From: a virus
Lineage: Duplodnaviria > Caudoviricetes
Length of the DNA stretch: 38,756 nucleotides
Strand: one strand, 5' to 3'
IMG/VR virus record: IMGVR_UViG_3300003086_000048
Location: 1-38,756 of that record
How positions within the stretch are numbered: the first letter of the stretch is position 1; each line of letters begins with the position of its first letter. The translations under genes were made by a program, and so were the position numbers. Under the pieces are notes generated by a model. It ran no database searches, had not been told where the DNA came from, and worked only from the letters and a program-made list of their open reading frames with translations. Below are positions 1 through 38,756 of this stretch, piece after piece.

Positions 1-1719
1 ATGGGTGTTTATGATAAAACGATAACACAAGAAGAATTAAAGGTTTATGTGAATGACTTCAGGGAATACCTGAAATATGTATGGGAAGGCATTAATTTAC
101 CTGAACCTACTCCTATTCAAATAGATATGGCACGAACATTAATGGTTGGTGATAAACGTATGCTATTAGAAGCCTTTCGTGGTGTTGGTAAAACATATAT
201 TACTGGTGCTTATGTTACTTGGAGACTATTAAGAAACCCAAATGAAAAGGTATTGATTGTTTCTCAATCAGGGCCCCACTCTGAAGCTATTGCTCAATTC
301 GTTAGACGCTTAATCTTTGATTTACCTATCCTTGAACATCTTATTCCAAGTAGTGAGATGAGGAATTCAGTTAAATCATTCGATGTATCAGGTTGTGAGG
401 TTACTGTTCAGCCAAGTGTTAAGAGTTTGGGTATTACATCCCAGTTACAAGGTAATCGTGCCAGTATCCTTATCTCTGATGACGTAGAAGGACTACAAAA
501 CAGTGCTACTGAACAAATGAGAGCTAAACTACTTGCTACTGTTGCTGAGTATGATGCTATTCTACAAACAACAGAAGATGCTCAAATCATTATCTTAGGA
601 ACACCACAATCTGGTGAGTCTATTTACAATAAGATGAGGGATAAAGGGTTTAGGACTATTGTTTATCCTGCTCGTTTCCCAGAAGATGTAGAAGTCTATA
701 AGGGCTGTTTAGCTGATTATGTTGCTATACCCTTAGAGAATGGCACAAAGAAGCCTGGAGAGATAACTGACTTCCGCTTTACACACGAAGATTTAGTAGA
801 AAGAGAAGCAAGTATTGGTAAGAGTTGGTTTAGACTACAATACCAGTTAGATACTACTCTTAGTGATGCAGATAAGCATCCTCTTAAAACAAGTGATATT
901 ATTGTTCATGATTTGGATATTAAGACAGGGCCCATTAGTATTAGTTATGGTAGTAGTAGAGAGCTACTGGTAGATTTACCTAATATTGGTTTTACTGGTG
1001 ATAGTTTATATAGGGCAAGTCATATTGACAAAGATTATGCTCCTTATGAATATTCAGTTTTAAGTATTGATCCAAGTGGTAGGGGTAAGGACGAAACAGG
1101 TTATGCTGTTATTAAACAATTACACTCAAAGGTGTTTGTTGCTGATGTTGGTGGTATTAGTGGTGGCTATACTCCAGAAAACTTAGTTAAGATAGCACAA
1201 TTAGCAAAAGAACATATGTGTAATGTTATTATTATTGAGAGTAACTTCGGTGATGGTATGTTTAATGAGTTGCTTAAACCTATATTGAAGAGTATTTATC
1301 CTTGTTCAGTGGAAGAAGTAAGGAATAACAAACAAAAAGAGTTAAGGATTATTGACACAATAGAGCCTTTGCTTAATCAACATAGACTTGTGTTTGATTA
1401 TTCTTTATTGAAGAGAGATATCAATGGTGCTGTTTCTGACCATAAGAATTTAAGCTATAGTCTCGTTCATCAACTAACACACATATCTAAGGATAGAGGA
1501 AGCCTTTACCATGATGATAGGTTAGATGCTCTTAGTATTGCTTTAGGTTATATTGTTAATAATTTAGGGCTTAGTTCAGAAGAGGCTTTAGAGAGATATA
1601 AAGAGGACTTATTAGAACAAGAATTAGAAGACTTTTTAAGGCCTATTAGTCTTTGGAACAACAACAAAACAGATCATTCTAAACACAACAATTATTTAGA
1701 TAGTTTAAGTATAAATTAA
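1..1719 (+). CDS. terL: Terminase large subunit (T7 gp19-like)
   Basis: AFRGVGKT Walker A, ISDDVE Walker B, ILGTPQ coupling motif, IDPSGRGKDETG and HDDRLDAL nuclease motifs; RBS (GAGG) at the window end, consistent with circular permutation. Confidence 0.97.
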   Translation: MGVYDKTITQEELKVYVNDFREYLKYVWEGINLPEPTPIQIDMARTLMVGDKRMLLEAFRGVGKTYITGAYVTWRLLRNPNEKVLIVSQSGPHSEAIAQFVRRLIFDLPILEHLIPSSEMRNSVKSFDVSGCEVTVQPSVKSLGITSQLQGNRASILISDDVEGLQNSATEQMRAKLLATVAEYDAILQTTEDAQIIILGTPQSGESIYNKMRDKGFRTIVYPARFPEDVEVYKGCLADYVAIPLENGTKKPGEITDFRFTHEDLVEREASIGKSWFRLQYQLDTTLSDADKHPLKTSDIIVHDLDIKTGPISISYGSSRELLVDLPNIGFTGDSLYRASHIDKDYAPYEYSVLSIDPSGRGKDETGYAVIKQLHSKVFVADVGGISGGYTPENLVKIAQLAKEHMCNVIIIESNFGDGMFNELLKPILKSIYPCSVEEVRNNKQKELRIIDTIEPLLNQHRLVFDYSLLKRDINGAVSDHKNLSYSLVHQLTHISKDRGSLYHDDRLDALSIALGYIVNNLGLSSEEALERYKEDLLEQELEDFLRPISLWNNNKTDHSKHNNYLDSLSIN

Positions 1720-1837
1720 TAAGGTTAAAAAGTTGTTAAAAAACAAAGACTTATAACACAAAGCTAAAGCTAACACAAAAGCTTTAACCCTAACACGAGA
1801 AGTGGGGGACTATTTAAAAGACTATTTAATATACTAA

Positions 1838-2103
1838 TATAAGAATAATATAAGAACAAGTATTAGTAGTATAAAGTATTTAAATATCTAATAATAATCT
1901 TATAATAATCTTATAACTTAGTAATATAATAATACTACTAATACTATATATAAAAACATATAATAATAAATATTATATACTAAAAAACACTAAAAGTCAA
2001 GTAAAAAAATAACTATATTTAAAAATAATTTAATAAGTATAAGAATAATATAAGTAGTCTAAAGTATTTATATATCTTATAAGTGTCTTATAACTTAGTA
2101 ATA
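1838..2103. repeat. Degenerate duplicated AT-rich block in the post-terminase non-coding region
   Basis: TATAAGAATAATATAAG at 1838-1854 and 2038-2054; TCTTATAACTTAGTAATA at 1909-1926 and 2086-2103. Confidence 0.8.
1972..2000 (-). promoter_or_regulatory. Leftward sigma70-type promoter
   Basis: Minus strand reads TTGACT-17 nt-TATAAT. Confidence 0.65.
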
Positions 2104-2745
2104 GATAGTAATAATAGGAGTATTAGATTATTAAGGTTATCCTCCTTTCCTTATGAATTTAGTATTCCTATTATTAAAATTAAACAAGTTAGTGAGTATT
2201 GGGTGGTATTATTAAAATTAAACAAGGAGAAACAATATGTTAGACAATTTATATATATATTTAGCGATCTTAAAGGAGGCTTACTATACAGTTAAATATA
2301 CACTTATTAAGGTTTTTGGTAAGGCTTATAAGATGGTGGTGAGAAAGTATGAAGAATGGATGAATGGGGTGTTCTAAGTGGTTATAAAATGTAAGGTAGT
2401 TCTAAAAAAATATGAAAAAATGTATGGGGGTCTTTAATAAAAGGAGAGCGCAATTTTCCCCCTTGCCCTCTTTTGAATATTGCCCAGTTTTTTTCTAAAT
2501 AATAATTTAAACAAGACTATAATAATATAATAATATAATACCCTGATAATTTACTGATAACCCTTAAAAAAATAGGGGTTTAAAAAATAGGTATTTCAAG
2601 GCCTGTATATATCATTGATTGATTATATAAATTGATTGTAATATTATAAAATGGTTATATAAATTATTCTTTATATTAGCTGGTTGATATATTATTAAAT
2701 GTTTATATAAAGTCTTCGTAATATTATTAAGTTATTATATTGTTA

Positions 2746-2764
2746 AATGCGAATGATTATCATT
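2746..2764. promoter_or_regulatory. Fur-box-like site
   Basis: AATGCGAATGATTATCATT matches the 9-1-9 palindrome AATGATAATnATTATCATT with 2 mismatches. Confidence 0.55.
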
Positions 2765-2941
2765 TAGATTAGTATTTGAAAAACCCTTTTTTTCATCTCT
2801 TTCATCTATTTTTCATTTATTTTAATATTTAGTTGCTATTTTACTTGATTTATTTTTAAATACATTACTATATAGGTATATATGTTTTGAAATGGTTTTA
2901 ATTTAATTTCAATTTATTTTTAAAATAAGGCTGTATTAAAC

Positions 2942-2969
2942 TTGATTTATTTTAGATTACATATATAAT
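2942..2969 (+). promoter_or_regulatory. Putative sigma70 early promoter
   Basis: TTGATT-16 nt-TATAAT upstream of the first early ORF; a similar ACTTGATTTATTTT element lies at about 2843. Confidence 0.45.
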
Positions 2970-3104
2970 ATATAGTAAGAAGCAACAAAATATATACATT
3001 TAAAAAGACCAATACGGCGATAAATGATTAAAATATTAAAAGCTTCTTAATACAAAGAAAGAAAGAGAGAACAATTAAATTACTAAAAAAGAGGATAACT
3101 AAAA

Positions 3105-3332
3105 ATGAAAACACAAAAAACGACAATACAAAAAGGAATACTTAAAATAATCAAGCAGGTAAAGAATTCAACAAATGGCAATCCAAGATTTATAATACAG
3201 ATTGGCGATAATAAGCCAATGATAACAAAAGCGGATGTAATGGGCTATGAAATAAATAACAAGAGCGGCAGAAATGTAGAGGTAGAGACAAGGGTTTTAT
3301 ATGGCAAGGTAATGGCAACTGACTGGGCTTAA
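3105..3332 (+). CDS. Hypothetical early protein
   Basis: GAGG RBS, ATG start, 75 aa. Confidence 0.75.
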   Translation: MKTQKTTIQKGILKIIKQVKNSTNGNPRFIIQIGDNKPMITKADVMGYEINNKSGRNVEVETRVLYGKVMATDWA

Positions 3333-3380
3333 TCATTACAAAATAAATAATAATAAAAAAAATTTGAAGGAGAAATAACA

Positions 3381-3953
3381 ATGTCAAATACGAACAGAAC
3401 ATTAGAACCAAAAACAAGAAAAAATAATATAGTATTTACACCGCCAAAATTGGCTAATTTTATAGCGGAAATAATAGAACACAAGAAATATAAAACAATA
3501 CTTGACCCTGCGATTGGTGCAGGGCACTTAATAGAACCATATAAAAAAGACAAATATATATTGGGCGGCGATAAATATGATATTGGAGGTGGAGCGGATG
3601 AGTTTATACTTAATGATATAGACGCCCAAGAATTCAATTTCAGCGTAGAGCCAGATGTAATAATAATGAACCCTCCTTTCAATGGAGCGAGTGGCAGGCG
3701 ATTGTTCCCGGAGGTATTTTTGAAGAAAATTTTCGATAGATACGGATACGACAAGCCCGTTATTATGATTACAGGAGATAATTTTTTAAATAATACAAGA
3801 CTGTCCAGTAAGAGGCGGAGCTGGATAAAAGAGAAAAATATACAAATAACAAGTATTATTACTTTGCCCTTGGATGTGTTCGAAGGGGTGCAATTTAATA
3901 CACAAGTATTGTTTTTTAATATAGACGGTATAAAGCCGCACTATATGTATTAA
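3381..3953 (+). CDS. Amino (N6-adenine type) DNA methyltransferase
   Basis: VFTP, ILDPAIGAG SAM-binding motif, MNPPF catalytic motif. Confidence 0.88.
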   Translation: MSNTNRTLEPKTRKNNIVFTPPKLANFIAEIIEHKKYKTILDPAIGAGHLIEPYKKDKYILGGDKYDIGGGADEFILNDIDAQEFNFSVEPDVIIMNPPFNGASGRRLFPEVFLKKIFDRYGYDKPVIMITGDNFLNNTRLSSKRRSWIKEKNIQITSIITLPLDVFEGVQFNTQVLFFNIDGIKPHYMY

Positions 3954-3997
3954 AAACAATCAAAAAATAAATAATAATAAAAGAGGAATAACTAAAA

Positions 3998-4195
3998 ATG
4001 AAAACAATAACAACAAAAAAATTTGGCGGTATATTTGATATATATAAGGATATACACGGGGGGAGTTCGATATTTTTAACAAATGAAGAATTATATTATA
4101 TAGACGAAGAAGCCGAGGAGGCAATATATTCAATAACTGAAACAACCAGCGATATAATAGGCGGGCGGTGGTTTGAATTTGAGTTTAATATATAA
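3998..4195 (+). CDS. Hypothetical acidic early protein
   Basis: GAGG RBS, 65 aa. Confidence 0.7.
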   Translation: MKTITTKKFGGIFDIYKDIHGGSSIFLTNEELYYIDEEAEEAIYSITETTSDIIGGRWFEFEFNI

Positions 4196-4232
4196 AAAAT
4201 AAACAATAATAAAAAAGAGGAAATAACTAAAA

Positions 4233-4409
4233 ATGAAAACAATACAATTTTACAGAGAAGAGAGCAACGTCTATCAATATACGATTGAAGTTGAGGACGA
4301 TTTTAACATAAAAAAAGATGACCCATTTAATGGAGAAATAACAAATTATAAAGAAATGATAGATACTAATGCCACTATTGGAGAAATAGAAGAATTAGAC
4401 TATATTTAA
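4233..4409 (+). CDS. Hypothetical acidic early protein (58 aa, not in ORF track)
   Basis: GAGG RBS; MKTIQFYREESNVYQYTIEVEDDF...EELDYI*. Confidence 0.7.
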   Translation: MKTIQFYREESNVYQYTIEVEDDFNIKKDDPFNGEITNYKEMIDTNATIGEIEELDYI

Positions 4410-4451
4410 TAAAAAGAAATAACAATTTAAAAAATAATAAGGAGTAAGAAA

Positions 4452-4817
4452 ATGAAAAATAACAAAATTAAAGAGAAATCCGTTAATAATTGGTTCCCGC
4501 AAGCAGTTGGCGAAGATGGTAGGCCACTAACCAACGAAGAAAAATCAAAATGGTGGTATATAGTTGGCACGTTTAGCAGAAATGATAACACTGCGGAGTT
4601 TGGTTATGGAGATTATCCTGAATATATTAGGTATGTTAAGTGCAAGGTATTCGCAGAAACAATCCGCAAAGCCCAAAACAAGGCAAAAAAAGAAAATGAA
4701 GATATTGGTTTTTTTGGTGGCAGGTTTGGGATGTCAGTGTATTCACACGAAGAACTTGAAGGGCTTGATAGAGAGCCAGATATTAGGGGTATTTTGTTTG
4801 CAATGCGATACAAATAA
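4452..4817 (+). CDS. Hypothetical early protein
   Basis: AGGAG RBS, 121 aa. Confidence 0.75.
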   Translation: MKNNKIKEKSVNNWFPQAVGEDGRPLTNEEKSKWWYIVGTFSRNDNTAEFGYGDYPEYIRYVKCKVFAETIRKAQNKAKKENEDIGFFGGRFGMSVYSHEELEGLDREPDIRGILFAMRYK

Positions 4818-4845
4818 ATAATAATAAATAATAAGGAGTAAGAAA

Positions 4846-5040
4846 ATGAAAACAAATAATAACGAAGTGGTATATATAACCAATAATAACAATAAAGTAG
4901 CCGAGGGAGGTTCAACAGGAGACGATATAGACAATTATATTTATAATATGATATCAAACGCCTGCCCAGGAATTTGTGAAGAAGAGAGAAGCGTTATCAG
5001 CTATGATATTTGGAACGAGTTTTATAAATCACTACACTAA
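4846..5040 (+). CDS. Hypothetical early protein
   Basis: AGGAG RBS, 64 aa. Confidence 0.7.
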   Translation: MKTNNNEVVYITNNNNKVAEGGSTGDDIDNYIYNMISNACPGICEEERSVISYDIWNEFYKSLH

Positions 5041-5065
5041 ATAAAAAAAGATTTAAATATAACTA

Positions 5066-5093
5066 TTGCGTTTTTAAAATAGTTGTATATAAT
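5066..5093 (+). promoter_or_regulatory. Putative sigma70 promoter
   Basis: TTGCGT-16 nt-TATAAT. Confidence 0.45.
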
Positions 5094-5127
5094 AATTATA
5101 ACCAATACTAAAAAGAGGATAAAGAAA

Positions 5128-5298
5128 ATGGAAAAGAAAAAGATAGAAGAAAAATTAAGTTTGATAAATGAGAGGAAAGAAAAAATATTAGATTTAATAA
5201 ATAACGAAAAAAAGAAGCTAAAAGTTTTGGAAACAGATGCTTATATTTGTGAATTAGAATTAAAGCTAATGGGATACGAGGAGAGCGGATATGAGTAA
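5128..5298 (+). CDS. Small coiled-coil hypothetical protein
   Basis: GAGG RBS before ATG at 5128 (MEKKKIEEKL...). Confidence 0.65.
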   Translation: MEKKKIEEKLSLINERKEKILDLINNEKKKLKVLETDAYICELELKLMGYEESGYE

Positions 5299-5491
5299 AA
5301 ATAAAAAACATTATATAGGCAGTGAAATACCTAAAAAATTAGTCAATGAATTTGATAATTTGGCCGCTGATTGGTCAGATGATTTCGGAGACGGCTTCAC
5401 TAAAACAATGGCAGTAAAACTTGGTTTTATTACTGCTATTAAAATGATGAAAGAAGACAAGGAGAACAAAGAACAAAGGTTAAACTTTTAA
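5291..5491 (+). CDS. Small protein, possibly ribbon-helix-helix-like DNA binder
   Basis: Basic N-terminus, strand HYIGSEIP followed by two predicted helices; function is inferred. Confidence 0.55.
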   Translation: MSKNKKHYIGSEIPKKLVNEFDNLAADWSDDFGDGFTKTMAVKLGFITAIKMMKEDKENKEQRLNF

Positions 5492-7333
5492 CTAAATAAG
5501 TAATTAGACTTTAAAACATCATCAAGAACCAGCGTATTTATCATAATGTCGCTGGCTTTTTTGTGCGTGTCGTAAAGTGTATTTATTTGCTCCAACCATT
5601 CCTGTAAAGGATTATTATTAAATAATAAGAAATAACTTTTTCTTATGCTTTTATTCATAATATCAATATTATTACAATCAGTATAATAACAGTCGTGAAT
5701 TAGCTGAAAATTTGCAACATCAGATTTAATCATATCTTCAACCGTTAAAAACATTAAAGTAGCATCCAGAGAGTGTATCAAATTCGGAGCTATACTACTG
5801 GACTGTTTCTTTTTATCTAAAATATCCGTATTTATCTTAAATCTTAAATAACCTAATGCCGTTTTATATCTATGCACCTTCTTTGCGGTTGTGTGTTGAA
5901 TTATAGGAATATTAAAGAAAGGAGATAACCAAAACATACTGTTTTTTGAATTATGAGAAAAATCCCGCGTTATTGATTTAATAAACTCCTGACCTTTAAC
6001 AGCACCAACAACAATAGATTTGATAGCTTTTTTATTTAAAATAACAAGCAACCTTATTGCTATAAATTCCTCACCTTTCCAAAAAGGTATATTATCATCC
6101 TTTGCTACTTTAAATATTTCCTTTAATTGGTTATACATACCACGTTCAGAGACAGAATATGGCAAGGTCATTACATTCCTTTTAACGTGCGACCTATTGA
6201 GTGTTTTAATAAGAGAATTAGCCTCAATTTCCGTTGATACTTCTTTTTTAATACCATCACGAGTTGTGAAGCTAAAAATTTTTGGATAGTCGCCAGCAAC
6301 CAAATAAGATACTACTTTTTTTGCTACTAAGTCATAAACATCAGCAGGTTTGTAGCTTTTTGTTGAATATTGGAGCTGTTGGACTTTCAATACTTGTATC
6401 TATAATTTCATTTATAAATTCTAAAACCCTTTTATTTATCCGCCAAGGCGTAGCTTGAACTTTGTTTATTACTTTGAATAATCTACTAAAATTATGTTCT
6501 GGGAAATTATCCAGAAGTAATGTTTTGCTCGATCTATTTTTGTGCTTGATAAAAGGCAGGGGTGTATTAAGATAACCACCAACAGTTTTGTCAGTCCAGT
6601 TTTTAGGAGCAACAACCATCGGTTTATATTGCACACCAAGGGCTGATATCTGGTCTGCTATTTTTGTTATTTTGGTTTCCGCATCGCTTGTTAAAATTAT
6701 GAATTTATACGGATCCGTCCTCTTTCCTGCTGATTTTTGTTCGGGTGAATGCTTTCTAATTATCTTAAAAACATTTGGTAATGATAACACCAATATCTCT
6801 ATTAGTTTGCTACATTCCTGAATTCCAATCAGGTTTTCAACATCAATTTCTAATTTTTGAATAGTTTTAAGCTTTTGCCTTTTTACATATCTTGCTGATT
6901 TGTCAAGGTTTTCATATTCAATATAAGACGAGAGTTTAGCCGTATTGCCAGCCTTATTAAAGTGGTCTATATATACTGCTTCCCGAAGTGTGTTGCGAAG
7001 CTTAATAGTAATCTCCTGAACCTTGGGTGGTTGCTTTAATATTAAGTTTAGTGCATCTGTCAATACAAGTAGTGCAAGCTCGTCTTCTCTGCCCCTGAAA
7101 TGCTCGCTAATAGCCTTCTTTCCAACGGAATACAGTCCAGTAGATAAATACTGCTCTATACCATATTCGAGGGTTTTAAGGCTGTTTATAAGCAAGCTAT
7201 ACACAGGTGGTGTTGATATTGCATTATCACTATTTACTAATGATAGCATATTTTTCTTAAACTTTAAGATTGCGGCAGGACGCATTTGAGCTTCAAGCTC
7301 CACCTGCTGTTGTTTTAAATTAAGAGTATTGAT
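5488..7333 (-). pseudogene. T7-type single-subunit RNA polymerase, inverted, split (7333..6341 and about 6360..5488) with a large internal deletion
   Basis: N half: PMVVAPKNW...GGY and INKVQATPWRINKRVL. C half: DVYDLVAKKV, motif B RSHVKRNVMTLPY, IAPNLIHSLDA, motif C LIHD, C-terminal YLFS. The DxRGR motif and motif A are absent. Confidence 0.88.
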
Positions 7334-7369
7334 GTATTTTCTCCTTTTTTTATATATAAGTATAACATT

Positions 7370-7382
7370 TAAGTCGTTGATT
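7370..7382 (-). promoter_or_regulatory. IHF-consensus-like site
   Basis: Minus strand AATCAACGACTTA fits WATCAANNNNTTR. Confidence 0.4.
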
Positions 7383-7427
7383 TTTAACGATATTTAATTT
7401 ATTTTTAATTTATTTTTGCTTTTGCTA

Positions 7428-7456
7428 TTGACAAGGTTTTTTCAAACGTGTATAAT
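7428..7456 (+). promoter_or_regulatory. Consensus sigma70 promoter 1
   Basis: TTGACA-17 nt-TATAAT. Confidence 0.85.
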
Positions 7457-7588
7457 TTATTAAGAAACATATTTAAAAGACCTTATACTTTTTATACTAA
7501 TTAAAAAATAAACACAAAGAAAGACTTGACAAGATATTTATTAAGGTGTATAATTTATTAAGAAACATATTTAAAAGACTTTATACTT
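7448..7588 (+). repeat. 43-bp direct repeat, two copies 98 bp apart (7448-7490 and 7546-7588)
   Basis: GTGTATAATTTATTAAGAAACATATTTAAAAGAC[C/T]TTATACTT, one mismatch. Confidence 0.92.
7526..7554 (+). promoter_or_regulatory. Consensus sigma70 promoter 2
   Basis: TTGACA-17 nt-TATAAT. Confidence 0.85.
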
Positions 7589-7646
7589 ATTATACCATTA
7601 AAACAATAATAATATAAACTAATTTAAAATTAAATTAAAAATAGTA

Positions 7647-7675
7647 TAGACAAGTAAAAGTTTTTAAGATATAAT
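7647..7675 (+). promoter_or_regulatory. Sigma70 promoter 3
   Basis: TAGACA-17 nt-TATAAT. Confidence 0.7.
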
Positions 7676-7837
7676 ATAAATATAACAAAAAAGATGTTAT
7701 ACTTATAATAGGAAGAAGTAAGAAAGTAAGAAAATAAAAGATGATTAAAAAGTAATAAAAAATAAACACCCTTCCAAAACTTTAATTATCCTTTGTGTCA
7801 ATTTTGACAAATAATATATATAAAAGGAATAATAATA

Positions 7838-8497
7838 ATGAAAAATAATAACAAAAAAATCGAAGCTTTTTTAACGCCAACTGGCACTGCAATGTGGGCT
7901 TCAATTATCGAACCAAACAAGAAATTCAATGCTGATGGTGTCTATATGATCGATATTCAATTCGACTTAGAAACTATTGATGTTGTGAAGAAGATGCTTG
8001 AAAAACAAAGAGATGATTTTTTAGAGGTATGTTTAGAAGATGGAACGATTAAAGGTGCAAAAGCAAACAAAGTAGTTGTTGCTGATGTTTTAAGAGAAAC
8101 AGAAGATAAAGATGGCAACCTAACAGGTGGTGTTTATATCAAAGCGAAGCAATACACCAAAACTTGGGATGGAAAGCCACAAAAAGTAACGATTGTTGAT
8201 GCTTCTGGACGTGTTCTACAAAACTTCAAAAAGCTTGTTGGTAATGGATCGCAAGTGAGAGCTAAACTATACCCTAAACCTTACTACATGGCTTCAACCA
8301 ATACTGTTGGCATTTCGTTAAGAATTAATGCTGTGCAGATTATTGATTTGATTGAATTTAGTTCAAATGGTCAAGGTTCAGACTTTGAAGCGGTTGAAGG
8401 TGGTTTTACTGATAATAATGATAATATTATGGCTAACTTTGGTAATGTTGCTGATGAAGTAAAAGAGCCTGCAATGGTTGCTGACGCTAACTTTTAA
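7838..8497 (+). CDS. Single-stranded DNA-binding protein (T7 gp2.5-like)
   Basis: TPTG..WA, KFNADGVY, VGNGS, GISLRINAVQIIDL, acidic tail ending in Phe. Confidence 0.92.
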   Translation: MKNNNKKIEAFLTPTGTAMWASIIEPNKKFNADGVYMIDIQFDLETIDVVKKMLEKQRDDFLEVCLEDGTIKGAKANKVVVADVLRETEDKDGNLTGGVYIKAKQYTKTWDGKPQKVTIVDASGRVLQNFKKLVGNGSQVRAKLYPKPYYMASTNTVGISLRINAVQIIDLIEFSSNGQGSDFEAVEGGFTDNNDNIMANFGNVADEVKEPAMVADANF

Positions 8498-8520
8498 TAA
8501 CTGATAACAAGGAGGATATT

Positions 8521-10191
8521 ATGGCTAATTTTAAAAAACACACATCTTGTCCTTTTTGTTCAAGTTCGGATGCCTTTGCTATTTATGATGATAATAGTGG
8601 ATACTGTTTTTCTTGTAAAGAAAGCAGAGGTTCTGACAACTTTAAAAATAATAAAAAGGAGAAAAAAATGGGAAATCCCACTAATTTAATACAGGGAGAA
8701 TACACACCCCTTGCCGCAAGAAAAATAAGTCTTGCAACGGCGAAGAAGTATAAATACCAAACAGGTATGTATAATGGCAAACCTTGCCATATTGCTAACT
8801 ACTATAATAAAGATGGAGAAAAAGTCGGGCAAAAGTTAAGATTTGCTGATAAGACTTTTAAAACACTTGGAAAAGTAAAAGGCGACCTGTTATTCGGATC
8901 TCAAATATGGAGAGATAAAGGTAGGCAAGTGATCCTATGCGAAGGTGAATTAGACGCACTTAGTGTTGCAGAGGCATATGGGGCTAAATACCCAGTCGTG
9001 TCGTTGCCAGCAGGTGCTGGTTCTGCACTTAAAGCTGTAAAAGCTAACCTTGAATTCTTAGAAGGCTTTGATAGCATCCTGTTGTGGATGGATAATGATA
9101 AAGAAGGAAATAAGGCTGTTGATGAGATTGCTGGTATTTTTAAAGTAGGAAAAGTTAAGATTGTTAAACATTCTGAACACAAAGATGCAAGTGATGTTCT
9201 CGTAAATGAAGGCAAGCAAGCAGTAGTTGCTACTACTTATGAAGCAAAAGATTGGCGACCTGATGGAATATTAAAGGGTTCTGATATGTGGGAAGAGTTT
9301 AAAAATAAGCCCGTATTTGAAACTTTTGACTATAAGTATCCAATTATACAAGATAAGCTAAAAGGCATAAGAAAGGGCGAGCTAACCACCTTCACCGCAG
9401 GTAGCGGGTTAGGCAAATCAACAGTCGTAAGAGAAATTGCTTATGACTTGATGATGACACAAGATGCTAAAATTGGCTATATTGCTTTGGAAGAAAATTG
9501 GAGAACAACCCTTTCTAAATTCCTCGGATTATATGCTAAAAAGCCTATCTTCTTTGGTGATGAATTGACCGATAAAGAGGAAAAGGAAGCTTGGGATGCT
9601 ACTATTGGTCAATCTAAACTTTTTCTATATGACCACTTCGGGAGTATGGAGATTGATAACCTATTAGCAAAAATAAGGGTTATGGTTCAAACTTGTGGAG
9701 TTGATTTTGTTATACTTGACCACATTTCGATTGTTGTTAGTGGTATGGATGGCAATATGGATGAGCGTAAAGCAATTGACAAGCTTATGACTGATTTAAG
9801 AAGCTTAACAGAACAAACAGGTGTTGGTATGGTTATTATCTCACACTTGCGAAGAACTGGTGGCAACAAAGGACACGAAGATGGTGAGCAAATTAGCTTA
9901 GGGCAACTGCGGGGATCTGGGGCAATAGCTCAATTAAGTGATACGGTGGTAGGTATTGAAAGAAACGCTCAAGCGGAAGGTAATGAAAGCGACCAGATAT
10001 CGATGAGAGTTTTAAAGAACAGGTTCGCCGGTGGATTAGGCTTGGCAGACACTTTACAATATAATCACACAACTGGTTGTTTAGATTTGATGAGTGGCGA
10101 CTTCTATACAAGACCAGAGCCAAAAGAAGAGCCAGAACCAGAGGTTTATAAAAAGATGAGTATAGATGATAAAGAAGATTTACCTTGGTAA
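8521..10191 (+). CDS. DNA primase-helicase (T7 gp4-like)
   Basis: CxxC...CxxC zinc finger, TOPRIM EGELDA and DND, Walker A AGSGLGKST, ILDHISI, LRGSGAIAQLSD. Confidence 0.97.
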   Translation: MANFKKHTSCPFCSSSDAFAIYDDNSGYCFSCKESRGSDNFKNNKKEKKMGNPTNLIQGEYTPLAARKISLATAKKYKYQTGMYNGKPCHIANYYNKDGEKVGQKLRFADKTFKTLGKVKGDLLFGSQIWRDKGRQVILCEGELDALSVAEAYGAKYPVVSLPAGAGSALKAVKANLEFLEGFDSILLWMDNDKEGNKAVDEIAGIFKVGKVKIVKHSEHKDASDVLVNEGKQAVVATTYEAKDWRPDGILKGSDMWEEFKNKPVFETFDYKYPIIQDKLKGIRKGELTTFTAGSGLGKSTVVREIAYDLMMTQDAKIGYIALEENWRTTLSKFLGLYAKKPIFFGDELTDKEEKEAWDATIGQSKLFLYDHFGSMEIDNLLAKIRVMVQTCGVDFVILDHISIVVSGMDGNMDERKAIDKLMTDLRSLTEQTGVGMVIISHLRRTGGNKGHEDGEQISLGQLRGSGAIAQLSDTVVGIERNAQAEGNESDQISMRVLKNRFAGGLGLADTLQYNHTTGCLDLMSGDFYTRPEPKEEPEPEVYKKMSIDDKEDLPW

Positions 10192-10232
10192 ATTAAAAGA
10201 TAATAAAAAAATAATAAAGAGGAGAGATAAAA

Positions 10233-10610
10233 ATGAATAAAAATACTAAAAAATGTTATGCTTGTAATACAACAAAAGATATTAAAGATTTTTGGAAAAA
10301 CCAAACACAATGTATTAGCTGTAAAAATGAAGGTCAGGAGAAATACCGAGCAACCGATGATGCCAAGAAAATAAGAAACAAAAGAGCTTCTGCACAAAAT
10401 GTAGGTTTTTACAGACAAAAACAATTAACAAGAATGAAGACTTTTCAAAAGATAAAATCTGGCAAACTAATAAGAACTAAATGCAAGTGTGGAGATTTTG
10501 GGGTTGAATTCCACCACCATTCTTATGATCTTGATGATAGTTGGAAAGATGGAGAGTTTGTATGCTTGCCTTGCCACACCCAAATTCATAAGGCGGTGTG
10601 TAATGGATAA
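10233..10610 (+). CDS. Zinc-finger / HNH-like endonuclease
   Basis: N-terminal CxxC...CxxC; C-terminal CKCG...EFHHHSY...VCLPCHTQIH. Confidence 0.7.
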   Translation: MNKNTKKCYACNTTKDIKDFWKNQTQCISCKNEGQEKYRATDDAKKIRNKRASAQNVGFYRQKQLTRMKTFQKIKSGKLIRTKCKCGDFGVEFHHHSYDLDDSWKDGEFVCLPCHTQIHKAVCNG

Positions 10611-11544
10611 TATAAAGATAGAAGAGGAGTTTGCAAAAGAATTAAAAAGAATTGAAATCAATGGCTGGTATTTTGATACTAAAAAGGCGCAACAACTACA
10701 CCTTTCACTTATGGAAGATATGGATGGAAATAGCCACTTGATAGACCAGACACAAACTATGCTTGATTATTCCTACCACTCCAAAAGGATTAGAACTGAT
10801 TATAAAAACTTTGGAACTTATACAGGTAGATGTTCGCATAAGAACCCAAATATTGCGGGCATACCAAAGGGTAAGTTAAGAGGTTGTTTTGGTGTTGAAG
10901 AAGGTAATGCTTTGATAGGAACAGATGCTAACCAATTGGATGCTACTATGTTGGCACACTACTTAGCTAATTATGATAGTGGTGATTTTGCGAAGAAGCT
11001 TGACGAAGTAGATAGTATTCATACTTTGAATATGGAAATACTTGGATTAGAAAGACCAAAAGCAAAGGCTTTTTACTATGCAATGTTATATGGTGCGAGT
11101 GATACTAAACTTGGTGCTATGCTTGGTGGAGACGCTACTCTTGGTGAGACCACTAAAAACAATTATAGGAAAGAGTTAAAAGGTCTTGATAACTTGGAAT
11201 TTAATTTAAAGAATAGGTTTGAAAGTGGCTACCTTAATAACATTTTAGGTCAGAAGATAGAAATAAAGAATAGCTGGACTTCACTTAATACCTTACTGCA
11301 ATCGGCAAGTGCTTGTGTTATGAAAGTATTCGTTGTTTTGTTAAGTGAAAAAATAAGAATGAGAGATGCTAAGATCGTTGGATTTATCCACGATGAAGTT
11401 CAAATAGAAGTAGATTATAAAAATGTAAATGATGTGGTGATGATGATTGATGAAACTTGGAAAGAAGTATCGGAATATTTATCTTTAAAATCAACATTAA
11501 CAGGTAATACTGTTGTTGGTAGAAACTGGGAGGAAACACATTAA
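10603..11544 (+). CDS. Miniature family A DNA polymerase (T7 gp5-like; no exonuclease domain, thumb largely absent)
   Basis: EINGWYFD, TGRCSHKNPN, motif A DANQLD, motif B RPKAKAFYYAMLYGA, LNTLLQS, motif C IHDEVQ; likely start ATG at 10603 gives 313 aa. Confidence 0.9.
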   Translation: MDNIKIEEEFAKELKRIEINGWYFDTKKAQQLHLSLMEDMDGNSHLIDQTQTMLDYSYHSKRIRTDYKNFGTYTGRCSHKNPNIAGIPKGKLRGCFGVEEGNALIGTDANQLDATMLAHYLANYDSGDFAKKLDEVDSIHTLNMEILGLERPKAKAFYYAMLYGASDTKLGAMLGGDATLGETTKNNYRKELKGLDNLEFNLKNRFESGYLNNILGQKIEIKNSWTSLNTLLQSASACVMKVFVVLLSEKIRMRDAKIVGFIHDEVQIEVDYKNVNDVVMMIDETWKEVSEYLSLKSTLTGNTVVGRNWEETH

Positions 11545-11936
11545 TGTATAAACTAACCTTACCATACCCTACGATTAAGAAAAAGAAGAGTTTAAACCTA
11601 TTATCTTTAAACATTTATAGGAATGCCCACTTCTTTCTTTTAAGTAAGGCTAAAAAGGAATATGCTGAACTTTGTTTTGCTGAATTTAAAAAACATAAAT
11701 TAGTTCCCCTAAAAGGACAAATTATGTTAAAATATACTCTATTCTTTAAAGGAAAAAGAAGACGTGATTTAGATAATTTCTTTTCAATTACAAGCAAGTT
11801 CTTCAATGATGCTTTGGTTGATTATGGAATTATTGAAGATGATGATATAAAGGTTATCCCTAACATAGAAATAAACTTCGGTGGAACGGGCGATAAAAAT
11901 TACGTGCAAATTGAGATTTTACAACTAACAAAATAA
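11544..11936 (+). CDS. RusA-like Holliday junction resolvase
   Basis: RRRDLDN, K...DALV..GII.DD motifs. Confidence 0.82.
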   Translation: MYKLTLPYPTIKKKKSLNLLSLNIYRNAHFFLLSKAKKEYAELCFAEFKKHKLVPLKGQIMLKYTLFFKGKRRRDLDNFFSITSKFFNDALVDYGIIEDDDIKVIPNIEINFGGTGDKNYVQIEILQLTK

Positions 11937-11942
11937 AATAAG

Positions 11943-12137
11943 ATGGAAACAGAAGAATTAACGATTGATGATTATATCGATTGGAAAATCAATACAAAAA
12001 AAGAAGAGGTGGTTTGGTGTTGGGAAGTTATCCTACAAGACTACCTATCTTTCATTACAAAAAACAATGTAATTTTAACTGTTGATCATGTCATGGACGT
12101 GATTGATAGCATTAAATACGACTACAACAATCAATAG
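11943..12137 (+). CDS. Hypothetical protein
   Basis: 64 aa ORF closely packed in the operon. Confidence 0.6.
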   Translation: METEELTIDDYIDWKINTKKEEVVWCWEVILQDYLSFITKNNVILTVDHVMDVIDSIKYDYNNQ

Positions 12138-12147
12138 ATAAAAATAT

Positions 12148-12894
12148 ATGAAAGCACTTATAGACGCAGATAGCCTGTTGTATAAGGCGTGCTCGGTCAA
12201 TCAAGAAGTAATCGAATGGGATGAAGACACAATAACTGTTATCATTGATTTTGATGCGACAAAGACAACCTTTAATCGTTATATAAACGAAATTACTGAT
12301 GAGACTGATACCAACGAAAGTTTGCTTGTTTTTAGTCCAAAGAGGACTTTTAGGTATGATGTATTACCTACATATAAGCACAATAGAAAACCACAGAAAC
12401 ACCCCCTTCAACTAATTGGGAAGCTTAAAGAGTTTGCGTTGAATAAATACAATTCAATCAATTGTGAATATATAGAAGCAGATGACTATTGTGTTGCTGA
12501 AATGTATAAATTCCCCACAAAATATATTCTTTGTCATATTGACAAGGACTTGGATCAAGCCCCCGGCAACCATTACAATTATAATAAGAAAATTAGCTAC
12601 ATTGTGAATAAGAAAGATGCTAAAATGTTCTTCTATATTCAAACACTAACAGGTGATACTGTTGATGGTTATAAAGGTTGCCCTGGAATAGGTATTAAGA
12701 GGGCTGAAAAGCTACTTGAAGACGTTAAGGATGACGACATTTGGGATGTTATCGTAAAGGCATACAATGACAAGGGATTGACAGAAGAAGATGCCCTACA
12801 ACAAGCACAGGTGGCTCGTATGCTACGTGGTAGAGAGATAGATGGGCTGAATGAAGGAGAGTTATGGCAACCCAAAGTAAAAGCCAAAGCTTAA
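12148..12894 (+). CDS. 5'-3' exonuclease (T7 gp6-like)
   Basis: LIDAD, FR...PTYK.NR, EADD, DKDL, GDTVDGYKGCPGIG. Confidence 0.95.
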   Translation: MKALIDADSLLYKACSVNQEVIEWDEDTITVIIDFDATKTTFNRYINEITDETDTNESLLVFSPKRTFRYDVLPTYKHNRKPQKHPLQLIGKLKEFALNKYNSINCEYIEADDYCVAEMYKFPTKYILCHIDKDLDQAPGNHYNYNKKISYIVNKKDAKMFFYIQTLTGDTVDGYKGCPGIGIKRAEKLLEDVKDDDIWDVIVKAYNDKGLTEEDALQQAQVARMLRGREIDGLNEGELWQPKVKAKA

Positions 12895-13085
12895 CTGAAA
12901 TTATATTAAATGTAGTAAGTGGGTGGGTAGTATCTTACTTGTTATGGATTTGGCTTATCATCCCAATATGGGATATTAAAGTTAGTGTTCAAGATAACAT
13001 AATAATTACTACTATTTTCACAATTAGTGCAGTTATTAGAGGCTATTTGTGGAGAAGGTTTTTTAACAAAAAGGAAGGGAAATGA
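12864..13085 (+). CDS. Small two-TM membrane protein
   Basis: QSKSQSL.E...NV; two hydrophobic segments; RGYLWRRFFN. Confidence 0.7.
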   Translation: MATQSKSQSLTEIILNVVSGWVVSYLLWIWLIIPIWDIKVSVQDNIIITTIFTISAVIRGYLWRRFFNKKEGK

Positions 13086-13606
13086 AGACGGGTATTTTAA
13101 AAACAAAAAACAACAACAGCAAGAACCCAGCAAGTGATGAATACTATACTCCCCCAGAGGGAATAGAACCGCTTGTAAAGTTCTTAAATAAAGAGTTGAG
13201 ATATTATGAACCAACAGCTGGTAAAAGCCAAAGGATTGTAAAGTATTTAACATCCAAGGGGTTTAATATAACTGGAAGCAAGCCAGACGAAGACTTTCTT
13301 AAAGGTGATTTTAGTGATTATGATGCTATTATTACTAACCCACCTTTTTCAAATAAAGGGGATTTTATAGAAAGGTGTTATGAAATCGGCAAGCCATTTG
13401 CCTTGTTGATGCCAGTAAGCACAATTCAGGGGCAGAAGCGTGGTAAGAGATTTATTGAGGATGGAATTGAGTTGTTGGTTTTAAATAAAAGGGTTAGTTT
13501 TATTAAGCCCGATAATACTATTGCTGGTTCTCCATCGTTTGGAGTAGCTTGGTTTTGCCACGGTATATTACCAGAAAAACTACAATTTCACGAGGCAAGA
13601 AAATGA
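13082..13606 (+). CDS. Small N6-adenine-type DNA methyltransferase
   Basis: DEYYTP, YEPTAG, IITNPPFS motifs. Confidence 0.78.
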   Translation: MKTGILKTKNNNSKNPASDEYYTPPEGIEPLVKFLNKELRYYEPTAGKSQRIVKYLTSKGFNITGSKPDEDFLKGDFSDYDAIITNPPFSNKGDFIERCYEIGKPFALLMPVSTIQGQKRGKRFIEDGIELLVLNKRVSFIKPDNTIAGSPSFGVAWFCHGILPEKLQFHEARK

Positions 13607-15305
13607 TAATTGATTATACAAGGGATTTGAATTTAAGTGAGTTCGCTATTGAAACCCTTAAAGATAGGTATTTATTAGAAGGTGAAACATCACCACAAGA
13701 AGCATTTGCTCGTGCCGCAACAGCATTTAGTGATAGTCCTGCAATGGCTGGCTTTCTTTTGCTACTCCTGTCCTTGCTAATGCTGGAAGAAAAGGGAAAT
13801 CATTACCTATTAGCTGTTTTCTTAATTATGTAGATGATAGTATTGCGGGCTTGAACGATCATACAGTTGAAACTCGTAATCTATCAGTAGCTGGTGGTGG
13901 GGTTGGTGCTTGCTGGTCTGATGTTAGAGGACAAACAAAGAAGAGTCCAGGCTCTATTCCTTTTATTAAAACACAAGATACTGATGTTTTAGCCTACCAC
14001 CAAGGACAAACAAGACGTGGTGCTTATGCTGCTTATATGGATGTAGGACACCCCGATATTGTAGAATTCATAAACATTAGAAAAGCAACTGGTGGTGATG
14101 CTAATAGAAAAGCATTAAATATTCATAATGCTGTTGTTATTAATCAAGCCTTTTTAAATGCAGTTAGATATGATGAAAGCTGGTATTTAATTAACCCAGA
14201 TAGTAATGATGTGGTAGATAAAGTAATTGCTCGTGATTTATATAAACAAATCTTAACAACAAGACACCAAACTGGTGAGCCTTATATTATGAACAGTAGT
14301 ATTGTTTCTGAACACCAACCGATGGTTCATAAGAACTTAGGTTTAAAGGTTAAGAGTAGTAATCTATGTGCTGAAATCACACTACCATCTAACAAAGATA
14401 GAACAGCAGTTTGTTGTTTAAGCTCTTTGAATATTGAAAAGTATGATGAATGGGTAGATACAGATATTGTTGCTGATTTAGTTCGTTTCTTGGATAATGT
14501 TTTGCAGTTCTTTATTGAGAATGCAGATCCAAAGAGTTATGCTAAATCTATTTATTCTGCTAAACAAGAAAGAAGTATTGGTATTGGAGCATTAGGCTTC
14601 CACTCATATTTACAAAGTAAAGGTATTCCTTTTGAAAGTGCATTAGCAGTAAGTGTTAATCATAAGGTATTTAAAAACATTAAACAGAAAGCGGAGGTCG
14701 CAAGTGTCAAGTTGGGAGAAGAAAAAGGATTTGCAGGAGATTATCTTGGTCAAGACGTTGTGCATCGTCGCAACACTCATCTACTTGCCGTTGCTCCTAA
14801 TGCTTCTTCCTCTATTATTGCTGGGACTTCTCCCTCTATTGAGCCTTGGAAAGCTAATTGCTTCTTACAGAAAACTGCGTCGGGAAGCTTTTTGGTTAAA
14901 AATAAATATCTGGAAACTCTGTTGGATAAATATTACAGCCTGGAAGAAAAAGAAAACATTTGGAAAACTATATTAGGGAATGGCGGTAGTGTTCAGCACC
15001 TTACCAACATAGATGAATATGAAAGAGATGTATTTAAGACTGCTATTGAAATCAATCAGAATTGGGTAGTGTCGCATGCAGTTGATAGACAAAATTATAT
15101 CTGTCAAAGTCAGAGCTTGAATTTATTCTTTCCACCAGAAGTTGATTGGGAATACCTACACCAAGTTCATTGGAAAGCAATCAACAAGTTAAAGTCTTTG
15201 TATTACCTTAGAACAGAAGCCGTTAGTAGAGCTGAAAATGTAGGGATGAAAATTGAAAGAATGAGCATTGAAGATGAAGATGTTTGTCTTGCTTGTGAAG
15301 GGTAA
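13603..15305 (+). CDS. nrdA: Ribonucleotide reductase class Ia alpha subunit, frameshifted at about 13749
   Basis: LKDRYL...SPQEAFARA in one frame, then WLSFATPVLANAG..PISCFL, SNLCAEI, AVCCLSS, APNASSS, LYYLR and C-terminal CLACEG in the -1 frame. Confidence 0.93.
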
Positions 15306-15342
15306 AAAAAACATCAATTTTCTTAAAGAATCTTTAAATAAG

Positions 15343-15351
15343 TGTTATAAT
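15343..15351 (+). promoter_or_regulatory. Extended -10 sigma70 promoter
   Basis: TG-T-TATAAT in the intergenic gap after nrdA. Confidence 0.55.
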
Positions 15352-15400
15352 CTTATTAGTAAAACAATAATAATAATAACAAATAATAAAGGAAAATAAA

Positions 15401-15658
15401 ATGACAAAAACAATCTTAAAATCAAACGTAGTTAGTTTCTTAGAAAACCAAAAGAACAATTTCACTCTTAACTTCTTCAAGAAGAATGGTGAAAGACGCT
15501 CAATCTTTGCTAACTTTAACACTCCATATCTTTCTATTGGCAGTTTAGCGAACCCACATATCATTGTTAATTCAATTATTGATGATGGTATTCGTTCAGT
15601 AAATGTTAATACGATTGATACTTTTTCTATCGGCAACACGGCTTATAGAGTAATTTAA
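15401..15658 (+). CDS. Small phage protein, SH3/WYL-like fold possible
   Basis: FFKKNGERR...GIRSVNVNTI pattern; AAGGA RBS. Confidence 0.6.
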   Translation: MTKTILKSNVVSFLENQKNNFTLNFFKKNGERRSIFANFNTPYLSIGSLANPHIIVNSIIDDGIRSVNVNTIDTFSIGNTAYRVI

Positions 15659-15828
15659 TGTGGCTTACAGACTAAAAAAAGGGTTCGGAATTTGTAAATC
15701 CGGATATCAAATATGGGGTGTGGTGACATTAGCGTTGGCTGGGATAGCAATGTTTAATGACTACTTCCCTCTATACACAATGGATAATCTAACCGCAGAC
15801 GTGGAAAGGTTTTTAATATAAAGGAATT

Positions 15829-16098
15829 ATGAAAAACAAAACAGTAAAATTAAATGAAAAATATGGTTTGGTTCAGTGGGAATTAGAGGCTGGTGCAAAG
15901 TGTGTTTTTGAGCAAGAAAATGATGGTGAAGTTAAACTAAACGTATTATATTTTAGAGGTCTTAACTATAACCGTGGTGGTGCTTCTCTTTGGAGTGAAG
16001 ATGAGGATAGTAAGAAGATTGTTGAGGGTCATTTCCTTGGCAGGTTCTTTAAGTCTGAAAAGAAAGACGAGTGGTGGTTCGTTCCTACTAATGGATAA
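15829..16098 (+). CDS. Hypothetical protein
   Basis: AAGGA RBS, 89 aa. Confidence 0.7.
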   Translation: MKNKTVKLNEKYGLVQWELEAGAKCVFEQENDGEVKLNVLYFRGLNYNRGGASLWSEDEDSKKIVEGHFLGRFFKSEKKDEWWFVPTNG

Positions 16099-16420
16099 GA
16101 ATATGTGGAATGAAAAACAAGACAACAGGATGAAATACTTTGTGGTCGGTGTAATGATATTATTTTTTGTAGGGCTTTTTGCAAGTCAAGCAAAGGCTAC
16201 TACCATTAATGAATATAACTTTGCACCAGAAGTAGTTGAACTTCATATTATTAAAAATGATGGGATGAATTCACACGAAGTTTATACTTGTAGAAATGTT
16301 AGAACTTGCTACAACCTATATCGTAGCATCCAATACAAAGATAAATCTTTAAACTGTGCTTCAAAGATGTTTATTGTTCGTCAGAACGGTAATAAAATGT
16401 GGTTAAAATCAACAAGATAA
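16091..16420 (+). CDS. Putative exported protein
   Basis: MKYFVVGVMILFFVGLFASQAKA resembles a signal peptide with an AxA cleavage site. Confidence 0.65.
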   Translation: MDKNMWNEKQDNRMKYFVVGVMILFFVGLFASQAKATTINEYNFAPEVVELHIIKNDGMNSHEVYTCRNVRTCYNLYRSIQYKDKSLNCASKMFIVRQNGNKMWLKSTR

Positions 16421-16430
16421 GGATTATATT

Positions 16431-16529
16431 ATGGGTGATTTAAGTGAATATGTTTTTATAGATGACTATTACGAAGAGGAAGAGGAGTATGAACACGACG
16501 ACGAAGACGAATATGAGGACGAGCAATAA
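16431..16529 (+). CDS. 32-aa highly acidic peptide (not in ORF track)
   Basis: AAGGA RBS; MGDLSEYVFIDDYYEEEEEYEHDDEDEYEDEQ*. Confidence 0.6.
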   Translation: MGDLSEYVFIDDYYEEEEEYEHDDEDEYEDEQ

Positions 16530-16701
16530 TATACCAAAAATATTGACGTTTAGGGAGCTTGAAACACTATATAAAGATCTTGATGTTGAACATACAGAAC
16601 TTAAAAAAAGATATGATGACTTAACTAAAATTATAAGAAAACAAGGTAAAGATAGTGTCAGGAGTGAAGGTGATAATTTTCTAAGTGGCTATTGGGATTA
16701 A
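16513..16701 (+). CDS. Small coiled-coil hypothetical protein
   Basis: MRTSNNIPKILTFRELE...; start position uncertain. Confidence 0.55.
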   Translation: MRTSNNIPKILTFRELETLYKDLDVEHTELKKRYDDLTKIIRKQGKDSVRSEGDNFLSGYWD

Positions 16702-16713
16702 AAGGAGAAGAAG

Positions 16714-17004
16714 ATGGGATTAGATAGAACAGGAAATGGATACTTAATTGATCCAACAATTTGGTCAGAAGAAGTAATGCACGAGATGGCTAAAGAAGAT
16801 GAATTAAAATTGACGGACTCAATGGTAACTCAAATTACCAAGGCAAGAGAATACTTTGAAGAGAATTCAAGTGTGCCGCCAATTAGAACTTTTGCTAAGT
16901 ATGTAGGTATTGATAAGGGTAAGCTATTTAAAGAGTGGCTAACTGGCCCTATGAAACCCATTACTAAATATGGTGGTATGCCACAGCCAACTGGGTGCGT
17001 TTAA
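16714..17004 (+). CDS. dsrC: DsrC/TusE-family sulfur carrier (single C-terminal Cys)
   Basis: GYLID...WSEEV, REYF, GP......GG.PQPTGCV C-terminus. Confidence 0.92.
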   Translation: MGLDRTGNGYLIDPTIWSEEVMHEMAKEDELKLTDSMVTQITKAREYFEENSSVPPIRTFAKYVGIDKGKLFKEWLTGPMKPITKYGGMPQPTGCV

Positions 17005-17019
17005 TTAAAAAGGAAGAGT

Positions 17020-17295
17020 ATGACATCTGAAATTATGGAAAGAGTTATTGGTCTTGAAAAAGAAGTTTGGAAGATAAACAATAGACTATTAGACCTAACA
17101 GCAGAAGAACAAATCCCAGAACCAAATACCATTAATGAATGGAAAGAGCTGGCGTTAGTTTGGATTAGTGGTGGCTGGGAACATCTACAATGGTTCGATA
17201 CAAGTGAAGAGGCTGATCATGGTTGGTATGACTTTACTGACACTGATGCTTTTTATCCTTATGATGAACGGTTGGTGATTAGGATTAAAAAATGA
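17020..17295 (+). CDS. Hypothetical acidic protein
   Basis: AGGA RBS, 91 aa. Confidence 0.65.
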   Translation: MTSEIMERVIGLEKEVWKINNRLLDLTAEEQIPEPNTINEWKELALVWISGGWEHLQWFDTSEEADHGWYDFTDTDAFYPYDERLVIRIKK

Positions 17296-17915
17296 AAGTA
17301 GAATTGATTGACCATATGGGTAGCGACTTAACGGTTGCTAACAGTGCGAGGGTTAGCTTTAACAAGCAGAAAAAGGAGTTTGAAGACAAGGACAAGGGTT
17401 TATTAAAATACCTTGCAGAACACAATCATTGGACGCCTTTCGCCCACCCACAAATTACATTAAGGGTAAAAGCCCCAATTAGTATTAGAACTCAATGCTT
17501 TAAACATAAGATTGGTTTTACTGAAAATGAAATTAGTAGAAGATATGTTTCTGACAATCCACAGTTCTTTAAACCAACTTGGAGAGAAGCTCCTGTTGAT
17601 GGTGCTAAACAGGGTAGTGGTGATATTATCAAAAACCCTAAATATTTAGACTTAGATTATGATGATTTTTGCTTTAAAAGCAAGGAGTTATATCAATCTC
17701 TATTAGATAGTGGTGTTGCACCAGAACAAGCAAGGTTTGTATTACCACAAGGAATGATGACTGAATGGTATTGGACTGGTTCATTAAGTGCTTTTGCTCG
17801 TTTCTATAAACAAAGAACACATAAAGGTGCTCAAAGTGAAATTAGAGAATTAGCAGATATGATTGGTTCTACTATCGCTCCTTTGTTTCCTGTTAGTTGG
17901 GAGGTTCTTACATAA
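17292..17915 (+). CDS. thyX: Flavin-dependent thymidylate synthase
   Basis: ARVSF, HWTPF, KHKIGFTENEISRRY, EQARFVLP, AQSEIR. Confidence 0.95.
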   Translation: MKVELIDHMGSDLTVANSARVSFNKQKKEFEDKDKGLLKYLAEHNHWTPFAHPQITLRVKAPISIRTQCFKHKIGFTENEISRRYVSDNPQFFKPTWREAPVDGAKQGSGDIIKNPKYLDLDYDDFCFKSKELYQSLLDSGVAPEQARFVLPQGMMTEWYWTGSLSAFARFYKQRTHKGAQSEIRELADMIGSTIAPLFPVSWEVLT

Positions 17916-18094
17916 TGTTATACGACTATATGTGCAACAAGTGCGAACACACCTATACAAAAAGCAACCCTATTGTTCATAGGACTGTAAGTGGGAAGTG
18001 TCCTGAATGTAAGAGTGAAGACACTAAAAAAATTATGAGCACACCAAGCTTTAAAACTTGTGGTGGTGGTCATAAATTAGGATCAATAAAGTGA
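17915..18094 (+). CDS. FmdB-like zinc-ribbon protein
   Basis: MLYDYMCNKC...CPECKS...KIMS.PSF. Confidence 0.75.
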   Translation: MLYDYMCNKCEHTYTKSNPIVHRTVSGKCPECKSEDTKKIMSTPSFKTCGGGHKLGSIK

Positions 18095-19041
18095 TTAAGA
18101 CACAAAAATTAGGTATCCCTTATATGGGGAGCAAGAGGAATTTAGCTCATAAGATAGTAGATAAGATTATTGAAGATAATCCAGATGCTGAATACTTTTA
18201 TGATTTATTTGGTGGCGGTGGTGCAGTAGCATTAGAAGCCCTATCAAGAGACCAATTTAAAGGTGTCTATTATAATGAATTCAATACTGGTATTACTAAG
18301 CTTATGGAAGACATAAGAGATAATGGTATTAGTGATTACTACTACAATTGGGTATCAAGAGAAGAGTTTTTTAAAAACTTAGGACAACCAACTGTGTTAG
18401 GTGGCTTAATGGTAGCTATGTGGTCTTTTGGTAATGATGGTAAAAGCTATCTATATGGTAAGAAAGTAGAAGGCATTAAGCATATAGCCCATAAGATTGT
18501 TGTAGATAAAGACTTGGAAGCTATTGATGAGTTTAATACTTATTACAATGGTTTAAGTTTAGACTTCGATAAAGATATTGATGCAGATACTATAAATGAG
18601 CGTAGGCTTAATTTCGGAAGATATGTCAGGTGTAATAAACTAAATAAAATCCAACAATTAGAACACTTAACAAGATTAAATAAACTAAAACAATTAGACA
18701 GAATACAACACTTAGGAAGATTAAACAGTCTAAAAAAACTAAATGGAATTCAAGGTCTTAACATTAGCAACCTAAGCTATGATGAAATTCCTATTAAAAC
18801 ACCCATAGATAAAACTGTTATTTATTTAGACCCACCGTATGAGGGAACTCAAAAATACCAAAATGCAATAGATTTCAATAAGTTAAAAGATTGGATTGTC
18901 AATAATAAATACAAGTGTTATAAGAGTGAATATAGTTGTGATTATATGACAGAGGTTATGTCTATGGAACATAGGTCAAAATTATGTGCTACTGCTAACA
19001 ATAAGGTTAGTGAGAAATTATATACAAATAAGGAGAAGTAA
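18091..19041 (+). CDS. Dam/D12-class DNA adenine methyltransferase
   Basis: PYMGSK, DLFGGGGAV, IYLDPPY. Confidence 0.88.
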   Translation: MIKTQKLGIPYMGSKRNLAHKIVDKIIEDNPDAEYFYDLFGGGGAVALEALSRDQFKGVYYNEFNTGITKLMEDIRDNGISDYYYNWVSREEFFKNLGQPTVLGGLMVAMWSFGNDGKSYLYGKKVEGIKHIAHKIVVDKDLEAIDEFNTYYNGLSLDFDKDIDADTINERRLNFGRYVRCNKLNKIQQLEHLTRLNKLKQLDRIQHLGRLNSLKKLNGIQGLNISNLSYDEIPIKTPIDKTVIYLDPPYEGTQKYQNAIDFNKLKDWIVNNKYKCYKSEYSCDYMTEVMSMEHRSKLCATANNKVSEKLYTNKEK

Positions 19042-19042
19042 T

Positions 19043-19132
19043 ATGTTTGATATTTTTATCGGAATGGTTTTTATGGGAATGATTTGGTTTTCATATATCT
19101 GTGGTAAGACTGACTGTAAGAAAACACAATGA
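19043..19132 (+). CDS. 29-aa membrane peptide (not in ORF track)
   Basis: AGGAG RBS; MFDIFIGMVFMGMIWFSYICGKTDCKKTQ*; ATGA overlap with nrdB. Confidence 0.55.
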   Translation: MFDIFIGMVFMGMIWFSYICGKTDCKKTQ

Positions 19133-20106
19133 GTAATATCTTAGGCAGTAGGGCAACCTATAAACCCTTACAATATGATTGGGCTTATGATATCTTCTTA
19201 GAGCACGAAAAGATGCACTGGACGAGTGAAGAAGTTCCTTTACACGAAGATATTAAGGATTGGCAAACAGTCTTATCTGATGAGGAAAAGAACCTTATCA
19301 AGAATATCCTACTCCTATTCACACAAGCTGATACTGATGTTGCAAGTGGTTATTATGATAAAATGATACCAATGTTCAAACATCCTGAATTGAGAATGAT
19401 GATGGGGAGTTTTGCTAACCGTGAGGCTACCCATATGGACGCTTACGCCCTCTTAACAGAAACATTAGGCTTTGACGAGGATATCTATACAGAGTTCAAG
19501 GAATACGAAGCTATGGCTGATAAGCATAACTATATTAGGAACTTTGATGCTGGTAGTGGTATTCAAGATACAGCCAAAACACTTGCTGTCTATTCTGCCT
19601 TTACAGAGGGATTAGCTTTATTCTCTTCCTTTGCTATGTTGTTGAACTTTCAACGATTTGGTAAGATGAAGAATATGGGTGTAGTAGTAGAATGGTCTAT
19701 TAAAGATGAGACTAAGCACGTAGAGGGTATGTTAAAAACATTCAGAACCCTTATGGCTGAAAACCCTCACCTATGGACTGATGAATTCAAGAAGACATTA
19801 TACCAAACAGCAAGAGAAATGGTTGAAATGGAAGATGCTTTTATTGACTTATCTTTTGAAATGGGTGGAGTAGAAGGACTAACAGCAGAGGATATGAAAC
19901 TTTATATTCGTTATATTTGTGATAGACGCTTATTGCAGTTAGGACTAAAAACAAACTATGGTGTTAAGGATAACCCCTTACCTTGGATTGATGAGTTATT
20001 AGGTAGTGTTGTTCATACTAACTTCTTTGAAGCTCGTTCTACTGAATATTCAAAAGGATCGGTTAAGGGAGATTTTACTGAATTAGACTTCCCAAAGCTA
20101 TCCTAA
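19129..20106 (+). CDS. nrdB: Ribonucleotide reductase class Ia beta subunit
   Basis: FTQAD, EATHMDAY, EGLALFSSF, DETKH, NFFEAR..EY. Confidence 0.96.
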   Translation: MSNILGSRATYKPLQYDWAYDIFLEHEKMHWTSEEVPLHEDIKDWQTVLSDEEKNLIKNILLLFTQADTDVASGYYDKMIPMFKHPELRMMMGSFANREATHMDAYALLTETLGFDEDIYTEFKEYEAMADKHNYIRNFDAGSGIQDTAKTLAVYSAFTEGLALFSSFAMLLNFQRFGKMKNMGVVVEWSIKDETKHVEGMLKTFRTLMAENPHLWTDEFKKTLYQTAREMVEMEDAFIDLSFEMGGVEGLTAEDMKLYIRYICDRRLLQLGLKTNYGVKDNPLPWIDELLGSVVHTNFFEARSTEYSKGSVKGDFTELDFPKLS

Positions 20107-20127
20107 CACTAACCGTAATAGGAGAAT

Positions 20128-20292
20128 ATGGAAAAATTACCTAAGAATTCAAAAGCACTAATTAAAGAGCTTGAGAAAATATACCCAGATAGAATGGTTG
20201 TCGATAACGACACTTATACCGCTTTTGAAATGGGTAAGATGGCAGGAGTAGTAGATTTACTCCGTATGTTAAACAGAATACAAGAGGAATAA
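20128..20292 (+). CDS. Small protein at the T7 gp6.5-like position (not in ORF track)
   Basis: AGGAG RBS; LIKELEKIYPD...AGVVDLLRML. Confidence 0.65.
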   Translation: MEKLPKNSKALIKELEKIYPDRMVVDNDTYTAFEMGKMAGVVDLLRMLNRIQEE

Positions 20293-20295
20293 AAT

Positions 20296-20499
20296 ATGAG
20301 CGGATTATTTAATAGACCAAAATCACCAAACCTACCACCACCGACTGTTCCAGATGCTCCAGTAGAAGATGCTGTATTCACTCCGGGTGTAGGTGGTGAG
20401 TCCAAGACAAAGAAACTTTTGGCAATTAAGAAAGGCAAGAATAGACTTAAAATCCCATTGGTTAAGGGAATTAAAACATCTATTAACAAGGGATACTAA
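20296..20499 (+). CDS. Small virion assembly protein (gp6.7/7.3-like)
   Basis: Pro-rich N-terminus, KKGKNRLKI motif, immediately before portal. Confidence 0.7.
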   Translation: MSGLFNRPKSPNLPPPTVPDAPVEDAVFTPGVGGESKTKKLLAIKKGKNRLKIPLVKGIKTSINKGY

Positions 20500-20509
20500 G
20501 AGGTAGCAT

Positions 20510-21997
20510 ATGGCTGAATTAGAAAGAGCAAGTTTAAAAGCAAGGTGGGCGAAACTTGATGGAGATAAAAGCACCGTTCTTTCTCGTGCAAGAGACTGCA
20601 CAGAGCTTACAATTCCGTCTTTACTTGTCAAGCAAGGGCATAAGGAACAAGATTCTTTATCAACGCCTTATCAATCGCTTGGTGCGAGAGCAATAAACCA
20701 TTTGGCAAGTAAATTACTACTTACCTTACTCCCACCGAATAGCCCCTTCTTTAGACTTATTCCTAATGAAGCTGATATTGCTGAATTCACAGAAGACCAA
20801 AGAGCCGAATTAGATAAAGGCTTAGGAAACTACGAAAGAGAAGTATATAGTTTTATTGAAAAAAAGGCTTATAGAGTTCCATTATTTGAAGCTATTAAAC
20901 TTCTTATTGGAACTGGAAACTCACTTGTTAGACTACAAGACAAAGAATTACAAGTATATAATTTAGAAGAATATTCAATCAAGAGAAACTCTCTTGGTAA
21001 AGTAATTGAAATACTTATTAAAGAAACTGTTCATCCTACTGATATTCCTGATATGGACTTAACAGAAGAGGAAACAGACCTTTATACCTGTGCTATTATT
21101 ATGGAAGATGGGCGATATAATGTCTATCAAGAGGCCAATGATGAGATTGTTCCAGGTTCAGAGGGAGAAGTAAAGGCCGAAGACCTACCTTTCATTGCTC
21201 TTAGATGGACTGCCATTAATGGTGAGCACTATGGAAGAGGGTTAGTAGAACAATATTTAGGAGACTTACGAAGCCTTGAAGCCCTATCACAATCTATGAT
21301 TGAAGGTGCGGCGGCGGCAAGTAAGATTGTCTTCTTAGTAGATCCAACAGGAACTACAAGAGTTAGGGATGTGGCAAAGGCTAAGTCAGGCGACTTTAAA
21401 CAAGGTCGGGCTGTGGATATTAGCACCGTTAAGGTTGATAAGATGAGCGATATGCAAATTCCTTATCAGTTAGCTAATGAAATATCGCAACGCCTTGCCA
21501 GCGCCTTTTTATTGACACAAGGAGCTACCCGTGATGCTGAAAGAGTAACTGCGGAAGAGATTAGACTTGTAGCTGGTGAATTAGAAGATGCCTTGGGTGG
21601 TATTTATTCTATTCTATCACAAGAATTACAGTTGCCTTTAGTAAATATCATTCTTAAAAATAGTGATGTTAAACTACCAGAGGGTTTAGTTGAACCAGTT
21701 ATTGTTACTGGTTTAGAGGCGTTGGGTAGAGGACACGACTACAACAAGTTAGTTATGTTCAGTCAAACACTACAACAACTATTAGGCCCCGAAATCTTTG
21801 CTCAACACGCAAATGTTGGTGCTGTTATTGATAGGGTAGGAACTTCTCTTGGTGTTGATGTTGATGGTTTAATTAAATCACAAGAACAAATCGCTGGAGA
21901 ACAAGAACAAGCTATGATGGATCAAGCTGGACAGGTAGGTCTTGAAGAAGCAAGCAAACAGGCTGGCAATGGCATTGGTCAAATGGCTGGTGAGTAA
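20510..21997 (+). CDS. Portal / head-tail connector (T7 gp8-like)
   Basis: LTIPSL, PYQSLGARAINHLASKL, YGRGLVE, RDAERVTAEEIR, TGLEALGR. Confidence 0.97.
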   Translation: MAELERASLKARWAKLDGDKSTVLSRARDCTELTIPSLLVKQGHKEQDSLSTPYQSLGARAINHLASKLLLTLLPPNSPFFRLIPNEADIAEFTEDQRAELDKGLGNYEREVYSFIEKKAYRVPLFEAIKLLIGTGNSLVRLQDKELQVYNLEEYSIKRNSLGKVIEILIKETVHPTDIPDMDLTEEETDLYTCAIIMEDGRYNVYQEANDEIVPGSEGEVKAEDLPFIALRWTAINGEHYGRGLVEQYLGDLRSLEALSQSMIEGAAAASKIVFLVDPTGTTRVRDVAKAKSGDFKQGRAVDISTVKVDKMSDMQIPYQLANEISQRLASAFLLTQGATRDAERVTAEEIRLVAGELEDALGGIYSILSQELQLPLVNIILKNSDVKLPEGLVEPVIVTGLEALGRGHDYNKLVMFSQTLQQLLGPEIFAQHANVGAVIDRVGTSLGVDVDGLIKSQEQIAGEQEQAMMDQAGQVGLEEASKQAGNGIGQMAGE

Positions 21998-22066
21998 TGA
22001 CTATTCTATTTAATATTGGAATTGCAAATCAAAAAAGTATTCAAGTAAAAGGAGAGGTAAAAAAAG

Positions 22067-22849
22067 ATGGAAGAAGACAACCAAAACCAAGCCCCACAGG
22101 GGGAACTAAACCAACACGAACAGGAAATGCTGGAAGTGGTGGAAAAAAACGAAAATCAAGTAGCCGAAAGCCTAAAAAGTGATGAAGAAAAACTTTTAGC
22201 AGGTAAGTATAAATCTGTTGAAGATTTAGAGAAAGCTTACGGCGAACTACAGACTAAATTAGGCTCTAAGGACAACGAGGATGCCCCTAAAAGGGAAGAT
22301 AATTTAGATAACGATAAAACACCTGAACTCTCAAAGAATGACGCTAAAAGCGAAGTAGAGAGTGTAGGTTTAGATTTTGACGCTTTATATGATGAGTTTT
22401 CTAAAAGTGAGAATGGGTTATCAGATGATACTTATTCTAAATTAGAAAAAGCAGGTATCAACAAGAATACTGTTGATAATTATATTAAAGGTCAAGAAGC
22501 TATTGTTCAACAAACAGCAGAAGGCTTAAAAGGTCTTGTTGGTGGTGAGGATAATTATAACTCTATGATTGAGTGGGCGACTACCAATTTGAGTGAAAGC
22601 GAACAGCGGGCGTTTGATAGTGTTCTCGGAGATGAGGGCACAGCTACGTTTGCTATTCAAGGACTATATGCACGGTTTAAAGCAACTAACCCCACCCTTA
22701 GACAAGGTAGTGGTGTTGGAAGCTCCTCTCGTGGAGGATTTGGCACGAAATCTGATATGATGGAAGCCATGCAAAGTCCAAAATACAAGTTAGACAGCAC
22801 CTATCGAGCTGATGTGCAACGCAAGATAGCGATGACTGACTTTCTATAA
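22067..22849 (+). CDS. Capsid scaffolding protein (gp9-like)
   Basis: AGKYKSVEDLEKAY.EL, VGGEDNY..MIEWA, AM.SPKY..D..YR..V. Confidence 0.93.
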   Translation: MEEDNQNQAPQGELNQHEQEMLEVVEKNENQVAESLKSDEEKLLAGKYKSVEDLEKAYGELQTKLGSKDNEDAPKREDNLDNDKTPELSKNDAKSEVESVGLDFDALYDEFSKSENGLSDDTYSKLEKAGINKNTVDNYIKGQEAIVQQTAEGLKGLVGGEDNYNSMIEWATTNLSESEQRAFDSVLGDEGTATFAIQGLYARFKATNPTLRQGSGVGSSSRGGFGTKSDMMEAMQSPKYKLDSTYRADVQRKIAMTDFL

Positions 22850-22960
22850 AGAAATATAAGAGATGCCCTTTTAATAATTCCGAGGAATTGTGAAGAAGGA
22901 TACCGTTTTAAAATATTTTGTTTATATATAACTTTTTTAATTATTATATAAGGAAATATA

Positions 22961-23839
22961 ATGGCTTATACAACTTCAAATCCAGCAGGAACTGTTGCTG
23001 GTGGCACTGACTTAGCCTTAAAAGTCTTTTCGGGTGAGGTATTAACTGCGTTTGCAACAAAGAACGTATTTATGCCTCTTATCAATACAAGAACTATTGC
23101 CTCTGGTAAGTCTGCGACTTTCCCAGTAATTGGTTCTTATTCTTCTGCTGACGTTTTAGATCACACTCCAGGTGTTGATATTACTGTGAATTCAATCGCT
23201 CAAGGCGAACAAGTAATTGCGATTAACTCTCGTAAATATGCTTCTGTATTCGTTGATGACTTTGAAGAAGCAATGTCTCACTACGAGGTTCGCGGTCAAT
23301 ACTCAACAGAGATTGGTAATGCACTGGCTAAGAAAGTGGATGCGGCAATTATCACACAGCTTGATGCTTGTGCTAATGCCACTCCAGAAACAGGTCAGCC
23401 AGCGGTAAATGCTGATATTGCGTTGGGTGCTACTCTTGCTGTAAATGAATTGGTAGAAGCTATCTTTGATGCGGCGGCTACTATGGAAAGCAAAGATATT
23501 GCAGGCGACAAGGTGTGTGTTATTACCCCTGACGCTTACTATAACTTAGTGCAGTCTGACAAAGCAGTAAATCGTGATTGGACGAATGGTAACGGTGGTA
23601 TTGATACAGGTAATGTATTCAAGATCGCTGGTATCCCAATTATGATGTCTAACAACATTCCGGCTGGTTCTTGGGGCTATATCTTTACCCCACAAGCGGT
23701 AGGTGTTGTTAAGTTAATGGATATTAAGTCTGAAGCTAACTATATTCCTGAGAAATTAGGAACATTGATGGCTTCTTCTTATGCGATGGGTGAAGGCGTT
23801 CTTAACGCTGGTTGCTCTATCCGTTTAACTCAGGCATAA
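22961..23839 (+). CDS. Major capsid protein (gp10-like)
   Basis: LKVFSGEVLTAF, RTIASGKSATFP.IG, HYEVRGQYS.EIG.ALA. Confidence 0.96.
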   Translation: MAYTTSNPAGTVAGGTDLALKVFSGEVLTAFATKNVFMPLINTRTIASGKSATFPVIGSYSSADVLDHTPGVDITVNSIAQGEQVIAINSRKYASVFVDDFEEAMSHYEVRGQYSTEIGNALAKKVDAAIITQLDACANATPETGQPAVNADIALGATLAVNELVEAIFDAAATMESKDIAGDKVCVITPDAYYNLVQSDKAVNRDWTNGNGGIDTGNVFKIAGIPIMMSNNIPAGSWGYIFTPQAVGVVKLMDIKSEANYIPEKLGTLMASSYAMGEGVLNAGCSIRLTQA

Positions 23840-23853
23840 CATAACCTGAACTT

Positions 23854-23878
23854 CCCCTGACTTCGGTTGGGGGTTGTT
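23854..23878 (+). terminator. T-phi-like terminator after capsid gene
   Basis: CCCCTGAC-TTCG-GTTGGGG stem with UUCG loop; weak T tract, probably leaky. Confidence 0.7.
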
Positions 23879-23912
23879 CCCATATTTTACACTAATTGGA
23901 GTATTACTTTAA

Positions 23913-24485
23913 ATGAATAAATTAAATGATGCCATAAACATATGCTTAACAGCTATTGGCGAAAGACCCCTAACAGGTAATACTTCAATTACTGGAAACT
24001 TTGAAGCAGAATTAGCTTCTGATATTATTGAAGAAGCAAAAGTAGAAGTATTAAGTTCTGGATATCAGTTCAATACAGATAACAACTGGGAGCTTATTCC
24101 AGACAATAATAACTATATTGGTATTCCACCAACTGCCCTCTTTGTCGATCCGACTGGAGGAGAGAATTGGATTATCCAAAACGAGGCTGGAGCACGACAA
24201 CTATACAACAAAGATGACCAAACCTTATTATTTACAGAAAAGGCTCTTGTTGATATTCGTTGGAATATAGACTTTGATGATATGCCTGTCGTAGCACAAC
24301 AGCTAACGGTTAATATTGCTAAAAAGAAACTATACGAAAGAATAATTGGTGTTGATAGCATCTTAAATATCTTCGCACAAGAGATACAACAATCAAAGGT
24401 TAATCTTCTTGCTGATGAAATCAATGTGGGTGATTATTCTTATTTTGATGACAACCCTAAGATATTAAATAGAATAAGCAATTAG
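23913..24485 (+). CDS. Tail tubular protein A (gp11-like)
   Basis: AINICL.AIGE.P, GYQFNT, FDDMP; position after capsid gene. Confidence 0.92.
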   Translation: MNKLNDAINICLTAIGERPLTGNTSITGNFEAELASDIIEEAKVEVLSSGYQFNTDNNWELIPDNNNYIGIPPTALFVDPTGGENWIIQNEAGARQLYNKDDQTLLFTEKALVDIRWNIDFDDMPVVAQQLTVNIAKKKLYERIIGVDSILNIFAQEIQQSKVNLLADEINVGDYSYFDDNPKILNRISN

Positions 24486-24495
24486 GAGTAGATAA

Positions 24496-26697
24496 ATGGA
24501 AGTTAATCAAACACTACCAACATTGGCTAATGGCATATCACAACAGGCGGTTCATTTAAGAAATGATAGTTTTGTTGAAGAAATGTTTGACTGTAATGTT
24601 AGCCTTGTTGAGGGTATTACAGTAAGGGCTGGAGAGGATACCGTGATAATGGATGCTTGGCCAGTCATTAATGATAACAACGGAAACCCTGTTGATATTA
24701 ATCAGGGGCTTCTATGGACACATACATACGACACAGGAACAGGTTTTGGTGATGATGCTTCTAAGAGAGAGGTTCATATTCAAGTATCGACAACAGGAGC
24801 ATGGCGGGTTTATTTGTTTAGTGGTGACTTAACAATTCCTGATACTTTCTCTTATGGGTGGGATGAATACTTCTATATATTCGATGTGCCTTCAGATATG
24901 CCACCATACAGTGCCGTTTCGGTTGGAGATAGCACATTCATAACCAACAGATTAAGAACGGTAACAAAATCAAGTGTATGGGCTCATACGGGGCATGTTC
25001 ATAAAGACCATAGCTTTTATTGGGTAAAAAGGTCTTTGTTGTCATATGGTGGCACTGATAATTCAGATATTAGAAATTATAGATATACAATAAATACGAT
25101 TGATATTCCAACTTCTTATAGTTCTGCATATGGAGACACCGACGTTGTAGCTTATTCTCTGGCAAACGCTGGTGGTGTTGGTTTTGAAGTAAGTGGTAGT
25201 GTTGTATATAGAGATGATATTGTTGCTGGTAGTTCTGATTGGGTTACTGGTGATAGCTGGGGAAACATGGCGAGCGTTGGTTGGCAGGGTAGAGTTTCCA
25301 AACTACAAGATTTGCCGAATAATATGGGTTCTTTTTATGGAACAAAAACTATTGTTGAGGTAACTGGTGATGAAGATAATGAATTCACTGGTTTTTGGGC
25401 TTGGGTAGAAAACGAGGGTGATAATTGGAGCGAAACAATAGAGCCCGGTATTAGCTCTGGTTTAGACAAAAGCAGTATGCCGCATGTATTTAGAAATGTT
25501 GATGATGGATCAACTCATGGTGTTTTCGAGGTTCAAGAATTCGAATGGAACGATAGGGAGGTTGGTGGTGATGAAAGTAATGCGATGCCAACAATTGTAG
25601 GTGGTGTTGTTAGAGATATATTTTTCTTTAAAAATAGGCTCGGACTACTAACAAAAAATGGTGTTGTTTTATCAGAAGTAGGATTATATGAAAACCTATT
25701 TAGGACAACCGTAACTGATTTATTAGACAGCGACCCAATTGATATTTCGATTGATACCAATATTGTTTCAGACCTACACTATGCTATTCCTTATAATAAC
25801 AATCTGCTTATTTTTGGTGCAAGAGAACAATATATATTAAGTGGAGCGAAAACGCTTACTCCTAAAAACGTATCTGTTACTCAATCCACAAAATATGATT
25901 ACAATACAATCATACCACCAGTCGCCCTTGGTGCTAATGTTTATTTTACAGTAAATAAGGGATTCTATTTACAGGTGCGTGAGTATTACAATGTTGATGG
26001 AACTGCAAGCAATGAAAGCACAGATATAACAGAACAAGTTCCAAGACTTATTCCTAATGATAGTGAGCTAACAATGGTTGGTTCAGAAAAACACGATATG
26101 CTATTTATTGCCAATGATGATCTAACCTTTGTTTATAACATGGCTTGGGGTAGCGAAGGGAAGGTTCAGAGTGCTTGGCATTTATGGACTGTTGGTGGCT
26201 ATTTAACCCATGCCAATGCCTCACTACATATGTTTAGGCGAGGATATCCAATTGATGGTTCTGGTAATGAAATAACAACTGATGATTTTGGCGTTGGCAC
26301 TGGAGAGCTTGATTTAAGCACTGATATTTTCTTGGGACATAATCCCTTTAGAATATTTGGTGATAGCAACTATGACACTTGGATGTTCCCATATATTGGA
26401 CTAAGTGAGTGGGGCTTTAAGAGTGGAAGTTATGAGGTGGATGATAAAACTGGTAAATTGCAAATAAGAAAAATTACTTTATTTGGTGACAGTAATGCTC
26501 ATATTTTTATAAAAGAAAAAGGACTTAGTGTGGCTGATCCATCAATAGCAGTTATTGAAAATACAAAAACAGCTACCGTCATGAGAGATAGTAAAGAGAC
26601 ATCAATTGGAATAATGCCTGTTGATGGTGAAGAGTTTAGCATAACTTCCATAAATTTAAGCGGAAGATTTAACAAGAGAGCAGGGAGAGCTATATGA
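24496..26697 (+). CDS. Tail tubular protein B (gp12-like)
   Basis: GISQQ, MPH, W..R.VG, FFKNRLG, DSDPID, VQSAWH.W. Confidence 0.92.
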   Translation: MEVNQTLPTLANGISQQAVHLRNDSFVEEMFDCNVSLVEGITVRAGEDTVIMDAWPVINDNNGNPVDINQGLLWTHTYDTGTGFGDDASKREVHIQVSTTGAWRVYLFSGDLTIPDTFSYGWDEYFYIFDVPSDMPPYSAVSVGDSTFITNRLRTVTKSSVWAHTGHVHKDHSFYWVKRSLLSYGGTDNSDIRNYRYTINTIDIPTSYSSAYGDTDVVAYSLANAGGVGFEVSGSVVYRDDIVAGSSDWVTGDSWGNMASVGWQGRVSKLQDLPNNMGSFYGTKTIVEVTGDEDNEFTGFWAWVENEGDNWSETIEPGISSGLDKSSMPHVFRNVDDGSTHGVFEVQEFEWNDREVGGDESNAMPTIVGGVVRDIFFFKNRLGLLTKNGVVLSEVGLYENLFRTTVTDLLDSDPIDISIDTNIVSDLHYAIPYNNNLLIFGAREQYILSGAKTLTPKNVSVTQSTKYDYNTIIPPVALGANVYFTVNKGFYLQVREYYNVDGTASNESTDITEQVPRLIPNDSELTMVGSEKHDMLFIANDDLTFVYNMAWGSEGKVQSAWHLWTVGGYLTHANASLHMFRRGYPIDGSGNEITTDDFGVGTGELDLSTDIFLGHNPFRIFGDSNYDTWMFPYIGLSEWGFKSGSYEVDDKTGKLQIRKITLFGDSNAHIFIKEKGLSVADPSIAVIENTKTATVMRDSKETSIGIMPVDGEEFSITSINLSGRFNKRAGRAI

Positions 26698-29607
26698 TAA
26701 GTGAAAAGTTTTTTAATGACGTTGAGGCGGACAAGGTATTCTCTTCTGATTTTGAAATCATTACCCCAAACCACTGTAATGTGTTTGTTAAGGTTTATGA
26801 CTGGACGACACACGTTGTTAGTTGGGAATTGGTAAATGTCGGTGAATATGATATTATTAATAATGCAGTAGTATTCCATGGGTCTTTGACCTTAATCACA
26901 TTTAGTGGTGGAGAATGGACTGGAGATCTAAAGGTTGTTGTTGCTACTACTATTGAAGACCTTGACATTAACCCAAGTGACTGCTCTATTCTTGCAGAAA
27001 TGCAAGCAGAAATACAAGTATTGGCTACGATAGCTGATGATATTAAAGAGTTGGGATTAGTTGAAACAGGTGTATTCCAAACTGTTGCTGATAATATTGG
27101 CGATATTAACACAATAGCTAATTTTGAATTCAGTTATACTGGTATTTGGGAAACAATTTTTAACAACCTAACCAATGGTGCTATTCAAGGAGTATTTGAA
27201 AGTATAGATAATGTTAATATTGTCGCTGATAATATTGGTAGTGTTAATTTAGTAGGATCAAACATTGGTGTTGTTATTGATGTTGGACTAAACCTTGGCA
27301 ACATTACTACTGTTGTAGGTATGGAAGCAAACATAAACACCCTTATTCCTCATATAGCTAATATTGGTGTTGTTTCTACTAATATTGATAATGTAAATCT
27401 TGTTGGTAACGACATTGATAACATTAATACTATTGCTGAAAGCTTAGTCGTTTATACTGGTGGAACTAATGTAACTATCGTTGATGGTGTTATTAGCTCT
27501 GTTGATACAAATACTACTTATACAGATGCTGAAATTAAAACCAAGTATGAAAACAACACAGATACAAATAGCTTTACAGATATTGAAAAGACAAAACTAT
27601 CAGGTGTTGATGATAGTGCTAATAATTATGTTCATCCAGCCAACCATACAATTGCCGAAGTAACAGGACTACAAACAGCTTTAGATGGGAAGACCACAGA
27701 GGCCTATGTAACCACACAAATTACAAACCTTATTGATGCTTCGCCTGATGCCTTAAACACCCTAAATGAGCTTGCTGGGGCCCTTAACGACGATGCTAAC
27801 TTCGCTGGAACTATGACTACTGCATTAGCAGGAAAAGTAGATGATAGTCAAGTATTAACCAATGTTCCGTTAGGGGCTGTATTTACTGATACTACTTATT
27901 CAGTAGGCGATGGTGGTTTAAGTGAGGTGAGCTTTACTTCTACCGACAATACAAAGCTTGATGGCATTGAGTCAGGAGCTACAGGTGATTTAACTGGTGC
28001 TGAAATTAAGGTTTTATATGAGAGTGAGGACAATACAAATGTCCTTAGTGATTTTAATCTCGCTAAGTTGGTTGCCATTGAGCAGAATGCTACTGGTGAT
28101 TTAACAGAACAAGAGCATTATAATATGCTTTGGAATATATCTGTAACCCCTGCCACCTATGACTTTAATATCTTTAAAGATGCTGATCAAACTAAGTTAG
28201 CTGGTATTGAAGCCAATGCTACTGGTGATATGACTGATGCAGAAGTTAAAACAGCTTATGAAAACAATGCAGAAACTAATGTATTTACAGATGCACAAGT
28301 AACCAAACTTGCAGGTATTGAAGCTTTAGCAGGTGTAACAGATACGACAAGTGTAACTTCTGCTGGTGCTTTAATGGACTCCGAAGTAACAAATCTTGCA
28401 GATGTTAAAGCATTTGATACTACTGATTATGCCACTTCTGCTCAAGGGACAAAGGCTGATGGTGCGCTTCTTCGAGCTGGTGGTTTGGTAAGTGGCGATA
28501 TTGCTTTTGTGGATAATGTTCCGGCATCTTTTGGAAATAATAGTAATTTAGTTATTAAATATGATACAACTAATGCTATAATTAAGGAACAAACTTCATC
28601 AGATGGTTTGCTTATACAATCTAAATTGTTAAAATTAACTGATAATATTGATGTCTGTGGATTTGTATTACAGCAACTCTAAGAAGTTTGAGACTACAGC
28701 CTCAGGCACAACTACAACAGGAGATATAGTAGCTACAGGAGATTTAAGGGTTGGTGGAACGACATACCATCCTGATGATGTTATTTCAACCTTTGGTGAT
28801 AGTGGTGAATTGGATATTTACCAAAGCACGTCTGGCTATTCGATGGTTAGAAGTAATACCTTAGCATATATTCAGTCTCCAGACCTATATCTTACAAACC
28901 TACTTGGTGCAGAGAAGTATGCCCGCTTTGTTGAGGGTGGTGGTGCAAGTCTTTATCATAGCAATACTAAGAAACTTGAAACAACAGCTACTGGTGCTAA
29001 GGTTACGGGAGACTTAGAGGTTACTGGTGAATTACTTGGTGATAATATTCCAAAGTATGAAAAAGGAACACTAACCAACGTAACAACTTCAGGAGCAGAA
29101 TGGCGTAATATTGCATGGATTGATCCTGATGCTTCTACTTCCGGGAATGGAGAGAGAGGCACAGCTAAATTCCAGATTGTTAATAGGGATAGTGGTAATC
29201 ATCAACAAGTAGTATTTTATGCATCACATAATTATGGAAGAAATGAAAGTAACGTAATAACTGTATTGACAGATAGTAGCTATGGGACATTAGATGGTGG
29301 CTTTAATAAGATAAGGATTGTAGAAAGCTCAACATATGATGGAGCTGTATTACAGGTTTATTTTAATACAGCAGAAACAATTAGCTACTGTCAAGTATCA
29401 ATGACTGAAAACGAAATGACTACGGGTTGGCAATTATTAGATTGGACTACAGAGGCAAATATTCCTATTAGTGGTCTAACAGAGCCAGCATTAGGACCAG
29501 CAGTAGATTTAGCAGTTGTAGCTGGCTTTAATACTAACCAAGATATGTATTCAAAAGGTAGTGAGGTTATTACGATGGCTAAACTTACCGAACTGGGGCT
29601 TATTTAA
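26694..29607 (+). CDS. Tail fibre protein, frameshifted at about 28653 (ORFs 26694..28682 and 28648..29607)
   Basis: VADNIGxVN repeats, PDALNTLNELAGAL.DDANFA fibre motif, TKL.GIE..ATGD repeats, LY.SN.KK.ETT repeats continuing across the frame break. Confidence 0.85.
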
Positions 29608-29948
29608 TGAAGGAAAGAGTAGAGTCGCTGGAGACCCAGTTAGCATTAATTAAATCAGAAATAATCAGTTTAAAAACAAGGGAGATGAAATTACCTGCTT
29701 GGATAAGAAATGCTTCAGGTGCTATTATAGTATCTATGTTTGCTCAAACAGTTACCATCGTATGGTGGGCGAGTGACTTAAGCTCGAGACATACAATAAT
29801 TGAGAAACAAGTAGATAAAAATACTGGTTTTATTGATGCTTGGCCTATTATGCACGAGGAAGTTATGGTTGGACTAAAGGAAATACAAGTAGAAAATAGG
29901 AATATGAAAGAAATGCTTCACGATATTAAAAAAGACATACACAAATGA
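29607..29948 (+). CDS. Single-TM coiled-coil protein (possible lysis function)
   Basis: Central hydrophobic segment flanked by coiled coils. Confidence 0.55.
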   Translation: MKERVESLETQLALIKSEIISLKTREMKLPAWIRNASGAIIVSMFAQTVTIVWWASDLSSRHTIIEKQVDKNTGFIDAWPIMHEEVMVGLKEIQVENRNMKEMLHDIKKDIHK

Positions 29949-30298
29949 AGATACTTATAACAACTATTATTATCTTGTTCTTATCTGGTTGCTCCTCTTT
30001 GGAACTAAGGAATTTAGGTAAAACATCCTTATCAACGGGGACTGCTTTTCTTATAGCTGGCCCAGTAGCAGGAGTAGGAGTATTAGCAACAGCTATGGCT
30101 TATGATGAACTTATCCCTGACAGTCCCAAGGTTGCCGATATAGAGACGAACGAGCAAGCAGTAGCTTATGTTGCCACCTCTTGGGGGACTGATGCAATGT
30201 ATGCCTTTATAGCCTTTTTAATTATCACAAACATACTTGTTCCTTGGATAACAAGAAGACAAGGTTATGCCAAGGCAAAGGGAAAATATAAAGTATGA
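29945..30298 (+). CDS. Lipoprotein with C-terminal TM helix
   Basis: Lipobox LSGC at residue 16; hydrophobic AMYAFIAFLIITNILVPWI followed by a basic tail. Confidence 0.65.
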   Translation: MKILITTIIILFLSGCSSLELRNLGKTSLSTGTAFLIAGPVAGVGVLATAMAYDELIPDSPKVADIETNEQAVAYVATSWGTDAMYAFIAFLIITNILVPWITRRQGYAKAKGKYKV

Positions 30299-30555
30299 AA
30301 TTAAACACCACACTATATGCTGATGGAGAGAATTACTTTGTTGTGGCGAATTCATATGACATAGTTGGTATTGATGGAAGCTATATTATTCACTTGGAAG
30401 GCAATCCTAAGAAGCTATATAAGCTTTGGATAAAATATAAGAAAGAAATAGATATTAAAAACCTTTATTTTATGAAGATTAAAGGGGATTATTTTAAAAA
30501 TCATAGCGAAGCGGTTGCTGGTTGTGATGGTTTGTATAAATATATAGGGAGTTAA
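30295..30555 (+). CDS. Hypothetical protein (gp13 position)
   Basis: ATGA overlap, 86 aa. Confidence 0.6.
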   Translation: MKLNTTLYADGENYFVVANSYDIVGIDGSYIIHLEGNPKKLYKLWIKYKKEIDIKNLYFMKIKGDYFKNHSEAVAGCDGLYKYIGS

Positions 30556-30557
30556 TT

Positions 30558-31100
30558 ATGGCTGTAATGATGATCGCCGCTGGAGTGAGTGCTGCTCTCT
30601 CTATCTTTGGTAATTTAAGCAAGAACAAGCAAGCAAAAATACAACAGAATGCTTTGATTAAAGGTTTGGAGAGTTACAATGTAGCTAAAGAAAACCAGAT
30701 GAAATCAATCAATAGGAAAACTGCTTTTGCTTTAACCAATTTAGAAAGAAAAGAATTGAGTGACCTTGCTAAAGAAGTAGCAGGTAGAGCTGGTTCAGGT
30801 GTAAGTGGTCAAAGTGCCCTGTATGCTTATACAAACTTTATGACACAAAAATCTATAAACAAAGGTTCTTATGTCGCACAAAGCGAAGAAGAAATAAACT
30901 ATGAAAGCCAACAGGCACACGCCAAGTATAATCAAATACAAAGTGGCATTAACGATGTTCAATCTAAAAAGAAATCTGGCTTTGGTATGGCTCTTGATGC
31001 TGGTTCTTCTGCTCTTGGTTCTTATACAGGCACAGGTGGTAGTATGCTGGATTTAGGCAGAGATATTAGTAATGTTTATAACAGTATGGGGAATAGATAA
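30558..31100 (+). CDS. Internal virion protein (gp14-like)
   Basis: Ala/Gly-rich ends, SGVSGQS motif, position. Confidence 0.8.
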   Translation: MAVMMIAAGVSAALSIFGNLSKNKQAKIQQNALIKGLESYNVAKENQMKSINRKTAFALTNLERKELSDLAKEVAGRAGSGVSGQSALYAYTNFMTQKSINKGSYVAQSEEEINYESQQAHAKYNQIQSGINDVQSKKKSGFGMALDAGSSALGSYTGTGGSMLDLGRDISNVYNSMGNR

Positions 31101-31101
31101 T

Positions 31102-33375
31102 ATGAAAGAACAAAGAATAAACTTAAATTCAACCCAAACAGCAGATGCTACTCTTGGAGTTATTGAACAACCATCTAATAGGTTTGTTGATTTAGGCATT
31201 GTTACCCCTACTCAAAATGAAGATTTAGACCTTGCTAATAAGTTTTCACAAGCTGTAGATATTTATGGTAAAGAAAAAAAGGCAGAAGCTATTGTTAATG
31301 AAAAACTATTAGCTAAAAAACAAAAAGAATTAAATGCCGAGCAAAAAAGGCTTGGTGATTTTAATGCTATTGTTGCTCTTAGAGATTATGAAAAAGAACT
31401 TAGTGAAGTGGTTGGCGAAGATGGTCTCCCATTAACTAATGAGCAAAAGGAAGTTAGTGCTAAGGATTGGTTTATTGCACAAGTAGATGCCAATAATAAC
31501 TCAAATAAAACACCAGCACAAAAAGAGTCTTTTTATAATAAACTGTCTTCTGGTTACTCAGTATTTGCAGGCAAGCTTTCTGGAAGAAATTATAAAGACA
31601 AAAAGGCTATAGGCAAGAATTTAATTAATAATTACTTGGATGCTGGATTAATTAATCCAAATACTACGGAGGGTGAAAGAGAGCTTCGAAAGCTACAAAG
31701 AAAGTATGGACTAACAGAGGGTGAAACTGGTGAAGCAACAAGAGCATCTTTAGATAATAGAATTAAAATTGCCACAAATAATTTTGAGGCCTCTATCAAA
31801 GACTATGAAGACCAGAAAGAAGGAATGATAGCTAAATGTATTTCGGAGGGTGGAAGTAATAGCAACTGCACAAAGAGTGTGGATAAAACTATTGCTCATC
31901 CTCGTGAAGCTCTTTTTAGTATGATTAATGAAGCAAGACAATATACTGGTTTCGGATCTGGTGGAAAGAGTAAATTATTAGCCTCTAAAGCTTGGGTAGA
32001 ATATGAAAACATAAAGGTTAAATTAAAAGAGATTGAAAACCTAATAGGCTTCAAGAAAGATGTTGAGAAAAACCCTAACACGAGTATCTCTTCATATCCT
32101 GCTGAACATCAAAAAGATTTATTAGAACACCAAAAAGAATTAGCTAATAATTATCTTGCTACTGGTGATATTAAAAAGTATAATGATATTCTTACTGCTA
32201 ACTCTGGAACAAAAGAATATAGAAACAAACTTGCTTCTGGTTTCAAGGTTATGGTTAATAGTGTATTGTCAAACATACTAAGCAATGATAAGTTTGATGC
32301 AAAATCTTTTCAGTCTCTTATAGATGTTTCTAATAATGATAGCCTTGTAGAAATGCAAAACATTATTAACGGCAACGAAATCGTTAGTGCAATGGTTACT
32401 ATGAAAAATAGTGGCTTTGATGAAGGTCAAATATTAGAAATGGCTAAGGGTTGGAAAGATATTAATATTGATAATTCTAATATGAAAGCGGTAATGGGTG
32501 ATGAGTGGCAAGATGAGCTTAGAAAACAATCCCTTGATAGTGGTTTGTTTATTACACCACAACAAGTTACTGTCTTAAAAAAGATGGGTATTAGCTCCAG
32601 TGGAATTGATGGATGGGAAGATATTATTAGTAACTTTGTGAGTAGTCAAGTCAGCGATGTTGGTGCTGGTAAAACAGAAGGACTTAAATTTAATAATGGT
32701 ATTAAACTTCCAAACACACTAATAACAGAAGCAAATGCTATTGATAAGAATATTGATATAGCATCTTTACTATTTTATTCTATTAATAATAACGATGCAT
32801 ATAAAAATATATTCGAAACATTAGATGTTGATTTATCATCTTCTGATGTGGTTATGAGACAGACTGGTGGTGGTTCTTTTAATCTTGTCATTGGTGATAA
32901 AGACATTGGTATTAATATTAGTCGTCTTGATATATTGTCGATGGTTGATGGTTATCATAACTATATAGAAAAACAGAAACAACTGGCTGAAGTTGAGGCT
33001 TCGATAGATAGGAATTCTGGTGGATCAACAGGAATACTGGATGCCGTTGATAAGGTTGTTGAAGCAATTACAGCTTCACCTAAGGTTAGGGCAAACGATA
33101 TCTTGATTAAAAAAGTAGTAGAAGACAAGAAGTCGGTAGCGGTTAGTTCCAAAAAACACAAGGATGTTCTTTTAACTGTAGATGAAAAAAAACATTATTC
33201 TACTCTATCTCCAGAATACAAAGATGTATATCTTGAGACCGTTAAAAAGCGTGTTAATTATGGTTCAAGGGTAAAGCGAAAGGCTGGTATTAAACCAACA
33301 AATCCTGCTGCTTTGAATTCCGCAGAAAGCCTAAATGGTTGGTGGGCGACAATGTTCCTTAATATATTTAATTAA
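31102..33375 (+). CDS. Internal virion protein (gp15-like)
   Basis: About 757 aa helical protein; call rests on synteny. Confidence 0.65.
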   Translation: MKEQRINLNSTQTADATLGVIEQPSNRFVDLGIVTPTQNEDLDLANKFSQAVDIYGKEKKAEAIVNEKLLAKKQKELNAEQKRLGDFNAIVALRDYEKELSEVVGEDGLPLTNEQKEVSAKDWFIAQVDANNNSNKTPAQKESFYNKLSSGYSVFAGKLSGRNYKDKKAIGKNLINNYLDAGLINPNTTEGERELRKLQRKYGLTEGETGEATRASLDNRIKIATNNFEASIKDYEDQKEGMIAKCISEGGSNSNCTKSVDKTIAHPREALFSMINEARQYTGFGSGGKSKLLASKAWVEYENIKVKLKEIENLIGFKKDVEKNPNTSISSYPAEHQKDLLEHQKELANNYLATGDIKKYNDILTANSGTKEYRNKLASGFKVMVNSVLSNILSNDKFDAKSFQSLIDVSNNDSLVEMQNIINGNEIVSAMVTMKNSGFDEGQILEMAKGWKDINIDNSNMKAVMGDEWQDELRKQSLDSGLFITPQQVTVLKKMGISSSGIDGWEDIISNFVSSQVSDVGAGKTEGLKFNNGIKLPNTLITEANAIDKNIDIASLLFYSINNNDAYKNIFETLDVDLSSSDVVMRQTGGGSFNLVIGDKDIGINISRLDILSMVDGYHNYIEKQKQLAEVEASIDRNSGGSTGILDAVDKVVEAITASPKVRANDILIKKVVEDKKSVAVSSKKHKDVLLTVDEKKHYSTLSPEYKDVYLETVKKRVNYGSRVKRKAGIKPTNPAALNSAESLNGWWATMFLNIFN

Positions 33376-33470
33376 AGGCAGGAAATAACTTGTATTTAGT
33401 ATAAAATATAATGGTTTTCTTATAGGGAAAAAACTTGTTTTCCCAATTTTAGACAAAAAAAAGGTAATTT

Positions 33471-36400
33471 ATGATTAATTTTAGCGAACTTAACACCAAG
33501 GAATTTGGTAGATATGATCGGAAAATAGTTCCCGATAATGTTACTCTTAGCAATGAGATTAGAGAAGAGTTACGGGTTGAAAAACTAAGGGAGAAAACCA
33601 AAAATATTAGTCTATGGACTTCTGCTGGAGCTACGCAAGGTAGTTTATTTTCTGATGGTGCAAAAGACACATCAAGTAAGGATTATGATAGTGCTTTTGT
33701 TCAAGATTTTTTAGATGGAAAGTATAACGAAGAACTAAGTTCTAACTTCTCTAATGAAGAAATTACACAGCTTATTAGAGACCAGAAACTGAATAACTTA
33801 GGGTCTATGAATGAAGCAATAGACAATAAAAAAACATTCTCTGGTTATCAACAAAAGCTCGATGCTTCTGCTTGGTATGAAAGTGCAGTTCCAACATTGC
33901 TTTCTTATGCTTCAAGCCCTTGGGGAGTAGTAGAAGTTGGTGCTACAATTATAAGTGGTGGAATGGGCGTGGGTGCAAGAGTAGCTATTCAAGGTGGTTC
34001 TGGTGCATTAGCTGGTTTTGCAACGGAAGCTGGTGTTCAAAGTGATTATGGAATTGTAAATCAGGAAGCTAAAAATAGTGCCGCTATATGGGGTGGAGTT
34101 CTTGGTGGAGCGTTTGGTTTTATTCCTGGAAGCAAGAATAGTTTTCTTAAAGAAAGTGTTGGTGCTGATGGAAAGAAGTCTATTGAATTCACAGAAAAAC
34201 CTGCTGGTCAGATGCCAGAGTTTTCTATTGATGGATTGGATGCTATCGCCCACAAGAAGTCTGGTAATGCTAAGGTAGATGATATACTTTTACAAGCAAA
34301 TACAGAGAAAGATAACCTATTAGCACTTAAAACTGTAGGTGCAGATACAGAAGCAATTGCAAAGCAAGAAAAGGTTGTGGTGGATTTAGTAGATAGTGCT
34401 AAAAAAGAGTGGTATAAGACTGGTAATGCTAAGTCTGAATTAGACATTGAACAGGGTTCTGGTCTTCAAATAAGTATTCTTGGTGTTCTTAATAAAAGCA
34501 AGAGTTCTCTTCTTAGAAAGTTGGCTGCAAAGATGGGAACAACTGGTGGTCATAAAGGTATGGCGGAGAACCAAACAGCTGATATTTTAGTCAAACAAAT
34601 ACAAGCAATGCACGAGGTGACTTTGATAGATTTGCAAAAAATAGGTAAGGACTTGGGCTATAAAGATGAGAAGGAGTTTGGTGGTGTTCTCGAAGACGCT
34701 TGGAGAGCTAAACAGAATGGTCATTCTTATAATCCAAGGCTTGAAAGTGCTATTAAAAGGTATGATGCCTGGGATGTTTCAAACAAAGAATACTTGAAAA
34801 AAGCTGGTGTTAAGATTGTTGATAACCACGTATATAGACAGTATAATGTTGCCGCTATTCATAGCAATCCTATTGAGGCAAGACAGGCTATTTACGAAGC
34901 AATTAAGGCTGGTGAAGTAGGTGAAAAAATTGCAATAAGAAATAAAAAAATTGCTGATTTAGAAGAGCTTCTTAAAGCAGATGGTATTACAATTAAGGCT
35001 GGTGAAGATACTTTAAAGGCTGGTAAGAGTGCTATTAAAAATGAAAAAGCTATTGCCAAATTAGAAGCTCAAAATGCGAAGCTTGAAGCTAAGATAAAAG
35101 CTGGTAGTGAGAATGCAGACAACCTTAAAGGTTCGGGTGCTGGCAAGAAGAATAGTGATAATCTTGCTCGTTGGAAAAGGGAACTAACAAAGAAGCAGAA
35201 TGAACTTAGAACCCTAATTGGCAAGTCTAATAAGATAGACCACAAAAGCTTTGCTGAATTAGAAAACCTTGTTAAAGCAAACAAGTCTAACATAAACAAA
35301 TTGAAGAAGGAAAGATTAAATACTGATGATGTTATTCTGAAGACTGCTGGTGTAAAAGCTGGAAAGGATGCTGATGGTATTGTAGAGAAGATTAAGAAGA
35401 ACCCTCACGATTGGGATGGAGACAGCTGGAAGGAAAGAAAGCTGGAGATGGATGAAAGTCTTGCTGGTGATTTTATGAAGAGAGATGCCTTAGAAAATAT
35501 CCAATATCAGAAGATTAGATATAGCGGAAAAATATCTACTAAAATAATAACTGGTATTGGTTCAGAGGTTGAGTTAGGTGTGTTCTTAAAAAATATGAAA
35601 GAGGAATTAAAGTTAGAAGGAATTCTAAATAATGCTGAAATTGATAAGGCACTTAAACTATATTCTGATGCTCAAAGGACTGTTCATGGCTCTATTTCAA
35701 GACCATTAAACCCTGATGGCACTATGGCTCTTTCTGGTAAGATTATTCTTAACCAAAACTTCTCAACATTAGGCGGTGGTATGGCTGGTAACGTAGCTAT
35801 GGGAGAGACTGGTATTGCGGCGATGAGGGTTGGTTTAGTCCCTGTTATTAAGGCTGTGTTTAAGTCTCCAAAACAATTCTTTAAGCTTCTTAAAAATCAT
35901 AAGTTTGATGATGTTGAATATAGGCATATGCAAGAGCTAACAAACAGTATGGATACCTTTAACCTTTCTCACTTACATAAGTTCGCAGAAGGAGTAGAGG
36001 ATGCACAGGGTGCTACTAACCAGAACAAGGCTTTACAGAGTATGGCTTTGTTTTCTGAAAGGATAGCCACTGGTGTTGCTAAATGGACTATGTTAAGTCC
36101 TGCTACTGCTCTTGTAAGGACAACGATTGGTATTGGCACTATGAGAGGTATATTTAGTGCTTCTATAAAGAAGATGGGTAGTCAAGCAATGAAGAGAATG
36201 GGTTTAAGTGTAGATGACATTAAAGCTATTCAATCATATGAAAGTCAGGTATATAAAAGAAACAAAGATGGTGTAGTTACAGAGGTTGATCTAAACGCTA
36301 TGCCTCACGAATTAAAGGTTAAAGTAGAGAACGCCGTTATGACAGAAAGCCAAGCCAATGTATTAATGGGTAATGGTCTTCATATGCCAAGCTGGGCTAC

Positions 36401-36995
36401 TCCTAAATCTGGGGAAGATTTTTTTATGACAAGGAAGATTGCTAAACAGTTCTTAAACTGGCCTCTTGAGGGCTTAGAAAGAATTGGTGTTAGAACACTA
36501 TCTAACCTTGGAGAAGAGAAGGTTGCTGTATTTACTAATATTATGACTACTTTAACGACTGTTGCCCTTGTTAAGATGGCCTATGAGGAAGCAGAGATAC
36601 AATTGGGACACAAAAAAGAAGCTGATAGGAAATACACACATGACCTTGATGGTTTGCTTGAAATATCCAAGACTGCAGCTCAATACTTTGCTATTACTGC
36701 TCCTCCTCTTATGGTTTTAGATAAGCTTAATAATGTTATTGCTGGTGAAAACTTTTCTAACAGTTATAGAGTTCAGGTAAGCTCCAGCTTTGGACCAACT
36801 GGTGGTCGTGCAACTGACCTTTATAGGGGTTTAGTTGGTGCATTAGATGGAGAAATAAATACACCACTACAAAAGAGTTTATTATCACTCACAGGACTTC
36901 CTTTTGTTACTTTACCTTTGGTTAAAGGGTATGTAAAAGAAGGTATGGATGAAATACATAAAAAGAGTATGGGTATAAACGACTATTCATACTAA
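33471..36995 (+). CDS. Large internal virion protein (gp16-like)
   Basis: 1174 aa, Gly/Ala-rich membrane-like segment, KQFLNWP and FGPTGG in C-terminal region; synteny. Confidence 0.72.
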   Translation: MINFSELNTKEFGRYDRKIVPDNVTLSNEIREELRVEKLREKTKNISLWTSAGATQGSLFSDGAKDTSSKDYDSAFVQDFLDGKYNEELSSNFSNEEITQLIRDQKLNNLGSMNEAIDNKKTFSGYQQKLDASAWYESAVPTLLSYASSPWGVVEVGATIISGGMGVGARVAIQGGSGALAGFATEAGVQSDYGIVNQEAKNSAAIWGGVLGGAFGFIPGSKNSFLKESVGADGKKSIEFTEKPAGQMPEFSIDGLDAIAHKKSGNAKVDDILLQANTEKDNLLALKTVGADTEAIAKQEKVVVDLVDSAKKEWYKTGNAKSELDIEQGSGLQISILGVLNKSKSSLLRKLAAKMGTTGGHKGMAENQTADILVKQIQAMHEVTLIDLQKIGKDLGYKDEKEFGGVLEDAWRAKQNGHSYNPRLESAIKRYDAWDVSNKEYLKKAGVKIVDNHVYRQYNVAAIHSNPIEARQAIYEAIKAGEVGEKIAIRNKKIADLEELLKADGITIKAGEDTLKAGKSAIKNEKAIAKLEAQNAKLEAKIKAGSENADNLKGSGAGKKNSDNLARWKRELTKKQNELRTLIGKSNKIDHKSFAELENLVKANKSNINKLKKERLNTDDVILKTAGVKAGKDADGIVEKIKKNPHDWDGDSWKERKLEMDESLAGDFMKRDALENIQYQKIRYSGKISTKIITGIGSEVELGVFLKNMKEELKLEGILNNAEIDKALKLYSDAQRTVHGSISRPLNPDGTMALSGKIILNQNFSTLGGGMAGNVAMGETGIAAMRVGLVPVIKAVFKSPKQFFKLLKNHKFDDVEYRHMQELTNSMDTFNLSHLHKFAEGVEDAQGATNQNKALQSMALFSERIATGVAKWTMLSPATALVRTTIGIGTMRGIFSASIKKMGSQAMKRMGLSVDDIKAIQSYESQVYKRNKDGVVTEVDLNAMPHELKVKVENAVMTESQANVLMGNGLHMPSWATPKSGEDFFMTRKIAKQFLNWPLEGLERIGVRTLSNLGEEKVAVFTNIMTTLTTVALVKMAYEEAEIQLGHKKEADRKYTHDLDGLLEISKTAAQYFAITAPPLMVLDKLNNVIAGENFSNSYRVQVSSSFGPTGGRATDLYRGLVGALDGEINTPLQKSLLSLTGLPFVTLPLVKGYVKEGMDEIHKKSMGINDYSY

Positions 36996-37007
36996 CAGGA
37001 GAAACAT

Positions 37008-38315
37008 ATGGCAAAAGAGCTATACAACACCCCCAACCTTGATGAATTAGAGAATGGCCCATGGCCTTCTTTTGTTACTGGAATGAAAAGGCTGGCATCA
37101 GACGATCACGCAGGTGCTTCTATGGTGCGCGACGTTTTAGCAACATTAGAAACATCATATGTAACGAAGAAAGGTTACTGGAAAGGTGGCACTGTTGGTG
37201 TTATTGGTTATGGTGGTGGTGTTATTCCACGTTTCAACGAACTTAAAGATGAAAACGGTAATACCAGATTCAAGGATGCTACTGAATTCCATACATTAAG
37301 AATTCAACCGCCAGCAGGTATGCACTATACCTCCGACTTATTAAGAAACATGTGTGATACATTCACAGATAATGGTGGTTCTGGTTTGATTGCATTCCAC
37401 GGTCAGTCTGGTGACATTATGTTCCAAGGAGCAACAGAAAAGACAACGCAAACTATTTTTAACGAGCTTAACGAGATTGGCTTTGATATGGGTGGTGCGG
37501 GCCCTGCTGTTAGAACTGGTATGTCATGTGTTGGTGCGGCACGTTGTGAAATGTCAAATACAAACGAGCAAGCGGCTTTACGCACATTGGTTAATGCTTT
37601 CCTTGATGACATGCACAGACCTGCATTACCATACAAAATGAAGTTTAAAGTTTCTGGTTGTGCAAACGACTGTATGAACTCAATTGAGCGTTCAGACTTT
37701 GCAACAATAGGAACTTGGAGAGATGATATTAAAATCAACCAAGACTTGTGGAAAGCAATGGTTGCAGATAAGGGCATGGACTATGTTGTTGATAACATTA
37801 CTTCTCGTTGTCCTACGCAATGTATGACTGTTAATGCTGATACTTCTCTTACTATTGATAACCGAAACTGTGTTAAATGTATGCACTGTTTAAACGCAAC
37901 ATCACCATTAACACATAACTATATAACAAAAGATATGCCTACTGAAGCTATCTTAGCAACTGGTGATGACAAAGGTGTAACAATTTGTATGGGCGGTAAG
38001 CGCACATTGAAGATCGGTGACTTATTCGGCACAGTTGTTGTTCCATTTATGAAGCTTGAGACAGAAGAAGATTATGAAGCAATCGAAGAATTAGCAGGAG
38101 AAGTTATCGACTTCTTTGCTGAGAATGCACTAGAGCACGAAAGAACTGGTGAGATGATTGAGCGTATCGGTATTGTGAATTTTATGGAAGGTATTGGCTT
38201 AGACGTTAATCCTAACATGGTTGATTCACCACGTTACATGTCATATGTTCGAATGGACAAGTGGGACGAAGAAGCGGTTAAATGGTTTGAGAATAAAGCA
38301 GAGGCCTCGGCATAA
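37008..38315 (+). CDS. dsrA: Dissimilatory sulfite reductase alpha subunit, oxidative (reverse) type
   Basis: TPNLDELENGPWPSFV, WKGG.VGV.GYGGGVI, FHTLR, siroheme/Fe-S CVGAARC and GCANDC, ferredoxin CVKCMHC, ALEHERTGE. Confidence 0.97.
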   Translation: MAKELYNTPNLDELENGPWPSFVTGMKRLASDDHAGASMVRDVLATLETSYVTKKGYWKGGTVGVIGYGGGVIPRFNELKDENGNTRFKDATEFHTLRIQPPAGMHYTSDLLRNMCDTFTDNGGSGLIAFHGQSGDIMFQGATEKTTQTIFNELNEIGFDMGGAGPAVRTGMSCVGAARCEMSNTNEQAALRTLVNAFLDDMHRPALPYKMKFKVSGCANDCMNSIERSDFATIGTWRDDIKINQDLWKAMVADKGMDYVVDNITSRCPTQCMTVNADTSLTIDNRNCVKCMHCLNATSPLTHNYITKDMPTEAILATGDDKGVTICMGGKRTLKIGDLFGTVVVPFMKLETEEDYEAIEELAGEVIDFFAENALEHERTGEMIERIGIVNFMEGIGLDVNPNMVDSPRYMSYVRMDKWDEEAVKWFENKAEASA

Positions 38316-38405
38316 TGAAAGAAGAAAACTATATGCCAAACTTTGAGTGGCATAAAAATAGCAGGTGGAAGTAAAACATAATATGAATACTATTGGAGTT
38401 AAATT

Positions 38406-38633
38406 ATGGCAAAAGCAAGTGTAGAACAATTAAATTCATTACATGACTTGGTAGCTAAACATTACACAACATTATTAAGTTCAGGAGAAGTAAAGAGTAG
38501 TGATCTAAATGCTATCAATGCTTTTCTAAAGAATAATGATGTTAGTGCTGATGTAATAGAAAGCAAACCAATGATGAGTTTAGTAGAAGAAATCAAGGAC
38601 AGTGATTTGATTGATATTATTAAGTTTGGCTAA
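38406..38633 (+). CDS. terS: Terminase small subunit (gp18-like)
   Basis: KAS...L..LH, DLNAINAFLKNNDV; directly upstream of terL when circularised. Confidence 0.82.
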   Translation: MAKASVEQLNSLHDLVAKHYTTLLSSGEVKSSDLNAINAFLKNNDVSADVIESKPMMSLVEEIKDSDLIDIIKFG

Positions 38634-38729
38634 AGCCCCATATTTAATATTTAAGGCATTTAAAAGGACTACCCCTTATATTGGTATTACTTTTTAATAA
38701 TCTCTTAAATTAGATATAGTGTTGGGCTT
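38633..38729 (+). other. Long imperfect hairpin between terS and terL
   Basis: Nested pairings AAGCCC/GGGCTT, ATTTAAG/CTTAAAT, TTAAAAGG/CTTTTTAA, TACC/GGTA. Confidence 0.55.
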
Positions 38730-38756
38730 ATTAGAGCACAAAAAGAGAGGAAGATT

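What the first reader, a model, noticed from the sequence alone, without database searches (positions are those of the whole stretch)
10603..11544. Miniature 313-aa family A polymerase: no exonuclease, no thumb, altered steric gate
Seen: only about 45 residues separate NGWYFD from TGR, where T7 gp5 has about 190 (thumb plus thioredoxin-binding domain), and the frame is intact. Catalytic Asp residues of motifs A and C and the motif B R/K/Y/Y residues are retained. Motif A reads DANQLDAT instead of DASGLELR, so the steric-gate Glu (T7 E480, Klenow E710) is Asp (codon 10939-10941) and the following Arg is lost. Inference: it is unlikely to be a processive replicase. It may be a distributive, low-fidelity or rNTP-tolerant enzyme (primer extension, end processing, nucleotide tailing), with bulk replication done by a host polymerase. 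Together with the HNH neighbour and the disabled RNAP, this is the best candidate for an undescribed system here. Caveat: short ATGGA repeats at 10711-10728 could mark a deletion junction.
Basis: partly seen in the sequence, partly recalled or inferred. Interest (0 to 1): 0.8.

Follow-up and report, generated by a model that had tools for sequence, protein, structure and literature searches.

The report
Stripped-down T7-type phage DNA polymerase
The only recognisable DNA polymerase gene of this deep-sea T7-like bacteriophage has lost its proofreading part and the tip of its DNA-gripping thumb yet keeps its catalytic residues, a design also found in nine other, mostly unnamed, T7-type sequences; it likely makes only short stretches of DNA, such as lengthening primers, and would leave bulk copying to the host enzyme.

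Summary
The window is the GenBank genome of Lauvirus lau218 (KJ183193). The 313-aa polymerase is real. It is identical in DNA in four other assemblies, and Logan contigs cross the deletion unbroken at depth 15-330. It is a T7 gp5-type PolA with no 3'-5' exonuclease and no thumb tip/TBD; a two-helix thumb stub remains, and neither missing part was found elsewhere in the genome. Nine other T7-type proteins share the short thumb (55-72 vs at least 131 residues between anchors). All ten lack the exonuclease domain or its catalytic residues, against 132 of 138 intact in full-length relatives. Only Lau218 has the gate E>D, so it does not define the group. The 'system' idea fails: the RNAP break is an assembly deletion and the HNH gene is not conserved. 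Best reading (0.5): an active, distributive, non-proofreading helper, most likely extending primase primers, with host Pol III doing bulk synthesis; untested. The design has precedents: divPolA1 (Yutin 2024), which this scan met before in huge phages, and CCPol. Those are other lineages; divPolA1 occurs beside a second polymerase. New variant of a known kind.

The parts
10603..11544 (+). Mini T7 gp5-type family A DNA polymerase, 313 aa, no exonuclease, thumb tip/TBD absent
   Evidence: AF2 pLDDT 83; VIA Z 31.1, rmsd 1.9, 311 aligned to T7 gp5 211-704
10678..10773 (+). Thumb stub: predicted helices 26-38 and 44-57 with a short link in place of about 160 T7 residues (TBD, H1, H2, most of helix I, loop 401-404)
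   Evidence: T7 element boundaries from PMC9198812 Table 1; crossed by contigs of X1, X2, X4
10924..10947 (+). Motif A DANQLDAT: catalytic D108; gate D113 (codon 10939-10941) for T7 E480; T115 for R482
11053..11094 (+). Motif B (O helix) R151, K155, Y159, Y163, G164
11389..11397 (+). Motif C HDE
8521..10191 (+). T7 gp4-type primase-helicase with zinc-binding, Toprim and helicase motifs and an acidic tail ending in W; likely partner (inferred)
7838..8497 (+). gp2.5-like SSB with tail ending in F
10233..10610 (+). HNH-type endonuclease overlapping the polymerase start; sits where an exonuclease gene would be; not conserved in relatives
11544..11936 (+). RusA-like resolvase, start overlaps polymerase stop
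12148..12894 (+). gp6-like 5'-3' exonuclease (primer removal, inferred)
7428..7833 (+). Four sigma70-type promoter matches (two 12/12 in an 84-bp repeat, two 11/12) ahead of the SSB-gp4-pol gene run

Best explanation
This is a T7 gp5-derived polymerase with intact catalytic motifs that has lost proofreading and the thumb tip; it is likely an active but distributive helper that adds short DNA tracts at the phage fork, most likely lengthening the short RNA primers of the neighbouring gp4 primase, while the host Pol III holoenzyme would do bulk synthesis. Shown: the architecture; the gene position directly after gp4 (at most one small gene between) in all 4 cases with known context; no exonuclease or thumb-tip gene elsewhere in the Lau218 genomes; joint loss of thumb tip and exonuclease in 10 of 10 proteins; selective retention of catalytic residues. 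Inferred: activity; low processivity (by analogy with T7 gp5 without thioredoxin and the Klenow thumb mutant); binding to gp4; hand-off to the host clamp and Pol III. About half of this confidence goes to primer extension (Pol-alpha-like), the rest to gap filling with the gp6 exonuclease, recombination-primed synthesis or terminal-repeat duplication.
For: Architecture. Recurrence: 9 of 164 aligned proteins have 55-72 residues between the thumb anchors, the other 155 at least 131; L180 adds a tenth (63, counted by hand). Seven have no exonuclease domain; three carry one with the four acidic residues read as TEHN, SEAK, DL-K, against DEDD in 132 of 138 full-length proteins. Selection: P0001 keeps 35 of 41 columns that are at least 90% conserved, but only 29 of 106 variable ones; L005 vs L006 dN 0.29, dS 0.56. 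Context: L006 and L180 polymerase starts abut the gp4 stop; L180 shows RNAP-MazG-SSB-endonuclease I-gp4-pol-portal with no exonuclease match. In L005, L006 and L180 the gp4 tail lacks the terminal aromatic residue seen in 45 of 51 other distinct tails (one clade, not independent). In T7 that tail tethers gp5 for processive synthesis (PMC12593628 passages). T7 tetramer primers need direct gp4-gp5 delivery (PMC9198812). T7-like cyanopodoviruses with gp4 and no polymerase exist and are proposed to use host polymerases (PMC9860041). CCPol-MP is proposed to hand short products to a host polymerase (PMC7581432).
Against: No activity or interaction data. T7 loop 401-404, implicated in primer utilisation, is missing in Lau218. 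Polymerase-free MPP-C phages show that no phage primer extender is strictly needed. Lau218 gp4 keeps an acidic tail ending in W and its SSB ends in F, as for a T7-type replisome. No convincing beta-clamp-binding motif was found: the single match, at polymerase residues 31-36, is the conserved stem helix. P0001 is the longest branch (1.97 vs median 0.64), is at the low end for conserved columns (35 vs median 40), and the polymerase drifts faster than its neighbours (63% vs 77-87% identity in L005/L006), as a decaying gene would. Genomic context is known for only 4 of 10 members, and only Lau218 is complete.
Confidence: 0.5

Rival explanations
1. It is still the replicase: tethering to the gp4 hexamer and SSB, or an unknown host or phage factor, replaces the thumb tip, and the lack of proofreading is tolerated or left to host repair.
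For: It is the only polymerase found in a complete 39-kb genome and sits in the gp5 slot. gp4 and SSB keep acidic/aromatic tails. gp4-gp5 coupling raises T7 processivity to 17 kb. The genome carries RNR and ThyX for dNTP supply.
Against: The TBD and helices H1/H2, which contact primer-template in T7, are gone. The three low-GC relatives lack the gp4 tail aromatic. Most genes are 99.8-100% identical among the sister assemblies, weakly at odds with error-prone bulk copying.
Confidence: 0.2
2. It is a relic on the way to loss: the phage already relies wholly on host polymerases, like MPP-C cyanopodoviruses, and the gene is under weak or fading selection.
For: Longest branch in both trees; motif A changes private to Lau218; dN/dS about 0.5 vs 0.18-0.38 for neighbours in L005/L006; a series of forms from decayed exonuclease to none; polymerase-free relatives are known.
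Against: All catalytic and dNTP-binding residues are kept across a branch of about 2 changes per site. Frames are intact in 10 proteins that share only 29-64% identity with the sequences they were aligned to, with similar deletion boundaries and a confidently folded stub. Start and stop overlap the neighbouring genes.
Confidence: 0.18
3. It is a primase-like or rNTP-tolerant enzyme: with the SSB it starts chains de novo like CCPol-MP, or adds ribonucleotides through the relaxed gate.
For: CcPol has a shortened thumb and partial exonuclease and primes with an OB-fold partner. Lau218 has the gate E>D and an OB-fold SSB in the same gene run. That Taq E615D mutants take rNTPs better is recalled, not found in the library (empty).
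Against: An intact gp4 primase is next door in all 4 contexts. 9 of 10 short-thumb proteins keep E, and one full-length protein with exonuclease motifs (P0242) has D. Taq E615 tolerates conservative changes and R617 many (PMC6158600).
Confidence: 0.1
4. It is an assembly deletion of a normal gp5 gene.
For: This assembly has at least two unsupported deletions elsewhere (RNAP 6353/6354, nrdA 13748/13749); short ATGGA repeats lie in the junction.
Against: 0 differences over 942 nt in 4 other assemblies; contigs 9643-11102 (depth 332), 8899-11847 (99) and 10608-11588 (16) cross the junction, and no joint or loose end is listed there (its tables are cut, and X1/X2/X4 are one study, perhaps the source); the same architecture recurs in 9 other proteins.
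Confidence: 0.02

Closest known systems
T7 gp5 / T7-like PolA (cluster 5 of Czernecki et al. 2023, PMC10201439)
   Same: Best PDB sequence match (E 4e-22; profile E 2e-61) and best fold match (Z 31.1, rmsd 1.9); motifs A/B/C, Tyr at 526; gene after gp4.
   Different: No 3'-5' exonuclease, no TBD, no thumb tip, no 401-404 loop; gate D for E480; 313 vs 704 aa.
Split exo/pol T7-like polymerases (S-SBP1-like; PMC10201439)
   Same: Polymerase gene begins at about the same boundary as the 410-420-aa exonuclease-less relatives, which I take to be of this type; same PHROG 15971.
   Different: The split type keeps a thumb tip and has an adjacent exo gene; Lau218 has neither.
divPolA1 (Yutin et al. 2024, PMC11348598)
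   Same: Active-looking palm, truncated thumb, exonuclease lost or inactive; lies among replication genes.
   Different: divPolA1 occurs in 155-190-kb phages with a second 'regular' polymerase and keeps an inactive exonuclease domain. P0001 against the Immutovirus candidate gives BLAST E 1.0 and hhalign probability 4.8. That paper's table lists Lau218 as plain PolA, cluster univ_PolA.87, with only the three Lau218 rows. Convergent, not a member.
CCPol-MP / PolA-SSB primases (Bebel 2020, PMC7581432; Rice 2022 bioRxiv)
   Same: Trimmed PolA beside a helicase; shortened thumb; no proofreading; short products proposed to be extended by a host polymerase.
   Different: Derived from bacterial Pol I, keeps part of the exonuclease, replaces a primase; here a gp4 primase is present and the enzyme is T7-type. 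No direct sequence comparison was run.
MPP-C cyanopodoviruses lacking DNA pol (PMC9860041)
   Same: T7-like phage with gp4 and SSB that is proposed to use host polymerase.
   Different: Those have no polymerase gene at all; Lau218 keeps a trimmed one.

Membership tests
Family A DNA polymerase | Palm/fingers fold with motifs A (D), B (R..K...Y...YG), C (HDE) | tested here: met
   PF00476 98 bits
Family A DNA polymerase | Template-directed dNTP incorporation | not testable with these tools
   needs purified protein
T7-like gp5 subfamily (ancestry) | Closest sequence and fold relatives are T7-type phage PolAs; gene next to a Toprim primase-helicase | tested here: met
T7 gp5-type replicase (function) | Active 3'-5' exonuclease, fused or on a separate gene | tested here: not met
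   absent from ORF; exonuclease profile finds nothing in window, L003, L004 (best E 0.43), controls 139-168 bits
T7 gp5-type replicase (function) | Full thumb with tip (TBD optional) | tested here: not met
   55 residues between anchors vs at least 131 in 155 others; no tip elsewhere
S-SBP1-like split polymerase | Adjacent separate exo gene and intact thumb | tested here: not met
   upstream gene is an HNH-type endonuclease
divPolA1 | Truncated thumb, conserved palm, no active exonuclease | tested here: met
divPolA1 | Sequence relative of Immutovirus divPolA1 | tested here: not met
   BLAST E 1.0, hhalign probability 4.8 against QQO91680; that this protein is the divPolA1 is inferred from gene order; one member only
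divPolA1 | Encoded in a 155-190-kb phage beside a second regular DNA polymerase | tested here: not met
   39-kb genomes; no other polymerase among 52 ORFs scanned or in the annotations
CCPol / PolA-SSB primase | Primer-independent synthesis with an OB-fold partner | not testable with these tools
   biochemistry needed; no complex model was obtained
CCPol / PolA-SSB primase | Stands in place of a primase in the helicase operon | tested here: not met
   gp4 with zinc-binding and Toprim motifs is present

The most novel reading that the evidence does not exclude
A lineage (or several) of T7-like phages has turned gp5 into a dedicated primer-extending polymerase, a bacterial-virus counterpart of eukaryotic Pol alpha: gp4 makes short RNA primers, the 312-328-aa mini-PolA lengthens them with DNA until the host clamp loader can act, and host Pol III replicates the phage on a phage helicase. 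The ten sequences would record the steps from T7's self-sufficient replisome (exonuclease decayed, then deleted, gp4 tail lost) towards polymerase-free podoviruses.
Probability: 0.25. Interest if true: 0.8.

Novelty: new variant of a known kind. Interest (0 to 1): 0.55.

Why it matters
T7 gp5 is the textbook processive, proofreading phage replicase. A complete T7-like genome whose only polymerase lacks both features, and nine more sequences with the same paired loss, suggest that some of these phages changed how they replicate. That bears on the open question of how polymerase-free T7-like cyanopodoviruses copy their DNA. At 312-328 aa these are near-minimal natural PolA cores, easy to express, and give a direct test of what the thumb tip and exonuclease domain are needed for (PMC10201439 states that PolAs need the exonuclease domain for stability). 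The general design is already in print for other lineages, which caps the surprise.

Tried and rejected
HNH/RNAP 'system': rejected. Upstream in-frame GTG start (351 aa) and the 331-aa cluster member P0121: they only read through the HNH gene and match no family beyond the same 46 residues. PHROG 15971's 376 columns suggested a longer close relative, but the 410-416-aa exonuclease-less polymerases match it end to end, which explains the length. Apparent full-length matches in Klebsiella phage K2044-EW lie in a 708-aa gene; L008/L010/L011/L018/L020 and L268 have thumb tips. A junction-profile search gave no new member among the 120 listed of 212 hits (6 candidates checked by motif); it also missed two known members, P0275 and P0137. 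Locus scans with P0135, P0224, P0137 (viral) and P0391 (metagenome) found nothing. Monophyly: trees place the short-thumb proteins in 4 places, but the AU test does not reject one clade (p 0.228; quick tree, careful search unfinished; P0274 left out as near-duplicate), so 1-4 origins stay open. Clamp-motif scan: nothing convincing. gp6 query against the L180 genome: not found with this query. No RNA holder listed. Complex prediction of polymerase with the primase domain: the queue was full, no result. ESM Atlas gave only ordinary PolA clusters. Paper searches: 'Lau218' 1 paper (host prediction only); 'Lauvirus' 0 (127); 'truncated thumb'+PolA+phage+exonuclease 0 (128); E615D 0 (98); others. 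The library lacks most subscription papers, and the 'truncated thumb' phrase missed Yutin 2024, so 'not described' is weak.

Full report
Identity. The window matches GenBank KJ183193.1, Lauvirus lau218, at 100% over 8000-13000 with the same length. It is a T7-like phage with terminase, RNAP, SSB, primase-helicase, polymerase, RusA, 5'-3' exonuclease, RNR, ThyX, DsrC, DsrA and T7-type structural genes (52 ORFs scanned). A host-prediction paper assigns Lau218 to SUP05 from metagenomic contigs and to Flavobacteriia from isolate genomes (PMC5224470, passages). The original description of these phages (Anantharaman 2014) is recalled and was not read.

The observation. ORF 10603-11544 gives 313 aa. 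Against T7 gp5, residues 4-37 match 214-247 and 54-311 match 407-702, so about 16 residues stand for about 160, and the protein starts where the exonuclease domain ends. Motifs A, B and C keep D108, R151, K155, Y159, Y163 and H263-D264-E265; D113 faces E480 and T115 faces R482. AlphaFold2 on a 6-sequence alignment gives pLDDT 83 and pTM 0.84, with the thumb as two short helices; the model superposes on T7 gp5 211-704 at Z 31.1, rmsd 1.9 over 311 residues. So the tip and TBD are gone but the stem is not. Profiles of the exonuclease and of the thumb tip, built from 134 full-length relatives, found nothing in 3455 six-frame pieces from the window, two sister genomes and the loci of three relatives, apart from three full-length controls.

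Artefact check. The gene is identical at all 942 bases in KJ183192, NC_024329 and two IMG/VR contigs. I laid 4 of 5 listed runs (Logan contigs, not raw reads). Contigs of X1, X2 and X4 cross the junction with long flanks at depth 332, 99 and 16; X5, from a second study, has a 151-base identical piece at 10585-10735 that does not bridge the right side. X1-X4 are one study and may be the source data. The same call shows that other breaks in this assembly are not real. Loose ends at 6353/6354 match the 698 bases present in KJ183192, whose 831-aa RNAP has motifs A, B and C; a 31-base gap in nrdA is filled in three runs. The 'disabled RNAP' therefore falls; NC_024329 has a different break in this gene.

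Relatives. An exhaustive phmmer search, a profile search and a genome scan gave nine more T7-type proteins with the short thumb: P0135, P0173 (L005), P0273 (L006), P0274, P0275 and L180 (312-328 aa, no exonuclease domain), and P0137, P0224 (cluster of 9) and P0200 (474-506 aa). In an alignment of 167 proteins, 164 were filled at both anchors: 9 span 55-72 residues and 155 span at least 131, with nothing between; L180 misaligned when added and was counted by hand as 63. The three longer ones have lost two to four of the four exonuclease acidic residues, whereas 132 of 138 full-thumb proteins with a long N-terminus read DEDD; the other 6 are gapped or altered, and 21 with short N-termini were not counted. 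The set comes from searches seeded with these proteins and gives no prevalence. Among 263 polymerase frames in 270 loci, 12 had no thumb-tip hit: four Lau218 copies, L005, L006 and its duplicate L186, L180, and four fragments. The gate is E in all nine relatives; among 159 full-thumb proteins it is E 147, Q 11, D 1.

Selection and history. P0001 keeps 35 of 41 strongly conserved columns but 29 of 106 variable ones (full-length median 40 and 35): selected, but at the low end. For L005 vs L006, dN/dS is about 0.52 for the polymerase, 0.31 for gp4, 0.38 for portal and 0.18 for capsid (simple counting; extreme AT content probably deflates dS). Six of the relatives form a supported clade; P0001 (branch 1.97), P0224 and P0200 fall elsewhere, but one origin is not rejected (AU p 0.228).

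Context. In L006 and L180 the polymerase start abuts the gp4 stop; in L005 a methyltransferase-like gene lies between; portal follows within one or two small genes. These contigs are 20-25% GC and incomplete; L180 lies in a Flavobacteriaceae bin, which need not be the host. The HNH gene is thus not a fixed partner. Their gp4 tails lack the terminal aromatic residue; 46 of 55 distinct tails have it, Lau218's among them. The other six members have no context in hand.

Mechanism. From papers (passages read): T7 thumb helices H1/H2/I and the TBD contact primer-template, and gp5 cannot use gp4's tetramer primers without direct contact (PMC9198812); gp5 alone adds 1-50 nt, and gp4's acidic tail binds patches near the TBD and at the front (PMC12593628); thumb-truncated Pol I stays active with lower processivity and fidelity (Rice 2022, citing Minnick 1996); T7-like cyanopodoviruses without any polymerase exist (PMC9860041). 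I infer an active but distributive, non-proofreading enzyme. Paired loss of grip and proofreading fits an enzyme that makes only short tracts. Host Pol I could fill ordinary gaps, whereas extending a phage primase's short primers is the step that needs a matching partner in T7, so primer extension ahead of host Pol III is my first guess. Against it: loop 401-404 is missing, MPP-C phages manage without, Lau218 keeps its gp4 and SSB tails, and no clamp motif was found. No complex model could be obtained. The gate Asp may loosen sugar selection in Lau218 alone; Taq E615 tolerates conservative changes and R617 many (PMC6158600); the E615D ribonucleotide effect is recalled only.

Comparison. An earlier scan note led to divPolA1: truncated thumb, inactive exonuclease, in 155-190-kb phages that also have a regular polymerase (PMC11348598, section 13 and supplement rows read; supplement file 1 is cut as stored). 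Lau218 is listed there as ordinary PolA in a cluster of its own and is not detectably related to the one Immutovirus candidate compared. Czernecki 2023 (passages) describes split T7-like polymerases with an adjacent exo gene, and CCPol. Bebel 2020 (passages) and Rice 2022 (first part and passages; its supplement was not seen) describe trimmed Pol I primases. Also opened without bearing on the result: PMC3997047, PMC4215692, PMC8190135 (passages). I found no description of a thumb-tip-less, exonuclease-less gp5 as the sole polymerase of a T7-like phage in ten searches of a library without most subscription journals.

Verdict. Real; a family A polymerase of T7 ancestry that fails the tests for a T7-type replicase, for the split type and for divPolA1 membership, while working perhaps like CCPol as a short-tract enzyme. 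New variant of a known kind; interest 0.55.

Noticed in passing
window 6353/6354 (RNAP, 5488-7303, minus strand): 698-bp deletion found only in this assembly; intact 831-aa RNAP in KJ183192 and matching loose ends in three runs. The RNAP gene faces opposite to all other genes, unusual for T7-like phages (from recall).
   Followed up: yes
window 13748/13749 (nrdA): 31 bases missing here but present in contigs of X1, X2, X4; the split nrdA is an assembly error.
   Followed up: yes
window 26694-29607: Tail fibre in two ORFs that match positions 1-661 and 665-972 of one family; a single CDS in both sister genomes. Probably a frameshift error.
   Followed up: partly
window 7428-7833: Two perfect and two near-perfect sigma70 promoter matches, the first two in an 84-bp repeat spaced 98 bp, ahead of the replication genes.
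   Followed up: partly
window about 8890-9720 (gp4): Block of divergence against sister assemblies (51 synonymous, 9 non-synonymous codons) while flanking genes are identical; run contigs mostly carry the other allele, and three runs show a 129-base skip at 9453-9583.
   Followed up: no
window 1720-3100: Very AT-rich, nearly gene-free stretch (22-28% GC) with many short repeats after terL; candidate origin or genome end.
   Followed up: no
window 16714-17004 and 37008-38315: DsrC and DsrA sulfur-metabolism genes, already annotated in GenBank.
   Followed up: no
window 11245-11253 (polymerase residues 215-217): The Arg of the conserved LDGR motif is replaced in all six exonuclease-less proteins checked and kept in the three with a decayed exonuclease.
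   Followed up: no
L032 9079-10786: A T7-like polymerase split inside the thumb into 229- and 329-aa ORFs; error or a new split point.
   Followed up: no
P0242 and 11 other full-length proteins: Natural steric-gate variants in full-length T7-like PolAs: one Asp, 11 Gln among 159.
   Followed up: no
L180 (CAVYIL010000209.1): A 23%-GC T7-like phage contig binned in a Flavobacteriaceae MAG; carries the best-resolved replication module of a relative.
   Followed up: partly
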